Shown: positions 1 to 64,000 of the stretch, in pieces | Numbering within the stretch: the first letter of the stretch is position 1 | Layout of the letters: the number at the start of each line of letters is the position of its first letter | From: an uncultured Acidobacteriota bacterium | GTDB taxonomy: Bacteria > Acidobacteriota > Vicinamibacteria > Fen-336 | Reading direction: 5' to 3' | Assembly: GCA_963831755.1 (NCBI GenBank) | Contig: CAWHRC010000009.1 | Span: 793,241-857,240, forward strand | DNA length: 64,000 bases | Notes under the pieces: model-generated | What the model was told of the DNA's origin: nothing | The model's input: only the letters and a program-made list of their open reading frames with translations | The model's database searches: none | Position numbers and translations under genes: made by a program

Positions 1-129
1 CAGGCACACGCCGTAGCCCACGGCGGCGCGCGCCAGTTCGTCGAGCCGCCGCAGGAAGAGCGGCCAGGCGAGGGCGAGCGTCGCGCAGGCGACGCCGAGC
101 ACGAGGATCGAGTATCTGCCGAGACTCAC
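1..129 (-). CDS. 5' fragment of a small hydrophobic protein (possibly ATP synthase protein I-like); continues beyond the window
   Basis: GTG at 129-127 lies 2 nt after the TAG of the AtpZ-like ORF. It translates to VSLGRYSILVLGVACATLALAWPLFLRRLDELARAAVGYGVCL, one TM helix. Function is guessed only from its position behind an AtpZ-like gene. Confidence 0.3.
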   Translation of the reverse strand, partial: MSLGRYSILVLGVACATLALAWPLFLRRLDELARAAVGYGVCL

Positions 130-131
130 GG

Positions 132-407
132 CTAGCGGCCCGACTGGCCTTTCGTCGAACCCACGGTCTTCACGAAGTAGACGAGCGCCCCCACGATGCC
201 GAGGCTCGCCCCCACGAGCAGGAACAGGGGGCGGGTCCCGAGCCGACCGTCCAGCCAGTACCCCCCACCCAGCCCCGCGAGCACGGTGACCGCGAGGGTC
301 ATCCCGAGCCCGAGAAGAGGCGCCGCCTCCCGCAGGCCGCGTGTCCAGTCCCGTGCGTCTCCATCCTTCGGGGTCTCGGTCTCAGGCGGGGTCGATCGGG
401 GCGGCAA
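132..407 (-). CDS. AtpZ / ATPase_gene1-like small two-TM protein
   Basis: The C-terminal 56 aa of track ORF 132..1250 (MTLAVTVLAGLGGGYWLDGRLGTRPLFLLVGASLGIVGALVYFVKTV) fit the GYWLD..LGT.P two-helix signature of the putative F0F1-ATPase subunit family. The 3' end is firm; the start is uncertain (TTG 407 or ATG 302). The rest of the 372-aa track ORF is antisense to the AI-2E gene. Confidence 0.6.
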   Translation of the reverse strand: MPPRSTPPETETPKDGDARDWTRGLREAAPLLGLGMTLAVTVLAGLGGGYWLDGRLGTRPLFLLVGASLGIVGALVYFVKTVGSTKGQSGR

Positions 408-451
408 CAGCGAAGGAAGGTACCACAGCCACCAGCGGCCGGCAACAGCGC

Positions 452-1582
452 CTAAGAGACTGATTCCGTTTCGGATGAGGCCCCTGCCGTAGCCACGGCC
501 GGCGCCATCTCGGGGGCGCTTGCGGCCCCGGCGCGCAGCACGTCCAGGCGGTAGATCCGGATCGCGGAGAGCACGAGCGAGAGCACGACGGGCCCGATCA
601 GGAAGCCGAACACGCCGAACGCGAGCACGCCGCCGAGGATCGACAGGAAGCCGAGCAGCGGGTGGATGTGCGCCGTGCCCCGCAGCAGCATCGGCTTCAC
701 GACGTTGTCGCTGCCGCTCACGATGACGAGGCAGTAGAGGGCCAGGCCGATCCCGGGGCCGACCTGCCCGCGGGCGAAGAGGTAGCCCACGGCGGGCAGC
801 CACCCCAGCGGCGAGCCGGCGATCGGCACGGTCGCCGCCAGGATCACGGCGGTGCCCCACACGAACGGGGAGGGGATACCGAACAGCATGAAGCCGATGC
901 CGGCGAGCACGCCCTGCACGACGGGCACGACGATCACCGCCTGCAGAGCGCCCTTGATCGTGCTCTCCAGGTGCTCGAAGACGAGGCTCTCCTGCTGCTC
1001 GGAGAACGGCGACACCGGCCGCAGCTCGGCCTTGAGCTGCCCGCCGTCGCGCAGCAGGAAGAACAGCATCAGCAGGAACAGCCCCAGGTCGGCCACCGCG
1101 TGCGTCACGCGGCCGAGGACTCCCTGCAGCAGCCCGCTCGCGCCACCCGCCAGCTGTGCGAGGCCGCCCTCGAGCCCGGGGGAGACCTGCGCCTGCAGCC
1201 AGGCGAACCAGAACCGCAGGCCGGGGTAGCGCTGCGGCAGCTCCTGCCACAGCCGCTGCAAGGCGTCGGGGCCGAGCACGGGGTGCGAGCGCACCCAGTC
1301 GAGGAAGGCGCTCGCCTGCTGGACCAGGACGAACAGCGAGGTGAGCACCGGCACCAGGATGAGCACGGTCGTGGCCAGCACGAGCGTGGCGGCCGCCAGG
1401 GCCGGGTGGCCGCCCAGGGCGGTGGTCAGGCGCTTCTGTGCCGGGGCCAGCAGCAGGGCCACGCAGGCCGCCACCGTGAACGCCAGGACGAAGGGCCGGA
1501 ACACCCAGAAGGCGAGCAGCAGGATCAGACCGAGCGTGATCAGCAGCGGTGTCAGCAGGTCGCGGCGGCGGCGGTCGCCCAC
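452..1582 (-). CDS. AI-2E family transporter (PerM/YhhT-like permease)
   Basis: 376-aa polytopic membrane protein with a GTG start. The C-terminal block IVSGSDNVVKPMLLRGTAHIHPLLGFLSILGG is typical of UPF0118/AI-2E permeases. Confidence 0.8.
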   Translation of the reverse strand: MGDRRRRDLLTPLLITLGLILLLAFWVFRPFVLAFTVAACVALLLAPAQKRLTTALGGHPALAAATLVLATTVLILVPVLTSLFVLVQQASAFLDWVRSHPVLGPDALQRLWQELPQRYPGLRFWFAWLQAQVSPGLEGGLAQLAGGASGLLQGVLGRVTHAVADLGLFLLMLFFLLRDGGQLKAELRPVSPFSEQQESLVFEHLESTIKGALQAVIVVPVVQGVLAGIGFMLFGIPSPFVWGTAVILAATVPIAGSPLGWLPAVGYLFARGQVGPGIGLALYCLVIVSGSDNVVKPMLLRGTAHIHPLLGFLSILGGVLAFGVFGFLIGPVVLSLVLSAIRIYRLDVLRAGAASAPEMAPAVATAGASSETESVS

Positions 1583-1585
1583 GCT

Positions 1586-2029
1586 TCAGCCCCTGCTGAC
1601 GCCGTCGGGCAGCTCGTTGCGGTCGCCGTCGCCCGGCGTGCGCGGGAAGTGGCGCGCCAGCTCGGAGCCGACGGCGGCGATGCCCGCCACGATGCCCTCG
1701 GTGAAGCGTCCCGCGCGGAACTCCGCGGCCATCGCCTCGGCGACGGCCGTCCAGAAGGCCTCCCCGCAGCGCTCGTGGATCGCGACGTCGCCCAGCACGG
1801 CGAAGCGGCGGCTGGCGGGTGCGACGAACAGCAGCACGCCGTTGCGCGCGGCGGTGGCCGTCATGCCGAGCGCCTCGAAGGCCGCGGCGCCCTCGGCCCG
1901 CGCGTCCTCGACCGCGTCCTCCACGACGTGCACGCGGATCTCGCCGCGCGTGCGCGACTCGGCCTCGCGGATCGCGGCGACGATCCGCGCGTCGTCGAGC
2001 GCGTCGACGAAGGGGTCCCTGGCGCTCAT
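1586..2029 (-). CDS. TPM domain protein (TLP18.3/Psb32/MOLO-1 phosphatase-like)
   Basis: ATG at 2029 is preceded by GGTGGA. The sequence EIRVHVVEDA...NGVLLFVAPASRRFAVLGD...FRAGRFTEGIVAGI is the TPM fold pattern. It is the third gene of a LemA-TPM-TPM module. Confidence 0.75.
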   Translation of the reverse strand: MSARDPFVDALDDARIVAAIREAESRTRGEIRVHVVEDAVEDARAEGAAAFEALGMTATAARNGVLLFVAPASRRFAVLGDVAIHERCGEAFWTAVAEAMAAEFRAGRFTEGIVAGIAAVGSELARHFPRTPGDGDRNELPDGVSRG

Positions 2030-2039
2030 CTGTCCACCC

Positions 2040-2807
2040 TCACCAGCTGCTGGAGGCGCCGCCGCCTCCGAACGACCCGCCACCCCCCGAGAAGCCGCCG
2101 CCGCCGAAGCCTCCTCCGGACGACCAGCCGCCGCCACCGCCCCAGCTCCCGCCTCCGCCGCCCCAACCTCCGCCGCGCCAGCCGCGGCTGCCGTAGGTGC
2201 GCCCGACTCCGTGCGAGCCGAGCCGCGACAGCCAGAGGAAGATCAGCAGGAACACGACCAACAGCACGATGGCGAGGCCGGAGGAGCGGGCCGGGCGCTG
2301 TGCGGGCGCTGCTTTGTACTCGCCGCGCGTCGCGGCGATCATGCCGTCGATGCCCGCCTCCAGCCCGCCGGCCCAGTCCCCGGCACGGAAGCGGGGGCGC
2401 ACCTGCTCGTCCAGGATGCGGCCGGCCAGCTGGTCCGGCAGCGCGCCTTCGAGCCCGTAGCCCGTCTCGATGCGCAGCTTGCGCTCGGCGACGAAGACGA
2501 ACAGGATTGCCCCGTTGTCGTGCTGCTTGCCGCCCACGTGCCACGACTGCGCGGTGCGGACGGTGAAGTCCTCGAGCGAGGGCGACGGCAGCCGGGGAAA
2601 GACCGCGACCACGAGCTGGGTCGAGGTCTGGCGCTCGAACTCCGCCAGCTTCGCGTCGAGACGCTGCGCGTCGGCGGGCGAGACGAGCCCCGCGTAGTCG
2701 TTGAAGTGCGCGCTGGGAGGCGGGGGCAGCGGCTCCTCCGCGCGCACGAGCCCCGCCGGCCCCGCGAGCAGGGCGCAGGCGAAGAGCGCGCGGATCGCGG
2801 CGCGCAC
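2040..2807 (-). CDS. TPM domain protein, YgcG-like, with signal peptide, TM anchor and Gly-rich tail
   Basis: GTG at 2807 gives the signal-like VRAAIRALFACALLAGPAGLVRA. This is followed by HFNDYAGLVSPADAQRLDAKLAEFERQTSTQLVVAV...NGAILFVFVAERKLRIETGYGLEG, a TM segment, and a GGGWGGGGGSWGGGGGW...SSSW tail. The track ORF 2040..3749 is over-extended through lemA in another frame context. Confidence 0.75.
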   Translation of the reverse strand: MRAAIRALFACALLAGPAGLVRAEEPLPPPPSAHFNDYAGLVSPADAQRLDAKLAEFERQTSTQLVVAVFPRLPSPSLEDFTVRTAQSWHVGGKQHDNGAILFVFVAERKLRIETGYGLEGALPDQLAGRILDEQVRPRFRAGDWAGGLEAGIDGMIAATRGEYKAAPAQRPARSSGLAIVLLVVFLLIFLWLSRLGSHGVGRTYGSRGWRGGGWGGGGGSWGGGGGWSSGGGFGGGGFSGGGGSFGGGGASSSW

Positions 2808-2818
2808 GGCGGCGCGGG

Positions 2819-3445
2819 CTAGCGCCGCTCGGCCGGCGCGGGCGTGCCGCCGAAGTTGAAGTTGACCGACGGCGCCTGCGCCGAGCCGGCCGCCGCCTTG
2901 AAGTACGCCTTCTCCCTCATGCCCAGGAGGTTGGCGAACAGCACGGTCGGGAAGCGCAGCCGCGTGGTGTTGTACTCCTGCGCCCGCTCGTTGTAGCGGC
3001 CACGCTCGACCGAGACACGGTTCTCGGTGCCCTCGAGCGCCACCTGCAGGTCGCGGAAGTTCTGGTTCGCCTTCAGCTCGGGGTAGCGCTCGACGACCAC
3101 CAGCAGCCGCGACAGCGCGCTCGACAGCGCGTCCTGCGCCTGCTGGAAGCGAGCCATGCCCTCGGGGTTGTCGGGCAGCTTCGAGGGGTCGATCGAGCCC
3201 ACGCTGGCGCGGGCCTGCACGACCGCCTCGAGCGTCGACTTCTCGAAGTTGGCGGCGCCCTGCACGGTGTTGACGAGGTTCGGGATCAGGTCCGCGCGCC
3301 GCTGGTACTGGTTCTCCACCTGCGCCCACTGCGCGTCGACGGCCTGGCCCAGGCCGACCAGGCTGTTGTAGGAGCCGAGCGCGATCCCGCCCAGCACCAG
3401 CACGACCAGGACCACCGCGCCGAGGCAACCCAGCCACTTCATCAT
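2819..3445 (-). CDS. lemA: LemA family protein
   Basis: 208 aa with an N-terminal TM helix and YNSLVGLGQAVDAQWAQVENQYQRRADLIPNLV...ERYPELKANQNFRDLQ, the classic LemA signature. Confidence 0.9.
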   Translation of the reverse strand: MMKWLGCLGAVVLVVLVLGGIALGSYNSLVGLGQAVDAQWAQVENQYQRRADLIPNLVNTVQGAANFEKSTLEAVVQARASVGSIDPSKLPDNPEGMARFQQAQDALSSALSRLLVVVERYPELKANQNFRDLQVALEGTENRVSVERGRYNERAQEYNTTRLRFPTVLFANLLGMREKAYFKAAAGSAQAPSVNFNFGGTPAPAERR

Positions 3446-3549
3446 GATGCCGCTCCTCCCCGTGATCCGCCGCCCATCGTCCGGACGAGCCTACCCTACC
3501 GAATCGCCGCGCGGGACGCAAAGGCGGCGGCCAGCGGCCGGCAGCCTGG

Positions 3550-4749
3550 TCAGTCGACGACGGCGAGCTGGAACGGGTGTGCGTACAGGAAGACGCCGCT
3601 CGCCGCGTGCGCCGCGAGCAGCGCCCAGCAAGCGGCTCGTGCCGCGCGCCGCATGCCCGAGAGCGGCCGCGGCGCCAGCAGCTCGCAGGCGGACACCAGG
3701 AACAGCAGGTAGACCGCCGGCACGACGCCCCAGTAGTAGTTCGCGTCACCCAGCCTCGGCTCGGGCTCGGCCAACAGCGCGAACTGCGCGACGGCCACGG
3801 CGGTCAGGATCCAGGCGGCGGCGAGCGGCCGGCGCTGCCGCGCGTCGCGCGCGGCGAAGGCCGCGACGGCGAGCGGGAAGGCCAGCGACACCAGCGTCGA
3901 GACGAGCGGGTGCGGCGAGTAGAGCCGCCACACCTCGAGCGGCTGCAGGCTCACCACGCTCTCCCCGTGCGCCTCCAGCCCCAACCTGAGCGCGTGCTCG
4001 TACTGCCAGCCCAGGACGGCCACGGCCGGCACGGCCAGGCAGGCGAGCCCGGCCAGCCTGCGCCCGAATGGGCGCTTGCACCGGAAGGGGTGCTTGCACC
4101 CGGACAGGCGCGCGGGGAGGAGCCGCAGCAGCGCCGCGGTCGGCAGGAAGGCGAGCGCGAAGTTCGGCTTGGCCGTCACGGAGGCGGCGAGCAGCGCGCC
4201 ACAGCCGAGGTCGGCGCGCCAGCCGGCACGGTCGGCCTTGACGAAAGCCCAGAACACCGCCACGGCCAGCGGCAGGACGGCGATCACCGTCGGGTTGTGC
4301 CACGCCGTCGGAGACAGCTGGCCCAGGTAGACGTTCTCCGTGCGCCACCACTTCGGCAGCGGGGCGACGAAGAAGAAGGCGACAGCGAGCGCGAGCGCGG
4401 CCGCGGGCCCGAGCGGAGCGCCCGCGCGGGCCGTCAGGCCGCGCGCCAGGCCGAGGGAAAGCGCGAGCTTCGCGAGCACCAGCAGCGAGAGCACCATACG
4501 CGCCGCGAAGAGCAGCTGCCCCAGGTCCGTCGAGAAGCCCGCGGCGGCAGCCACCAGCACGTGGTAGCCGAAGTGGGGCAGCAGCAGGCCGTGCGCGACG
4601 AGCTGCTGTGCGAAGCGCGCGTGCAGCCCGTGGTCGAGGTCCGGGCGCTCGAGGTAGCGGCCGAACAGGGCGAAGGCGAGCCCGAGCAGCACGAGTGCGA
4701 CGCCGCCGAACGCGAGCGGCCAGGCCGCACGACGCAGGCGGTGCGTCAC
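3550..4749 (-). CDS. polytopic integral membrane protein of unknown function
   Basis: 399 aa with about 10 hydrophobic segments and no motif I can name. It starts 28 nt after the nuoM stop on the same strand. Confidence 0.55.
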   Translation of the reverse strand: MTHRLRRAAWPLAFGGVALVLLGLAFALFGRYLERPDLDHGLHARFAQQLVAHGLLLPHFGYHVLVAAAAGFSTDLGQLLFAARMVLSLLVLAKLALSLGLARGLTARAGAPLGPAAALALAVAFFFVAPLPKWWRTENVYLGQLSPTAWHNPTVIAVLPLAVAVFWAFVKADRAGWRADLGCGALLAASVTAKPNFALAFLPTAALLRLLPARLSGCKHPFRCKRPFGRRLAGLACLAVPAVAVLGWQYEHALRLGLEAHGESVVSLQPLEVWRLYSPHPLVSTLVSLAFPLAVAAFAARDARQRRPLAAAWILTAVAVAQFALLAEPEPRLGDANYYWGVVPAVYLLFLVSACELLAPRPLSGMRRAARAACWALLAAHAASGVFLYAHPFQLAVVD

Positions 4750-4776
4750 GGCGGGCGCGTGAGCCTCCGGCCCGGC

Positions 4777-6390
4777 CTAGCGGCCCTGGGCGGAGGCAGC
4801 GGGCGCGACCGCCGCCTGGCCGGCCGGCGACGGTACGGCCGGCAGGCTCGACGCGTGGGCCGTGTGCGCCTCGCCGAACTTCGCCGGCTGCACGAGCGCC
4901 GCCACGCGGGCGGCCGGGCCGTGCAGGAAATCCAGGAAGGGCTTGGGGTAGACGCCGATCCAGAAGCAGAGCACGACCAGCGGCACGAGGGTCGCGAGCT
5001 CGCGGGCGTCGAGGTCGAGCAGCCCCTTGTTCTCCTCGTGCGTCACCTGGCCCCAGAACACGCGCTGGTAGAGCCAGAGCAGGTAGGCCGCGCCGAGGAC
5101 GACGCCGCTCACAGCCCAGTAGGCCCAGGTGCGGTTGGCCGCGAAGGCGCCCTGCAGGATCATGAACTCGCCGACGAAGCCGTTGAGCAGCGGCAGGCCC
5201 ATCGACGCCAGGAACAAGATCAGCGTCAAGGTGGCGTAGATCGGCATCACGTGCGCCAGCCCGCCGAACTGCGCGATCTCCTTCGTGTGCCGGCGCTCGT
5301 AGACGAGGCCGACGATCAGGAACAGCCCGCCGGTCGACAGACCGTGGTTGACCATCTGCAGGACGCTGCCCTCGAGCCCGAGCGGGTTGAGCGCGAACAT
5401 GCCGAGCATCACGAAGCCGAGGTGGCTGACCGAGGAGTAGGCGATCAGCTTCTTCATGTCCTTCTGCACCAGCGTCACCAGCGCCGCGTAGACGATGCCG
5501 ATGATCGAGAGCGTGACCATCCAGGGCACCGCCTCGAGGGTCGCCTGCGGGAACAGAGGCAGCGAGAAGCGGATGAAGCCGTAGGTCCCCATCTTCAGCA
5601 GCACGCCGGCCAGGATCACGGAGCCCGCGGTCGGGGCCTCGACGTGGGCGTCGGGCAGCCAGGTGTGGAACGGGAACATCGGCACCTTGATCGCGAAGCC
5701 CAGGAAGAAGGCGAGGAAGCACCAGAACTGCAGGTCGGCCGGGATCCCCATCTCCAGCCAGCGCGTGTAGTCGAAGCTGCCCGTCGCCTCCAGCCCCGGC
5801 AGCCTGCGCGACTGGAAGTAGAGGGCCAGGATGCCGAGCAGCATCACCACCGAGCCGGCCAGCGTGTAGAGGAAGAACTTGATCGCCGCGTACAGCCGCC
5901 GCGCGCCGCCCCAGATCCCGATCAGGAAGTACATCGGGACCAGCATCACCTCCCAGAACACGTAGAACAGGAACATGTCGAGCGAGCAGAAGGTCCCGAT
6001 CATGCCGGCCTGCAGCAGCAGCAGGAACACGTAGTAGGGCCGCACGCGGTCCTGGATCGCGGTCCAGGACGAGAGGATCGCGATCGCGCCGAGCAGCGTC
6101 GTGAGCAGGATCAGCAGCACGCTGATGCCGTCGACGCCGAAGAAGTAGGAGACGCCGATCGAGGGGATCCAGTCGGCCTTCTCCACGAACTGGAAGCCCG
6201 GCGCGCCGCGGTCGAACCAGAACCACAGCGGCAGGCTGACCAGGAAGCCGACGAGGCCGAAGCCGTTCGCCACCCAGCGCACGGCGTTCTCGTTGCGCTT
6301 GCCGCCGAAGGGCGGCAGCAGCAACACGAGCGCGCCGACGAGCGGCGTGTAGGTGACGAAGGAGAGGAGATGCTCCCGGAAGAAGTCCAT
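4777..6390 (-). CDS. nuoM: NADH-quinone oxidoreductase subunit M (Proton_antipo_M family)
   Basis: 537 aa. FVTYTPLVGALVLL, WEVMLVPMYFLIGIWGG, PMFPFHTWLPDAHVEAPTAGSVILAGVLLKMGTYG and KKLIAYSSVSHLGF are canonical NuoM/ND4 blocks. Confidence 0.9.
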   Translation of the reverse strand: MDFFREHLLSFVTYTPLVGALVLLLPPFGGKRNENAVRWVANGFGLVGFLVSLPLWFWFDRGAPGFQFVEKADWIPSIGVSYFFGVDGISVLLILLTTLLGAIAILSSWTAIQDRVRPYYVFLLLLQAGMIGTFCSLDMFLFYVFWEVMLVPMYFLIGIWGGARRLYAAIKFFLYTLAGSVVMLLGILALYFQSRRLPGLEATGSFDYTRWLEMGIPADLQFWCFLAFFLGFAIKVPMFPFHTWLPDAHVEAPTAGSVILAGVLLKMGTYGFIRFSLPLFPQATLEAVPWMVTLSIIGIVYAALVTLVQKDMKKLIAYSSVSHLGFVMLGMFALNPLGLEGSVLQMVNHGLSTGGLFLIVGLVYERRHTKEIAQFGGLAHVMPIYATLTLILFLASMGLPLLNGFVGEFMILQGAFAANRTWAYWAVSGVVLGAAYLLWLYQRVFWGQVTHEENKGLLDLDARELATLVPLVVLCFWIGVYPKPFLDFLHGPAARVAALVQPAKFGEAHTAHASSLPAVPSPAGQAAVAPAASAQGR

Positions 6391-6402
6391 CGAAGAAGCC
6401 CC

Positions 6403-8568
6403 TTAGTAGAGTCCGAGCACGAAGCGGCCGGCCGCGATCAGCAGGAACAGGCCGATCAGCATGCCGAGCGCGTAGTGCTGCACGAGGCCGTCCTGGACGG
6501 CCCGGAAGGCGTAGCTCGTGTTGTCGAGGACGAAGGCCATGAGGTTGACGGCGCCGTCGACCACCCAGTGGTCCCACAGGTCGGAGGCGCGGGCGACCAG
6601 GTCGCGCACCGCCCAGGCGACCCCGTTGACGCCGGACGCCGGGCGCACCTCGCCGTCGCCGCCGTCGACCACGTAGCGGTCGCTCGCGTGCAGCACGCGG
6701 CCGCCGCCCAGCGCGAGCCCGCGCACGAAGACGGCCTCGTACAGCTCGTCGACCCGGTACTTCTCGAGCAGCAGCCGATAGGCGCCCGGCATGGCCGCCG
6801 CCAGCCGGTTCGGGATCTCGAAGGCACCCCGGTAGAAGCGCCACGCCACCGCGATGCCGGCGGCGGCGATCAGCACCGACAGGCCCATCAGCCCCAGCTC
6901 GACGCCGTGGCCGGGAACCGGCAGCGGGAAGACCTCGGCGAGCGCGTGGTGCGCGTGCTCCATGGCCGGTTCGAGCCAGCCCTCGATGATGTTGGGCACG
7001 CCGAAGAGCTGGCCGATCACCAGCGGCACGCCCAGCAAGCCGGCCAGGATCGAGCCGAGCGCCAGGATCTGCAGCGGGACGACCATCGTCTTCGGCGACT
7101 CGTGCAGGTGCTGCGCCTGCTCCGGCGTCCCGCGGAAGCTCCCGCTGAAGGTCATGCGGTAGAGACGGAACATGTAGAAGGCGGTCAGCGCCGCGGCCGC
7201 GGCGCCGACGCCCCACACCCAGCGGCCGTAGCCGCCGACCCGGAACGCCGACCACAGGATCTCGTCCTTCGAGAAAAAGCCGGCGAGCGGCGGGATGCCG
7301 GCGATCGCGACGCAGCCCACGAGCATCGTCGCGTGCGTCCAGGGCAGCTTCCGGCGCAGGCCGCCCATGCTGCGCATGTCCTGCTCGCCCGACATCGCGT
7401 GGATCACCGAGCCCGCGCCGAGGAACAGCAGCGCCTTGAAGAAGGCGTGGGTGGCCAGGTGGAAGATGCCGGCGCCGAAGGCGCCGACGCCGCAGGCGAG
7501 GAACATGTAGCCGAGCTGGCTCACGGTCGAGTACGCCAGCACGCGCTTGATGTCGTTCTGCACGAGGCCGATCGAGGCGGCGAAGATCGCCGTCGCCGCG
7601 CCGACGACGGCGACGGTCAGCATGGCGTTCGGGGCGTGGGCGTAGATCGGCGCCGAGCGGGCGACCATGTAGACGCCCGCGGTCACCATCGTGGCCGCGT
7701 GGATCAGCGCCGAGACGGGCGTCGGCCCTTCCATGGCGTCGGGCAGCCAGACGTAGAGCGGGATCTGCGCGCTCTTGCCGGTCGCGCCCACGAACAGGAA
7801 GAGCGCGATCAGCGTGAGCGTGCCGCCCCAGGCCGCCTCCACCGGCATCTCGGCCGCCGCCGCCATCACCGCGCGCAGGTCGAGCGTGCCGAAGGTCGTG
7901 AACACGAGGAAGACGCCGAGCAGGAAGCCCGCGTCGCCGATCCGGTTGACGATGAACGCCTTCTTGCCCGCGTCCGAGGCGCTCTGCTTGTGGAACCAGA
8001 ACCCGATCAGCAGGTAGGAGCAGAGCCCGACACCCTCCCAGCCCACGAACAGCACCGCGAAGTTCGCGCCCAGCACCAGCGTGAGCATCGCGAACATGAA
8101 CAGGTTCAGGTAGGACATGTAGCGGGCGTAGCCCGGGTCGTGCCCCATGTAGCCGATCGAGTAGACGTGGATCAGGAAGCCGACCAGGGTGACGACCAGG
8201 ACCATCACCGACGAGAGCGGGTCGAGCAGGTAGCTCCAGTCGACCTGGAACGCCGTCGCGCCGGCGACGCCGTGGACCGCCGTCTCCGCGGCCCCGCCGG
8301 GGAGCCAGGTCCAGAGCGTCTCGACGATCGTGTGCTCGGGCGCGCCGTGGGCGACCACGACCGCCCAGGCGGCGACGAGGAACGAGAGAAAGACGGTGCC
8401 CGCCCCGACGAGGCCGATGACCGCGGAGGGGGCGTGCAGCGCCCCCCCGCCGTGGTCGTCGTGACCCTGTCCCCCGCCCCGACGACCGAGGACACGGACC
8501 CCGATCGTGAGGTTGAAGAGGAACCCGAGGAGCGGGAAGAGAGGAATCAGGAAGAGAAATGGGCGCAT
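6403..8568 (-). CDS. nuoL: NADH-quinone oxidoreductase subunit L
   Basis: 721 aa. GWEGVGLCSYLLIGFW, KSAQIPLYVWLPDAMEGPTPVSALIHAATMVTAGVY and KRVLAYSTVSQLGYMF are present, along with a long C-terminal lateral-helix region. A Gly/His-rich insert (RRGGGQGHDDHGGGALH) follows TM1. Confidence 0.9.
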   Translation of the reverse strand: MRPFLFLIPLFPLLGFLFNLTIGVRVLGRRGGGQGHDDHGGGALHAPSAVIGLVGAGTVFLSFLVAAWAVVVAHGAPEHTIVETLWTWLPGGAAETAVHGVAGATAFQVDWSYLLDPLSSVMVLVVTLVGFLIHVYSIGYMGHDPGYARYMSYLNLFMFAMLTLVLGANFAVLFVGWEGVGLCSYLLIGFWFHKQSASDAGKKAFIVNRIGDAGFLLGVFLVFTTFGTLDLRAVMAAAAEMPVEAAWGGTLTLIALFLFVGATGKSAQIPLYVWLPDAMEGPTPVSALIHAATMVTAGVYMVARSAPIYAHAPNAMLTVAVVGAATAIFAASIGLVQNDIKRVLAYSTVSQLGYMFLACGVGAFGAGIFHLATHAFFKALLFLGAGSVIHAMSGEQDMRSMGGLRRKLPWTHATMLVGCVAIAGIPPLAGFFSKDEILWSAFRVGGYGRWVWGVGAAAAALTAFYMFRLYRMTFSGSFRGTPEQAQHLHESPKTMVVPLQILALGSILAGLLGVPLVIGQLFGVPNIIEGWLEPAMEHAHHALAEVFPLPVPGHGVELGLMGLSVLIAAAGIAVAWRFYRGAFEIPNRLAAAMPGAYRLLLEKYRVDELYEAVFVRGLALGGGRVLHASDRYVVDGGDGEVRPASGVNGVAWAVRDLVARASDLWDHWVVDGAVNLMAFVLDNTSYAFRAVQDGLVQHYALGMLIGLFLLIAAGRFVLGLY

Positions 8569-8679
8569 GTCACCCCACCAAGCTGTCGGGCCGGGCGGAT
8601 CATAGGAGATGCACCCGAAAGGTGCAAGTCGAGCAATGCCATCCGGTTGAGGGTGTCGGAGTCCGGCAAGAGCCGCGGC

Positions 8680-9201
8680 TCAGGAGTGGGCGGTGCGGCC
8701 GGCCAGCAGGTCGAGCGCGTGGGGCAGCAGAGGCAGCAGGGCCCGCAGGCCGCTGCGGACGCCCTTCGGGCTGCCGGGGAGGTTGACGATCAGGCACGTC
8801 CCGAGCGTCCCGGCCCGGCCCCGCGCGAGCGCCGCGTGGGGCGTCTCCTCGATCCCCGAGCGGCGCAGGTGCTCGGCGATCCCCGGCGCCTCGCGCTCGA
8901 CCACGTCCAGCGTGGCCTCGGGTGTCACGTCGCGCGGCGCGAGCCCCGTCCCGCCGGTGGTGACGACCAGGGCCGCAGACGCGGCGGCAGCGCGCAGCGC
9001 CGCCGCGATGGCCGCCCGCTCGTCGGGAACGACGGACGGCCCGGTGACCGAGAACCCGGCCTCGCGCAGCAGCTGGCAGGCCTCGGCTCCCGACAGGTCC
9101 TCGCGTGCGCCGCGGGCGCAGGAGTCGCTCACGGTGATGACTGCCGCGAAGGGTTGTCGCTCGCTCAAGGGAAGGGCAGGCCTCCCGCGTTTGACCCCCA
9201 C
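8680..9201 (-). CDS. mog: molybdenum cofactor biosynthesis protein, MogA/MoaB family
   Basis: 173 aa. [19 protein letters not shown]...[20 protein letters not shown]...[11 protein letters not shown] is the MoCF_biosynth (MogA/MoaB) pattern. Confidence 0.85.
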
Positions 9202-9275
9202 GGAGGCCGGAACCTATAGTGGAGAATAGAGGTTCGGCGGGGGCCCCGCAAACAGCCGCACACGAGGGAGATCGA

Positions 9276-10145
9276 ATGTCAGGGCTGGCGTTGGCAGTGT
9301 TCCTCCTCGCGCAGCCGGCACCGGCGGCGGCGCCGGGGACCGAGGTCCGCGCGTTGACGGTGAGCTTTCTCGACGAGCAGGGCGGGGAGGTGGCCGACCT
9401 CGGGCCGGCCGACGTGGCCCTCACCGAGAACGGCGTCGCGCGAGAGATCACCTCGTTCAAGCCGGACCGGCGGCCGCTGTCGGTGGCGGTGATCGTGGAC
9501 TCGAGCGCGGCGGTCGGGTCGGCGTACCGCCTCAACGTCGTGGAGGCCGTGAGCGGCCTGATCACCCGCCTGCCCGACGGCGCGCGCTACGCCGTGTGGA
9601 CGAGCGGCGACCGGCCCTTCAAGCTCGTGGACTTCACCGACGATCGCCAGGCGGCCGGCAAGGCCCTGCGCCTCGTCTCGCCTCAGGGCGGCAACTACAT
9701 GCTCGACGCTCTCTCCGAGGCGGCCAGCGACCTCAAGAAGCTCGCCCGGGAGGGCGACCGCAGCGTGGTGGTGGCGATCACCTTCACCGGCCCGGAGTTC
9801 AGCTACCGGGACAAGTACCGCGCCACCGAGGAGGCGCAAAAGGGCGCGGAGCTGTTCGTCGCGGTCCAGGTCGACGACAGCGAGGCGGACTTCGACACCC
9901 GCTCGAACCTCGGCTACACGCTCGACCGGCTGGCGGCGGCGAGCGGAGGCCGCTACGAGGTGATCCTCTCGCCGATGGGGCTGGACGGCGCGCTGCGCAA
10001 GGCCTCGGCTACGCTCAGGGCGGGCTATCGCGTCGCCTACGCGACCGTGCCCGACCTCAAGCGGCGCAAGCTGGAGCTGACCGTGGCCCGGCCGAAGACG
10101 AAGGTCCTGCTGCCCGCCGGCACGAGCCCGGCGCCCCGCTCGTGA
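9276..10145 (+). CDS. VWA domain protein (TIGR03436 'VWFA-related Acidobacterial' type), secreted
   Basis: ATG 9276 is preceded by GAGGGAG. It has a signal peptide, then SFLDEQGGEV..L...DVALTENGVAREITSF...LSVAVIVDSS, the family-typical opening. It is paralogous to the next gene. Confidence 0.7.
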   Translation: MSGLALAVFLLAQPAPAAAPGTEVRALTVSFLDEQGGEVADLGPADVALTENGVAREITSFKPDRRPLSVAVIVDSSAAVGSAYRLNVVEAVSGLITRLPDGARYAVWTSGDRPFKLVDFTDDRQAAGKALRLVSPQGGNYMLDALSEAASDLKKLAREGDRSVVVAITFTGPEFSYRDKYRATEEAQKGAELFVAVQVDDSEADFDTRSNLGYTLDRLAAASGGRYEVILSPMGLDGALRKASATLRAGYRVAYATVPDLKRRKLELTVARPKTKVLLPAGTSPAPRS

Positions 10146-11071
10146 GGGCCCTCGTCCTGCCGCTGGCGCTGGGCGCGGTCCTGGCCGCGCCCGCGCCGGC
10201 GCAGCCGCAGGCCCGGACACAGCCCCCGACCTTCGGCACGGGCATCGAGATCATCAACCTCAGCCTCTCGGTCACCGACGCTCGCAACAACTTCGTGACC
10301 GACCTCGGCGAGAAGGACTTCGCCGTGTACGAGGACGGGATCCGGCAGGATCTGAGCCTGTTCACCCACGAGAACCTGCCGATCTCGCTGGTGCTGATGA
10401 TCGACACGTCCGCGTCGATGGAGGAGAAGCTCGCCACCGCGCAGGCGGCGGCGATCCGCTTCACGAAGACGCTGCGCCCGCAGGACCTCGCACAGGTCGT
10501 GCAGTTCAACGACCGCTCGACGACGCTGCAGCCCTTCACCAACGACCAGGCGGCGCTCGAGGCGGCGATCCGCCGGACGGAGGCCTCCGGCCCGACCGCG
10601 TTGCACAACTCGCTCTACGTCGCGATCAAGGACCTGATGAGGGACAAGAAGGCGGCCGAGCTGCGCCGGCGGGCGATCGTGCTGCTCTCGGACGGCGAGG
10701 ACACCGCCTCGCTGGTGACCGACGACCAGGTGCTGGAGCTGGCACGCAAGAGCGAGATCAACATCTACGCGATCAGCCTGCGCGCCAACCGACCGCAGGA
10801 CCGCGAGCGCCAGGCCTTCAGCCAGGCCGAGTACCTGATCAACGCGCTCACCCGGGACACCGGCGGCCGCGCGTACTTCCCGACCTCGCTCGGGGAGCTC
10901 GACTCGGTCTACGACCGCATCGCCGAGGAGCTGCGCACGCTCTACAGCGTCGGCTACGTCTCGTCCAACGGCCGGCGGGACGGCAAGTGGCGGCGCATCG
11001 TCGTGCGCGTGGCGGACCGTGAAGGCCTCACGATCCGCCACAAGCTCGGCTACTACGCTCCCGCGAGCTGA
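10142..11071 (+). CDS. VWA domain protein (TIGR03436 type), secreted
   Basis: The GTG at 10142 overlaps the upstream TGA (a GTGA overlap). FGTGIEIINLSLSVTDARNNFVTDLGEKDFAVYEDGIRQDLSLF...ISLVLMIDTSASM...RRAIVLLSDGEDT contains a DxSxS MIDAS motif. Confidence 0.8.
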   Translation: MRALVLPLALGAVLAAPAPAQPQARTQPPTFGTGIEIINLSLSVTDARNNFVTDLGEKDFAVYEDGIRQDLSLFTHENLPISLVLMIDTSASMEEKLATAQAAAIRFTKTLRPQDLAQVVQFNDRSTTLQPFTNDQAALEAAIRRTEASGPTALHNSLYVAIKDLMRDKKAAELRRRAIVLLSDGEDTASLVTDDQVLELARKSEINIYAISLRANRPQDRERQAFSQAEYLINALTRDTGGRAYFPTSLGELDSVYDRIAEELRTLYSVGYVSSNGRRDGKWRRIVVRVADREGLTIRHKLGYYAPAS

Positions 11072-11239
11072 CTTGTCCTGGGTGGTGCTGCGCCGCCCCC
11101 CTCAGACTCCCCGCTCGCTCCGGCGAAGTGAATTCGCCTGCGCTCGCAGCCCGTTGCCTGTCAGCCGTGCTGTGTCGCACTCCCCAGACCCCCCCTCCGC
11201 TTCGCGGGAATGACGCCCGAGCGTCAGCGAGGCCGAGAG

Positions 11240-11271
11240 CCCGGACTCTGCACCGTTGTGCGGAGTCCGGG
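11240..11271. terminator. strong GC hairpin between convergent genes (candidate bidirectional terminator)
   Basis: CCCGGACTC-t-GCAC-cgtt-GTGC-g-GAGTCCGGG forms 9+4 bp of stem. It lies between the VWA stop (11071) and the Tyr/Gly-rich gene stop (11326). There is no U-tract. Confidence 0.4.
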
Positions 11272-11325
11272 GTCAATCCCGCTCCGCTCCGAGCTCGTGG
11301 CCTGATGGCCGTGCCTCGCTCGCCG

Positions 11326-11772
11326 TCAGAATCGGAAGAAGATGCGGATCCGGGGCCGCGGGCGGTAGTAGCGGCGCGGCGGCGGTGGGGGCGGGTACGG
11401 GTAGTAGCCATAGCCGTAGCCGTAGCCGTCGTAGCCGTAGTCGTAGTATCCGTAGTCGTAGTACGGGTAGGCGTAGTAGCCGCCGTAACCGTAGCTACGG
11501 CCGTATCCACGAGTGCCACGGCCGTAACGGCTTCCATAGTTGCGGCTGCTGCCGTAATACGGGGCGGATCTGGAGTACCCCCGGTTGGAGTAGCCCCGGT
11601 TCGAATAGCCTCGGTTCGAATAGCCTCGGTTGGAGTAATCCCGGCTGGAGTAGCCCCGGCTGGAATAGCGATGGCCGTCCCGCTGGTTCCCGGCCTCGAC
11701 GGGCACCGGTGCGGCGAGTGCGACAGTGGCGAGCGCGAGGACCGGAGTGAGGGCGAAGGCGAGAGCTTTCAT
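11326..11772 (-). CDS. secreted Tyr/Gly/Arg/Ser low-complexity repeat protein
   Basis: ATG 11772 is preceded by GGGAGG. The signal peptide is MKALAFALTPVLALATVALAAPVPVEA. The mature part is built almost only from Y, G, R, S, N, D and P: six tandem S(S/N)R(G/D)Y pentapeptides, then a YG/YY/DY region, PPPPPP, and ...RIRIFFRF at the end. Confidence 0.7.
   Translation of the reverse strand: MKALAFALTPVLALATVALAAPVPVEAGNQRDGHRYSSRGYSSRDYSNRGYSNRGYSNRGYSNRGYSRSAPYYGSSRNYGSRYGRGTRGYGRSYGYGGYYAYPYYDYGYYDYGYDGYGYGYGYYPYPPPPPPRRYYRPRPRIRIFFRF
11575..11664 (-). repeat. six tandem 15-nt units encoding the pentapeptide S-(S/N)-R-(G/D)-Y
   Basis: Residues 37-66 of the protein read SSRGY SSRDY SNRGY SNRGY SNRGY SNRGY. 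The DNA shows the matching ...gtagccccggtt / gaatagcctcggtt... periodicity. Confidence 0.8.
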
Positions 11773-11915
11773 GCGAGACCTCCCGATACGTCTCGAGGAC
11801 TGAAGAAGCAAGTGGCGTTCCAACGCCCGTGACCTAGGCGTTCAACGACTTAGCGCCGGACGGGCCCTGCGGCCGTCCCCGGTGGACGAGGAAGCTGTCG
11901 CATCCTTGTGACGCT

Positions 11916-12344
11916 TCAGTCCACCCACACCCGAACCGTCGCGTCCTCGTCGTCGACCTCGACCAGGCTCTGGCCGGCGTCGAGCGAGCGCAGGACCTCG
12001 CCGATCGTCGGGCCGCGGCCCTTCGCACCGCGGTGGCACACGGGCAGCGGCCAGTCGTCGGCAAAGGCGCGGACGATGCCGAGCGGCAGGTTGAGGGACA
12101 CCCGCGACCCCTTGCCGGTCTTGTCGACGACGCGCAGGCGGAACCATTTCGGCTCGGCGCCGCGCCGCCGGGCCGGGGCGGGTTCCTCTTCGGCTGCGGG
12201 GCGGGCCGTCGCCTGCTCCGCCGCCCGGGTCGGGGCGGCCGCCACCGCCCTCTTCACCGCGGCCAGGTCGTCGTCGGCGCGGTCGGCGGCAGCCGGCGCG
12301 GCCAGCGCCAGGGCGACCACAGCTGCGTACAGCGTCGTCTTCAT
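11916..12344 (-). CDS. small secreted protein carrying an uncharacterised C-terminal domain that is paralogous to the upstream gene's C-terminus
   Basis: ATG 12344 is preceded by AGGAGG and followed by a signal peptide. The C-terminal WFRLRVVDKTGKGSRVSLNLPLGIV...LVEVDDEDATVRVWVD aligns with WIRVRIYEKGEARARVSVNLPVGLA...ILTIEGDGGERVQVWIE of ORF 12370..13212. Confidence 0.65.
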   Translation of the reverse strand: MKTTLYAAVVALALAAPAAADRADDDLAAVKRAVAAAPTRAAEQATARPAAEEEPAPARRRGAEPKWFRLRVVDKTGKGSRVSLNLPLGIVRAFADDWPLPVCHRGAKGRGPTIGEVLRSLDAGQSLVEVDDEDATVRVWVD

Positions 12345-12369
12345 GGCCTCTCCTCCTGCTCCCTTCTCG

Positions 12370-13212
12370 CTACTCGATCCACACCTGCACGCGCTCGCCC
12401 CCGTCCCCCTCGATCGTGAGGATGTCGGTGGGCCCCGTGTGCTTCAGGCGCTCCCAGAAGCTGCCGGCGTCGTAGCCCTTCCTGCGCAGCTCGGCCCGCG
12501 TCTCGTCGGGCAGGCTCTTGAACAGCAGCTCGGCGAGCCCCACCGGCAGGTTGACCGAGACGCGCGCCCGCGCCTCGCCCTTCTCGTAGATGCGCACGCG
12601 GATCCAGCTCGCCTGGCGCGCGGGGTGGCGCGGCACGGGCGAGGGCACGGCCTTCGTGAGCGCCGAGGGGTCGACGCGCAGCAGCGCGAGCTTCGCCCGT
12701 TCGACGAGGTCCTCGTCCTTCTCGTGCGCCAGGATGTCCTTCAGCACGGGCACGGCCGGCCGGCCGGCCTCGGGGCCGAGTGTCGCGAGACGGAGGGCGG
12801 CGAAGTAGCGCACCGTGCGGCTCGGGTCCGCGAGCGCGTCGCGCGCGAGGCCCAGGTGCGACGGCTTGCCGGCCCTGGAGAGCTTGACCGCCAGCTCGAC
12901 ACGGCTCGTGCGCGCCTCCTCCGCCAGCGTGCGGTCGGCCGGGCGGGACGACAGGAACTCCCCGTACTCGCCGAGCGCCCGCTCGCTCTCGCCCAGGTTC
13001 TCGCTGCAGCGCGCGATCCAGTAGAGCGCGGCCTGCGCGTCGGCGCCGCCGCCCGAGCTGCGGATCGCCTGCCAGGCCTGCCGCGCCTGCGCGTACTCGC
13101 GGTCGAAGAACAGCGCCTTCGCCGTGCGCAGCCGCTCCGCGTCCACCTGTGGCCGGGCCGCCGCGGGCAGCAGCAGCGCCACCAGCGCGAGCGCCAGGGA
13201 TCGTGCCCTCAT
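12370..13212 (-). CDS. secreted TPR/HEAT-repeat protein with the same uncharacterised C-terminal domain
   Basis: It has a signal peptide, a TPR-like YAQARQAWQAI...ALYWIARCSENLG segment, a HEAT-like RTVRYFAALRLATLGPEAGRPAVPVLKDILAHEKDEDLVERAKLALL segment, and the C-terminal domain shared with 11916..12344. Its start ATGA-overlaps the anti-sigma stop. Confidence 0.65.
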   Translation of the reverse strand: MRARSLALALVALLLPAAARPQVDAERLRTAKALFFDREYAQARQAWQAIRSSGGGADAQAALYWIARCSENLGESERALGEYGEFLSSRPADRTLAEEARTSRVELAVKLSRAGKPSHLGLARDALADPSRTVRYFAALRLATLGPEAGRPAVPVLKDILAHEKDEDLVERAKLALLRVDPSALTKAVPSPVPRHPARQASWIRVRIYEKGEARARVSVNLPVGLAELLFKSLPDETRAELRRKGYDAGSFWERLKHTGPTDILTIEGDGGERVQVWIE

Positions 13213-13994
13213 CCTTCCAGCTCCCGTGTCATCAGTCGGATCCGCATCAGCAGCTGCCGCCTCTCGACCTGCGCCCGGACCCGCTCCACGTCACGGCGCC
13301 TCACGCACGAGGGCAGCTCGGCCACCTCGCGCAGCGCCTGCTCCACGTCGTCGAGCACGCCCTGCGCGCTCGCCACCGCCTGGCCGCCCGATTCGAGCAC
13401 CAGCTGCCGCCGCTCGAGCAGCTCGCGGCTGCGCTCGGGCGCCTCGCCGACGTCGAGCCGGTCGTCGCGCCGGTCGCAGTCGAGCCCGGTCGCCGACACC
13501 GAGACGAGCAGCGCGCTCGCCTCGTTCAGGTAGCGGGCGGCGTGCTCGCGGGCCACGTTCCTCTCGATCCGGGCGAGCGTGTCCTCCGCCACCTGGGGCG
13601 GGGCTTCGAGCGGCGGGATCGCCGCCCGCACCGGCAGCGCGGACGGCCTGAACCGCTCGACCAGGCGCGGCACGAGCACGGCCGCCGCGAGCGTCGCGGC
13701 CGCCACCGGCAGCGCCACCAGCCACCAGCGGGGCTTGCCGCGCGGGGAGACGAGCGCTCTCTCCAGCTCGCGCTCGACGCGCGAGACCAGCACGGCCACG
13801 GGCAGCTCCGGCTCCGCCTCGCGCAGCGGATCGGCCTCGAGCTCCCGGACGAGCGCGCTCAGCTGGGCGTGCTCGGCCCGGCAGCGGGCGCAGCGCTCCA
13901 GGTGCGCGAGCGTCTCGTCGCGCTCGCGGCCCTCGAGCACGCCCGCGGCCAGCAGGCTGACGCGCCGGCGCAGCCGCAGGTGGCCGAGCGTCAC
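13209..13994 (-). CDS. anti-sigma factor (zf-HC2 type, single-pass membrane)
   Basis: The N-terminal HLERCARCRAEH matches the H-x3-C-x2-C zinc motif. There is a TM segment (WWLVALPVAAATLAAAVLV) and a periplasmic C-terminal region. The start overlaps the sigma stop (GTGA). Confidence 0.75.
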   Translation of the reverse strand: MTLGHLRLRRRVSLLAAGVLEGRERDETLAHLERCARCRAEHAQLSALVRELEADPLREAEPELPVAVLVSRVERELERALVSPRGKPRWWLVALPVAAATLAAAVLVPRLVERFRPSALPVRAAIPPLEAPPQVAEDTLARIERNVAREHAARYLNEASALLVSVSATGLDCDRRDDRLDVGEAPERSRELLERRQLVLESGGQAVASAQGVLDDVEQALREVAELPSCVRRRDVERVRAQVERRQLLMRIRLMTRELEG

Positions 13995-14569
13995 GGCCGT
14001 CCCTCCCCGGCGAGCCCGCCCCGCAGGCGGTGCAGCGCCCGGTGCAGGCTGCTCTTGACGGTTCCCAGGCTGATGCCGAGGGTGCCCGCGATCTCCTCGA
14101 GGCTCAGGTCCTGGTAGTGGCGGAGGAGCACGACGGCGCGCTGCCGCTCCGGCAGCGTGGCGAGCGCGGCGCGCAGGCGCTCGCGCGCCTCGCGCCCCGC
14201 GAGCGGGCGCTCGGGGCCGTCGTCGCTCCGGCCGAGCGAGGGGTCATGGTCGCCCTCCGGGAGCGGCGCGAAGGTCCGCAGCCGGCGCTGGTTGCGCCGC
14301 CAGCGGTCGATCGAGAGGTTCACGGCGATCCGCCCGAGCCACGGCGCCGCGGCGGCCGAGCCGTCCCAGCGCCCCGCGTTGCGGTACGCCTTCACGAAGC
14401 ACTCCTGCACGACGTCGAGCGCGTCGTCGGGCTGGCGCAGGTAGGAGAGGGCGATCCGGTAGAGCCGGCGGTAGTGCCGCTGCATGAGCGGCGCGAGGGC
14501 CTCGCGGTCGCCGGCCGCCAGCCGCGCCATGAGCTCACGATCACCCTCGTCCCCCCGGGACGGCTCCAT
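13991..14569 (-). CDS. ECF-type RNA polymerase sigma-70 factor
   Basis: Region 2 is LYRIALSYLRQPDDALDVVQECFVKAY...WLGRIAVNLSIDRWRR. Region 4 is LPERQRAVVLLRHYQDLSLEEIAGTLGISLGTVKSSLHRA. ATG 14569 gives 192 aa; the alternative GTG is at 14614. Confidence 0.85.
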   Translation of the reverse strand: MEPSRGDEGDRELMARLAAGDREALAPLMQRHYRRLYRIALSYLRQPDDALDVVQECFVKAYRNAGRWDGSAAAAPWLGRIAVNLSIDRWRRNQRRLRTFAPLPEGDHDPSLGRSDDGPERPLAGREARERLRAALATLPERQRAVVLLRHYQDLSLEEIAGTLGISLGTVKSSLHRALHRLRGGLAGEGRP

Positions 14570-14733
14570 CCGCCGAGTGCCCTCTCCTGCCGCGCCGGCC
14601 TGCCATTGGACCACGGCGACACCTGCCCGCCTAGCCGAGCCAGACGAGCGCCGGGTCGCCAGCCTCCTGTCTCATTCCGCCCTTTGCCTCCGATCTCGTA
14701 ACGCGCGAGCCAGCGCCCCGGTTCCCCGCCTCG

Positions 14734-14762
14734 TTGCGGCGCAGGGGCCCACCGCCCATAAT
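14734..14762 (+). promoter_or_regulatory. candidate sigma-70 promoter for the LOG gene
   Basis: TTGCGG-17 nt-CATAAT, ending 25 nt upstream of the proposed TTG start. Confidence 0.35.
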
Positions 14763-14786
14763 CCGGAGCCGCCGCAGGGAGGGCCC

Positions 14787-15440
14787 TTGCAGGATCAGCC
14801 GACGGTCCCGGACTTCACCTCCGAAGACACCTGGCGCATCTTCCGGATCATGGCGGAGTTCGTGGACGGCTTCGAGGGGCTCTCCCGGGTCCGCCGCGCG
14901 GTCACCGTCTTCGGCTCCGCGCGCAGCCGGCCCGGAGACCCCGACTACCGTCGCGCGGAAGAGCTGGGGCGCGGTCTGGCCCGCGCCGGCTACACCGTGA
15001 TCACCGGAGGCGGGCCTGGCGACATGGAGGCGGTCAGCAAGGGCGCCTTCGAGGCCGGCGGCCGGACGGTCGGTGTCTGCATCGAGCTGCCACGCGAGGA
15101 GAAGCCCAACCCCTACCTCACGCACGCGATCAGCTTCCGCTACTTCTTCGTGCGCAAGGTGATGTTCGTGAAGTACTCGAGGGGCTTCGTGATCCTGCCC
15201 GGCGGGTTCGGCACGCTCGACGAGCTGTTCGAGTGCCTGACGCTCGTGCAGACCCACAAGGTGCCGCCGTCCCCGGTGATCCTCGCCGGCGACGACGGGT
15301 TCTGGGACGGCCTGCTGTCGTGGCTGAGCTCGTCCCTGATGCGCCGCGGCAAGATCGGCCCGGAGGACCTCACGCTGCTGCGCCGGGCGGCCAGCGCGGA
15401 GGAGGTGGTTGCGCTGCTGGCCCGCGAGATCCCCGACTGA
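14787..15440 (+). CDS. LOG family protein (TIGR00730; cytokinin riboside 5'-monophosphate phosphoribohydrolase-like)
   Basis: DTWRIFRIMAEFVDGF, VFGSAR, ITGGGPGDMEA and PGGFGTLDELFE are hallmark motifs. TTG 14787 (GGGAGGG upstream) is the only in-frame start upstream of the conserved TWRIFRIM block. Confidence 0.85.
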   Translation: MQDQPTVPDFTSEDTWRIFRIMAEFVDGFEGLSRVRRAVTVFGSARSRPGDPDYRRAEELGRGLARAGYTVITGGGPGDMEAVSKGAFEAGGRTVGVCIELPREEKPNPYLTHAISFRYFFVRKVMFVKYSRGFVILPGGFGTLDELFECLTLVQTHKVPPSPVILAGDDGFWDGLLSWLSSSLMRRGKIGPEDLTLLRRAASAEEVVALLAREIPD

Positions 15441-15465
15441 AGCCGGTGTCGCGCCGGGCGGCCGT

Positions 15466-15822
15466 CTACTTCGTGTTCTTGGACGGGCCGAGCACCGCCC
15501 AGATCAGCCAGTTGACCACCATCACGACCAGGCTGCCGAGGATGCCGGCCCACAGCCCGTGCACCTGGTAGGCGGGCATGAACCAGGAGAACACCAGCAG
15601 CAGCAGCCCGTTCATCACGAAGTAGAACAGCCCCAGCGTCAGCAGGATGAAGGGCAGCGCGAGGAACATCGCGATCGGGCGCACGATCAGGTTGAGCAGC
15701 CCGAAGACGGCGCCTGCGACGAGCAGGCCGACGAGCGAGCCGCTCCAGCTGATGCCCGGGACGACCTGTGTCGTGGCGTAGAGGGCCACGGCGTTGCCGA
15801 GGATCGTCAGCAGGACCTTCAT
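15466..15822 (-). CDS. four-TM 'phage holin family IV' (PF04020-like) membrane protein
   Basis: 118 aa, MKVLLTILGNAVALYATTQVVPGISWSG...LNLIVRPI...LPFILLTLGLFYFVMNGLLL. GGAGGTG precedes the ATG. The start overlaps the upstream stop (ATGA). Confidence 0.65.
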   Translation of the reverse strand: MKVLLTILGNAVALYATTQVVPGISWSGSLVGLLVAGAVFGLLNLIVRPIAMFLALPFILLTLGLFYFVMNGLLLLVFSWFMPAYQVHGLWAGILGSLVVMVVNWLIWAVLGPSKNTK

Positions 15823-16520
15823 GGCGCCACCTCCGGCGGCCGCCGCTCGTCCACCAGGCGCCAGCCCGCGGGCACCTCGAAGCGCTCGGCGGGGACCGCG
15901 GCGGCGCGGATCAGGGTCACCGTCGAGACCGTCTCCTTCAGCTCCCCCAGCACGTTCACGCGCATCCGCGTCTCGAGCGGGAACCCTGGCAGCGCCCGGA
16001 TGGCGGCGACCAGCCCCGACAGGGCCTGCGCGGCGCCCGACCACTCGAGGAAGTCGGCGAAGGTGTCGGCGCGCGCCGGCACGTCGTCCGCGACCCAGGT
16101 CTCGACCACGACCGAGCGGCTGGCGATGCGGAAGCCCTGGCAGGCGTGACCGGCGATCGTGCGCTGCTTCTGGAGCGGGCTCGTGCGCAGCCGCTCCTCG
16201 CCGAGGCCCCCCATCAGCCCGGCGGCCACGGCGGCGTCCGAGGCCGAGCGCGCGCGCAGCTGCGCCGCATCGAGCTCGATGGCGGTGCGCGACTCGGGGT
16301 CGAGCCGGAGGACGCGTCCCTCGTCCAGGCGCAGCACGAGCGCCGGGCCGCCGGGCGCGTCGGCGGCCTCGAGCCGCATGCGGCGCCCCGAGCACCAGAC
16401 CCGCGAGCGCACCCCCCGCGGCGCCAGGGCCCTGCCCTGGGCGAGTGCCGTGGTCTGCTCGAAGTAGAGCCCCTGGGCGGGGGCGGCGGCGAGCACGGCG
16501 GCGAGCAGCGGTCCGATCAT
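15819..16520 (-). CDS. secreted hypothetical protein (DUF4412-like by pattern)
   Basis: 233 aa with a short signal peptide. The FEQTT...RVWCSGRRMRLE...LRLDEGRVLRLDPESRTAIELD pattern is seen in DUF4412-type beta-rich proteins; this assignment is weak. Confidence 0.5.
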   Translation of the reverse strand: MIGPLLAAVLAAAPAQGLYFEQTTALAQGRALAPRGVRSRVWCSGRRMRLEAADAPGGPALVLRLDEGRVLRLDPESRTAIELDAAQLRARSASDAAVAAGLMGGLGEERLRTSPLQKQRTIAGHACQGFRIASRSVVVETWVADDVPARADTFADFLEWSGAAQALSGLVAAIRALPGFPLETRMRVNVLGELKETVSTVTLIRAAAVPAERFEVPAGWRLVDERRPPEVAP

Positions 16521-16614
16521 CCGGGCGTTCCCTTCAAGAAAGATACAATGAACCCCGACCGAGCGTCGATCATACAGTCTCCCGGTCCGCTGCCGGGGTG
16601 AAGAGAGCGCGCGC

Positions 16615-17760
16615 GTGAAGAGCCCGTCCGAATCCGTACCTTTCCGCCAGGCCCTGCTCGATTTCCTCGAGGCGGGTCCACGGCGCGAGGAGGCCCTGCT
16701 CGCCGAGCTCGAGAAGAGCCGCCGTCCGGGAGACCCGCTCTACTCGGCGCTGCTCTCCCTGCTCACGCACCTCAACTTCCCCGAGCGCCGGGCCGCACGC
16801 CACTGGAAGCGGGTGCTGGCGCACCGGGCGGCCATGCGTGCCGCCCTGGGGCGCGACCCGGGCCTGCGGGTGGCGCTGCTCGACTACTTCGCCAACGTGT
16901 GCGGCGAGCTGCGCAACCCGAAGGTGATCGAGATCGCGAGCTTCGAGCGCACCGAGCGCTCGGCCGTCACCGACGGCCTGACGGGCCTCTACAACCACGT
17001 CTACTTCCTGCAGGCGGTGCGCCAGGAGCTGCTGCGCTCGCGGCGCCACGGGCTCAAGGCCGCCCTGCTGCTGCTCGACCTCGACGACTTCAAGCGCGTC
17101 AACGACGAGCGCGGCCACGTCGAGGGCGACCGCGCGCTGGTGCGGGCAGCGGTGGTGCTGCGCGAGACCGTGCGCGAGATCGACCTCGCGGCCCGCTACG
17201 GCGGCGAGGAGTTCGCGGTGCTGCTGCCGGACACCACGCGGCTGGGCGCGCTGGTCGTGGCCGAGCGCGTGCGGCGCCGGATCGAGGAGCGCTTCGCGCG
17301 CCGCCGCCCGCGCCTGACGATCTCGGGCGGGATCGCGGTCTTCCCCGACGACGCGGCGACGCCGGCGGACCTCGTGGTGCGCGCGGACGCGGGCCTCTAC
17401 GCCGCGAAGGCGGCCGGCAAGAACCGGATCGTGCTGCCGCCTGCCGACCGGCGCCGCTTCCGGCGCCAGCCCAGGGCCGAGCGCGTCACGCTGTCGGCCG
17501 GCGGGCACGCCCGCGCGGCCGAGGTGAAGAACCTCTCGGACGGTGGCCTGCTCGTCAGCCTGCGCCAGCCGGTGCCGCTCGGCAGCGCGGTGACGATCGT
17601 GATCGAGCGCCGGGGGGCGCCGAAGGTCGACCTGCGCGGCGAGGTCGTGCGCGTGGAGCGCGTCTCGGGGGAGGCCGCCTACGACGTCGGCGTCCGCTTC
17701 GTCGAGCGGCGCAGGACGGAGCCGCGCCCGCGTTCCCGCCCGAAGGCCGTCGGCCAGTAG
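16615..17760 (+). CDS. diguanylate cyclase (GGDEF, GGEEF active site, RxxD I-site) fused to a C-terminal PilZ domain
   Basis: DGLTGLYNHVYF...DLDDFKRVNDERGH..GD...REID-LAARY-GGEEF...ISGGIAVFP...AD.GLYAAKAAGKNR. The PilZ motifs follow: RRRFRRQPR ... VKNLSDGGLLV. Confidence 0.85.
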   Translation: MKSPSESVPFRQALLDFLEAGPRREEALLAELEKSRRPGDPLYSALLSLLTHLNFPERRAARHWKRVLAHRAAMRAALGRDPGLRVALLDYFANVCGELRNPKVIEIASFERTERSAVTDGLTGLYNHVYFLQAVRQELLRSRRHGLKAALLLLDLDDFKRVNDERGHVEGDRALVRAAVVLRETVREIDLAARYGGEEFAVLLPDTTRLGALVVAERVRRRIEERFARRRPRLTISGGIAVFPDDAATPADLVVRADAGLYAAKAAGKNRIVLPPADRRRFRRQPRAERVTLSAGGHARAAEVKNLSDGGLLVSLRQPVPLGSAVTIVIERRGAPKVDLRGEVVRVERVSGEAAYDVGVRFVERRRTEPRPRSRPKAVGQ

Positions 17761-17800
17761 CCCGCTTTTCCGCGCCGGCGGCGCGGGCGATGATGGCCGG

Positions 17801-18586
17801 GTGAGCGTGATCGCCGTCCTCGCCGTCGCCACCGCCTGCAGCGCCGCGCCGCCGCTCCAGGACGCGAACGGCTACGTGAGGCGGCTGGTGGGCGTCCAGC
17901 GCCACCAGGAAGAGCAGCTGTCCCGCTACACCTACGACGTCTCGGAGTCCCGCGAGGACCTCGACGCCCAGGGGCGGGCGCTGCGGCGGCGGACCCGCTC
18001 CTACGAGGTCTACCACGTCAAGGGCCGGCCGGTGCGCCGGCTGGTCGCGCGCGACGGCCGGCCGCTGCCGCCGGCCGAGCGCGAGCGCCAGGACGCGCGC
18101 GCCCGCGAGCTGGCCGAGGCGATCCGCAGCGGCCGGGTGGTGACGGAGCAGCCGGGCGTGCGCATCTCGCGCATCCTCGAGCGCTACGACTTCCGCTTCT
18201 CGGGGCGCGAGGAGCTGGACGGCCGCTGCGCGCTGGTGTTCGACTTCGTCGCACGGCCCGGGGACTTCCCGCTCGAGCGCGACTTCCTGCTGCGCAAGCT
18301 CGCGGGAAGGCTGTGGGTGGACGAGCAGGACGAGGCCGTCGCCCGGCTCGACGTGCGCAACACCGGGGGCGTGAAGATCGCGCTCGGGATCGGCGCCAGC
18401 ATCTCCTCCGCCTCGTTCCACGGCGAGTTCCTGCGCCTCGAGCCTGACGTCTGGCTGCCACGCCTGCTGCAGGGCGGGGCCCAGGGCCGCAAGCTGCTCT
18501 TCTTCGGCTTCCGGGTGCGCGAGACGCTGTCCTTCGGCAATTACCGCCGCTTCGACGTGGGCGTCGGCGAGACACTGCAGCCCTGA
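17801..18586 (+). CDS. hypothetical lipoprotein
   Basis: GTG start with a lipobox-like AVATAC. 261 aa and no motif I can name. Confidence 0.5.
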   Translation: MSVIAVLAVATACSAAPPLQDANGYVRRLVGVQRHQEEQLSRYTYDVSESREDLDAQGRALRRRTRSYEVYHVKGRPVRRLVARDGRPLPPAERERQDARARELAEAIRSGRVVTEQPGVRISRILERYDFRFSGREELDGRCALVFDFVARPGDFPLERDFLLRKLAGRLWVDEQDEAVARLDVRNTGGVKIALGIGASISSASFHGEFLRLEPDVWLPRLLQGGAQGRKLLFFGFRVRETLSFGNYRRFDVGVGETLQP

Positions 18587-18636
18587 AGCCGGCCCCCGCC
18601 TGCCGCCCGGGCCTTGTGCTAATCTCGCTCGACGCG

Positions 18637-19665
18637 ATGCGACACCGTCTGGCTGCCAGCGCTCTGGCGGGCCTCCTGGCGGCCGCTTGTGGTGGCGGCC
18701 ACACCGGCCCCACGGGGCCGTCCGAGCCCCCGGTCCCCACCTACTCCGTCAGCGCGACCGTCTACTACGACGAGAACGGCAACGGGCAGCTCGACCCCTC
18801 CGAGGCGGTCCGGGTGCCCGGCGTCCAGGTGGTGATCGGGACCGGGACGGGCACGAGCGCGCCCGGGACGGGCCTGGCGACGGTCAGCGGCATCCGCGAG
18901 GGGTCCTTCACGGTCGACCTGCGCACGGAGAGCCTGCCCACCTACTTCCAGCCGCTCGCGCCGGCGACGATCACCGTTCCCGCGACCACGGCAGTCAGGA
19001 TCCCGCTGACGCTGCCGATCGGGAGCAACCAGGCAAACGTCTATTACGGCTACGGCGACAGCATCACCGCCGGCGAGGGCTCGAGCGACCGCCTGGGTTA
19101 CGGGCTCAAGCTGCAGAACCTGCTCGGGCCCTACTTCGCGCGCGCCGAGGTGCAGTGGTTCGGCCGCCCGGGCACGAACAGCGCGGAGGGTGAGGAGCGG
19201 GCGCGCAACTGGATCGGCCGGGCGCGGGCCGCCTACGTGCTGATCCTGTACGGCACGAACGACTGGCAGGACCAGACCTGCCAGAACCAGGGGCCCGACG
19301 CCTGCTTCACGATCGACCGCCTGCGCAGCATGGTCGAGATCACGCGCGGCTTCCAGAGCCTGCCGGTGCTCGGCACCATCTTGCCGGCCAACCCCGCCAA
19401 GGCGCCCGCCGGCCGCAACGCCTGGATCGACCAGATGAACGTGGAGATCAAGGCCATGGCGCTGCAGGAGCAGGCGCTGCTGGCCGACGTCAACGCGGAG
19501 TTCAAGAACGCCACGGGCGGCGGGCTCGCATCGCTGTTCTCGGACGACATCCACCCGAACGACTCCGGCTACCAGGTGCTGGCCCAGGGCTGGTTCAAGG
19601 CCATCACCCGGGCCCGCTCGGCCCCGGCCTCCTCGGCCCCGCGCTTCGGCTTTCTCCGGCACTGA
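18637..19665 (+). CDS. SGNH/GDSL hydrolase family lipoprotein
   Basis: Lipobox LAAAC. Block I is GYGDSITAG, block III is ILYGTNDW, and block V is SDDIHPNDSGY. The N-terminal ~120 aa form a carboxypeptidase-regulatory-like beta domain (inference). Confidence 0.8.
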   Translation: MRHRLAASALAGLLAAACGGGHTGPTGPSEPPVPTYSVSATVYYDENGNGQLDPSEAVRVPGVQVVIGTGTGTSAPGTGLATVSGIREGSFTVDLRTESLPTYFQPLAPATITVPATTAVRIPLTLPIGSNQANVYYGYGDSITAGEGSSDRLGYGLKLQNLLGPYFARAEVQWFGRPGTNSAEGEERARNWIGRARAAYVLILYGTNDWQDQTCQNQGPDACFTIDRLRSMVEITRGFQSLPVLGTILPANPAKAPAGRNAWIDQMNVEIKAMALQEQALLADVNAEFKNATGGGLASLFSDDIHPNDSGYQVLAQGWFKAITRARSAPASSAPRFGFLRH

Positions 19666-19731
19666 GGCCCCCAGGGGGCGCCCTCGACAGGTTTGTCGCC
19701 GGTCTGACGAGCGAGCGACATTTCTGTCAAA

Positions 19732-21270
19732 ATGCCGCGCGTGACCGCGCGGACCGACCCCCGCCAGCTCTCCGACCTGCTCGAGCTCAGCCAGACCCTC
19801 GGCGCCACCCTGAACCTGCGGACCGCGCTGCAGCGGGTGCTGGCGATGCTCGAGGAGAGCCACGGCACGCTGTCGGGCGTGATCGTGCTGCGCGAGGGCG
19901 AAACGGGCGAGCTGGCGGTCGAGGCGGCCAGCGGGGCGGGGGCGGGCGCCCAGAAGACCCGCTACCGCCTCGGCGAGGGCATCGTCGGCCGCGTGGTGCA
20001 GAGCGGCCGGCCGATCGTGGTGCCCCAGGTCAGCCGCGAGCCGCTGTTCCTCGACCGCTCCGGCGTCTTCCGCCGCTCCGGCCGCGACGAGATGTCCTAC
20101 GTCTGCGTGCCGGTCCGCGTCGAGCACCGCACCACGGGCGCGCTCGGGGTGGCGCTCGCGTACCAGAAGGACCGCAACTACGAGCAGGAGGCCAAGTTCT
20201 TCGGCGTCGTGGCCTCGATGGTCGGGCAGGCCGTGCGCGTGCACCACCTGGTCGAGGCCGAGCGCCGGCGGCTGCTGGAGGAGAACACCAAGCTGCGGCG
20301 CGAGCTGACCGAGCGCTACGACATCCGCAACCTCGTCGGCAGCAGCCGCCCCATGCAGACCGTCTACGAGCAGGTGGCCCAGGTCGCTCCCTCGGGCACG
20401 ACGGTGCTCGTCCGCGGCGAGTCGGGCACCGGCAAGGAGCTCGTCGCGCACGCGATCCACTACTCCTCGCCGCGCGCGAAGAAGCCGTTCGTGAAGGTCA
20501 GCTGCGCCGCGCTGCCGGAGAGCCTGGTGGAGTCGGAGCTGTTCGGCTACGAGCCGGGCGCCTTCACCGACGCGCGCGCGCAGAAGAAGGGCCGCTTCGA
20601 GCTGGCGAACGGCGGCACGATTTTCCTCGACGAGATCGGCGAGCTGACGCCCTCGACCCAGGTGAAGCTGCTACGCGTGCTGCAGGAGCGCGAGTTCGAG
20701 CGCCTGGGCGGCGTGCAGTCGATCAAGGTCAACGTGCGCGTGGTGACGGCGACCAACAAGGACCTGGAGCAGGCGGTGAAGGCCGGCACCTTCCGCGAGG
20801 ACCTCTACTACCGGCTCAACGTCTACCCGATCTACCTGCCGCCGCTGCGCGAGCGCAAGACCGACATCCCGCTGCTGGCCGACCACTTCATCGACAAGCA
20901 CGCCGCGGCGCACGGCAAGGACGTGCGCCGGATCGCCACCTCGGCGATCGACATGCTGATGAGCTACCACTGGCCCGGCAACGTGCGCGAGCTCGAGAAC
21001 TGCCTCGAGCGCGCGGTCGTGGTCTGCGACGCGGGCGCGATCCACGCCCACCACCTGCCGCCCACGCTGCAGACGGCCGAGGTGTCGGGCACGCAGCCCC
21101 GGCAGTCGCTGAAGGAGGCCGTGGACGCCTACGAGAAGGACCTGGTGCAGGACGCGCTCAAGAGCGCGCGCGGCAACCGCGCCAAGGCGGCGCGCCTGCT
21201 GCACACCACCGAGCGCATCCTCGGCTACGCCGTGCGCCGGCACCGCATCGACCCCGCGCGCTACCGCTGA
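19732..21270 (+). CDS. sigma-54-dependent transcriptional activator, GAF-AAA+-HTH (NifA-like architecture)
   Basis: An N-terminal GAF domain is followed by Walker A GESGTGKE, a loop reading [15 protein letters not shown] (a variant of GAFTGA), Walker [27 protein letters not shown] and a C-terminal Fis-type HTH ([17 protein letters not shown]). Confidence 0.85.
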
Positions 21271-21286
21271 GCCTCGGGAGGCAAAC

Positions 21287-22693
21287 ATGGACGACCGCTC
21301 CCCCCGCTCCGTCTCCCGCCGCGAGCTCTTCCGCACGGCCACGGGTGCCGCGGCCGCTCTCGCCCTGGCGCGCCCGGGCGCCGCGCAGCAGGCCTCGGCC
21401 GCGCCGCCGCCGCGGGGCGCCACGATGGTCGGCGTGCCCTTCGAGAAGAAGGAGCGAGTGCGCTTCGCCCTGATCGGCTGCGGGGGACGCGGCACGAGCC
21501 TGCTCGGCGACGTGCTGCACGTGCCGGGCGTCGAGGTGAAGGCGGTCTGCGACGTCGTTCCCGAGAAGGTGGCCAGGGCGCAGGCAACGGTCGAGAAGGC
21601 CGGCCAGCAGAAGCCGGCAGGCTACGCCGGTGGCGACCACGACTTCGAGAAGCTGTGCCGGCGCGGCGACCTCGACCTCGTCTACGTGGCGACGCCGTGG
21701 CGCTGGCACGTGGAGATGGCGCTGGCGGCGATGCAGGGCGGGGCGCACGTGGGCGTCGAGGTGCCCCCGGCGGTCACGCTCGAGGAGTGCTGGAGGCTGG
21801 TCGACGGCTCCGAGGCGACGCGCCGCCACTGCGTGATCCTCGAGAACTGCTGCTACGGCTGGAGCGAGCTGCTCGTCCTCAACATGGTGCGCGCCGGCGT
21901 CTTCGGCGAGCTGGTGCACGGCGAGTGCGCGTACATCCACGACCTGCGCGCGCTCCTGTTCGAGGACGAGGGCGAGGGGCTGTGGCGGCGCGCCGAGCAC
22001 TGGCAGCGCAACGGCAACCTCTACCCGACCCACGGCCTGGGCCCGCTGGCGCTCTACATGGACATCGGCCGCGGCGACCGCTTCGCGCGGCTGGTGTCGC
22101 TGAGCTCGCCCTCGCTCGGCCTGCAGAGGTACCGGGAGCACGCGCTTGCGGCCGGCGACCCCAAGCGCGAGGAGCGCTACGCCTGCGGCGACGTCAACAC
22201 CAGCCTGATCCAGACCGCGCAGGGGCGCTCGATCGTGCTGCAGCACGACGTCGTCTCGCCCCGACCGTACAGCCGGATCAACATGCTCGGCGGCACGCTC
22301 GCCACGTTCGCCGACTACCCGCCGCGGATCTTCTTCGACCCGGCGAACGCGCTGGCGCCGCCGCGCGACAGAAAGCGCCCCGAGGAGTGGTCGCCGGTGA
22401 CGCAGTCGCGCAAGAAGCGCCGCAAGGGCGGGATCGAGGACCGCTTCGAGCACCCGCTGTGGACGCAGCTGGAGCGCGAGGCGAAGGCGAGCGGCCACGG
22501 CGGCATGGACTACGTGATGAGCTGGCGGCTCGTGCAGTGCCTGCACGAGGGTCTCGTGCCCGACCTCGACGTCTACGACGCGGCCTCGTGGAGCGCGCCC
22601 TCGGCCCTCAGCGAGGCCTCGGTCGCGAAGGACGGCGCGCCCGTGGAGTTCCCCGACTTCACGCGCGGGCTGTGGAGCCGCAAGCGGGCCTGA
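21287..22693 (+). CDS. Tat-exported Gfo/Idh/MocA-family oxidoreductase, glycoside hydrolase family 109-like
   Basis: GGGAGG precedes the ATG. The Tat motif is SRRELFRTATGAAAA. The Rossmann region is RFALIGCGGRG, and VYVATPWRWH is present. Overall layout resembles GH109 alpha-N-acetylgalactosaminidases. Confidence 0.7.
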   Translation: MDDRSPRSVSRRELFRTATGAAAALALARPGAAQQASAAPPPRGATMVGVPFEKKERVRFALIGCGGRGTSLLGDVLHVPGVEVKAVCDVVPEKVARAQATVEKAGQQKPAGYAGGDHDFEKLCRRGDLDLVYVATPWRWHVEMALAAMQGGAHVGVEVPPAVTLEECWRLVDGSEATRRHCVILENCCYGWSELLVLNMVRAGVFGELVHGECAYIHDLRALLFEDEGEGLWRRAEHWQRNGNLYPTHGLGPLALYMDIGRGDRFARLVSLSSPSLGLQRYREHALAAGDPKREERYACGDVNTSLIQTAQGRSIVLQHDVVSPRPYSRINMLGGTLATFADYPPRIFFDPANALAPPRDRKRPEEWSPVTQSRKKRRKGGIEDRFEHPLWTQLEREAKASGHGGMDYVMSWRLVQCLHEGLVPDLDVYDAASWSAPSALSEASVAKDGAPVEFPDFTRGLWSRKRA

Positions 22694-22712
22694 GCGTCAG
22701 CGGGCCCCTTCG

Positions 22713-22718
22713 GCTAAG
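22713..22718. repeat. left copy of the 6-bp target-site duplication GCTAAG
   Basis: An identical hexamer abuts the outside of both IS ends. Confidence 0.7.
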
Positions 22719-22730
22719 CGGAAGTTCCCG
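22719..22730. repeat. IS left terminal inverted repeat
   Basis: CGGAAGTTCCCG is the exact reverse complement of 24671-24682. Similarity continues imperfectly inward. Confidence 0.75.
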
Positions 22731-22840
22731 CCGAGTGACGGCTCTGCGCCGCTGACAAGCGGCTGAGCGTCAAGCACATCACGTGTACCGGGGGGTTCGC
22801 TGGCCGGCATTGTGTAGACATGTAATACGCCATAGTGCCC

Positions 22841-22869
22841 TTGACAGGATGGACTGTAGTGCTTATGTT
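22841..22869 (+). promoter_or_regulatory. IS-internal sigma-70 promoter for the transposase (leaderless-type)
   Basis: TTGACA-17 nt-TATGTT. The -10 hexamer ends 5 nt before the transposase ATG (22875). Confidence 0.5.
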
Positions 22870-22874
22870 GTAGT

Positions 22875-24606
22875 ATGTACGTCGCCACCGTCCCCAACCG
22901 CAACTCCCCCCCCGCCATCCTCCTGCGCGAGAGCTACCGCGAAGGCGCCAAGGTGAAGAACCGCACCCTCGCCAACCTCTCCCACTGGCCAGCAGACAAG
23001 ATCGAGTCCTTGCGCGCCGTGCTGCGGGGCGTCACGGCGCCAGCAGCACTCGAGCAGGGCTTCGAGATCGTTCGCACCCTGCCCCACGGCCACGTGGCGG
23101 CGGCGCTGGGTAGTCTTCGCCGGCTCGGCTTGGACTCTCTGCTCGCCACGAAGCGCTCGCGACCGCGGGACCTGAGCGAGGCGATGATCGTGGGACGGCT
23201 GATCGAGCCTCGCTCGAAACTCGCCCTGGTCCGCTCGCTCGGTGAGCAGACCCTATCGAGCAGCCTGGCACAGGTCCTGGGGGTTTCGGATGCGGAGGCG
23301 GACGAGCTCTACGAGGCGATGGACTGGCTGCTCGAGAGGCAGGAGCGGATCGAGACGGCTCTCGCCAAGCGACATCTCACCGAGGGGACGCTCGTGCTCT
23401 ACGACGTCAGCTCGACCTACTTCGAGGGCCGCCAGTGTCCCTTGGCTCGGATCGGACACTCACGTGACGGGCGCTTCGATCGCCCGCAGATCGTCTTCGG
23501 GCTGCTGACCGACGCCGAGGGCTGTCCCGTGGCGACCGAAGTCTTCGACGGCAACACCGGTGATCCCAAGACCGTGCTCGCCCAGGTGAAGAAGCTGCGC
23601 GAGCGTTTCTCTCGAGCGCGTCGTACTCGTCGGGGATCGGGGGATGATCACCTCCGCCCGCATCGAAGAGGATCTCAAGCAGGCGCCCGGCCTTGATTGG
23701 ATCACGGCGCTTCGCGGGCCGGCCATCCGCAAGCTGGTCGACACCGGAGCCCTCGACGTGTCGCTCTTCGACGAGCGTGATCTGGCCGAGATCTCCTCTC
23801 CCGACTACCCAGCAGAGCGGCTCATCGTATGTCGCAATCCGCTTCTGGCCACGGAGCGCAAGCGCAAACGCGAGGATCTGCTCCAGGCGACGGAGAAAGA
23901 ACTTGAGAAGGTGGCTGTGGCCACCCGACGGGGCAAGAACTCACTTCACGGCAAGGACAAGATCGGGCTCCGGGTAGGGCGCGTACTCGGCCGATTCAAG
24001 ATGGGCAAGCACTTCAAGCTCCAGATCGCAGACGAGCGCTTCGGCTACCAGCGTAACCAAGACACGATCGCTCAGGAGGCGGCGCTGGACGGGATCTACG
24101 TCATCCGAACCAGCGTCGCCCTCGCAACGCTCAGCCCCGAAGACGCCGTCCTCTCCTACAAACGCCTCGCCCACGTGGAGCAGGCCTTCCGCAGTCTCAA
24201 GACCGTCGACATCAAGCTGCGCCCCATCCATCACCATCTCGCCGATCGCGTCCGGGCTCACGTCTTCATCTGCATGCTCGCCTACTATGTCGAGTGGCAC
24301 ATGCGCCGCGCTCTCGCCCCCATGCTCTTCGAAGACGACGACAAACCCTCAGCCGCACGCCGGCGCCGCTCCGTTGTCGCCAAGGCGCTGCGCTCCGAAA
24401 AAGCCGACCGCAAAGCGCAAACCAAGCTCACCGCCGACGGGTCTCCGGTCCACAGCTTCCAGACCCTGCTCGAGGACCTGGCCACCGTGGCCAAGAACAC
24501 CCTGCAGCCCAAGAACGGCTCGGCCAAGCCGTTCGAGATGATCACAACCCCGACGCACCTGCAGCAGCGAGCCCTCGACCTGCTCGGCGTCTCCATCCGG
24601 CTGTAG
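22875..24606 (+). pseudogene. IS1634-like DDE transposase interrupted by a frameshift
   Basis: Track ORFs 22875..23696 and 23644..24606 are two halves of one protein. Frame 1 reads ...KKLRERF, then the expected continuation LERVVLVGDRGMITSARIEEDL is in the +1 frame starting at 23611, so the shift lies in the tttctctc run at 23607-23611. The C-terminal YKRLAHVEQAFRSLK motif is typical of the IS4 superfamily. Confidence 0.75.
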
Positions 24607-24670
24607 GCAGTACCAGACCAGCCGAGCCCACATACCCACAGCCAGATCAGGAACTTCCGTCTATCGCCGT

Positions 24671-24682
24671 CGGGAACTTCCG
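24671..24682. repeat. IS right terminal inverted repeat
   Basis: CGGGAACTTCCG. A second subterminal copy of GGAACTTCCG lies at 24650-24659. Confidence 0.75.
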
Positions 24683-24688
24683 GCTAAG
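24683..24688. repeat. right copy of the 6-bp target-site duplication GCTAAG
   Basis: Matches 22713-22718. Confidence 0.7.
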
Positions 24689-24838
24689 GTCGCCGGGTGG
24701 CGGCAACGCGCATGTCGGACATTCCTGTCGGCGGCTGGAGAGCGCTCCGACGATCGTGTCGTGTGCGGCCGAACAGGTCGCTGCCGCCCAACTCTCTGTA
24801 TTTTCGAACGATGGCGTGTGGGTCGGCCTCCCGGTCGC

Positions 24839-24855
24839 TGTGCACGGTCCTTGCT
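24839..24855 (+). promoter_or_regulatory. weak sigma-54-like -24/-12 element upstream of amtB
   Basis: TGTGCACG-gtcc-TTGCT compared with the consensus TGGCACG-N4-TTGCW. The spacing and -12 element fit, but one of the invariant GG positions is T. It ends 26 nt before the amtB ATG. Confidence 0.2.
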
Positions 24856-24881
24856 GGAGGTCACGGCGGGGGTGTCTGCGA

Positions 24882-26177
24882 ATGGAGCCGACGACGAGCT
24901 CGCCCGACGTGGCGTGGATGCTGGTCTCGACCGCGCTGGTGCTGCTGATGACGCCGGCGCTCGCGTTCTTCTACGGCGGCCTCGTCCGCTCGAAGAACGC
25001 GCTCAACACGATGATGATGAGCGTGGCCGCGCTCGGGTTCGTGGGCGTCGCCTGGGCCGTGCTCGGCTACACGCTGGCCTTCGCCGAGGGCGGGGCGCTC
25101 GTGGGCGGCCTGGAGCACGCGTTCCTGGCGGGGGTGGGGCTGCAGGCCAAGGGCACGATCCCGCAGCTGCTGTTCATGGCCTACCAGGGCACGTTCGCGA
25201 TCATCACCGCCGCCCTCGTCTCGGGCTCGATCGTCGAGCGCATGCGGTTCGGGCCCTACCTCGTCTTCATCACCCTGTGGAGCCTGCTGGTCTACGCCCC
25301 GATCGCCCACTGGGTATGGGGCGGAGGCTTCCTGGCCAGGCTGGGGGCCCTCGACTTCGCCGGCGGCACGGTCGTCCACGTGAACGCGGCGGTCGCGGCG
25401 CTGGTCGCCGCGCTCGTGATCGGCAGGCGCAAGGACTACGCCCGCCAGGCGATCCTGCCGCACAACGTCCCCTTCACGCTGCTCGGCGCCGGCTTGCTCT
25501 GGTTCGGCTGGTTCGGCTTCAACGCGGGCAGCGCGCTGGCCGCAAACGGCATCGCCGCGCTGGCGTTCACGAACACGATGCTGGCGCCCGCCGGGACGCT
25601 GGTCGCCTGGACGCTCGTCGACCTGCTGCGCAGCGGCAAGGCCACGGCGGTCGGAGCCGCGACCGCGATCGTGGTCGGCCTGGTCGCGATCACGCCCGCG
25701 GCCGGCTTCGTCGGCCCGATGGCGGCGCTGGTGCTGGGCATCGGCGCCGCGTTCCCGAGCTACTTCGCGCTGCTCTACCGGGCGCGCACGCGGCTGGACG
25801 ACTCGCTCGACGTGGTCGCCGCCCACGGGCTGGGCGGCACGTTCGGTGCGCTGGCGACGGGCGTGCTCGCGTCGAAGGCGTGGAACGGGACGGCCGACGG
25901 GCTGCTGTTCGGCAACCCGGCACAGCTCGGGATCCAGGCCGTGGCCGTGCTCGCGGCGGTCGTCTACAGCGCCGTCGGCAGCTACGTGCTGCTGAAGCTG
26001 ATCGGCCTGGTGTCCGCGCTCAAGGTCGCGCAGCGCGAGGAGGGCATGGGCATGGACGTGAGCCAGCACGGCGAGGAGGCGTACGCCGAACACGACGGCG
26101 CGGTCCTGATCCTGGCGCCGGCCAAGGCCGCCGGCGAGCCGGCGGCGGCGCTGGCCGCGGAAGGGGGTGTCCGATGA
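24882..26177 (+). CDS. amtB: ammonium transporter (Amt family)
   Basis: DVAWMLVSTALVLLMTPALAFFYGG, FAGGTVVHVNAAVAAL, LLWFGWFGFNAGS and DDSLDVVAAHGLGGTFG are canonical Amt blocks. The track ORF start at 24294 is an artefactual extension into the IS end. Confidence 0.9.
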   Translation: MEPTTSSPDVAWMLVSTALVLLMTPALAFFYGGLVRSKNALNTMMMSVAALGFVGVAWAVLGYTLAFAEGGALVGGLEHAFLAGVGLQAKGTIPQLLFMAYQGTFAIITAALVSGSIVERMRFGPYLVFITLWSLLVYAPIAHWVWGGGFLARLGALDFAGGTVVHVNAAVAALVAALVIGRRKDYARQAILPHNVPFTLLGAGLLWFGWFGFNAGSALAANGIAALAFTNTMLAPAGTLVAWTLVDLLRSGKATAVGAATAIVVGLVAITPAAGFVGPMAALVLGIGAAFPSYFALLYRARTRLDDSLDVVAAHGLGGTFGALATGVLASKAWNGTADGLLFGNPAQLGIQAVAVLAAVVYSAVGSYVLLKLIGLVSALKVAQREEGMGMDVSQHGEEAYAEHDGAVLILAPAKAAGEPAAALAAEGGVR

Positions 26178-26545
26178 AGCTCGTGGTCGCGATCGTGAGG
26201 CCCGAGCGCGCGAACGAGGTCCTGGAGGCGCTGTTCCGCGCCGACGTCCAGGGGCTGTCGATCAGCCGTGTGCAGGGGCACGGCGGCGAGACCGAGAGGG
26301 TCGAGACCTACCGCGGCGCGACCGTGAAGATGGAGCTGCAGGAGAAGGTGCGCTTCGAGATCGGCGTCTCCGACCACTTCGTCGAGCCGACGGTGAAGGC
26401 CGTGCTCGGGGCCGCGCGCACCGGCGACGTGGGCGACGGCAAGGTGTTCGTGCTGCCGGTCGAGAAGATCTTCCGGATCCGCACGGGCGAGGAGGACAGG
26501 GCGGCGGTCACGCCCGTGCAGGTGACCGCGGCGGGACGGGGCTGA
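26174..26545 (+). CDS. glnK: P-II nitrogen regulatory protein
   Basis: MKLVVAIVRPERANEVLEAL...GHGGETERVETYRGATV...KVRFEIGV...TGDVGDGKVFVLPVEKIFRIRTGE. The ATG overlaps the amtB TGA (ATGA). Confidence 0.9.
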   Translation: MKLVVAIVRPERANEVLEALFRADVQGLSISRVQGHGGETERVETYRGATVKMELQEKVRFEIGVSDHFVEPTVKAVLGAARTGDVGDGKVFVLPVEKIFRIRTGEEDRAAVTPVQVTAAGRG

Positions 26546-26594
26546 GGGGCGATGGCAGCCTAGAATGGGGCTTCCTGATGAAGTCGGAGGTCCC

Positions 26595-27119
26595 ATGACA
26601 CTTCGTGCGACGAGCCGGTTCCTGCTGGCGGCTGCGGTGGCCGTCGCAACCCTGTCCCGGACCGCAGCCGCCGGCGGGATCGAGCCAAAGGCAGCCTTCG
26701 AGCGGCTCAAGTCTCTCGAAGGCACCTGGCAGGGATCGGCCGGCCACGGGCAGCCGGGCCAGAGCGCCACGGTGACCTATCGCGTGGCGTCCGGCGGCTC
26801 CGTCGTCCAGGAGACGCTGTTCCCGGGCACGCCGCACGAGATGATCTCCATGTACCACCTCGCGGACGGCGAGCTCCTGATGACGCACTACTGCGCCATG
26901 GGCAACCAGCCGCGCATGAAGCTCGACCTCGCGGCGTCGACGCCGGAGCGGTTGGTGTTCGCGTTCGACGGCGGCACCAACTTCGACCCGGCCAAAGACG
27001 GCCACGTCCACTCGGGGACGCTCGAGTGGAAGGGCGAGCTGCTGCACGCGGACTGGGCGGTCTGGACGGCCGGCAGGGAGAGCGGACACAACGTGTTCGA
27101 GCTGCGCCGCAGCAAGTAG
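26595..27119 (+). CDS. secreted hypothetical protein
   Basis: GGAGG precedes ATG 26595, followed by a signal peptide. 174 aa, beta-rich, with no named motif. Confidence 0.55.
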   Translation: MTLRATSRFLLAAAVAVATLSRTAAAGGIEPKAAFERLKSLEGTWQGSAGHGQPGQSATVTYRVASGGSVVQETLFPGTPHEMISMYHLADGELLMTHYCAMGNQPRMKLDLAASTPERLVFAFDGGTNFDPAKDGHVHSGTLEWKGELLHADWAVWTAGRESGHNVFELRRSK

Positions 27120-27176
27120 GCGCTGGCCGCGGCGACGCTCGCAGAGAGCGCGCCGGTGGCGGCGCGGGCGCGGCGC

Positions 27177-28619
27177 TCAGCGCACCGGCGGCCGCAGCCG
27201 GTGCCAGTCGGTCAGGCGTTGATAGGCGGCGGCGATCGCGACCAGCCGCGCCTCCGAGAGCGCCCGGCCGATGAGCTGCAGCGAGCTCGGCAGGCCGTCC
27301 TTGCCGAAGCCGTTCGGCAGGGCGATGGCCGGCAGGCCGGCGAGGTTGCCGGCCGGGATCGTGGCCGGCGCGCGCGACGCCGCTGCGTCGCGTGCGGGCG
27401 CTGCGGCCGCTCCCGGCGCCGGGGCGTCGAAGTCACGCCCGATCGGCGGAGCCAGCCGGCTGCGCGTGGGAGCGACCACGGCGTCGAAGCGCGCCATGAG
27501 CGCGTCGAGCCGGGCCCGCATCGTCCGTCGCGCGCGCTGGGCGTCGAGGTAGTCGGCCGCGCGCGTCATCAGCATCGCATAGCCGCCGATGCGGTCCGTG
27601 GCGTCGCGCAGCTCGGCGACCTTCCCGCTCTCGATCAGCTCGCGCAGCGCGGCCCCGCCCTCGGCGTCCACGATCAGGCCGACCGCCTCGCCGTACGGCA
27701 GGTCGGGCAGCGCCACGTCGGGCTCGAGGTCGGCGACGTCGTGCAGGGCCGCCAGCGAGCGCTCGAAGCTGGCCTTCACGTCCGGGTCCGCGTCGACGGT
27801 GGCGTCGCGCAGCACGCCGATCCGGAAGCGATGGCCCGGGCCGCCGCCCGTGGCCGGCTCGCGGTAGTGGAACTGCATGCCAGTCGTCGGGTCGTTGGGG
27901 TCGGGGCCGGCGATCGCAGCCAGCACGAGCGCGCAGTCGTCGGCGCTGCGGGCGAGCGGTCCGAGCTTGTCGAGCGTCCAGCACAGCGTCATCGCGCCGT
28001 GACGGGAGACGAGGCCGTACGTCGGCCGCAGCCCCGTCACGCCGCAGTACGAGGCGGGAGTGAGGATCGAGCCCGAGGTCTCGCTGCCGATCGCGAACGG
28101 CACCAGCCCTGCCGCCACGGCGGCCGCCGAGCCGCTGGAGGACCCGCCGCTCCAGTGCGCGGTGTTCCAGGGCGTGCGGCCCGGCCCGGTGAAGCTCGCG
28201 TCAGGGTTGTCGTAGCCGAGGCCGCCCGCCAGCTCGACCATCGCCAGCTTCGCGACCAGCACGGCGCCGGCCTGCTCCAGCCGCTCGACGACCGTCGCGT
28301 CGTAGTCGAACACCTGCTGGCGCAGCGGCTCGGCGCCCCAGGTGGTCGGGATGCCTTTCGTGGCGAGCAGGTCCTTGGCGCCGTAAGGGATGCCGTGCAG
28401 CGGGCCGCGGTCGTGCCCCGCCAGCAGCTCCTGGTTCGCCCGGTGCGCCTGTGCCAGGGCCCGCTCGCGGGTGACGGTGACCAGCGCGCCGAGCTTCGGT
28501 CCCAGGCGTTCCAGCCGCTCCAGGCAGCCCTCGGCGAGGTCCACCGCCGACAGCCGGCGCGAGCGGAGCAGGGCACCGAGCTCGCGGATCGAGGAGAAGA
28601 TGACGTCCTCGCCGATCAT
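27177..28619 (-). CDS. amidase-signature (AS) family amidase, no signal peptide of its own
   Basis: GIPYGAKDL, GGSSSGSAAAVAAG and FAIGSETSGSI are the AS catalytic Ser-cisSer-Lys region. ATG 28619 overlaps the upstream stop (ATGA). The track ORF 27177..29123 is over-extended. Confidence 0.85.
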   Translation of the reverse strand: MIGEDVIFSSIRELGALLRSRRLSAVDLAEGCLERLERLGPKLGALVTVTRERALAQAHRANQELLAGHDRGPLHGIPYGAKDLLATKGIPTTWGAEPLRQQVFDYDATVVERLEQAGAVLVAKLAMVELAGGLGYDNPDASFTGPGRTPWNTAHWSGGSSSGSAAAVAAGLVPFAIGSETSGSILTPASYCGVTGLRPTYGLVSRHGAMTLCWTLDKLGPLARSADDCALVLAAIAGPDPNDPTTGMQFHYREPATGGGPGHRFRIGVLRDATVDADPDVKASFERSLAALHDVADLEPDVALPDLPYGEAVGLIVDAEGGAALRELIESGKVAELRDATDRIGGYAMLMTRAADYLDAQRARRTMRARLDALMARFDAVVAPTRSRLAPPIGRDFDAPAPGAAAAPARDAAASRAPATIPAGNLAGLPAIALPNGFGKDGLPSSLQLIGRALSEARLVAIAAAYQRLTDWHRLRPPVR

Positions 28620-28963
28620 CGCCGCTGCTCCGGGGCCGCCGGCGGCACGGCATCGAAGGCCGTCACCGGCTCGTCGGCGTTGCCCAGCCGCGCCGCCCGG
28701 CGCAGGCGCTCGACGTCGTCCAGGCGCCGCGCGATCCGTTTCCTGATCCGCGCGAGCGCGTCGGCGTCGAGCTTCGCGCCGTGCTCGCGCCGGACGGCCT
28801 CGGTCAGCGCCTCGGCGAGCGCTTCGCTGCGGGAGGGCGGCGTCAGCGCCGCAGCCGGGGCGCCGGCTGCGGGCGCAGCGGGAGCCTGCGGGGCGACGAG
28901 CGCGGCCGGTGTCAGCGGCGCGATCGCGACGGCCTTGAGGAAACCGCGACGGGCAGCAGCCAT
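28616..28963 (-). CDS. Tat-signal small protein with a GatC/AtzG-like C-terminal segment (putative amidase accessory subunit)
   Basis: GGGAGG precedes the ATG. The N-terminus MAAARRGFLKAVAIAPL fits the twin-arginine RRxFLK consensus. A Pro/Ala linker follows, then helical ALAEALTEAVRREHG...IRKRIARRLDDVERLRRAARLGNADEPVTAFD. Confidence 0.6.
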   Translation of the reverse strand: MAAARRGFLKAVAIAPLTPAALVAPQAPAAPAAGAPAAALTPPSRSEALAEALTEAVRREHGAKLDADALARIRKRIARRLDDVERLRRAARLGNADEPVTAFDAVPPAAPEQRR

Positions 28964-29137
28964 GGGAACCTCCCGTATATCGGTCGCAGCGGACGAGTCG
29001 ACCTCGTAACGATATGCCAGGACACCATGCTCCTGCTCGCGCGCCGCGGCGGCCTTCAGCGGGCGGCACCAGCGTTGGCGGGCAGAGCATGGCGACGCAC
29101 GGGCGGGGAACGCGGGAGCGCACCGCTAGAATCCGTC

Positions 29138-30328
29138 ATGGCCCGGCGGCTCCATCCCACGGTGCGCTCGCTCGGCGCCGTCTCGCTGCTCACCGACGCG
29201 AGCAGCGAGATGATCTACCCGCTGCTTCCCGCGTTCCTGACCGGGACGCTGCGTGCGGGACCCGCGTTCCTGGGGCTCGTCGAAGGGCTCGCCGAGGCGG
29301 TGGCCGCGGCGCTGAAGGTGCTCTCGGGGCGTGCGGCCGACCGGGTGGCGCGCCGCAAGCCGCTGGTGCTCGCGGGGTACGTTCTCTCCTCCGTGGTGCG
29401 ACCGTTGGTGGCGCTCGCGACCGCGCCCGTGCACGTGCTCGCGGTGCGCGTGCTGGATCGCGTCGGCAAGGGCATCCGCGGCGCGCCGCGCGACGCGCTC
29501 GTCGCGCAGGTGACTCCCGCGGAGGACCGCGGCCGCGCCTTCGGATTCCACCGGGCGCTGGACCACGCCGGCGCGATGGTCGGCCCGCTGCTCGCGTCCG
29601 CGGCGCTGTGGTCGACCGGCAACCTGCGCCTGGTGTTCGCGCTCGCCGCGATCCCTGCGGCGCTCGCCGTCGCGATGCTCGTGTTCGGCGTGCGCGAGGA
29701 GCCACGCGGGCCCGCGCCCAGGGATCAAGGAGCGCTGCCCCATGCCGCGGGCGAGCCGGCTCATCCATCCCGGCTCGAGCCGGGTCTCGTGCGCTACCTC
29801 GCGGTCCTCGCGCTGTTCACGCTCGGCAACTCGTCCGACGCGTTCCTGCTGCTGCGCGCCCAGCAGGCGGGGGTCGCCGTCGCGCTCCTCCCAGCGGTCT
29901 GGTCGCTGCACCACCTCGTCAAGGCCGGTCTCAGCACCTGGGCGGGAGGCCTGTCCGATCGCGTCGGGCGCCGCCGCGCGATCGTGCTCGGCTGGACGGT
30001 CTACGCGCTGGCGTACCTCGGCTTCGCGCTCGCGCGCACGCCGCTCGCGGTGGTCGCGCTGTTCGCCTTCTACGGCCTGTTCCACGCGTTCAGCGAGGGC
30101 GCCGAGCGGGCGCTCGTCGCCGAGCTCGCAGGGGCGGCCGCGCGCGGCCGCGCGTTCGGCCTCTTCCACGCGGTGACCGGGGCCGCGCTGCTGCCGGCGA
30201 GCGCGCTGACGGGCCTGCTCTGGCAACGGTTCGGAGCCGGCGTCGCGCTCGGCGCAGGCGCCGCGGCCGCAGCGCTGGCTGCGCTCGGCCTGCTCGCGCT
30301 GGTGCCCGAGCCCCCGCGCCGCGACTGA
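29138..30328 (+). CDS. MFS transporter
   Basis: 396 aa with about 12 TM segments and the MFS loop motif GRAADRVARRKP / SDRVGRRRA. TAGAAT ends 5 nt before the ATG. Confidence 0.8.
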   Translation: MARRLHPTVRSLGAVSLLTDASSEMIYPLLPAFLTGTLRAGPAFLGLVEGLAEAVAAALKVLSGRAADRVARRKPLVLAGYVLSSVVRPLVALATAPVHVLAVRVLDRVGKGIRGAPRDALVAQVTPAEDRGRAFGFHRALDHAGAMVGPLLASAALWSTGNLRLVFALAAIPAALAVAMLVFGVREEPRGPAPRDQGALPHAAGEPAHPSRLEPGLVRYLAVLALFTLGNSSDAFLLLRAQQAGVAVALLPAVWSLHHLVKAGLSTWAGGLSDRVGRRRAIVLGWTVYALAYLGFALARTPLAVVALFAFYGLFHAFSEGAERALVAELAGAAARGRAFGLFHAVTGAALLPASALTGLLWQRFGAGVALGAGAAAAALAALGLLALVPEPPRRD

Positions 30329-30412
30329 CGATCGGCGCGCGGCCAGGGGTCGTCGCACTTTCCCCTCACCCTGCTAAGCTACGCTGCACACGCACACGAG
30401 CGAGGTGAGCCG

Positions 30413-31132
30413 ATGGCTACCACGACGCCCGGGCCGGCCGGGACGGTCGATTTCGGTCGCTGTTTCACGTACGTCACCGAGGACCCCGAGTGGATCAAGA
30501 AGGTCCTGATCGGCGGCGTCTTTGCGCTGCTGTCGGCGGTCCTGGTCGGCATTCCCTTCGTGCTCGGCTACTTCGGCCGCACGCTCAAGAACGTGGCCGC
30601 GGGTGCGCCGCGGCCGCTGCCCGACTGGGACGACCTCGGCGGGCTGTTCGGCGAGGGGCTGCGGCTGGCGGTGGTCTACCTGCTCCACGTGCTGGGCGCC
30701 CTCGCCGCGGTGGCCGCGCTCGGCTGCGTCGCGCTGCTGCCGGCCATGCTGGCGGGAGGCCTGCGCAGCGGCGACCTGCACGGGCCGTCGGAGGCAATCG
30801 GCGCGTTGAGCGGGCTCGCGCTCATCGCGGTGTACGGCTTCGGCATGCTGGTCTCGCTCGCGGTCGCCGTCTACTTGCCTGCAGCGCTCGCCCGCGCGGC
30901 CGTGCGCGACTCGATCGCCGAGGGCTTCGCCTGGCGAGAGAACGTGGCGTTCATCCGCGCCAACCTCGGCAACTACCTGCTCTCGCTCGTGATCTACCTG
31001 GTGGCGGGCGTCGCCTCGCAGTTCGGCGCCCTGCTCTGCTGCGTCGGCATCTTCCCGGCCGCCTTCTGGAGCTACATGGTCGCGGCGGCCGCGCTCGGCG
31101 GCACGATCCGCCTGAACCCGTCGTCGATCTGA
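30413..31132 (+). CDS. DUF4013-like membrane protein
   Basis: FGRCFTYVTEDPEWIKKVLIGGVFALLS...GIPFVLGYFGRTLKNVAAG..PLPDWDDLGGLFGEG is the typical DUF4013 opening. GAGGTG precedes the ATG. Confidence 0.65.
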   Translation: MATTTPGPAGTVDFGRCFTYVTEDPEWIKKVLIGGVFALLSAVLVGIPFVLGYFGRTLKNVAAGAPRPLPDWDDLGGLFGEGLRLAVVYLLHVLGALAAVAALGCVALLPAMLAGGLRSGDLHGPSEAIGALSGLALIAVYGFGMLVSLAVAVYLPAALARAAVRDSIAEGFAWRENVAFIRANLGNYLLSLVIYLVAGVASQFGALLCCVGIFPAAFWSYMVAAAALGGTIRLNPSSI

Positions 31133-31148
31133 GGAGGAGCGCCGGCCC

Positions 31149-32483
31149 TCAGAGCACGTCCGCCAGGCTACGCTCGCCGGCGGCCTCGCGGGCCGCGCCC
31201 TGGAGCCACGCCAGCGCGTCCCAGCCGGGGCCCACGCGCGGGTGCTCGCCGAGCGTGAAGCGCGCGGCCAGCGCGAGGACCCGCGCGAGCGGGATCCGTT
31301 CCGGCGGCAGCGACAGCAGCAGGCCCACGTCCTCCGAGCCGCGGCGCGCGACCTGGACGACCAGCCCCTCCGTCTCCAGCCGATCCAGCAGCTCGGCCAC
31401 CGACTCGAGCCGCAGCTGCAGCTCCTCGGCCAGCGCCTGGCGGCCCACGGACCGGCCGTCGCGCGAGGCGCGGGCGATCGCGGCCACGAGCGGCAGCAGC
31501 CACTGCGGGTCGGCGGAGACGAGGGCGCCGCGCGTGTCGGGGCTCTCGAACACCCGCCCACGCATGGCCTGCAGCGTGAAGGCGACCTCGAGCCCGAACA
31601 GCACGATCAGCCAGTTGAGGTAGAGCCAGAACAGGAACAGCGGGATCAGGCCGATCGCGCCGTACAGCTTCAGGTAGGGCAGCGCACGGCTGACGTACAG
31701 GCCGAACGCCCACTTCGAGGTCGTCCACAGCGGCGCCGCCACCAGCGCGCCCGCGATCGCCGGCCGCCACCTGACCAGCGTGTTGGGCAGCAGCTTGTAC
31801 AGGAAGCCGAGCGCAAGCACCCCGCCGGCGAGCGCGCCGAAGCCGGAAAGGAAGGCGAGGAACGGGCCGGCCACCGGCAGCGCCTCGGCCTGGCGGGCCC
31901 AGAACTGCGCGGCGTAGAGCAGCAGCAGCAGCAGCATCGGCCCCAGCGTCAGCACGGTCCAGTAGGTCCCGACCCGCAGCAGCCAGCTGCGGCCGCGCGG
32001 CGCGCGGTAGATGCGGTTCGCCGCGTCCTCGAACGAGACGAGCAGGCCGAGCGCGGCCCAGATCAGCAAGAGCGCGCCGATCACGCCGATCGTCTCGAAG
32101 CTGAGCCCGCTGACCGTCTTGACGACATCGAGGATCTTCTCGTCGAGCATGGCCTTGAAGGCCGTCGCCTCCGGCCGCGCGGGATCGACCTGGTAGTTGA
32201 AGAAGCCGTAGGCGGCCGCCTGCAGCTGCCGCGCGGCGTGCTCCATGTCGCCGAACAGCCGGAAGGCCAGCATGCTCACCATCAGCAGCGGCACCAGCCC
32301 GAAGATCGTGCGGTAGGTGAGCGCGGCCGCCATCTCGCCCGCGTCGTTCGCGCGCAGCTCGCGGCTGCAGTGGCGCGTCAGGTCCGCCGCGAAGCGCAGC
32401 CAGCGCTGCGCCCGGTTGAGCTCCGCCACCGGCCGGCTGATCAGCCACTCGAAGTAGGCCGTCAGCCGCGCGACGGGATCCAT
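31149..32483 (-). CDS. YihY/BrkB (virulence factor BrkB / 'RNase BN-like') family membrane protein with a C-terminal soluble extension
   Basis: AAALTYRTIFGLVPLL and YGAIGLIPLFLFWLYLNWLIVLFGLEV are family blocks. About 120 extra C-terminal residues look winged-helix-like (inference). Confidence 0.75.
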   Translation of the reverse strand: MDPVARLTAYFEWLISRPVAELNRAQRWLRFAADLTRHCSRELRANDAGEMAAALTYRTIFGLVPLLMVSMLAFRLFGDMEHAARQLQAAAYGFFNYQVDPARPEATAFKAMLDEKILDVVKTVSGLSFETIGVIGALLLIWAALGLLVSFEDAANRIYRAPRGRSWLLRVGTYWTVLTLGPMLLLLLLYAAQFWARQAEALPVAGPFLAFLSGFGALAGGVLALGFLYKLLPNTLVRWRPAIAGALVAAPLWTTSKWAFGLYVSRALPYLKLYGAIGLIPLFLFWLYLNWLIVLFGLEVAFTLQAMRGRVFESPDTRGALVSADPQWLLPLVAAIARASRDGRSVGRQALAEELQLRLESVAELLDRLETEGLVVQVARRGSEDVGLLLSLPPERIPLARVLALAARFTLGEHPRVGPGWDALAWLQGAAREAAGERSLADVL

Positions 32484-32519
32484 GGCCGGGATTATCGGCT
32501 AGAATCGCGACCTCCCGCC

Positions 32520-35500
32520 GTGGCCTTCCGCCCGCTCGTCCTGCTCGTCCCGTCGCGCGCCGCCGCCGTGGAGCTGCCGCGCCGGCTCGCCTCGACGCCC
32601 CGCGCGCTCGCCGGCGTCTACGCCATGAAGCCGCTCGAGCTGGCGCAGGCGCTCGCCGGACCGCTACTGCTCGGCCGCGGCCTGCACGCGTGGGACGCCG
32701 GGCACGACGCGCTGCTGGCGGCGCGCCTGCTCGCCGAGGCGGGCGGGGCCGGCCTGCGGCTGCCCGACGGTGCGCCGGTCGGGCCGGTCGCCGCGGCGCT
32801 CGCGCGCACGCTCGTCGCCCTGCGGCGCGGCTTCGTCGAGCCCGCCGCGGTCGAGGCGCTCGCCGGGGCCGCGACGGCCCCCGAGGACCGCGCGCGCCTG
32901 CTCGCCGTGGCCCGGCTGGCGAGGGCGTTTGCTGCCGCTCTCGACGGGCGCACGGCCGACCCGGTCACGCTCGTCGCCGCCGCCCGCGAGGGCCTGGCCT
33001 CCGCGCACTGGCTCGACGAGGCCGACGTGCTCGTGGCCGACGACCTCGAGCTGGACCCGGCCGAGGCCGAGTTCGTGGCCGAGCTCGCCGCGCTGCGGCC
33101 GGTGCGCATCCTCCGCCGCTCGCTGCCGGCGTCGCTGCGGCCGGGAGCGTTCCGCTCGCTGATGGCCCCGCGCGGCGTCACGGAGGCCGACTGGGCCGAC
33201 ACGCCGCTCGCGCCGCTCGCACCCGGAGCGCCTCCGCCCTCGCTGCGGCGGCTGCGCGAGAGCCTCTTCGAGCCGCCGGCAGGCCCTGCCCTGGCAGACG
33301 GCGCGGTCGAGCTCGTCACGGCGCCGGGCGAGGCCGCCGAGGTGCGGGCGGTCGTGCGCCGCCTGCTCGCCGAGGCGGCGCGGGGCGTGCCGTTCGAGGA
33401 GATGGGCGTCGTGCTGCCGCGGCCGGAGGTGTACGCGCCGCTGTTCACCGACCTCCTGTCCCGCCTCGGCGTTCCCCATCGTCTCCACCCCTCGCTGCCG
33501 CTTCGTTTCGGCCGCAGCGCGCGCTCGCTGCTGCTGCTCTTCCGCTGCCGCGGCCTCGAGCGGCCGGCGGTGATGGAGCTGCTCACCTTCGCCGCGATCC
33601 CGTTCGCCGCCATGCTCGGGGAAGACGGCGCGGAAGCGTCTCCTGCGCGCTGGGACCAGCTGAGCCGCGAGGCCGGGATCGTCTCCGGCTACAGCCGCTG
33701 GCTGATCGGCCTGCGCGCCTGGGCCGAGGCCGAGCGCGAGGCGGCAGCGGGCGAGCGCAGCGAGGACCGGCGCGAGCGGCGACTGCGCAAGGCGCAGGAC
33801 GCCGACGCGCTGCTGCGCGTGGTCGAGCAGCTCGCCACCACGCTCGACTCGCTCGCCGGCGAGGCCACCTGGGCCGAGTGGGTGGAGCTGCTGCGCACGG
33901 TGGTCGACCAGTGGGTCGCGCCCGCGGAGCGCGACCGCGAGGCGGTGCTCGAGCTGATCGCGGCCCTCGGCGGGCTCGGCTCGGTCGCCGTGCGGGCGCG
34001 CTGGCCGGAGGTCGAGCAGGTGCTCGAGGCGCGGTTCGAGTGGGAGCGGGTCCCGCTGGAGGAAACGGCGCTCGGCGGGATCCACGTCGGCGTCCTCGAC
34101 GCGATGGCCGGGCTCCCCTTCCGCGTCGTCGCGATCCCCGGTCTCGTCGAGGGGGGCTACCCCGGGACGTTCCGGCCCGATCCGTTCCTGCTCGACTCCG
34201 AGCGCGAGGCGCTCGCCGGCGCGGCGGTAGCCCGGATTTCCGTTCCGAGCGTCGTACGCAAGGGCCAGCTGAGGTTGTTCGACGAGCCGGAGGCAGCTCT
34301 GGCACCCGCGACGCCGACGGCGCGGCCGTTGCCGGCGCTGCCAACCGCGCAGGACCGGCTGCTCGAGGCGCGCCGCCTCTTCCACCGCGCGATCGGCCAG
34401 GCCGGCGAGCGCCTCTTCCTGTCCTACCCGCGCGCGGACGCGCGCACCGGCCGCGAGCGGCTGCCCTCGCTGTTCTTCGCCGCGGCGGCCTCCTGCCTCG
34501 CCGGCCGGCCGCTCGCGGGCGGCGAGCTCGAGCGGCTCGTGGCCGAGGACGACCTCGACCGCCTGCCGCTCGAGGACGCGCTCGACGCGGGCGAGCGCGA
34601 CCGCGTTCGGCTGCGGCGCGACGAGACCGCGGCGACCGCGATCGCCGCCGGCTCGCCCTTCTTCCGCCAGTCGCGCCTCGCCAGCCAGGCGCGCTGGTCG
34701 GGTCGCCTGACACGGTACGACGGTCACCTGACCGACCTCGACGCCGAGGCCCGCGCGAAGCTCGACCCGCTCCGCACGGGGCAGGCGGTCTCGGCGAGCC
34801 GGCTCGCGACCTACGCGCGCTGCGGGTTCCTCTACCTGCTCGAGAACGTGCTGCGCCTGGAGACGGCGCCCGAGCCGGAGGAGCGCCGCCGGCTCGAGCC
34901 GCTCGAGCGCGGCAACCTGTTCCACGACGTGGCCGAGCGCTTCCTGCGCGAACGCCGCGACCGGGGCCAGCTGCCTGTGAAGGCGGAGGCGCCGGCGCGC
35001 GAGCGCCTGCGCGAGATGGCGGAGGAGGCGCTGGAGCGGCTCGTGCAGGGCCAGCCGCCGCGCTTCCTGCTGCTGTGGGAGCGCGAGAAGCGGCGCTTCC
35101 ACGAGACGATGCAGGGCTGGCTCGCCCACGAGGCCGCCGCCGGCGAGCGATCGTCGCCCGCGCACTTCGAGGTGAGCTTCGGCCTCGGGCGCGAGCCCGA
35201 CGCCAGGGAGCCGCACGACCCCGAACCACTCGAGGTCGACCTCGGCGACGGCCGCCTGCTGCGCGTCTGCGGCCGCATCGACCGCATCGACCGGCGCGCC
35301 GAGGGCGGCCTCGTGCTGCGAGACTACAAGACCGGCCGCGCGCCGCGCGACGACGGCGGCGTCTTCCGCGGCGGCAAGCAGCTGCAGATCCCCTTCTACG
35401 TGCTCGCCTCGGCGAAGCTGTTCCCCGGCGAGCGCGTCGTCTCGGCGTTCCTCGACTACGTCGACGGCGGTCGGCAGGTGGCCTTCCGGCCCGAGCTCGT

Positions 35501-35702
35501 GGACGGACCCGAGTTCAAGGGCCTGCTGCGCGAGCTGGTCTCGCTCGTCGGCCGCGGCGTCTTCGTGCAGGAGCCCTCGGCCTGCGACTACTGCGACTTC
35601 ACCGCGGTCTGCGGGCCCAAGGGCCTCCTGCAGAGGCGGCAGGCCTACAAGGTGCACGACCGGGCCCTGCAGGACTACCTGCGCCTGCGTGACGTCGGAT
35701 GA
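32520..35702 (+). CDS. addB: AddB-type PD-(D/E)XK nuclease subunit with Fe-S cluster cysteines (degenerate helicase part)
   Basis: The C-terminal nuclease region has C-GFLYLLENV ... RIDRIDRRAEGGLVLRDYKTG ... CDYCDFTAVC (C-x2-C-x5-C). The stop overlaps the addA ATG. The GTG 32520 start is moderately supported. Confidence 0.7.
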   Translation: MAFRPLVLLVPSRAAAVELPRRLASTPRALAGVYAMKPLELAQALAGPLLLGRGLHAWDAGHDALLAARLLAEAGGAGLRLPDGAPVGPVAAALARTLVALRRGFVEPAAVEALAGAATAPEDRARLLAVARLARAFAAALDGRTADPVTLVAAAREGLASAHWLDEADVLVADDLELDPAEAEFVAELAALRPVRILRRSLPASLRPGAFRSLMAPRGVTEADWADTPLAPLAPGAPPPSLRRLRESLFEPPAGPALADGAVELVTAPGEAAEVRAVVRRLLAEAARGVPFEEMGVVLPRPEVYAPLFTDLLSRLGVPHRLHPSLPLRFGRSARSLLLLFRCRGLERPAVMELLTFAAIPFAAMLGEDGAEASPARWDQLSREAGIVSGYSRWLIGLRAWAEAEREAAAGERSEDRRERRLRKAQDADALLRVVEQLATTLDSLAGEATWAEWVELLRTVVDQWVAPAERDREAVLELIAALGGLGSVAVRARWPEVEQVLEARFEWERVPLEETALGGIHVGVLDAMAGLPFRVVAIPGLVEGGYPGTFRPDPFLLDSEREALAGAAVARISVPSVVRKGQLRLFDEPEAALAPATPTARPLPALPTAQDRLLEARRLFHRAIGQAGERLFLSYPRADARTGRERLPSLFFAAAASCLAGRPLAGGELERLVAEDDLDRLPLEDALDAGERDRVRLRRDETAATAIAAGSPFFRQSRLASQARWSGRLTRYDGHLTDLDAEARAKLDPLRTGQAVSASRLATYARCGFLYLLENVLRLETAPEPEERRRLEPLERGNLFHDVAERFLRERRDRGQLPVKAEAPARERLREMAEEALERLVQGQPPRFLLLWEREKRRFHETMQGWLAHEAAAGERSSPAHFEVSFGLGREPDAREPHDPEPLEVDLGDGRLLRVCGRIDRIDRRAEGGLVLRDYKTGRAPRDDGGVFRGGKQLQIPFYVLASAKLFPGERVVSAFLDYVDGGRQVAFRPELVDGPEFKGLLRELVSLVGRGVFVQEPSACDYCDFTAVCGPKGLLQRRQAYKVHDRALQDYLRLRDVG

Positions 35703-38700
35703 GCGGACAGCGCAAGCCGCCCGTCCGGCCCGCCGACGAGGAGGCGCGCGAGCGCGCGCGGCGCGACCACGGGACGACCCTCGTCATCGAGGCGGGCGCG
35801 GGCACCGGCAAGACGACGCTGCTCGTCGAGCGCATCCTCGCGATCGTGCGCTCGGGCCGGGCCCGCCTCGACCAGATCGCCGCCGTCACGTTCACCGAGA
35901 ACGCGGCCGTCACGATGAAGCTGCGGCTGCGCGAGCGGCTGGAGCGGACGCGCTCCGAGACTGGCCTGCCCGCCGCGGAGCGCGAGCGCGCGTCCCTTGC
36001 GCTCGACACGCTGGAGCGGGCGAGCGTCACCACGATCCACGCCCTGTGCGCGCAGCTGCTCCAGGAACGGCCGCTCGAGTGCGGCGTCCTGCCCGGCTTC
36101 CGCACGGCGGACGAGGCGCAGGCCGACGCGCTGTTCGCCGAGGCCTGGGAGGAGTGGCTCGGCGAGCGGCTCGGCGGCGGCGACGACGTGTTGCTCGACG
36201 CCCTCGACCGCGGGATCCCGCTCGAGGGCGAGGGCCCGTGGGGCGAGCGGACGTCGCTGCGCGGCCTCGCTCGGCGGCTGGTCGACCAGCGCGACCTCGC
36301 CCCGCTTTGCGAGGAAGCGTCGTTCGACCCGGTGTCGGTCCGGCGCGAGCTCGCCCTGAAGGGCGCGCGGGCCCGCGCGCTCGTCGCCGGGGTGAAGCAG
36401 GGCGACGCGCTGGCTGCGCGGCTCGAGCGCTTCGCCGACCACGCCGAGGCGGCGCAGTTCCTCGACGGGCACGCGCTCGTCGCGCACCTGCTGGCGCTCG
36501 AGCCTGTACCGTCGAGCTTCGGCTTCAAGCCGCACTGGCCCTCGCCCGAGGCCCTCGTCGAGGGTCGCGCGATCGCTGCCTGGACGAAGGAAGCGCGCGC
36601 GGCGTGGGCCTCCGCGGAGGGGGCAGACCTGCACGCCCGGCTGGTGCGGGCGCTGCGCGGTGTCGTCGTGATCTACGAGCGCAAGAAGACCGAGCGCGGG
36701 GTGCTCGACTTCCTCGACCTCCTGCTGAAGGCCCGGGACGCGCTGCGCGACCAGCGGGGCGTCCGCGCCTACTTCCAGGCACGCTTCCTGCACCTGCTGA
36801 TCGACGAGTTCCAGGACACGGACCCGCTGCAGGTCGAGGTGGCGCAGCTCCTCGCCGGGGACCGGCCCGGCGCCCTCGTCGTGGTCGGCGACGCCAAGCA
36901 GTCGATATACCGCTTCCGCCGCGCCGAGGTGCGCCTGTTCCGTCAGCTCGTGGCCCACGCCGGCGAGGGCGGCAAGGGCGCCGTGCTGCACCTCGTCCAG
37001 AGCTTCCGCTCCCGGCCGTCCATCCTGCGCTTCGTGAACAGGGTCTTCGCGGAGCTGGTGCAGGAGTCGGACGAGTCCGACCAGCCGCCGTACGAGCCGA
37101 TCGTGCCGCCCCCGGCTCTCGAAGACGACGAGCCGGGGGTCGTCGCCCTGCGCTTCCCGGCCCCGCCGAACGCGAGCGGGACGGACCTGCTCGCAGCCGA
37201 GGCGGCCGGCCTCGCCGCTTTCCTCGCCGAGATCAGGGACGGCGGCGAGAGGGTTCGCGATCCCGCGACGGGCGAGGCGCGCGCGAGCCGCGCCGGGGAC
37301 GTGCTCGTCCTCGCGCGCCGGCTCACGAAGGTCACGGCGCTCGAGGAGGCGCTCGAGGCGGCCGGCGTGCGCTTCACGGTCGAGGGCGGCAAGTCCTTCT
37401 TCGACCGACAGGAGGTCCACGAGACGCTCGCGGTGCTGCACGCGATCGACGACCCTTCCGACCGCGTCGCGCTCGTGGCCGCGCTGCGCTCGTCCTTCTT
37501 CGGCGTGAGCGACCGCGACATCGCTGCCTACACGCTGTCCGGCCCGCCGCCGTGGGCCGGGCCCATCGACCGCGACCGGCCGGGCGCCTCGGCGATGGCC
37601 GACGCGCGCGCGCTGCTCGACGCCCTGCGCGACGTGCGCCGCCACGCGAGCGTGCCCGCGGTCCTCGAGCGGCTGTACGACGAGACGCGCGTCCTCGCCG
37701 CGCTCACGGGCTCGCGCCGCGGCGAGGCGCAGATCGCGAACCTGGAGAAGATCGCCGCGCTCGCCCGCGAGGCCTCGGCCCTGGGCGCCCTCACGCTGCG
37801 CGGCTTCACGCGGCTGCTCGAGGACCGCGTGGCGAACGCACGCGAGGAGCCCGACCTGCCCTCGACGCGGCCGGGCGACCCCGAGACCGTCCGCATCCTC
37901 TCGATCCACAAGGCGAAGGGGCTCGAGGCGCCGATCGTCGCCCTCTTCGACGCGGACGACGAGGCCCGGCCCTCGGTCGACACCGTGCCGCTGTGGAGCG
38001 AGCACCGCATCGCGATCGGCTTCCGCGGGGGCTGCCAGCCCGCGGGCTGGGACGCGCTCGTGCGGCAGGAGGAGAAGAAGGCCCGCGCCGAGACGAGGCG
38101 CCTGCTGTACGTCGCCTGCACTCGCGCACGCGACCGGCTGGTCATCCCGCGGCCGCCGGCCGACGCCGACACGGGCGGCTTCTGGAAGGAGCTGGTGTCG
38201 CGCCTGCCCGCGACCGACGACGCGGACGTGCGCACGGTCGACGCGGGCGCGATCCCGGCGCCGGCGGTCCCCGGCCGCGGCCGCGAGCTGTGGGCGCTGG
38301 CGAGCGCCGACGGCCCGGACGTGGTGGCGGCGCGCTGGGAGACGGAGCGCCGCGAGCTGGTCGCCCGCGCCGCCGAGCGGCCGTACGTGCCGGTGGCGGC
38401 GACGAGGCTCGCGGCGGCCGAGACGCCGTCGGCCGTCCCGCCGGGGACCGGGGCCGGGCGGGATTTCGGCCGCCTCGTCCACAAGCTGCTCGAGCTCGTC
38501 CCGCTCGACACGTCCGTGGAGAGCCGCCCGGCGCGCCTGCTGGCGATGGCCGAGGCGCTGGCGCCCTCGTACACCCTCGACCCGGCCGCCGCCGCGGACG
38601 CTGCGGCGCAGGTCGCGCGGGCGCTCGCCCTGCCGCTGTTCGAGCGGGCGCGGCGGGCCGGGCGCGCGTGGCGCGAGCTGCGCGTGTGGTTCCCCGAAGC

Positions 38701-38929
38701 CGAGTACCTGGTCGAGGGCATGGTCGACCTCGCCTTCGAGGAGGAGGCTCAGCTCGTCGTGGTGGACTACAAGACGGACGCGATCACGGAGGAGCAGGCC
38801 GTCGCCCAGGCCGACCACCACGCGCGCCAGCTGCAGCTCTACGGCCGCGGCCTGGCACAGGCGCTGGGCCTGCCGGTGCGCGAGCGGCTGCTGCTGTTCA
38901 CGGCGATCGGCAGGACCGTGCCCGTGTGA
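35699..38929 (+). CDS. addA: UvrD/Rep-family helicase with C-terminal PD-(D/E)XK nuclease (AddA-type)
   Basis: Walker A AGAGTGKTT, LLIDEFQDTDPLQ, VGDAKQSIYRFRRA, SIHKAKGLE and YVACTRARDRL are present, plus the C-terminal nuclease GMVDLAFEEEAQLVVVDYKTD. Confidence 0.85.
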   Translation: MSGQRKPPVRPADEEARERARRDHGTTLVIEAGAGTGKTTLLVERILAIVRSGRARLDQIAAVTFTENAAVTMKLRLRERLERTRSETGLPAAERERASLALDTLERASVTTIHALCAQLLQERPLECGVLPGFRTADEAQADALFAEAWEEWLGERLGGGDDVLLDALDRGIPLEGEGPWGERTSLRGLARRLVDQRDLAPLCEEASFDPVSVRRELALKGARARALVAGVKQGDALAARLERFADHAEAAQFLDGHALVAHLLALEPVPSSFGFKPHWPSPEALVEGRAIAAWTKEARAAWASAEGADLHARLVRALRGVVVIYERKKTERGVLDFLDLLLKARDALRDQRGVRAYFQARFLHLLIDEFQDTDPLQVEVAQLLAGDRPGALVVVGDAKQSIYRFRRAEVRLFRQLVAHAGEGGKGAVLHLVQSFRSRPSILRFVNRVFAELVQESDESDQPPYEPIVPPPALEDDEPGVVALRFPAPPNASGTDLLAAEAAGLAAFLAEIRDGGERVRDPATGEARASRAGDVLVLARRLTKVTALEEALEAAGVRFTVEGGKSFFDRQEVHETLAVLHAIDDPSDRVALVAALRSSFFGVSDRDIAAYTLSGPPPWAGPIDRDRPGASAMADARALLDALRDVRRHASVPAVLERLYDETRVLAALTGSRRGEAQIANLEKIAALAREASALGALTLRGFTRLLEDRVANAREEPDLPSTRPGDPETVRILSIHKAKGLEAPIVALFDADDEARPSVDTVPLWSEHRIAIGFRGGCQPAGWDALVRQEEKKARAETRRLLYVACTRARDRLVIPRPPADADTGGFWKELVSRLPATDDADVRTVDAGAIPAPAVPGRGRELWALASADGPDVVAARWETERRELVARAAERPYVPVAATRLAAAETPSAVPPGTGAGRDFGRLVHKLLELVPLDTSVESRPARLLAMAEALAPSYTLDPAAAADAAAQVARALALPLFERARRAGRAWRELRVWFPEAEYLVEGMVDLAFEEEAQLVVVDYKTDAITEEQAVAQADHHARQLQLYGRGLAQALGLPVRERLLLFTAIGRTVPV

Positions 38930-38943
38930 GAGCGCGAGGCAAA

Positions 38944-38970
38944 CCCGGCGCCGCGCACCGCGGGGCCGGG
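38944..38970 (+). terminator. GC hairpin after addA
   Basis: CCCGGC-g-CCGCG-cac-CGCGG-g-GCCGGG, 15 nt after the addA stop. No U-tract. Confidence 0.4.
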
Positions 38971-38983
38971 CGCGCACCTGGCC

Positions 38984-39011
38984 TTGACTTGCCGGACAGG
39001 ATGGCTAGGAT
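38984..39011 (+). promoter_or_regulatory. sigma-70-type promoter
   Basis: TTGACT-16 nt-TAGGAT, 18 nt upstream of ATG 39030 with GGAGG in between. Confidence 0.5.
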
Positions 39012-39029
39012 CCGCGGACCGGAGGCGTC

Positions 39030-39827
39030 ATGAGATCTCGCGGGCTCGTCGTGTTCACCCTGGCCATCGCCGCCGCGGCGCCGGCTCGTGCCGAGAAGAT
39101 CCCGCCCGAGCTCCGCTCGGCGTTCGAGGCCAGGATCCACAAGGGCTGCTACGCCGTGGTGGTCCAGAAGGGGGTGCCGACCACGTCGATCTACGGCACC
39201 AAGGGCGACCAGACGAACGCCTACTACTCGGTGGACGTCAAGGGCGGCGAGTGGCAGACCTCCGAGGGCTGGCTGGACCTCAACCAGGTCGCCGTCGACA
39301 GCCTCGCCCAGGGCGAGGTGATGGAGGTCGTCGACGTCACCTTCAAGGACGCGCGGATCGACCTGCGCATGGCCTCGCTCGAGGCGCACAAGGTGACGCG
39401 CGGGACGGGCTTCGCCACGAGCACGAAGCGCGAGCCGGTGTCGACGAACTTCAAGTTCTTCTTCCCCTTCACGCCCCGCAGCGCGCAGGACCTGCCTCAG
39501 GTCCTCGCCTACGTCGAGCCGTGGCTGCGCGTGTTCCCTTCCGAGCCGGCGGCGCGCGCCGCCGCGGCCCAGCTGATCGCCGGCGGCGAGCCGACCGCCG
39601 ATCGCGCGGCTGCGCCCGCCCGGGGGGCCGCGCCGGCCCGCGCGGCCGCCGCCGCTCCCGCCGCGACCACCAGGAAGGAGATCAAGCCGGGGATGAGCAT
39701 GCTCGAGGTGATCGACCTGCTCGGCAAGCCGCAGAAGGAGGTCTCGTTCGAGACCCGCACCCGCTGGACATACCCCGACCTGACGGTCGTGTTCGTGAAC
39801 GGCCGCGTGAAGGAGGTACAGTTCTAG
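39030..39827 (+). CDS. secreted protein with a C-terminal BamE/SmpA_OmlA-like domain
   Basis: Signal peptide, an Ala/Pro linker, and the C-terminal IKPGMSMLEVIDLLGKPQKEVSFETRTRWTYPDLTVVFVNGRVKEVQF. Confidence 0.6.
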   Translation: MRSRGLVVFTLAIAAAAPARAEKIPPELRSAFEARIHKGCYAVVVQKGVPTTSIYGTKGDQTNAYYSVDVKGGEWQTSEGWLDLNQVAVDSLAQGEVMEVVDVTFKDARIDLRMASLEAHKVTRGTGFATSTKREPVSTNFKFFFPFTPRSAQDLPQVLAYVEPWLRVFPSEPAARAAAAQLIAGGEPTADRAAAPARGAAPARAAAAAPAATTRKEIKPGMSMLEVIDLLGKPQKEVSFETRTRWTYPDLTVVFVNGRVKEVQF

Positions 39828-39900
39828 GCGCCGTGTTACCCTAGTCCGTGAGCCGCGCGGGCCATCCCGGTCCCTCCACGCTCCCAAGGAGGTACCGACG

Positions 39901-40266
39901 ATGGAAGCGAACCCTCTCGGCCCCAGGCTGCACGCGCCGGTGCCGCCTGTGCGGGCGGCCTCGATCCGCTACCTGGGCTTCAAGGCGACGGTCGACGGCC
40001 GCGCCTACACGCTGTGCGTGGACGGGGGCGTCGCGCCGCGCGTGGTGACGATCACGATCCCGCAGGCGGCCTTCGACTCGAAGCTGGCCCGCTTCCAGGA
40101 CGCACCGGACATCTGCTTCACGAAGCTGCAGCGCGAGCTGGCTGCCAACACCGACCTGCCCGACGGAGTGAAGCTGCTCGTGAGCACCACCGAGATCGAC
40201 GACTATCGCGACGGGCAGAGCCGCAGGGTGCCCGAGCGCAAGCGGCGCCAGCGGCCGCCCGCCTGA
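39901..40266 (+). CDS. hypothetical protein
   Basis: AAGGAGG lies 7 nt before the ATG. 121 aa with a basic tail and no named motif. Confidence 0.55.
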   Translation: MEANPLGPRLHAPVPPVRAASIRYLGFKATVDGRAYTLCVDGGVAPRVVTITIPQAAFDSKLARFQDAPDICFTKLQRELAANTDLPDGVKLLVSTTEIDDYRDGQSRRVPERKRRQRPPA

Positions 40267-40318
40267 GCTCGCGCGCGCGGTCCTGCCGCGGCGGGAGCGC
40301 GTGCTAGAGTCCGACGAG

Positions 40319-41254
40319 ATGGGCGCGCCCTTCTCCTGGTCGGCCTCGCGTCACGACAGCTTCGCGAGCTGCCGGCGCCGCTACTACTACTCCTACTACG
40401 CCGCGCTCGAGGACCCGGAGATCCAGCGGCTGAAGCGGCTCTCCGCGCTGCCGCTGTGGGCGGGCAGCGTCGTCCACGACACGATCGAGCGCTTCCTGAG
40501 GTCGAACGACGCCCTGCCCGCGCCGGAAGCGCAGGAGGCGCTCGTGCGCGCGACCGTGCACACGGGCATGCTCGGCGACTGGCGCGAGAGCGAGAACGGC
40601 TCGCCGCGCTTCAGGCTGTTCGAGCACGAGTACGAGATCCCGGTCGAGCAGGAGGACAAGCGGATCGCGGTCACGATCGTGATGCGCTCGCTGCGCCACT
40701 TCTTCCGCAGCGAGACCCTGGCGCGAGCGCTCGCCGCCGGCCGCGAGCGCTGGCTGGCGCTCGAGGACCTCGTCTCCTTCCACGTGGGCGGGACCGAGGT
40801 GTTCCTGCGCATGGACCTCGCCTACCGCGAGCCGGACGGGCGGGTCGTGATCGTCGACTGGAAGACGGGCCGCGCGGAGGGTCGCTTCAACGAGGTGCAG
40901 GTCGCTGGCTACGCCCTCTATGCCGTCGAGCAGGGCTGGGTCGAGGAGCCGGAACAGATCACCACCGAGCTCAACTACCTCGTGCTGCCGAAGGCCGTGC
41001 GCCGCGGGGTGACGCGGCGCAAGCTCGAGGACGCGCGGCGCTTCGTCGAGCGCAGCGCCTCGAGCATGAAGGCGCTGCTCGTCGACCCGCTCGAGAACCA
41101 GGCACGCGAGCAGGACTTCCCGCGCGTGGACCGCCCGCAGGTCTGCAGGCGCTGCAACTTCCGCCGGCTGTGCTTTCCGCGCGCCGGCGAGGGGCCGCGA
41201 CCGGACACACGCCCGCCCGACGGCCTGACCGCCGCCAGCCAGGGCGCGGCGTGA
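40319..41254 (+). CDS. stand-alone Cas4/RecB-like PD-(D/E)XK nuclease with Fe-S cysteines
   Basis: An N-terminal Cys (SFASCRRRYYYSYY), the core MDLAY...GRVVIVDWKTG...QVAGYALY, and the C-terminal CRRCNFRRLC. The start is ATG 40319 (TAGAGT ends 8 nt upstream) or GTG 40301. Confidence 0.7.
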   Translation: MGAPFSWSASRHDSFASCRRRYYYSYYAALEDPEIQRLKRLSALPLWAGSVVHDTIERFLRSNDALPAPEAQEALVRATVHTGMLGDWRESENGSPRFRLFEHEYEIPVEQEDKRIAVTIVMRSLRHFFRSETLARALAAGRERWLALEDLVSFHVGGTEVFLRMDLAYREPDGRVVIVDWKTGRAEGRFNEVQVAGYALYAVEQGWVEEPEQITTELNYLVLPKAVRRGVTRRKLEDARRFVERSASSMKALLVDPLENQAREQDFPRVDRPQVCRRCNFRRLCFPRAGEGPRPDTRPPDGLTAASQGAA

Positions 41255-41296
41255 GGCGCCGCGAGCGCGGCGGCCGGGCCGCCGTCGCGCGGCGCC
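41255..41296. terminator. long GC hairpin between convergent genes
   Basis: GGCGCCGCG...CGGCGG-ccggg-CCGCCG...CGCGGCGCC, immediately after the stop at 41254. Confidence 0.4.
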
Positions 41297-41321
41297 TGGC
41301 CGCCCGCTGGCCCTTCACCCG

Positions 41322-42068
41322 CTAGACCTTCAGGTGCTTCGCCAGGAACGCCGTCGAGCGCGCCCAGGCGTCCTCGGCCGCCTCCTTGCGGTAGCCGCCC
41401 CAGGGGTTGTTGACGTTCGCGAACGCGTGGCCGGCGCCAGGATAGATCTTGACGTCGATCGCCTTGCCCGCCTTCCTCATCGCCTGCTCGAACGCCTTGA
41501 CCTGGTCCGGCGCGGGCCCCTTGTCCTCGCCCCCGTAGTTGCCCAGCACCGGGGCCTTGATCGCGGCGATCGCCGCCGGGTCGGTGGGCGGCGCGCCGTA
41601 GTAGGCGACGTCGGCGGCGAGCGTCGGCTCCACGGTGGCCAGCAGCAGCGAGTAGCGGCCGCCCATGCACCAGCCGATCGCGCCGATGCGCGCCTTCTTC
41701 ACGTCCGGCCGTGACTGCAGGAAGGCGTAGGCCCCCTGCAGGTCGCGCACGGCGCGGTCCTGCGACAGGCCCATCATCAGCTGGTGCGCCTCCTCCTGCT
41801 TGTCGGTCGACTTCCCGCGGTAGAGGTCGACGGCCAGCGCGACGTAGCCTTCCTTCGCGAGCGCGCGGGCCTGCTGCTTCACCCAGTCGTTGAGGCCCCA
41901 CCACTCCTGGATCACGATCACCGCCGGGAACGGGCCCTTGCCCTCCGGTGTCACCAGCACGCCCATGCCCTGCTCGGCGCCGCTCTTGAACGTCACCGCC
42001 TGCTCGGCGGCGGGCGACGCGGAGGCGGCCAGCAGCGCGGCCGCGGCCCAAACCCACACCCTCTTCAT
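41322..42068 (-). CDS. dienelactone hydrolase family protein, secreted
   Basis: AAGGAGG precedes ATG 42068, followed by a signal peptide. PAVIVIQEWWGLNDW, the nucleophile elbow GWCMGG, and GAGHAF are present. Confidence 0.85.
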   Translation of the reverse strand: MKRVWVWAAAALLAASASPAAEQAVTFKSGAEQGMGVLVTPEGKGPFPAVIVIQEWWGLNDWVKQQARALAKEGYVALAVDLYRGKSTDKQEEAHQLMMGLSQDRAVRDLQGAYAFLQSRPDVKKARIGAIGWCMGGRYSLLLATVEPTLAADVAYYGAPPTDPAAIAAIKAPVLGNYGGEDKGPAPDQVKAFEQAMRKAGKAIDVKIYPGAGHAFANVNNPWGGYRKEAAEDAWARSTAFLAKHLKV

Positions 42069-42086
42069 CCCATCCTCCTTCGGGCG

Positions 42087-42132
42087 GGTCTCCCCGGCCG
42101 GACGTCGAGACGCGAGACGCGTCCGGGAGACC
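42087..42132 (-). terminator. hairpin downstream of ccsA
   Basis: GGTCTCCC..GGACG-loop-CGTCC-GGGAGACC. Confidence 0.35.
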
Positions 42133-42204
42133 GCTGCCGTTGATCTGCGAGGCTTTCCAGCAGGTTCGCACGGCGGGCGGGCGGATGGCAACCCGCCGCG
42201 CCGA

Positions 42205-43875
42205 TCAGTGCGCGGGCACAGGCGTTGCCCCCGCCGGGGGTGCGAGCTTCTGCAGCTCGAAGCGGCGGCGGAGCAGCGCCGCCACGATCACGAGCATCTC
42301 GAAGGCCACGAAGCCACCGACGTACCAGTAGCCGCCGGAGCCGAAGCCGTACGAGTGCAGGCCCGTGCCCAGCACGAAGTTGACGCCGTACCAGGCCATC
42401 AGCACCAGCAGGTAGCCGAGCAGCGAGCCGACGGCCATGCCGAAGTCCTTGATCCAGCCGACCATGCGCGCGTGGAGGATCGCCAGGTAGCCGAGCGTCG
42501 CGATCAGCGCCCATGTCTCCTTGGGGTCCCAGCCCCAAAAGCGGCCCCAGGAGTACGAGGCCCAGACCCCGCCCAGCAGCGTGCCGACCGCGAGGCAGAG
42601 CGTGCCCACCTGCAGCGCACGGTAGAGGTAGAGGGAGAGCGACTTCAGCAGCGAGGCCCTGCCGGGGGCGAAGAAGTACAGGCCCAGGTTGAGGTGGCCC
42701 ATGCCCATCGCCAGCGTGAAGGCGGCGTAGCCGAGCATGATCGTCAGCACGTGGACCGTCAGCCACATGTTGTCGCGCAGCACTGGCACGAGCGGCGCGA
42801 TCGAGGAGTCGAAGATCGGCACGTTGTCGGCGATCAGCAGGCAGATCGTGGCGAGCGCGGCGGCGGTGGCGCCGAAGAAGCGCACCTTGTAGATGGCCTC
42901 GAACACGAGCGCGAAGAGGACGGCGCCCCAGGAGACGAAGATGATCGTCTCGTACATGTTCGTGACCGGCGGCCGGCCGGAGATCAGGATCCGCAGCAGC
43001 ATGCCGTAGGAGGTGGTCAGGAACGCGCTCGCGACCAGCGCGAAGCCGGCGATCGTGAAGCCGCGCGAGGCGAGCGGGAAGCTCGACAGCAGCGCGAGGA
43101 ACCCGAGCAGGTAGAGCATCCAGGCCAGGCGGTAGGGCTTGAGCGAGTTGTAGTGGATCTCGAGCGCCAGGTCCTTCTCGGCCGGGTAGACGCCGGGCGC
43201 GAGCTCGGCCAGGCGCCGGCCGAGCGCGGTCGCCGCCGTCTGCACGCCGGGCCGGTCGCCGTCGCTGTAGGCGACCAGCAGCGCGCCGACGAGCGCGCGC
43301 AGGCGCTGTACCTGCGGCACGTCGGTCGAGCGCAGGTCGGCCACCGACCACCAGGCGGCTCTCGGGTCGCCGGGGTGCGGGATGACGTGCAGCGACTCGC
43401 CGGTCATCACGCCGTTGAGTGTCGACAGCGTGTCGAACAGGTCCGCCACCTCGCGATCGACGGGGTCGAGGTCCTCGCCCTTCTCGCTCTTGGCCTGCAC
43501 CTTGCCCATCGCGTCGCGGAAGCCCTGGTGGTCCGCCAGCTCGGCCAGGCTGAAGCGGTCGCGCCCGTCGGGCAGGCCGGCCGCCTGGCGCAGGCCAGCG
43601 TGGGTCACCTTGATGATCGGCTCGGCGCGCCACTTCTCGGGCGCCGCCATCATGGCCAGCAGCCACTCCGTCGGCTCGAGGCCCTCGATGCGCTCGAGGC
43701 CGAACGCGCGCGCCCCCTGCACCCGCTTGGCGAGGTCGCGGGCGAAGCTGTCCAGCGGCTTCACGCGGCCGCCGTCCTGGATGGCGATCCGCCGGAGCGG
43801 CTCGATCTCAGGCCCCGCGAGGAGCGGGGTCGGCAGCAGGGCCAGCAGGCACAGCGTCAGCAGGCTTCGCATCAT
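42205..43875 (-). CDS. ccsA: cytochrome c biogenesis protein CcsA/ResC (System II)
   Basis: The Trp-rich heme-handling motif WGRFWGWDPKETWAL plus conserved His residues. ATG 43875 is preceded by GGGAGA; the track start is 43893. Confidence 0.85.
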   Translation of the reverse strand: MMRSLLTLCLLALLPTPLLAGPEIEPLRRIAIQDGGRVKPLDSFARDLAKRVQGARAFGLERIEGLEPTEWLLAMMAAPEKWRAEPIIKVTHAGLRQAAGLPDGRDRFSLAELADHQGFRDAMGKVQAKSEKGEDLDPVDREVADLFDTLSTLNGVMTGESLHVIPHPGDPRAAWWSVADLRSTDVPQVQRLRALVGALLVAYSDGDRPGVQTAATALGRRLAELAPGVYPAEKDLALEIHYNSLKPYRLAWMLYLLGFLALLSSFPLASRGFTIAGFALVASAFLTTSYGMLLRILISGRPPVTNMYETIIFVSWGAVLFALVFEAIYKVRFFGATAAALATICLLIADNVPIFDSSIAPLVPVLRDNMWLTVHVLTIMLGYAAFTLAMGMGHLNLGLYFFAPGRASLLKSLSLYLYRALQVGTLCLAVGTLLGGVWASYSWGRFWGWDPKETWALIATLGYLAILHARMVGWIKDFGMAVGSLLGYLLVLMAWYGVNFVLGTGLHSYGFGSGGYWYVGGFVAFEMLVIVAALLRRRFELQKLAPPAGATPVPAH

Positions 43876-45316
43876 TCCGATTCTCCCGTGCACGGTGGGC
43901 CGCGAGCGCCGCGGCCGCCTGGCGCTTCGCCAGGTAGGGCTTGACGTAGAACATCCAGACGATGCCGACCCCGATCAGCGTGGTGCCGAGGTAGACGAGC
44001 GGCAGCCCCGGCGCGCGGGCGACCGAGAAGATCGACATCACCGGCCGGCCTTCGACGAACGACGACTGGAAGAAGATGTAGCCCCGGTGATGCAGCGGGT
44101 GGTTCATCGAGATCAGCGTCTCGAACGTGCCCTGCTCGGGGTCATCGACCCGCACCGTGCTCTCGTAGGTGGAGGCCATGCGCGAGCCGGGGTAGCTCTC
44201 GTCGTTGAACTTCAGCAGCGTCACGCGGAACGGCAGCGCGGCCTCGGGCGCGCGGTAGCCGATCGAGGCCTGCTGGCCCAGGAAGCGCACGCTGCGCTGC
44301 TCGCCCCACAGCAGCCACTCGGGCTGGCTGCTCCCGCCCGGCCCCTCGAGGTGGACGCGCACGGCGGGCCGGCGCTTCTCCTCCTTGGCCGGAGGCTTCT
44401 CCGGCACGACGGTGCGTGCGACCGCGGCCGCCGGCAGGAAGCGATCCACGGTCACGCCGAGGGCCGGCCAGCCGGTGCGCACGGGCTGGCCCGGCGTGAC
44501 CTCCCCGGTCAGCAGCCCGCCCTGGGCGTCGCTCGCTGCGTACCGCAGCCTCGCCCCCGGCACGGCCACGAAGCTGAGGTGGTTCGCCCCCTCGGGCTGC
44601 GCGAGCAGCTGCCGGGCTTGCTCCTCGCTCGAGGCCGCGTGGAAGGCGAACGACACCATGCCGAGGTCCATTCGGCCGCGGTCGGGGTCGTCCGGCACGA
44701 GCCAGCCGTCCTGCGTCGCCATCGGGGCCTGCAGCAGGAAGTGCAGCGCGGGCGGCCCCGACTCCGCCGGCTCCCAGGACTCCGTGAGGGAGACGTGCGG
44801 CTGGTAGTCCTCGGCGACGAGCACGACGCGGGACGCCGGCACCTCGAAACGCTGCTCGCGGCCGGGCGCCGGCGGGTGCTTCTCGAAGCGCACCGGGAAG
44901 CTCCCCTGCGCTCCGAGCGCAGGCACCGACACCTGGAGGGCCTTGTCCAGCAGCGCGACGCGGTCCGAGGTCTCGCCCTCGAAGAGCGCCATGTTCGAGT
45001 CGAGCCCGCGGTAGATCGAGACGACCGACCCGACGAGCACCGCCAGGATCCCGACGTGCGCCGTCAGAAAGCCGATGTGGTGCTTCGTCCACGGGTAGCG
45101 GCTGACCATCACCGAAAAGACGTTGACGCCGAGCAGCCCGAGCAGGGCCGCGAACCAGGGAGTCTGATAGATGTCGCGCTGCACGGCCGGCGTGCCGTGC
45201 TGCATCTCGTAGAACGTGGCGAAGCCGCAGACCGAGCCGAGCGTCACCATGGTCACGACGGCGAGGCGGAGCGAGGAGAGGAAGCCGAGAAGTCGTCCGC
45301 GGGTTCTATCGACCAT
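43808..45316 (-). CDS. ccsB: cytochrome c biogenesis protein CcsB/ResB
   Basis: LSSLRLAVVTMVTLGSVCGFATF...YQTPWFAALLGLLGVNV...HIGFLTAHVGILAVLVG and the C-terminal HPLHHRGYIFFQSSF are ResB blocks. The tail overlaps the ccsA start. Confidence 0.85.
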   Translation of the reverse strand: MVDRTRGRLLGFLSSLRLAVVTMVTLGSVCGFATFYEMQHGTPAVQRDIYQTPWFAALLGLLGVNVFSVMVSRYPWTKHHIGFLTAHVGILAVLVGSVVSIYRGLDSNMALFEGETSDRVALLDKALQVSVPALGAQGSFPVRFEKHPPAPGREQRFEVPASRVVLVAEDYQPHVSLTESWEPAESGPPALHFLLQAPMATQDGWLVPDDPDRGRMDLGMVSFAFHAASSEEQARQLLAQPEGANHLSFVAVPGARLRYAASDAQGGLLTGEVTPGQPVRTGWPALGVTVDRFLPAAAVARTVVPEKPPAKEEKRRPAVRVHLEGPGGSSQPEWLLWGEQRSVRFLGQQASIGYRAPEAALPFRVTLLKFNDESYPGSRMASTYESTVRVDDPEQGTFETLISMNHPLHHRGYIFFQSSFVEGRPVMSIFSVARAPGLPLVYLGTTLIGVGIVWMFYVKPYLAKRQAAAALAAHRARENRNDAKPADAVPAGPAADPAPRGA

Positions 45317-45429
45317 GGACCACCAGAGGGAACCGACCGAACAAACATTCTAGGAGGCGCCCGACGAGAGTGTCAATGAAGCGAAACGCCTCGAAGCGCC
45401 CGATCCGCGCCGGCTGGCCCGGTGGCACA

Positions 45430-45459
45430 TTGACGCCGCAGCCTGCGCATCTCTAGAAT
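45430..45459 (+). promoter_or_regulatory. sigma-70-type promoter upstream of the FHA gene
   Basis: TTGACG-18 nt-TAGAAT. Confidence 0.5.
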
Positions 45460-45509
45460 CGCCCGGAACTTCCGCCCGTCAGGCGCGAAGCACGGCGAGG
45501 AGGCCGTCC

Positions 45510-46493
45510 ATGCCCGACCTGCGACTCGTGCCCGTCTCCGGCCCCGCCGTCGAAGTCCTCAAGGACCAGAGCATGGTCGGCCGGGACCCGAGCTGCGAGA
45601 TCGTCGTGACCGACGGCTCGGTCTCGCGCCGCCACGCGCGCCTCGAGCGCAGGGGGGGCGAGTGGTGGGTAGTCGACCAGGGGAGCGCGAACGGGACCTA
45701 CGTGAACAGCCTGCGGGTCGCGGAGCAGGCCCTGCGCCAGGGCCAGGAGCTGCGCTTCGGGGCGCTCGCCTTCAGGGTCGAGATCGCGGCGGACCCGGAG
45801 GCGACGGTGGCGACGCCGTTCCTCGCTGACGACTCCGCGACGCTCCTGGCCGCTGACGCGCCGCCGCCGATGCCGCCCGCCTACGCGGCGCCGCCCCCGG
45901 CTCCGCCCGCCGTGGCGCCGCCGGTCGCACCGAAGCCGCCGACGCCGCCCGCGGCGCCCCGCAGCGCCGCGCCTCCGCCGCCGCCGGTGCCGCCGAGCGC
46001 CGCGGCCGCCCGCGAGCGCTTCAAGCACTCGCCGGCGTCCGGCTCGCCTGTGCCCCAGATGCCGGCCGGCGCGCCGCCGGCGAAGAAGGGCCGCTCGCCC
46101 CTGTTCTGGGTGGCGATCGGCTGCTGCGGCTGCCTGCTGCTGGTGGCGCTGCTGATCGCCGTCATCGGCGGCGGCGCGTACATGGCGACGAAGCCGGCTT
46201 CGAACGCCGCGCAGACCTGGCTCGGCGAGGTGCGCCAGAGCCGCATGGACGAGGCCTCGGTCGGACTCAGCAGCGAGTACCGCGCGCGCGCGACGCAGGA
46301 GGACCTGCAGACGCTCGCGGAGGCGATCCAGCGCTCGAAGGACGCCACCTTCTACTCGCGCTCGATCGACAACGACAAGGCCGTGCTCAAGGGCGTGCTC
46401 ACGGGCGGCGGCACGCCGCGGCCGATCACGATTCACCTGCTGAAGGAGGGGGGCGCCTGGAAGGTCGACGACGTCCAGCTCGGCGTCGAGTAG
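45510..46493 (+). CDS. FHA domain protein with Pro-rich linker, TM helix and extracytoplasmic domain
   Basis: The FHA core is VGRDPSCEIVVTDGSVSRRHARLERRGGEWWVVDQGSANGTYVN. It is followed by a PPPMPPAYAAPPPAPP... linker, the TM segment LFWVAIGCCGCLLLVALLIAVIGG, and a ~100-aa C-terminal domain. Confidence 0.8.
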   Translation: MPDLRLVPVSGPAVEVLKDQSMVGRDPSCEIVVTDGSVSRRHARLERRGGEWWVVDQGSANGTYVNSLRVAEQALRQGQELRFGALAFRVEIAADPEATVATPFLADDSATLLAADAPPPMPPAYAAPPPAPPAVAPPVAPKPPTPPAAPRSAAPPPPPVPPSAAAARERFKHSPASGSPVPQMPAGAPPAKKGRSPLFWVAIGCCGCLLLVALLIAVIGGGAYMATKPASNAAQTWLGEVRQSRMDEASVGLSSEYRARATQEDLQTLAEAIQRSKDATFYSRSIDNDKAVLKGVLTGGGTPRPITIHLLKEGGAWKVDDVQLGVE

Positions 46494-46503
46494 CATCGAG
46501 GGC

Positions 46504-46824
46504 GTGAGCACGCCCTCCGCCGAGCCGGTCGAGGTCCGCCACGAGCGCGCCGCGCGGCGCGTGGTGGTGACGTGGGAGGACGGGCACGCATCGGTCTTCC
46601 CGCTCGACTACCTGCGCAGCTGGTGCCCGTGCGCGATGTGCCAGGGCCACGCGCCCGATGCGAAGTACCTGGGCCTCACCGGCCAGGAGCTGATGCACGT
46701 GGAGGGCGTCGGGAACTACGCGATCTCGCTCACCTGGCAGGACGGGCACAACACGGGGATCTACAGCTTCCGCCTGCTGCGCCAGCTGTGCCCGTGCCCG
46801 GCCTGCGGTGGCGAGAGACGCTAG
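46504..46824 (+). CDS. DUF971 family protein
   Basis: VVVTWEDGHASVFPLDYLRSWCPCAMC...NYAISLTWQDGHNTGIYSFRLLRQLCPC is the DUF971 pattern. GTG start. Confidence 0.75.
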   Translation: MSTPSAEPVEVRHERAARRVVVTWEDGHASVFPLDYLRSWCPCAMCQGHAPDAKYLGLTGQELMHVEGVGNYAISLTWQDGHNTGIYSFRLLRQLCPCPACGGERR

Positions 46825-46869
46825 GCTAGGCAGGCTAGGCCGGGGGCCGGCGCTCCGGGAGCGGACGCC

Positions 46870-47766
46870 TCAGCCCTTGACCGCGCGCTCGTGGCCCTCG
46901 GGCTCGAGGTGGACCACGACGTCCACGATCTCGGGGTGGGCTGCCTGCAGCGCCACCTCGATGCGGTCGGCCACGTCGTGCGCCTGGCTCAGGCTGAGGC
47001 CGGCGTCGAGGTGCACCCTGAGGTCGACGTAGACCGCGTCGCGCCGGCCCCGCGTGCGCACGTCGTGTACGCGTAGCACTCCGGGCACGCCCGCCGCCAG
47101 CGGCTCGAGGCTCTCGGCCGCGATCGCGGCCCGGTCGGTGAGGACGTGGAAGGCGCCGAGCAGGATGCGGATCGCCTGCCAGGCGATGATCGCGCCGATC
47201 GCGAGCGCCACCAGGGGATCGGCCCGGCCCAGGCCGACGAGCGCGGCCACGAAGGACGCGATCACGCCGAGCGAAACGTAGAGGTCGGCCCGCGTGTGCG
47301 TGGCGTCGGCGACCAGGAAGGCGCTGTTCAGCCTGCGGCCTTCGCGGGCCTCGTACCAGCTCACGAACAGGTTGACGCCGATCGTCGCGCCCATCACGAG
47401 CCAGTTGAGCAGGCCGATCTCCGGCAGCGAGGGCTTGCCCGCCCTGCCGACGGCGCCCGACACCACGTCCCACGCCAGCGCCAGCAGCGCGAAGCCGATC
47501 AGCGTGGTGGCGGCCGTCTCGAACTTGCGGTGGCCGTAAGGGTGGGCGCGGTCGGGTGGCGCGAAGGCGAACGCGGACACGATCAGCCCGATCACGTTGT
47601 TCGAGCCGTCGACCAGGCTGTGGAAGCCGTCGGCCACCATGGCGAGGCTGCCCGAGAGCTGGCCGACGATCACCTTCCCGGCACTCACGGCGACGTTGAG
47701 GCCGAGGGTGATCCAGAGCACCCGGCGCACGCCCGAACTCTGGACGTCCGTGGCGAGGCTGGCCAT
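46870..47766 (-). CDS. cation diffusion facilitator family transporter
   Basis: SLAMVADGFHSLVDG, HPYGHRKFE and LVADATHTRADL are present, with a C-terminal cytoplasmic domain containing VHDVRTRG...VDLRVHLD. Confidence 0.85.
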   Translation of the reverse strand: MASLATDVQSSGVRRVLWITLGLNVAVSAGKVIVGQLSGSLAMVADGFHSLVDGSNNVIGLIVSAFAFAPPDRAHPYGHRKFETAATTLIGFALLALAWDVVSGAVGRAGKPSLPEIGLLNWLVMGATIGVNLFVSWYEAREGRRLNSAFLVADATHTRADLYVSLGVIASFVAALVGLGRADPLVALAIGAIIAWQAIRILLGAFHVLTDRAAIAAESLEPLAAGVPGVLRVHDVRTRGRRDAVYVDLRVHLDAGLSLSQAHDVADRIEVALQAAHPEIVDVVVHLEPEGHERAVKG

Positions 47767-47838
47767 GCTTCGTGTGCTCCGGGCGGCTCAAGGATACGCC
47801 CGGGAGCGGCTTCCGGGGCGCGCTGCGCGGACGGTGGC

Positions 47839-49323
47839 TCAGGCCTCCTGCTCGCGCGGCACCAGCCAGTCGAGGCTCTGCGCGAGGGACATGCCCGAGG
47901 TGTAGAGGAAGCCCCACTGGAAGATCGCGATGAAGGGCAGCGTGCCGACTAGCCCGTAGGTCAGCGCGTAGAGGCTGACGAACGTGAAGTAGCAGGCGAG
48001 CGCGAGCTCAGCGTACGGGGCCCAGCTCGTCTTGCCCTTGTAGGTCTTCGTCTTCCAGTCGTCGCCCGCGCCCTCGATGCGGTACTTGGGCGTGCGCGTG
48101 AACTCGGACGGCTTGCCGAACAGGCCCTCGAGCACGGCCAGCGCGTTGTTGAGGCTGATCCCGATCCCGATCCCGAGCACCGCCGGGATGTACTTCAGCT
48201 TCGACTTCCAGGTCGCCGGGAACTGCTCCTTCTGCGACAGCGCGTAGAAGAGGCACACCGACGCGGTGGCCGCCAGGAAGATCGGCACGTCCACCACGAC
48301 CATCTCGGCCCAGCCCATGCTGTAGCGCAGCACCATCGCCGGGAACATCAGGGCCGCGAGCAGCACCATCAGCGGGTAGGCGAGGTTGGCCGTCAGGTGG
48401 AACGTGGCCTCGGCCTTCTCCTTCCAGGGCAGGGGCGAGGCGAGGATCCGCGGCAGCAGCTTCTTGCAGACCTGCACCGAGCCCTTGGCCCAGCGCTGCT
48501 GCTGCGTCTTGAAGGCGTTCATCTCCACCGGCAGCTCCGCCGGCGCCACGAGGTCCGGCAGGTAGACGAAGCGCCAGCCCCGCAGCTGCGCGCGGTAGCT
48601 GAGGTCGAGGTCCTCGGTGAGCGTGTCGTGCTGCCAGCCGCCGGCGTCGGCGATCGCCGAACGGCGCCACACGCCCGCGGTGCCGTTGAAGTTGAAGAAG
48701 CGCCCGGAGCGGCTGCGCGCCCCGTGCTCCATGATGAAGTGCCCGTCGAGCATGATCGACTGCACCTCGGTCAAGAGCGAGTAGTCGCGGTTGATGTGGC
48801 CCCAGCGGGCCTGCACCATCCCGACCTTGGGGTCGGCGAAGTGGCCGAGCGCCTTCTCGAGCACGTCGGCCGGCGCCACGAAGTCGGCGTCGAAGATCAG
48901 CACGAACTCGCCGGTCGCGCTCTTCAGCCCCGCCTCGAGCGCACCGGCCTTGTAGCCGGTGCGGTCCTCGCGGTGCAGGTACTCGATGTCGAAGCCCAGC
49001 GAGCGGTAGTGCGCGACCGCGCGGCTGGCGATGGCGGTCGTCTCGTCGGTCGAGTCGTCGAGCACCTGGATCTGCAGCAGCTCCTGCGGGTAGCGGATCG
49101 CCGTCACGGACTCGAGCAGCCGGTCGACCACGTACATCTCGTTGAAGATCGGCAGCTGGACCGTGACCCGGGGCAGGCGCTCGGGGAGCAGGGCGGGCCC
49201 GGCCTTGCGGTCCTTGTGCTTGTAGTAGAGGAAGACCATCACGTAGCGATGGAATCCGAGGACCGCCAGGATGACGAGCGTGAGGAAGTAAAGCCCGAGG
49301 ATCCCGAACTCCGGTGCGCTCAT
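47839..49323 (-). CDS. family 2 glycosyltransferase, processive (CslA/cellulose-synthase-like) membrane enzyme
   Basis: VTVQLPIFNEMYV, VLDDSTDET, FDADF, TEDLDLS and the QQQRWAKG (QxxRW) motif are present, with flanking TM segments. The start is ATG 49323. Confidence 0.8.
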   Translation of the reverse strand: MSAPEFGILGLYFLTLVILAVLGFHRYVMVFLYYKHKDRKAGPALLPERLPRVTVQLPIFNEMYVVDRLLESVTAIRYPQELLQIQVLDDSTDETTAIASRAVAHYRSLGFDIEYLHREDRTGYKAGALEAGLKSATGEFVLIFDADFVAPADVLEKALGHFADPKVGMVQARWGHINRDYSLLTEVQSIMLDGHFIMEHGARSRSGRFFNFNGTAGVWRRSAIADAGGWQHDTLTEDLDLSYRAQLRGWRFVYLPDLVAPAELPVEMNAFKTQQQRWAKGSVQVCKKLLPRILASPLPWKEKAEATFHLTANLAYPLMVLLAALMFPAMVLRYSMGWAEMVVVDVPIFLAATASVCLFYALSQKEQFPATWKSKLKYIPAVLGIGIGISLNNALAVLEGLFGKPSEFTRTPKYRIEGAGDDWKTKTYKGKTSWAPYAELALACYFTFVSLYALTYGLVGTLPFIAIFQWGFLYTSGMSLAQSLDWLVPREQEA

Positions 49324-49520
49324 GACCGTCGACGCCCCCCCGCTCGCGCCCGGGTCCCCGCAGCGGGGCCGCGACCGCGCCTCCCTTGACACAGTCCGAA
49401 TCACCGGTGGAAGATGCCGATTTCGGAGTGACGCCGCCGGTCCTTCACGGGCCAGCGATGGCCTCATGTCATCCGGGGCGCACCACTCGACAGTTTAACG
49501 GACTCGCGACCTGCATTTCA

Positions 49521-50279
49521 ATGGATCCCGAAAGCCTCAAGTCCCTGCTCCAGAGCGTCAAGGAGGGCCGGACCTCGCCCGAGGACGCCGCCGCCCGGCT
49601 CGCCACACTGCCCTACGAGGACCTCGGCTTCGCCAAGGTCGACCACCACCGCGCTTTGCGCCGGGGCTTTCCGGAGGCGGTCTTCGGAGCGGGCAAGACC
49701 CCCGAACAGATCACGGCCATCGTCGAGCGGATCGCGGCCCGCCACCAGCGCGTCCTGGTGACGCGGACGACGGCCGAGGTACACCGGCACGTCGCGGCCG
49801 TGCGAACCGAGGCACGCTGGCACGAGGCCGCGCGCTGCATCACCGTCGAGGCGGGGCCTCGCGCGGCGCTGCCTGGCCGGATCGCCGTCCTGGCGGCGGG
49901 CACCTCCGACCTGCCGGTGGCCGAGGAGGCCGTGGTGGTCGCGGAGTTCCACGGCGCCACCGTCGACCGCGTCTACGACGTCGGCGTTGCGGGCCTGCAC
50001 CGGCTGCTGGACCGGACCGAAACCATCCGCCGCGCGGACGTCGTGGTCGTCGTGGCAGGCATGGAGGGCGCTCTGCCCTCGGTCGTCGCCGGTCTCGTCG
50101 ATTCCCCCGTCGTGGCCGTGCCGACCAGCGTCGGCTACGGTGCGGCCTTCCACGGCCTGGCCGCCCTTCTCGCCATGCTCAACTCCTGCGCCTCGGGCGT
50201 CGGAGTCGTGAACATCGACAACGGCTTCGGAGCGGCCCACCTCGCCTGCCTGATCCTCAGGGGCCGAGCGCCAGCATGA
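49521..50279 (+). CDS. larB: nickel-pincer cofactor biosynthesis protein LarB (PurE-like carboxylase/hydrolase)
   Basis: AKVDHHRALRRGFPEAVFGAGKTPEQI...IAVLAAGTSDLPVAEEA...VVVVAGMEGALPSVVAGLV..PVVAVPTSVGYG...LNSCASGV.VVNIDNG. Confidence 0.8.
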   Translation: MDPESLKSLLQSVKEGRTSPEDAAARLATLPYEDLGFAKVDHHRALRRGFPEAVFGAGKTPEQITAIVERIAARHQRVLVTRTTAEVHRHVAAVRTEARWHEAARCITVEAGPRAALPGRIAVLAAGTSDLPVAEEAVVVAEFHGATVDRVYDVGVAGLHRLLDRTETIRRADVVVVVAGMEGALPSVVAGLVDSPVVAVPTSVGYGAAFHGLAALLAMLNSCASGVGVVNIDNGFGAAHLACLILRGRAPA

Positions 50280-50316
50280 TGCCGGATCGAGCACCGACCG
50301 GGCGGGCCGAGAGGCC

Positions 50317-50365
50317 GAGCCGACTGAGTGCGGCTCGTGTACCGGAGACGCCGGTTCCGCGTCTC
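50317..50365 (+). terminator. two short hairpins after larB
   Basis: GAGCCG-actgagtg-CGGCTC and GAGACGC-cggttcc-GCGTCTC. No U-tract. Confidence 0.25.
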
Positions 50366-50588
50366 AACTAGAAGGACCCGGTGTGCGGGCGTGCGAGGGC
50401 CTCCCCGGGGGGATCCGCTCGCGGGCGACCTTGACAAAACTGTTGATCCTGCTGATCTTCTATCTGTCTCGCTCCGCCGGGTCCCAGCCACTGATGCGCG
50501 AAAGGGCGTCGGCTGTGCGCACCAGGCGCCCCCAGGGGGTGCAAGGAGGACGGCGGGAAACCGAAGGTCGACGGTCGAGCCGACGCGC

Positions 50589-50910
50589 GTGAACGCCAAC
50601 TCACTGAAAGCACTGGAATTCGACCGCATTCGGGCACTCCTGCTCCAGCAGGCGGGCTCCGCAGAGGGCACCGCCCGGCTGGAGGCCTTGCGCCCGCTCA
50701 GCGATCCCGAGGCCGTGCGGGACGCCCTGGGCCGCACCGGCGAGGGCGTCGCCCTCCTGCGCGGCCTGGGGCGCCAGCCGTACCACGACCTGCCCGACCC
50801 CGCGGAGCTGCTCGTCGTCGCCCGCGCTCGCGGCTCGCACCTCGAGCCGCGGGCGCTGGCCGACCTCGCGTCCTTCATCGAGGGCGGCCTCGAGATCGCC
50901 CGGCGCGTGG
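50589..50910 (+). pseudogene. mutS2: 5' stub (about 105 codons) of endonuclease MutS2
   Basis: A GTG start, then NANSLKALEFDRIRALLLQQAGSAEGTARLEALRPLSDPEAVRDALGRTGEGVALL...LADLASFIEGGLEIARRV, the usual MutS2 N-terminal region. Similarity ends at about 50910, where the frame becomes antisense cusA. Confidence 0.6.
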
Positions 50911-50915
50911 CGCGC

Positions 50916-53345
50916 TTCGTTTTCGCTCTTGATTTCGGCCGGCCCGTCGGCGATGCGCAGGCGGGCGACCGTTCCGAGCGGAACCTGAATTCCGGATGGG
51001 GTGGCAATTCGGCTCTCGGCAAGCGCCTCCATCGAGTCGCGCAAGGCGCGCGGATAGCGCAGGTTGATGGAAAACCGTTCGCGCCCGTCCACGACCGTAC
51101 CGACGTTCTCCCCGCCGATGGCGCTTTGCACCAGGCGTTGCACCGCCGCGACGGTGATGCCATAGCGCGCGGCCTGCGCGCGGTCGATATCGATATCCAG
51201 ATACCGCCCGCCGGTGACGCGTTCGCCGAATACGGCACGCGTTCCGGGGACGTTCTTCAGCGTGGCTTCGAGCGTTTCCGCCAGCGCGGCGATCCCGGCC
51301 AGATCGGGGCCGGTGATCTTGATGCCGACCGCTGTACGGATGCCGGTGGACAGCATGTCGATGCGGGTACGAATCGGATAGCCCCAGGAATTGGTCAGTC
51401 CGGGCAACCGTACGGTCCGGTCGAGCTTGTGGATCAGTTGCTCTACCGTCTCACCCGGCGGCCATTCACTTCTCGGCTTGAGCAAAATGGTGGTTTCCAG
51501 CATGGACAGCGGCGCCGGGTCGGTTGCGCTGTCGGCGCGGCCGGCCTTGCCGAACACGCGCGCCACTTCCGGCATTTGGCGGATCAGGCGATCGGTGATC
51601 TGAAGAATATTGGCGGCTTCGTCGATGGACACGCCCGGCAGCGTGGTCGGCATGTACAGCAGGTCGCCTTCATACAGGGGCGGCATGAACTCGCTGCCCA
51701 AACGGGATACGGGCCATGCCGCACTGGCCAGCAGCAGAACGGCCAGCAGCAGCACCCGTTTGGGGTGATTCAGCGACGCCAGCAGCGCCGGCCGGTAAAG
51801 CGCCTGCAGCACGCGGTTGAGCGGATTGCTGCGCTCATGGACGATGCGGCCGCGAATGAAATAGCCCATCAGCACCGGCGTCAGCGTGACGGCCAGCGCC
51901 GCGCTCGCCGCCATGGCATAGGTCTTGGTATAGGCAAGCGGCGCGAACAGTTTTCCTTCCTGGCCCGAGAGCGCAAAAACCGGCAGGAAGGACACCGTGA
52001 TGATGAGCAGCGAGAAGAAGAGCGCGGGGCCGACTTCGACCGAGCTGGCGCGTGCGACCGCCCAGTAGTCGCTGCCGGGCCCGGCCCGCTCGAGATGCTT
52101 GTGCATGTTCTCGATCATCACGATGGCCGCATCCACCATGGCGCCGATGGCGATGGCAATGCCGCCCAGAGACATGATGTTGGCGCTCACGCCCTGCTGC
52201 TTCATCACGATGAACGCCGCCAGGATGCCGACCGGCAGGGTGAGCGCGGCCACCAGGGACGAGCGCAAGTGGAACAGGAACAGCAGACAGACCAGTGCCA
52301 CCATCAGGGTCTCTTCCACCAGTTTGCTGCGCAGATTGTCGATGGCGCGCGTGATGAGGCCGGAACGGTCATACGTGATCACCAGCTCGACGCCGGGCGG
52401 CAGGCCCGCCTGCAGTTCCTTGAGGCGGGTCTTGACGCGTTCCACGGTTTCCAGCGCATTGTTGCCATAGCGCATGACCACGATACCGCCGGTGACGTCG
52501 CCTTCGCCGTCGAGGTCGGTCACCCCTCGGCGCGCTTCCGGTCCCGTCTGGATATGTGCCACATCCTGCAGCCGAATGGGAACGCCCTCGGCATCCGTGC
52601 CCAGGGGAATCGTGCGGAAATCGTCCAGCGTCTTGAGATAACCATTGGCGCGGATCATGTATTCGGCGCGTGCCATCTCCATGACCGACCCGCCGCCCGA
52701 GAGATTGCTGTCGCGCACCGCCTGGCTGACCTGTTCCAGCGAAATCCCGTAGGCAGCCAGGCGATTCGGATCCACCTCGATCTGGAACTGGCGCGCCATG
52801 CCGCCGACGCTGGCCACCTCGGCCACGCCGGGCAGGCCCTGCAACTCGTATTTCAGATAAAAGTCCTGGATGGCCCGCAACTGGTCCGCATCGTAACGAT
52901 GGTGGCGATCCACCAGCGCGTATTCGAATATCCAGCCTGTGCCGGACGCATCGGGTCCGAGCGTGGGCGTCACGCCCGCCGGCAACCGTGACGCCGCCTG
53001 GCTCAGATATTCCAGAACGCGGGAACGTGCCCAGTACGGATCGACGCCATCCTTGAAAATGACATAGACATAGGACTCGCCGAACATGGAAAAACCGCGC
53101 ACGGCCGTGGCGCCCGGCACCGACAACAGGCTCGACGTCAGCGGATAGGTCACCGAATCTTCCACGAGTTGCGGCGACTGGCCGGGATACGCCGTCTTGA
53201 CGATGACCTGGGTGTCGGACAGGTCCGGTATCGCATCCAGCGCAATATTCTGCGCGGAATATACGCCCCAGGCCGCCAGCAGCAGCGTGGCCAGCAGCAC
53301 CAATAGCCGGTTGGCGAGCGACCACTCGATGATTCGCCGGATCAT
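50916..53345 (-). pseudogene. cusA: CusA-type heavy-metal RND pump, 3'-truncated (about 810 codons retained)
   Basis: MIRRIIEWSLANRLLVLLATLLLA..., DAIPDLSDTQVIV, SLGGIAIAIGAMVDAAIVMIENMHKH and ...RIADGPAEIKSENE are colinear with CusA up to the point where roughly the last fifth is missing. The open frame down to 50601 is antisense mutS2. Confidence 0.8.
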
Positions 53346-53347
53346 GC

Positions 53348-54673
53348 TCAGTGGCTGTTCTGCATGCGCTGCACGGAATCGTTCAGGGAGGCCGCCGCAT
53401 CCAGCAGAAACTGCCCGCTCACGGCGACCCGCGCACCCTCCTGCAACCCGTCGGTGATCTCGACGAGGTCGCCGCTCTCGATGCCCGTTTCCACGGGAAC
53501 CGGCATGAAATGCCCGCCTTCCCGCGCCAGCATGACCCGGTCGCCCCGGCCGGTACGAATCACGGCCGAACGCGGTACCGCGAGCGCCGTTCGCGGATGC
53601 GTGGCAATGACGACATCCACGAACGCGCCCGGCCGAAGCTGGCGATCCGCGTTCTTCACCGTCAGGCGCGCCCGGGCCGTGCGAGTCGCGCCATCCACCG
53701 TAGGCAAGGCGAACGCGAGTTGCCCTGTCAGCGGCGGTCGCCCGGAATGAGGAAACGTCACGGTCACGCGGTCGCCTTCCCTGACCCATTCGAGCTGGTC
53801 GGGATACAGGACAATGTCGATCCAGACCGTGGCGACATCGGCCACGGTCAGCAGCCTGGTCATCGGCGTCACGTAGTCTCCTTCCCGTGCGCCGATCTGG
53901 GTGACAAAGCCGGATCGGGCGGCATACACCGGTACCCGGTCAATCGTGCGGCGGGTGGACTCGATGGTGGCGAGCGTGGCGGCGCCGACATCGGCATAGG
54001 CGAACTTCTCCCGCGTCCGGATACGTTCACGCGCCAGGCTGGCGGCCATTTGGGCATTCTGGCCGGAAAAATCCGTCATGTTTTCCAGCAGTTGATCCCG
54101 CCGCTGCAGCAGTTCGATATATTCGCGCTGGCGCTGCACCAGTTCGGGCGAGTAGATCTCATACAGGATCTGCCCCGCAGTGACCCGCTGGCCCGGCGCG
54201 CTGACATGCAGCTTGCGGATCCAGCCATCGATCTTGGGGCTGATGCTGTAAAGGGAAGTCTCGTCGATTCCCACATTGCCGTAGGCATGCACCTCCCGGC
54301 TGAGACGATGCATCGCCACGTCCGCCAGTCGCATGCCCATGCGCTGCTGCAATGCCGTGTCGACCTGCATACCTGCTGCACGATGGTCGTGCGCCGCGCC
54401 CGTCTCCACCAGATCCATTCCGCATATCGGACACGATCCGGGGTGGTCCTGGAGAATGTTGGGATGCATGGGGCAGACCCACGTTTTCTGGGCGGCCCCC
54501 GTTCCATCCAGATGTTCGAGGCGCTCAGCAGCCTGCGCGGATTGCACGAGGCCGTCCGCATTCGCGCCCGGGAGCCGTTCTGAAAAATACGCGACGCCGG
54601 CCATGCAGACAGGAACGGACAGCAGCACACCGTAATACAGCGCACGAATAAACGACGAGGTCATGTGATGCAT
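53348..54673 (-). CDS. cusB: CusB-type RND periplasmic adaptor with an N-terminal heavy-metal-binding domain
   Basis: The N-terminal WVCPMHPNILQDHPGSCPICGMDLVE (HMBD) is followed by MFP barrel-sandwich / beta-barrel regions. It ends 2 nt before the cusA ATG. Confidence 0.85.
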   Translation of the reverse strand: MHHMTSSFIRALYYGVLLSVPVCMAGVAYFSERLPGANADGLVQSAQAAERLEHLDGTGAAQKTWVCPMHPNILQDHPGSCPICGMDLVETGAAHDHRAAGMQVDTALQQRMGMRLADVAMHRLSREVHAYGNVGIDETSLYSISPKIDGWIRKLHVSAPGQRVTAGQILYEIYSPELVQRQREYIELLQRRDQLLENMTDFSGQNAQMAASLARERIRTREKFAYADVGAATLATIESTRRTIDRVPVYAARSGFVTQIGAREGDYVTPMTRLLTVADVATVWIDIVLYPDQLEWVREGDRVTVTFPHSGRPPLTGQLAFALPTVDGATRTARARLTVKNADRQLRPGAFVDVVIATHPRTALAVPRSAVIRTGRGDRVMLAREGGHFMPVPVETGIESGDLVEITDGLQEGARVAVSGQFLLDAAASLNDSVQRMQNSH

Positions 54674-54719
54674 CCTGCCTGTTGCTGACGTGTATCGAAG
54701 GCCGTCCGGATCGGGACGG

Positions 54720-55013
54720 CTAGACGTTCTTCGGCTTGGCCTTGACCAGTTTCATCTTGCACACCGGGCATTTTCCGGGTTCGTGGCGATGGACCTCGGG
54801 ATGCATGGGACATGTCCAGTTGTCCTCGGCATTGCGCGGTGCGAGCGAATCCGGGCGGTCGCTGCCGGCAGTCCTGATATTCGTTACAGGCCCTCCTCCG
54901 TCCTGGCCTGCCGCTTGAGCAACATAAACCGGCGCGACGCCGGCGAGCACGGCAAGGAACGATACATTCGCCAGTACGCGTGCGACGGGGTTCGACTGTC
55001 GTTTGACATTCAT
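54720..55013 (-). CDS. small periplasmic heavy-metal-binding-domain (HMBD) protein
   Basis: 97 aa with a signal peptide, then WTCPMHPEVHRHEPGKCPVCKMKLV, the same Cys/His/Met module as at the CusB N-terminus. Confidence 0.7.
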   Translation of the reverse strand: MNVKRQSNPVARVLANVSFLAVLAGVAPVYVAQAAGQDGGGPVTNIRTAGSDRPDSLAPRNAEDNWTCPMHPEVHRHEPGKCPVCKMKLVKAKPKNV

Positions 55014-55037
55014 GGGGTGGATCTCCGTATGTCGAGT

Positions 55038-55076
55038 GGGCGTCGAGCACCCGTGTCAGCCGTGTGCTCGACGCCC
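55038..55076 (-). terminator. 13-bp perfect stem-loop just downstream of nirK
   Basis: GGGCGTCGAGCAC-13 nt-GTGCTCGACGCCC, 16 nt after the nirK stop and upstream of the HMBD gene start. Confidence 0.5.
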
Positions 55077-55091
55077 ATCACTTTCCTGCAA

Positions 55092-56027
55092 TCAGCGAAC
55101 GAGGATCTGCTCGCCGTGGCCCATCTTGGGATCGGCATCATTGCTGAACATGATCACTGCGATGGCTCCCGTGAGGGCAGCCTTCAGCGAGTGGGTCACA
55201 ATCGCATTGGCGCCTTCCTTGGGCGAGATCAGGTCGAATGTCGCCGCGTCGCCCGGTCCCACTACAAAGCTTTGCAGGCCATGCTCCACGTTTTTCGGGT
55301 TGCCGCTGGGGTAGACGGCATCCCAGATGCCCGCGATGGGATGGAAGGACGAGAACTCGTTGGGACCCGCATTGACGAAGTAGACGCGCACACGCTCGCC
55401 CGGTTTGGCCTGCAGCCAACGGGTCGCTGCCGGATCGTGCACCGGGTCATACTTGAAGATGCCGCCGTTGAACATGACGTTGCTCCACTTGTTCTGCATC
55501 ATGTCCTCCTTGGCGTCCGGATTCGGATAGAGCTCGGACTGGATCAGCACGTATTCGCGATCGGCTTTCGGCATGGCATGGGCATCCTTCGGATCGACGA
55601 TGATGGTCCCGAACATCCCGCGCGCGATGTGCTGGATCATCGGGTCGGCGCCGCAGTGGTAGAAGAAGACGCCCGGGTAATTTGCCGTAAACGTGTAATG
55701 CTTTTCCTCGCCCGGCTTGATGGGCGCAAAGTCCTTCACCACGTCCAGTCGTGCCGCATGGAAGTCCATGGAGTGCGAGTTTTTGTTGGTCTTGTCGTTG
55801 ATCAGCGTGAACTCGACGGTGTCGCCTTCGGTGACCCGCACCACCGGGCCCGGCACCTTGCCGTCGAAAGTCCAGGTGCGGTACATCGTGCCCTTGTTGT
55901 CGATCGGCAGATCCACTTCCGTTGCGTGCAGCGTGACTTGCACCGTTTTTGCCTCGGCCGGGAATGACAGCATCGACAATGCCGCCACGCCAGCCAGCGC
56001 CATCCCTAGCATCTTGTTTTGTTTCAT
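55092..56027 (-). CDS. nirK: copper-containing nitrite reductase (short, Nitrosomonas-type NirK)
   Basis: AAGGAG precedes the ATG, followed by a Sec signal. The T1/T2 copper ligands are HSMDFH, FFYHCGADPMIQHIARGM, FHPIAGIWD and VTHSL. It is the last gene of the ncgABC-nirK arrangement. Confidence 0.85.
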   Translation of the reverse strand: MKQNKMLGMALAGVAALSMLSFPAEAKTVQVTLHATEVDLPIDNKGTMYRTWTFDGKVPGPVVRVTEGDTVEFTLINDKTNKNSHSMDFHAARLDVVKDFAPIKPGEEKHYTFTANYPGVFFYHCGADPMIQHIARGMFGTIIVDPKDAHAMPKADREYVLIQSELYPNPDAKEDMMQNKWSNVMFNGGIFKYDPVHDPAATRWLQAKPGERVRVYFVNAGPNEFSSFHPIAGIWDAVYPSGNPKNVEHGLQSFVVGPGDAATFDLISPKEGANAIVTHSLKAALTGAIAVIMFSNDADPKMGHGEQILVR

Positions 56028-56041
56028 TTTGAAGCTCCTTG

Positions 56042-56440
56042 TTATTTACCTGAACCACAGTTGCAGACAAAGCGTAGATACGCCACCAACTCCTTGATTT
56101 CCTCGTCATTCATGACGTTGCCCCAGGCCGGCATGAGTACCGACTTGTTCACCGCCAGCCCGCCGTCCTTGATGACGTGAAATATTTCCTCGTTGGGAAT
56201 GTCGCCCATCCCCTTCGCGTCGCTGTGGTCCCGTGGCTGGACGGACATATCGCGACTGTTGATCCCTCTGCCGTTGCGATTGATGCCGTGGCACTGAACG
56301 CAGTAGGTGTTGTAGTTCCGAAGCGCACCCTGCGTGTAGGGCTCATCTGCCGAGGCGGGACCACTGAACATGGAACACGACACCACGAGCAGCCCGGCCT
56401 GCAGGAATGCGGGCACGCGTTGACCGAAATTCATTTTCAT
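56042..56440 (-). CDS. ncgC: monoheme cytochrome c (NcgC-like)
   Basis: 132 aa with a signal peptide and a single CVQCH motif. The ATG overlaps the ncgB TGA (ATGA). The track ORF 56042..57034 is over-extended. Confidence 0.8.
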   Translation of the reverse strand: MKMNFGQRVPAFLQAGLLVVSCSMFSGPASADEPYTQGALRNYNTYCVQCHGINRNGRGINSRDMSVQPRDHSDAKGMGDIPNEEIFHVIKDGGLAVNKSVLMPAWGNVMNDEEIKELVAYLRFVCNCGSGK

Positions 56441-57132
56441 TTCCCCTCCGATGCGCTGAGTTGCAGGATGTAGCCCGTCAGACGCTGCAGATCCGGTTCG
56501 GCCAGGTTGAGCGTGGGCATCCAGATGTGCGGATCGATCGCCTGCGGGTTCTTGATGTAGCTGTAGATGTAATCGGCCTGCAGGCGCTCGGCGGCGGTAT
56601 AGAGCTCGGGGCCGGAGGAGCCGCCGGTGCCGGGCTTGGCTTGATGGCAGGCGGCGCAGCCACGGAGCTTGTTGAAGAACATCGCGCCCATGGACATGCT
56701 CACCTTCTCGCCCTTGAACGCACCTTTGCTCACCAGATCTGCCGGGCCCGTCAGCGCCATGAGCGCCCCGGCAGCCGCTTCGGCATCCGCTTTCGACAGC
56801 TTCACATGAGACGCCATGGTCGACTCGTCCACGACATCCTCCTTGTCGCTGCCCTTTATATGCTTGGTATACAACTCGCCGGCCGGCCGGATGCGTACCG
56901 GGTTCTGCAGCCACTTTTCCAGCCAGGGCCGGTTGAACTTGCTGCCTGCGTAGTACAGGTCCGGTCCCTTCCGCTCCCACAGGCGGTCGAGACTTGCGTT
57001 GTCCGGTTTTGCGATGGCGTGGCAGCTGATGCATTGAGATTTCAGGATGCCGGCCCCGACACTGTCTGCCGCGAATGCCGGGGCTGCGACCAGCCCCATG
57101 GCCAATGCGGCCAGAATAGATAACTTCATCAT
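56437..57132 (-). CDS. ncgB: diheme cytochrome c (NcgB-like)
   Basis: 231 aa with a signal peptide and two heme motifs, CISCH and CAACH. Confidence 0.8.
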   Translation of the reverse strand: MMKLSILAALAMGLVAAPAFAADSVGAGILKSQCISCHAIAKPDNASLDRLWERKGPDLYYAGSKFNRPWLEKWLQNPVRIRPAGELYTKHIKGSDKEDVVDESTMASHVKLSKADAEAAAGALMALTGPADLVSKGAFKGEKVSMSMGAMFFNKLRGCAACHQAKPGTGGSSGPELYTAAERLQADYIYSYIKNPQAIDPHIWMPTLNLAEPDLQRLTGYILQLSASEGK

Positions 57133-57144
57133 CGATCCTTTCGC

Positions 57145-58200
57145 TTATTGAATGGCCTGGCCCTTGAAGGCAGGCGCGTCATACATGCCATAGGGCTTTT
57201 TCAGGGACTCTTCGTAATAGAAATCGGGCACGAACGCCTTGTCTTTCCAGGCGTAGAACGGGTCGTTGCGGTTGATTTCGTTGTATTCGATGACCGTCAT
57301 CAGACCGCCCATCGGCTTGTCGCCGTTCATCGTGTGGGAATCGACGTGGTCATGCACCATCCAGCGGCCGGGATTGTCGGCGGTCAGGATGAGGTCGTAG
57401 CGTTCGCCCGGGCCGACCATGATGGTGTCCGCCTCGTAGGGCATGGGGAGCGGGCGGCCATCCTTGAAGGCCACCTTGAAGACGTGGCCGTGGATATGGA
57501 TGGAGTGGGTCAGTTCACCCGCGCCGATCAGGCGGATCCGCACCACGTCGCCCTTGTTCACGCGAAGCGGCTGCGAATCGGGAAACGCCTTGCCGTTGAG
57601 GGTGAAGTAATCCCATTCATCCCCAGGAACGCCGCCATAGCCCGGCTTGAAAGCCCATTTCGACGCCCAGTCGGACAACATCAGGATGTAGTCCTTCGTC
57701 ACCTTCTTCTCGATCGGCGTGGGCGTTTTCGGATCGACGATGAAGGGCCCCCACATGCCGCGCATCGCCACGTGTTCATTGACGTTGACATGGCAGTGGT
57801 ACCACATGGTGCCGGACGGCTCGGCGACGAACTTGTAGGTAAAGGTATCGCCAGGCTTGATCGCAGCCTGGGTGGTATCCGGCACGCCATCCATGCGCCA
57901 GGTCCCTTTCTGCAACATGCCATGCCAGTGGATCGTGTGCGGCAGGGTGGTCAGGTTGTTCACGTTGACCGTCAGCTCGTCGCCTTCCTTGACATGGATC
58001 AACGGACCCGGCACCTGGCCATTGAAGGCGAAGGTATGGAACTGCTGTTTGTCCACCAGGGTGATCTTGGTGTCCTCGATCGTCATTTCGAAAGTGCGCT
58101 TTTCGGCGTGACTCGTCATCGGGTGCGCCATTGCCAGCCCCAGGCACAACATGGCAACCCTCCGCCCCGCGCTGATCCGACGGTGAAATCCTCTGCTCAT
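57145..58200 (-). CDS. ncgA: two-domain multicopper oxidase (NcgA-like)
   Basis: HTIHWHG, WYHCHVNVNEHVAMRGM, HSIHIHGH and WMVHDHVDSH copper motifs in a 351-aa protein with an N-terminal export signal. Confidence 0.8.
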   Translation of the reverse strand: MSRGFHRRISAGRRVAMLCLGLAMAHPMTSHAEKRTFEMTIEDTKITLVDKQQFHTFAFNGQVPGPLIHVKEGDELTVNVNNLTTLPHTIHWHGMLQKGTWRMDGVPDTTQAAIKPGDTFTYKFVAEPSGTMWYHCHVNVNEHVAMRGMWGPFIVDPKTPTPIEKKVTKDYILMLSDWASKWAFKPGYGGVPGDEWDYFTLNGKAFPDSQPLRVNKGDVVRIRLIGAGELTHSIHIHGHVFKVAFKDGRPLPMPYEADTIMVGPGERYDLILTADNPGRWMVHDHVDSHTMNGDKPMGGLMTVIEYNEINRNDPFYAWKDKAFVPDFYYEESLKKPYGMYDAPAFKGQAIQ

Positions 58201-58213
58201 GCGACCCCCTTAA

Positions 58214-58236
58214 AAGATTCATATGAAATATATCTT
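58214..58236. promoter_or_regulatory. NsrR-box-like 11-1-11 palindrome in the ncgA / nsrR divergent region
   Basis: AAGATTCATAT-G-AAATATATCTT resembles the AAGATGCATTT-N-AAATGCATCTT-type NsrR operator. It lies 14 nt upstream of the ncgA start codon. Confidence 0.55.
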
Positions 58237-58388
58237 CAAGGGAACCGAATGGCAAGCACTCAACCTAAAATTTGTGAAGACTTACAAAATGCCTATCAGG
58301 CGGCGCATGCCCAGGCGGATATAATCGAGGGCGATCGGGAAATCCAAGCACAACGCCTCATGGCATAACGAACACTGGAGGAGATGCC

Positions 58389-58877
58389 GTGCGGTTGACC
58401 AAATTCACGGACTATTCCTTGCGCGTCGTGATCTACCTGGCGCGCAATCCGGACGGTCTGTCGACGATTGCAGACATCGCGCGCGACTACGACATCCCCT
58501 CCACCCATCTGATGAAGGTGGTGCATCGACTGGCGCAATGCGGCTACATCGTGACCGTGCGCGGGAAGGGCGGCGGGATGCGGCTCGCCAGAACGCCTGA
58601 CATGATCAATATCGGCGACCTGGTGCGGGACACCGAAGACAACATGGACATTGCGGAATGTTTCAGCGCCGAGCACCAGAATTGCCCGATGCTGCCCGCA
58701 TGCGCACTGAAATCGGTTCTTCTCGAGGCACGCAAGAGCTTTCTGGCCACGCTGGATTTCTATCGTCTGTCGGACATCATGGGGGGCGGCGTGCCGCCGC
58801 TCGTTACCCCCTTGCTCCCCGCGCATGGCCCATCCGCTCCCGTCGTCCCGCGCAAAAAGAAGGGGGGGAGAACCTGA
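58389..58877 (+). CDS. nsrR: Rrf2-family NO-sensing repressor NsrR
   Basis: MRLTKFTDYSLRVVIYLA...IADIARDYDIPSTHLMKVVHRLAQCGYIVTVRGKGGG. Three Cys residues (C-x7-C-x5-C in ECFSAEHQNCPMLPAC) could hold the Fe-S cluster. The GTG start follows GGAGGAG. Confidence 0.85.
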   Translation: MRLTKFTDYSLRVVIYLARNPDGLSTIADIARDYDIPSTHLMKVVHRLAQCGYIVTVRGKGGGMRLARTPDMINIGDLVRDTEDNMDIAECFSAEHQNCPMLPACALKSVLLEARKSFLATLDFYRLSDIMGGGVPPLVTPLLPAHGPSAPVVPRKKKGGRT

Positions 58878-59167
58878 GCGTACTGCCCCTTTCCCGGTTC
58901 TTCAGGTGATTCGAAGCCCGTGATCCGGATGACCGGTCAGACAGGGGGCGCTCCCTCAGGCCTGGCCAGGCTTGGATCGGGCGACACGATCCGACTGCGT
59001 TTCGCCGATGGAAAATGCCGCGGCGATACCCCTTTCTTTGGCCAAAAAGTTTTGCAATGACTATAAAATCTGCTTTGAGCGACATTAGTAATCACTATAT
59101 AATTATTTTCTAATATATAACGCGTACCCAAGATGGGCTGCGCTGCCCGCCCGACAAGAGGTGACTA

Positions 59168-60559
59168 ATGCAGCTGACGAACACACCACCTACCCGACTG
59201 GGATTGCCGGGCATCCTGTGCTTGATGGCCTTCGCCACCGCTGCGCAGGCGGAAACGCTGGATTTCGCTCAGGCCGTGCAGCGCGCGTTGGCGCAAAACC
59301 CGGACATCATCATCGCTGGCGCGCAGATAAGGCAGGCGCAAGCCGGGGTCAGCCAGAGCGAAGGCGCGCGGCTACCCAAGCTGACGGCCTCGGTCAATGT
59401 CACCCGCACCAATGATGCGCTCAATGCCTTTGGCCTCAAGTTGTCGCAGCGCAGCGCCACATTCAATGACTTTGGTGCAGCCGAGTTCACCGGCCCCGCC
59501 GCACTCAATGTCGCACCGCAAAACCTGAACAACCCCGACCCGGTCAACAATTTCAACGCCCGCCTGGAAGCGCAACTGCCGCTCTATACCGGCGGCATGA
59601 TCGAGGGCTACACCGAGCAGGCCAGAGCCTATTTGCGCGCCGCCCGCCAGGGCGATGTGCTGGCGCGCCAGAAGGTGATATTCGACGTGTTGCGCGCCTA
59701 CGAGGGGGTGCGTACGGCGCGCGCCTACGAAGATGTCGCCAGACAGGGCCGCAATGCTGCCGAGTCCTATGTCAAGACGATCGACAGCCTGCTCAAGGGC
59801 GGCGTGGTGGTGAAGAGCGACCTGTTGTCCGCCAAGGTGCACCTGGAGGACGTCACGGTGCAGCAGGTGCAAGCGGAAAATGCCGTGCAGCAGGCTCTCG
59901 ATCAACTCCACCTGCTGCTGGGCATGCCGCTGACGGAGCCGCTGGACGTGGCAGGAGGCGTGGACGTGCGCCCCTTGGAAGGCAAGCTGGCCGATTATCA
60001 GGATGAGGCGCTCAAATCCAATCCTGGTCTGGCCGCCTTGCGCAACCAGTTGGACGCGGCACAGGCTGCCGTCAAGGTGGCGCGCGCCGGCAAATACCCG
60101 CAGGCCGGGCTGCTGGCACGTTTCGACACCAACGACAAGAACGTCGGGTTCGACGCCCATTCCTATACGCTGGGCGGCCAGGTGTCGTGGCAGCTGTTCG
60201 ACGGCGGCGTCACCAACGGCGCCATCCAGCGGGCCCAGGCCAGCCGCGACGAACTGGCGGCGAAGCTCAGCCAGGCCGAAAACGGCATCACCTACCAGGT
60301 GGCAGAAGCGTGGCGTCGTGCCGATGAAGCGCAGCGGCGCGTCGCCGCACGGGAACTCGCGGTGAGCCAGGCCGAGGAGGCCCAGCGCATCGTGGAAAAA
60401 CGCTATGCCAGCGGCGTGGCGACCATCACCGAACTGCTGGGCGCCCAGGCCCAGCTGGACAAGACCCGGGCGGACCTGGTGGCAGCGCGCTATGAACTCA
60501 AGGTGCAACGCGCCAACGCCCGTCTGGCGGTCGGCCGCCTGCAACCGGACCAACTTTGA
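59168..60559 (+). CDS. TolC-family outer membrane efflux protein
   Basis: 463 aa with a signal peptide and two OEP repeats (LDFAQAVQRALAQNPDI... / ...ALKSNPGLAALRNQLDAAQ). Confidence 0.85.
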   Translation: MQLTNTPPTRLGLPGILCLMAFATAAQAETLDFAQAVQRALAQNPDIIIAGAQIRQAQAGVSQSEGARLPKLTASVNVTRTNDALNAFGLKLSQRSATFNDFGAAEFTGPAALNVAPQNLNNPDPVNNFNARLEAQLPLYTGGMIEGYTEQARAYLRAARQGDVLARQKVIFDVLRAYEGVRTARAYEDVARQGRNAAESYVKTIDSLLKGGVVVKSDLLSAKVHLEDVTVQQVQAENAVQQALDQLHLLLGMPLTEPLDVAGGVDVRPLEGKLADYQDEALKSNPGLAALRNQLDAAQAAVKVARAGKYPQAGLLARFDTNDKNVGFDAHSYTLGGQVSWQLFDGGVTNGAIQRAQASRDELAAKLSQAENGITYQVAEAWRRADEAQRRVAARELAVSQAEEAQRIVEKRYASGVATITELLGAQAQLDKTRADLVAARYELKVQRANARLAVGRLQPDQL

Positions 60560-60569
60560 GCAATCCGAG

Positions 60570-61671
60570 ATGAATCCCATGGCTAAATCCCACTTCTTGC
60601 GTGTTGCCTTGCTTGGCCTGGCAGTCAGTCTGGTCAACGGTTGCGGCAAACATGAGTCCCCCCAAGAACAGGCCACCGTCGGCCGCACGGTGGCGGCCGA
60701 GGTGCAGACCGTGCAGCAGGCCCCGCTGAGCGTGCGTGCGGAAGCGCCAGGCTCGGTGGTCTCGGAAGACCAGGTCCAGGTGGCCTCGCGACTGATGGGC
60801 TATATCCGCGAGATCAAGGTCGAGGAAGGGCAAACGGTCAAGGCCGGTCAATTGCTGTTCGTCGTCGACCCCGCCGATATCCAGGGGCAGATGGACCAGG
60901 CGCGCGCCGGGCTGGCGCAGGCGGAGGCCGCGCTGGCCGACGCCAAGCTCGACTACGAGCGCTTCGGCGCCCTGTACAAGGAAGAAGCCATTCCGAAGAT
61001 GCAGTGGGACAAGGTCCGCCTGCAATACCAGGTTGCGCAGCAGCAGGTCGCTGCCGCCCGCGCCGGACTGGGCCTGGCGTCCGGCCAGATGCGCTATGCC
61101 TCGGTGGTGGCGCCGATCGACGGCGTCGTCACGCAGAAGATGGCCAATGCCGGCGATCTTGCCGCCCCCGGCCGGCCGGTGCTGGTGATCGAAGGTCTGA
61201 AGAAACTCCAGGTGCGCACCCAGGTGAGCAGCGACGTGTACGCCCGCATCAAGCCCGGCGAGAAGGTCAGCCATCACGCCCGATGGCGATGCGAACCTGG
61301 CGCCGATCGAAGGCGTGATCGCCCAGGTGGTGCCGGCGGCCGATCCGGCCAGCCATTCCCATCTGGTCAAGATCGACCTGCCCGCGGGCAGCGGCCTCTC
61401 CAGCGGCAATTTCGTGCGCGTTGGATTTGCCGTCGGCAGCCGCGAGGGCATCCGCGTGCCGGCTGCGGCCTTGGCCGAGCGCGCCGGCATCACCGGCGTT
61501 TTCGTGGTCGACGCCCAGGGCGTCGCGCACTATCGCATGGTGCGCACCGGCGCGACCGAGCAGGACAAGGTGGAAATCGTGTCCGGCCTGAACCCGGGCG
61601 ACCAGGTGGTGGTTTCCAACGTCGGCCAACTGGAAAACGGCGACAAGGTGAGCGGGGCTGCCCATGACTGA
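60570..61671 (+). pseudogene. RND periplasmic adaptor (HlyD/MFP) lipoprotein, interrupted by a 1-nt frameshift
   Basis: Lipobox LVNGC. Frame 1 reads ...ARIKPGEKVS. The expected continuation ITPDGDANLAPIEGVIAQVVPAADPASHSHLVKIDLP... is in the next frame after an extra C at about 61272. The track shows it as ORFs 60405..61667 and 61315..61671. Confidence 0.75.
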
Positions 61672-64000
61672 GCGCTCCGCTCCGCTCAATATCGCCGGCA
61701 AGCTGGCCGGCATTTTCATCGAATCCAAGATCACCGCCATGATCATGCTGGCGGTGGCGCTGGCGGGCATGATGGCGCTGTTCGTCACCCCGCGTGAATA
61801 CAACCCGCAGATCGTGGTCCCGGCCGCCAACATCATCGTCGCCAAGCCGGGCGCCTCGGCCGAGGAAATCCAGAACCTGGTGGTCAAGCCGCTGGAAGCC
61901 ATCATGAACGCCCAGTCTGGCGTGGATCACACCTTTGGCTATGCCGCCCCGGATTTCGGCCTGGTGACCGTGCAGTTCAAGGTCGGGGAAGACCAGGAAA
62001 AGAGCCTGGTCAAGCTCTACAACCAGCTGATGCAGAACATGGACCGCATGCCGCCCGGCGCCATGCAGCCGGTGGTCAAGCCGGTCAACGTCGACGATGT
62101 GCCGATCATGACGCTGACGCTGTCCTCCACCAGGCTCGATGATCTGCAGATCCGCCAGGTGGCGAGCCGCATTCTCGAGCAACTGCGCAACGTGCCGGGG
62201 GTGTCGTTCACCCAGCTCATGGGCGGCGCGCCGCGCGCGGTCAATGTCTGGATTTCCCCTGCCAAGCTGGCGGCGGCGGGCATCGCGCTCGACCAGGTGG
62301 ACCAGATGCTGCAGGGGCAGAACGTCTCGGTGCCGGCCGGCACCCTGGTGGACAACAACCGGGCCTCGCCGCTGCGGGTGCAGGGCTTCCTCGGTAATGC
62401 CCGGGAAGTGGGCGATATCGTCATCGGCGCACCGAACGGGCGTCCGGTATTCCTGAAGGATGTCGCCACGATCGCGGACGGCCCCGAGGAAATCGACCAG
62501 AGCACGCGCTTTGCCTATGGCCCCGCGGCCGGCAAGAACGCCGCGCGCGGCGAGGCACCGGCCGTGACCCTGGCCATCGCCAAGAAGGCCGGCACCAACG
62601 CGGTGGTGGTCGCAAACGCCGTGCTGAAGAAGCTCGACCAGCTCAAGCGCCAGGCGATCCCCGCCGACATCACGGTTGCGGTGACCCGCGACGACGGCGC
62701 CCGCGCCAACGATGCGGTCAACACCCTGGTCGAACACCTCGGCATCGCCATCGGCTCGGTGGTGGTAATCCTGGTGTTCTTTCTCGGCTGGCGCGAGGCC
62801 GGCATCGTCACCCTGACGGTGCCGCTGATCCTGTTCGTGGTGCTGACCATCGGCCTGTTCGCCGGCCAGACCATCAACCGCATCACCCTGTTCGCGCTGA
62901 TCCTGTCGCTGGGCCTGCTGGTCGACGCCGCCATCGTGGTGGTCGAGAACATTCACCGCCACCTGCACCACGGCATCGGCGACCGCGATTTCAAGGACGT
63001 GGTCATCCAGGCCACCAATGAAATCGGCAACCCCACCAATATCGCCACCATCGCGGTGATCCTGGCCTTCATCCCGATGGCCTTCGTCACCGGCATGATG
63101 GGCCCCTTCATGCTGCCCATCCCGTTCAACGTGCCAGTGGCCATGATCGCCTCGCTGCTGATCGCCTACATCGTGGTGCCGTGGGCGACCAACCTCTGGC
63201 TCCGGAAGAAAGCCGCGCTGAGCGAACTCGCGCGCAAGGAAAGCCTGGAAGAAACCGGCGCGCGCAAGACCGACCGGCTGCATCGCGCCTATGTCAAGAC
63301 CATCACGCCCTTCATCGAGCACAGCGGCCGCCGCAACCTGATGTTCCTGGCGGTGCTGGGCCTGCTGCTGGTGGCCATGCTGATGCCGGCGTGGCAGTTC
63401 ATCCGTCCCTCGGGCATCAACGGGCCGCTGTCGGCGCTGGGGGTGGAACTCAAGATGCTGCCCAACGACAACACCAACACCTTCCTGGTCGAAATCGACA
63501 CCCCGGCCGGCACCACGCTGGAAGAGACCGACCGCGCCGCGCGCGCGGTGGGCGGGGTGCTGGCGCAAAACCGCTTCGTCACCGATTACCAGACCTTCCT
63601 CGGCATGACCGCGCCGATCGACTTCGCCGCCCTGGTGCGCGGCGACCCGATCAAGCGCGGCGACAATCTGGCGCAGATCCGCGTCAACCTGGTGGACAAG
63701 CATCAGCGTTCGACCTCGTCGCACCAGATCGTGCAGGCGCTCAACGACAGCCTCAAGTCGCTGCGCCAGGCGTTCCCGCAGGCCCGCATCAAGCTCTACG
63801 AAACCCCGCCCGGCCCGCCGGTGCAGGCGCAGGTGCTGGCCGAACTGTACGGGCCCGACTATGAAAAACTGCGCGGCGCCTCGCCTGAAGTGCGTCGCGC
63901 GTTCGAGTCGGTCTACGGCATGATCAACACCGACGATTCGGTGACCGCCACCACGCAATCCTTCTCGGTGCAGGTGGACCGCGAGAAAGCCGCGCTGTCG
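61664..64000 (+). CDS. RND efflux permease (AcrB/CzcA superfamily), 5' part; continues beyond the window
   Basis: ATG 61664 overlaps the MFP stop and the frame stays open to the window end (779 codons, so it is absent from the stop-bounded track). MTERSAPLNIAGKLAGIFIESKITAMIMLAV..., LSLGLLVDAAIVVVENIHRH and NEIGNPTNIATIAVILAFIPMAF are present. Confidence 0.8.
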   Translation, partial: MTERSAPLNIAGKLAGIFIESKITAMIMLAVALAGMMALFVTPREYNPQIVVPAANIIVAKPGASAEEIQNLVVKPLEAIMNAQSGVDHTFGYAAPDFGLVTVQFKVGEDQEKSLVKLYNQLMQNMDRMPPGAMQPVVKPVNVDDVPIMTLTLSSTRLDDLQIRQVASRILEQLRNVPGVSFTQLMGGAPRAVNVWISPAKLAAAGIALDQVDQMLQGQNVSVPAGTLVDNNRASPLRVQGFLGNAREVGDIVIGAPNGRPVFLKDVATIADGPEEIDQSTRFAYGPAAGKNAARGEAPAVTLAIAKKAGTNAVVVANAVLKKLDQLKRQAIPADITVAVTRDDGARANDAVNTLVEHLGIAIGSVVVILVFFLGWREAGIVTLTVPLILFVVLTIGLFAGQTINRITLFALILSLGLLVDAAIVVVENIHRHLHHGIGDRDFKDVVIQATNEIGNPTNIATIAVILAFIPMAFVTGMMGPFMLPIPFNVPVAMIASLLIAYIVVPWATNLWLRKKAALSELARKESLEETGARKTDRLHRAYVKTITPFIEHSGRRNLMFLAVLGLLLVAMLMPAWQFIRPSGINGPLSALGVELKMLPNDNTNTFLVEIDTPAGTTLEETDRAARAVGGVLAQNRFVTDYQTFLGMTAPIDFAALVRGDPIKRGDNLAQIRVNLVDKHQRSTSSHQIVQALNDSLKSLRQAFPQARIKLYETPPGPPVQAQVLAELYGPDYEKLRGASPEVRRAFESVYGMINTDDSVTATTQSFSVQVDREKAALS

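Follow-up and report, generated by a model that had tools for sequence, protein, structure and literature searches.

The window (the whole 64,000-nucleotide stretch of DNA analysed here, from an uncultured Acidobacteriota bacterium) encodes on its minus strand a small protein, extremely rich in Tyr, Gly and Arg, which we take, with a probability of about one half, to be an exported, sticky, polycationic protein of the cell envelope that would be targeted by a β-signal-like strand at its C-terminus, driven by sigma-54 and encoded next to an ECF sigma factor cluster. The gene, its ribosome-binding site and the parts of its product are as follows.

11326..11772 (including the stop codon), minus strand: coding sequence of the Tyr/Gly/Arg-rich exported protein (P0001), 148 aa; GC3 of 0.81 and open-frame homologues
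11779..11784, minus strand: Shine-Dalgarno sequence GGGAGG, 6 nt before the ATG, with GGAGG kept in an alignment of upstream regions (alignment A3)
11692..11772, minus strand: Sec-type signal peptide, residues 1-27 (MKALAFALTPVLALATVALAAPVPVEA), from the family alignment (alignment A1) and a helix in the AF2 model; presumed cleavage site
11571..11669, minus strand: 15-bp tandem repeat of 6.6 copies (TRF, 84% matches), coding for the (Y)S(S/N)R(G/D) array
11401..11482, minus strand: YG/YY/DY block (GYYAYPYYDYGYYDYGYDGYGYGYGYY), with TRF periodicities of 6, 15 and 21 bp
11329..11394, minus strand: C-terminal module of PPPPPP, the basic RRYYRPRPR and the amphipathic strand IRIFFRF, from the family alignment

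Translation of 11326-11772 on the minus strand yielded exactly the protein quoted in a preliminary description of this DNA, and the Tyr count, tandem units, YG/DY block, PPPPPP and tail RRYYRPRPRIRIFFRF reported there were all found. The 148 residues comprise 32 Tyr, 22 Gly and 21 Arg, with a single His. Tyr makes up 21.6% of the ORF, compared to a 99.9th percentile of 7.2% among 7370 high-GC3 ORFs of the same genome, a composition far beyond chance. The same genome also encodes a separate, PEGA-linked Tyr-rich protein.

The Tyr-rich ORF is a genuine gene under selection. Its GC3 of 0.81 (0.92-0.98 in neighbouring genes) exceeds the 0.59 and 0.60 of the plus-strand ORFs 11128-11832 and 11256-11750, so that these, which had been raised as the possible real genes, are not the genes and the minus-strand frame is upheld. 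Conservation of the reading frame was likewise confirmed: full-length open homologues occur at all related loci, and codon differences between the window copy and its closest relative (L038) are 16 synonymous and 16 non-synonymous, with all indels being multiples of 3.

In alignment A1, residues M1, P10, L12, L14 and A15 of the signal peptide are invariant, and the family pattern is MKAxALVPALALAA... followed by an A-[ED]-A site near residue 27. Since the family conserves this site, cleavage after VEA27 is more likely than removal of the 20-residue signal first proposed. This bears on the earlier statement that the mature part lacks Lys, Leu, Val, Met, Cys, Trp and Glu, which is wrong with the 20-residue signal (2 Val and 1 Glu remain) and right for the 121 aa after VEA27. 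The signal region has neither a lipobox Cys nor a twin-Arg motif. With the signal peptide pattern conserved and the composition counted, the protein reads, as first described, as a Sec-type exported one of extreme Tyr/Gly/Arg make-up, and its mature part of ~120 aa is strongly cationic.

The six S(S/N)R(G/D)Y units correspond to the 15-bp, 6.6-copy repeat detected by TRF at 11571-11669. The closest relative has 15 codons, or three units, fewer in this array, and the SNRGY pentapeptides, which had been put forward as the headline trait, are not the conserved feature; the array is a recent expansion private to the lineage and no feature of the family. The YGYGYY core directly before the poly-Pro stretch is kept across the family (alignment A1).

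We found 27 homologue matches with a single common architecture, and 71 cluster representatives matched among 1.84 billion. In a class sample of 401 genomes the family occurred in 22 of the 58 from its own taxonomic family and in none of the 343 from 23 other families, and a search with an alignment subset retrieved only two related loci, both in Acidobacteriota MAGs. Pfam-A and NCBIfam assigned no family to the protein or two relatives (P0001, P0004 and P0018), nor any significant family to ten distant look-alikes; a PDB sequence profile search returned only poly-Pro or low-complexity noise (E of 0.06 or worse), and literature searches on Tyr-rich periplasmic proteins, Sgp, and ECF factors with HEAT repeats gave nothing specific. 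The family has no earlier description, and within the sampling it is restricted to a single taxonomic family in the Acidobacteriota. Its mean composition is 22.7% Tyr, 18.2% Gly, 14.6% Arg, 12% Pro, 5.6% His and 0.1% Lys, with a mature part of 74-133 aa that is of low complexity (Tyr/Gly/Arg/Pro) and a net charge of +4 to +18. Selection maintains the signal peptide, the C-terminal module and a composition dominated by Tyr, Gly, Arg, Pro, His and Ser, with Arg over Lys; the middle part is free in sequence and length, and repeat slippage lengthens or shortens it.

The family consensus for the C-terminus is RPRPR-[VI]-G-[IFL]-[FWY]-[FL]-[GR]-F. In a logo of 60 members, position -1 is Phe in 57, position -3 is Phe, Leu or Ile in all 60, and position -6 is Gly in 51; the window copy has Arg, not Gly, at -6. 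The β-signal motif of outer-membrane proteins (OMPs) is GxxΦxΦ (PMC13067283), and TonB-dependent receptors of the same genome end in ...GRSVFANVSVRF, ...LGVRFRF and similar sequences. The family C-terminus, with its terminal aromatic residue, fits this motif and resembles these receptor ends, bearing out the likeness to an OMP β-signal that had been remarked on for the window copy. A barrel takes at least eight amphipathic transmembrane β-strands, and the AF2 model of the Tyr-rich protein shows none; a single β-strand, or a hairpin at most in some genera, cannot make a barrel. This model, computed from a 26-row alignment, has a mean pLDDT of 50 and no secondary structure beyond the signal helix at residues 9-20. 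The mature Tyr-rich part is accordingly predicted to be intrinsically disordered, and such a model is unsuited to a fold search.

The Tyr-rich gene follows a cluster of four genes, with a regulatory gene further away in the window.

11916..12344, minus strand: p142, an exported protein of 142 aa with a C-terminal domain that is a paralogue of the HEAT/TPR protein's C-terminus
12370..13212, minus strand: exported 280-aa TPR/HEAT protein with a p142-like C-terminal domain (TPR_6 and HEAT_2 below cut-offs)
13209..13994, minus strand: zf-HC2 membrane anti-sigma factor, from domain scans
13991..14614, minus strand: ECF sigma factor, from domain scans
14699..14726, minus strand: promoter of the sigma operon, of ECF type (GGGAACC-N16-GCGTTA), conserved between the window and loci L008-L012
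19732..21270, plus strand: GAF-AAA+-HTH sigma-54 activator with the loop GAFTDA, a candidate activator of the Tyr-rich gene's promoter by synteny only

The position after the ECF sigma cluster, already noted from the window, is conserved over many genera. Synteny between the Tyr-rich gene and the ECF sigma/anti-sigma/HEAT-TPR/p142 cluster extends over at least nine genera, and ORF inspection of 30 genomes located a Tyr-rich copy downstream of p142 in 25. Of 59 genomes from the taxonomic family, 51 have p142. The link is not absolute: two genomes, G143 and G019, have the Tyr-rich gene without p142, and three (G002, G014 and G017) have p142 with no detectable Tyr-rich copy downstream. The G143 genome lacks any p142-type match, and its Tyr-rich gene has neither a HEAT/TPR nor a p142 gene as a neighbour. 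Orthologues of the 280-aa protein are 67-73% identical, and the protein has internal similarity to p142. The AF2 model of p142 (mean pLDDT 66) had no PDB match better than E = 0.18 in Foldseek, and the domain common to both proteins therefore remains unnamed; DUF7942 was rejected, being a weak hit (E = 0.022) in only one of 15 members. In three of the five genome entries covered (with two being the same assembly), orthologues of the GAF-type activator (85-88% identity) stand ~7-8 kb away from the Tyr-rich gene; G003 has its orthologue on another contig, and the activator also adjoins the cluster in loci L011 and L039.

The 143-nt intergenic region between p142 and the Tyr-rich gene carries TGGAACG-N4-TTGC, and three elements can be placed there.

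11807..11822, minus strand: sigma-54-type promoter TGGAACGCCACTTGCT (GG-N10-GC), 35 nt before the ATG, the sole match in the window
11840..11852, minus strand: block TAAGTCGTTGAAC, ~20-30 nt upstream of the -24 element, a putative IHF-like site
11871..11901, minus strand: upstream block GCGACA-N5-6-TGYSC ... GCGACGCC, recognised by eye in at least 20 loci; putative

No blocks other than GGAACG and TTGC are invariant when the intergenic regions are aligned (alignment A3). TGGAACG-N4-TTGC(T/A), with its GGAAC-N5-TTGC core, was present in 23 loci at 36-55 nt before the ATG, and a strict regular expression recovered the element in 21 of 25 genomes. It deviates once from the sigma-54 -24/-12 consensus used, TGGCACG-N4-TTGCW (GG-N10-GC), always having GGAAC for the canonical GGCAC. 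The genome has rpoN (Sigma54_DBD match, 220 bits) and 38 Sigma54_activat matches, ~30 of them strong and one being that at 19732-21270 in the window; moreover, 71% of its canonical GGCAC-N5-TTGC sites lie outside crude gene calls, compared to 35-44% for controls with the wrong spacing. Sigma-54 dependence of the Tyr-rich gene is thus likely from its upstream sequence. The sequence (G/C)YAAG-N3-4-TTGA recurs in most loci upstream of the -24 element, and we take the block TAAGTCGTTGAAC to resemble the IHF consensus YAANNNNTTGATW. The GCGACA-N5-6-TGYSC block is positioned as an enhancer-binding-protein site would be.

Other assignments of this region were rejected. An ECF-type promoter, raised by the shared GGAAC, is not borne out, there being on inspection no conserved -10 element at 16-17 nt and TTGC being invariant at N5; TTGC as a sigma-70 -35 element has no conserved -10-like hexamer, and a promoter scan found no sigma-70 sites; and a hairpin at 11814-11827, considered as a terminator, overlaps the -24 element and is not kept in sequence at other loci. 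In a genome-wide motif search GGGAACC-N16-GCGTTA occurred once in the 6.15-Mb genome, upstream of the sigma operon, and not upstream of the Tyr-rich gene. The view of the Tyr-rich gene as the last of an ECF operon, induced by the ECF factor, is hence only partly supported: its place after the cluster stands, whereas it has a sigma-54-type promoter of its own and the ECF-type promoter is found only upstream of the sigma operon. Read-through from p142 into the gene may occur. In G019 the Tyr-rich gene, 24 nt after the HEAT/TPR gene and lacking a sigma-54 element, is operon-coupled to the cluster.

The envelope role that we favour would work as follows. The protein would go to the periplasm and be produced when needed, under the control of sigma-54 and an enhancer-binding protein, a part for which we propose the syntenic GAF-type activator as candidate. 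The C-terminal strand would bring the protein to the outer membrane or the BAM machinery, or to a β-sheet partner such as the p142-type domains, and its Tyr/Arg/Gly body would act as a multivalent sticky material through cation-π and π-π contacts and binding to anionic envelope polymers, to give an envelope or matrix coating or a cohesive layer. This client, prone to aggregate, would be monitored or handled by the adjacent ECF module together with that module's exported proteins. It is the composition that suggests a material, coating, matrix, adhesive or condensate role. A DOPA-type adhesive is not supported, since tyrosinase (PF00264) had no match in the 84%-complete genome, a result for which the control genomes are uninformative because they gave no match either.

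A different use of the tail is conceivable, although we think it rather unlikely: the protein could be a β-signal decoy, a permanently unfolded periplasmic chain that mimics an unfolded OMP and matters for its tail. This tail would engage BamA/BamD, or else a PDZ protease responsible for cleaving the adjacent anti-sigma factor, and so turn the ECF sigma factor on. An input through sigma-54 and its activator would then switch on an ECF factor that has a single clear target, the operon of exported p142-type proteins to which it belongs. In E. coli, OMP C-terminal YxF peptides activate DegS and sigma-E, a precedent for such signalling, and here the C-terminal logo fits both the β-signal and the genome's own OMP ends, the synteny with the ECF/anti-sigma module is tight and old, and the ECF promoter is unique to the sigma operon, with the Tyr-rich gene under separate sigma-54-type control. 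Darobactin, a mimic of the β-signal, likewise sets an example by binding β1 of BamA (PMC13067283). However, a tail meant for signalling alone needs no conserved extreme Tyr/Arg/Gly stretch of ~100 residues, the conserved cluster has no PDZ protease gene, and G143 keeps the Tyr-rich gene without a p142-type match and without a HEAT/TPR or p142 neighbour, these being the cluster genes that the search covered.

More speculatively, and with doubts that we consider greater still, the protein may be a natural one of which the β-signal is all that is structured: a disordered sticky periplasmic chain with a genuine BAM/OMP-type C-terminal signal as its sole ordered element. It might be made through sigma-54 as a plug for BamA/BamD or a PDZ protease, a built-in mimic of unfolded OMPs tying envelope assembly to a private ECF loop, or it might anchor a Tyr/Arg condensate layer at the outer membrane through strand donation.

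We regard as improbable a periplasmic binder or buffer, in which a His/Tyr/Asp/Arg-rich chain sequesters metal ions, phosphate, mineral surfaces or anionic polymers and is induced, like ZraP, by a sigma-54 activator. Small periplasmic stress proteins driven by sigma-54 are known, such as ZraP in enterobacteria and PspA, the candidate activator carries a GAF sensor domain, and the family averages 5.6% His, 23% Tyr and 15% Arg, with HRH, HGY and DY motifs in many members. Yet the window copy has only one His, so that His cannot be essential; the conserved cluster contains no transporter or metal-resistance gene, and the invariant C-terminal strand is left unexplained.

Still less credit is due to a precursor whose PPPPPP-RY-RPRPR-VGIWFGF end is cut off as a signalling or antimicrobial peptide, with the Tyr-rich part as leader or carrier. 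The C-terminus is indeed the most conserved part, and its RPRPR/PRP motifs and cationic amphipathic end resemble proline-rich antimicrobial peptides, but the conserved neighbourhood has no protease, modification enzyme, exporter or immunity gene, and the part cast as carrier is conserved in composition too. Finally, that the Tyr-rich frame is a chance ORF on a simple repeat, or that the opposite-strand ORFs are the true genes, as low-complexity DNA, tandem repeats and long plus-strand ORFs might suggest, is already refuted by conservation of the signal peptide and C-terminus at the protein level in dozens of genomes, with synonymous changes and in-frame indels, by conservation of both the Shine-Dalgarno site and the promoter, and by the GC3 difference.

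Little work exists on exported proteins of bacteria that consist nearly entirely of Tyr, Gly and Arg, and this family offers experimental handles: a short conserved β-signal-like end on a protein without a barrel, a cleanly defined sigma-54-type promoter, and a conserved partner cluster of an ECF sigma factor, an anti-sigma factor and two or three exported proteins with a common unnamed domain. Should the tail prove to engage BAM or a protease of the envelope-stress response, we would have here a naturally occurring β-signal decoy, with implications for the way in which OMP ends are read by BAM and by sigma-E-type pathways. Should the body form a cohesive layer, as we favour, bacteria of an abundant and poorly cultured soil phylum would possess their own equivalent of Tyr/Arg 'sticker' materials. 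Our analysis also corrects a regulatory assumption, in that adjoining an ECF operon does not here equal ECF control.

Among known systems, the OMP barrels that are BAM substrates have a Sec signal and a C-terminal GxxΦxΦ in which hydrophobic residues alternate up to a final Phe, as does the Tyr-rich protein, which in contrast has no barrel, is too short and disordered, and lacks amphipathic strands beyond one strand or hairpin. The SgpA, SgpB and SgpC proteins of purple sulfur bacteria are reportedly small, Sec-exported and rich in Gly and Tyr, with short repeats, and are thought to form a structural envelope layer. The Tyr-rich protein is likewise small, Sec-exported by its signal peptide, rich in Gly and Tyr and with short repeats, but it belongs to a different phylum and context, with no sulfur-oxidation genes in its cluster; to our knowledge, the Sgp proteins have no high Arg content, poly-Pro stretch or β-signal-like end.

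The ZraP and PspA regulons are alike in having a small envelope-related protein, a -24/-12 promoter and an activator encoded nearby (here a candidate), and differ in that the protein is unrelated, the GGAAC variant is invariant here, and the neighbour is an ECF sigma module, not a two-component system. Closest in composition are FUS-type [G/S]Y[G/S] and RGG sequences, the mussel foot proteins Mfp-3 and Mfp-5, squid-beak His/Gly/Tyr proteins and statherin, with which the protein has in common a Tyr content of ~20-25% alongside Gly, Arg, Asn/Ser and Pro, small size and disorder and, for the adhesive examples, secretion; Arg-Tyr pairs are classical drivers of condensation. The likeness is one of composition and not of homology (PDB sequence E of at least 0.06), and the setting is a bacterial periplasm or envelope. 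Of the traits of a FUS-type domain, the Tyr-rich protein has the Tyr/Gly/Ser content and the predicted disorder, but its family's 15% Arg and charge of +4 to +18 set it apart from the uncharged FUS LC.

The protein quoted in the preliminary description is the exact translation of the Tyr-rich gene (product P0001), which is found in the window with the following features.

11326-11772, minus strand: coding sequence of the Tyr-rich protein (translated to 148 residues)
11401-11482, minus strand: YG/DY block with 6-, 15- and 21-bp periodicities (Tandem Repeats Finder)
11571-11669, minus strand: 15-bp tandem repeat, 6.6 copies, 84% matches (Tandem Repeats Finder)
36-55 nt before the start codon of the Tyr-rich gene (23 loci, several genera): (T/G)GGAAC(G/A)-N4-TTGC(T/A), that is, GG-N10-GC
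11916-12344, minus strand, upstream of the Tyr-rich gene: p142, exported, 142 aa
12370-13212, minus strand, upstream: exported TPR/HEAT protein, 280 aa
13209-13994, minus strand, upstream: zf-HC2 anti-sigma factor
13991-14614, minus strand, upstream: ECF sigma factor
19732-21270, plus strand: GAF-type sigma-54 activator with the sigma-54 contact loop GAFTDA

The minus-strand frame is the coding frame: its third-codon-position G+C (GC3) is 0.81 (0.92-0.98 in neighbouring genes), and the long plus-strand ORFs, raised earlier as possible real genes, reach just 0.59 and 0.60. With 32 Tyr, 22 Gly, 21 Arg, 14 Ser and 14 Pro, the protein is a genome-wide extreme in composition (21.6% Tyr, against a 99.9th percentile of 7.2% for the 7370 high-GC3 ORFs of the genome). 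A signal peptide of 27 rather than 20 residues is more likely because an A-[ED]-A site near residue 27 is kept across the family alignment; the mature part lacks Lys, Leu, Val, Met, Cys, Trp and Glu, as previously described, with the longer signal but not with the shorter one.

The Tyr-rich protein had no match in Pfam-A or NCBIfam, and a search of 5.8 billion proteins returned 27 relatives (111-183 aa). All but P0013, whose tail diverges, have one architecture, which starts with a signal peptide that is almost the same throughout (MKAxALVPALALAA...), continues with a variable stretch of Arg, His, Gly, Tyr and Ser and a YGYGYY core, and closes with five to seven Pro and a terminal RY(Y/C)-RPRPR-VGIWFGF. 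Among 1.84 billion cluster representatives, a profile search yielded only 71 proteins at E <= 1e-3, whose C-termini are variants of this end, such as ...PRFGIGIYFGF, ...RPHLSIHIGF, ...GSVSVGLPFLGVSLHF and ...RVHISFGFGW. The protein thus belongs to a real, though unnamed, family. The closest relative, L038 (a 935-bp Logan contig), differs from the window copy by 16 synonymous and 16 non-synonymous codons in 128 aligned, and every indel is a multiple of three, so the protein is under purifying selection; that the ORF is not a gene is refuted. The six SNRGY-type pentapeptide units noticed earlier correspond to the 15-bp array, but they do not define the family: L038 lacks 15 codons of the array, which is a recent product of slippage.

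Both named genome records with relatives are Acidobacteriota MAGs. When 401 genomes sampled from the class were searched with the profile, matches came from 22 of the 58 that belong to the window's own taxonomic family and from none of the 343 that belong to 23 other families, an undercount given that just ten candidates were scored per genome; these and our other taxon counts are samples of related genomes, not independent events. Direct inspection of 30 genomes revealed a Tyr-rich ORF with an aromatic end downstream of p142 in 25. Additional copies downstream of p142 in the same-genus MAGs G015 (C16:415054-415245; L033) and G016 (C31:142724-143103; L020/L035) are split over two frames; possible explanations are a frameshift within the low-complexity stretch, misassembly of the repeat and decay to a pseudogene. 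In many other members one Cys, 12-13 residues before the C-terminus (RYCPPRPR...), takes the place occupied by Tyr in the window copy, and in a divergent member, L029 (G143 C34:24985-25293), the tail is rich in Cys (...CRCSRGRCYGSCRCCRPVVSCGPRGPRCRCRPRASVRIAW).

In 60 members of the family, the mature part contains on average 22.7% Tyr, 18.2% Gly, 14.6% Arg, 12.2% Pro, 6.3% Ser, 5.6% His and 0.1% Lys, with a net charge of +4 to +18. In the AlphaFold2 model (26-row alignment; mean pLDDT 50, pTM 0.17) the signal-peptide helix is the sole secondary structure, and a profile search of PDB sequences gave low-complexity noise only; intrinsic disorder, as predicted by the model, is the best description of the mature protein. 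The last eight positions in the 60 members follow [R/G]-[V/I]-G-[I/F/L]-[F/W/Y]-[F/L/I]-[G/R]-F: Phe occupies -1 in 57/60, Gly occupies -6 in 51/60, and the residue at -3 is large and hydrophobic in 60/60. Barrel proteins of the outer membrane engage BamA and BamD through the beta-signal GxxΦxΦ (PMC13067283). The family C-terminus conforms to this motif and appears beta-signal-like, in line with the resemblance proposed earlier, and TonB-dependent receptors of the same genome have C-termini of this kind (...PGRSVFANVSVRF, ...LPSLGVRFRF, ...TGRVVRLGIRATF). The window copy, ending in RIRIFFRF, has Arg at -6, where its nearest relative has Gly. Since it is too short, is predicted to be disordered and has no further amphipathic strands, the protein is not a barrel, and would carry an outer-membrane address tag without barrel cargo.

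The ORF that ranks second in the genome for Tyr content (267 aa, 12.7% Tyr) lies outside the window, on the plus strand of contig C24 (11679-12482). Its signal peptide is followed by a low-complexity tract of Arg/Gly/Ser and Tyr/Gly/Pro, an acidic linker and, at the C-terminus, a PEGA domain (Pfam E = 1.3e-7). The tract has an internal GRSHFGASIYLGW resembling the C-terminal strand of the Tyr-rich family, so this genome also employs a related sticky module in fusion with a folded surface domain.

Upstream of the Tyr-rich gene, a 143-nt gap shows poor conservation save for the Shine-Dalgarno site and the GG-N10-GC element, whose GGAACG and TTGC are the sole invariant blocks of the intergenic alignment. 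The sigma-54 -24/-12 consensus is TGGCACG-N4-TTGCW, from which the element differs by one fixed change. It is the single match in the 64-kb window and, with a strict regex, was found in 21 of 25 genomes; of the four misses, two are explained (in G074 the element exists but the start codon had been mis-set, and in G166 the element is just outside the search window). L029 also keeps TGGAACG-N4-TTGCT. The genome has rpoN and 38 Sigma54_activat domain matches, about 30 of them strong, and canonical GGCAC-N5-TTGC sites fall outside crude gene calls in 41/58 cases (18/51 and 12/27 for wrong-spacing controls); therefore, sigma-54 promoters are in real use in this genome. Two further conserved blocks, identified by eye only, are an IHF-like YAAG-N3-4-TTGA ~20-30 nt before the -24 element and GCGACA-N5-6-TGYSC...GCGACGCC roughly 50-80 nt before it, placed as in classical sigma-54 promoters. 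Orthologues of the GAF-type activator (85-88% identity) lie ~7-8 kb from the Tyr-rich gene in three of five genome records searched (two of the five being one assembly) and on a different contig in G003, and L011 and L039 likewise have this activator next to the cluster; it is a candidate activator, a role supported only by synteny within one lineage. Its GAFTDA loop (usually GAFTGA) is the only one in the genome by regex, alongside nine GAFTGA and four GSFTGA, and its possible target promoter always has GGAAC, not GGCAC, at -24.

The order sigma, anti-sigma, HEAT/TPR, p142, Tyr-rich gene is kept at every locus reaching far enough, with 67-75% identity across loci for the neighbour proteins versus 37-48% for the Tyr-rich protein. 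The earlier description of the Tyr-rich gene as the last one downstream of an ECF sigma operon holds for gene order, but the gene has its own sigma-54-type promoter with no ECF-type -10 after GGAAC, and the textbook ECF promoter, GGGAACC-N16-GCGTTA, conserved in six loci, occurs once in the 6.15-Mb genome, upstream of the sigma operon. In G019 (one genus) the Tyr-rich gene starts 24 nt after the HEAT/TPR gene and lacks the sigma-54 element, which argues that gene and ECF unit are functionally tied though usually transcribed separately. Coupling with p142, present in 51 of 59 genomes of the taxonomic family, is strong, with exceptions both ways: the Tyr-rich gene occurs in G143 and G019, which lack p142, and p142 occurs in G002, G014 and G017 with no Tyr-rich copy downstream. 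Paralogy links the last ~120 residues of p142 to the C-terminal end of the TPR/HEAT protein; this unnamed domain, in no Pfam family, is modelled as strand-strand-helix-helix-strand-strand (AF2, mean pLDDT 66), with no PDB fold match (best E 0.18).

Elsewhere, the genomes that carry p142 encode further paralogues of this type, which match positions 55-139 of the profile. In L009, L010 and L012, the ECF promoter is separated from the sigma gene by a gene for a ~130-aa lipoprotein ending in the same domain (...GDQVLVWLR); a 14-codon relic of it remains at 14631-14675 (minus strand; MRQEAGDPALVWLG*), so the cluster originally had three paralogous exported domains, one lost here by internal deletion. 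At L029 the Tyr-rich gene stands alone, with no HEAT/TPR gene beside it and no p142 match in the genome. Two tandem VWA-domain genes (9219-11071, plus strand) converge on the Tyr-rich gene, as in L010, L012 and L039; in G002 and G014, which lack the Tyr-rich gene, an apparent VWA gene, recognised solely by inspection of the downstream ORFs, comes directly after p142.

Our analyses show an exported, polycationic protein built on Tyr, Arg and Gly, predicted to be disordered and with a conserved beta-signal-like end, whose gene has a sigma-54-type promoter and the conserved company of an ECF module with exported proteins that share a private domain. We propose, with a probability of about 0.5 for the whole, that the protein would be made on demand and taken by its terminal strand to the outer membrane, to BAM or to a beta-sheet partner, that the Tyr/Arg body could act as a multivalent cohesive material binding itself and anionic envelope polymers, and that the ECF module may monitor or handle it as an aggregation-prone client. 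The main rival, which we consider a rather unlikely one, is a built-in mimic of unfolded outer-membrane proteins, whose tail would engage BAM or a PDZ protease and in this way connect the ECF sigma to an input from sigma-54; that the ~100-residue body keeps its composition speaks against a pure signalling role. Less likely than either are buffering of metals or polyanions, which seems improbable, and a precursor of a processed Pro/Arg peptide, which we regard as very improbable.

A genome search for a tyrosinase for DOPA chemistry, run with no positive control, found no match. The resemblances of the Tyr-rich protein to known systems are all in composition or motif, not homology. The closest are the beta-signals of outer-membrane proteins and their mimics, the sulfur globule proteins that occur in purple sulfur bacteria, the FUS-type, mussel-foot and squid-beak Tyr/Arg/Gly proteins, and small envelope proteins driven by sigma-54, such as ZraP.
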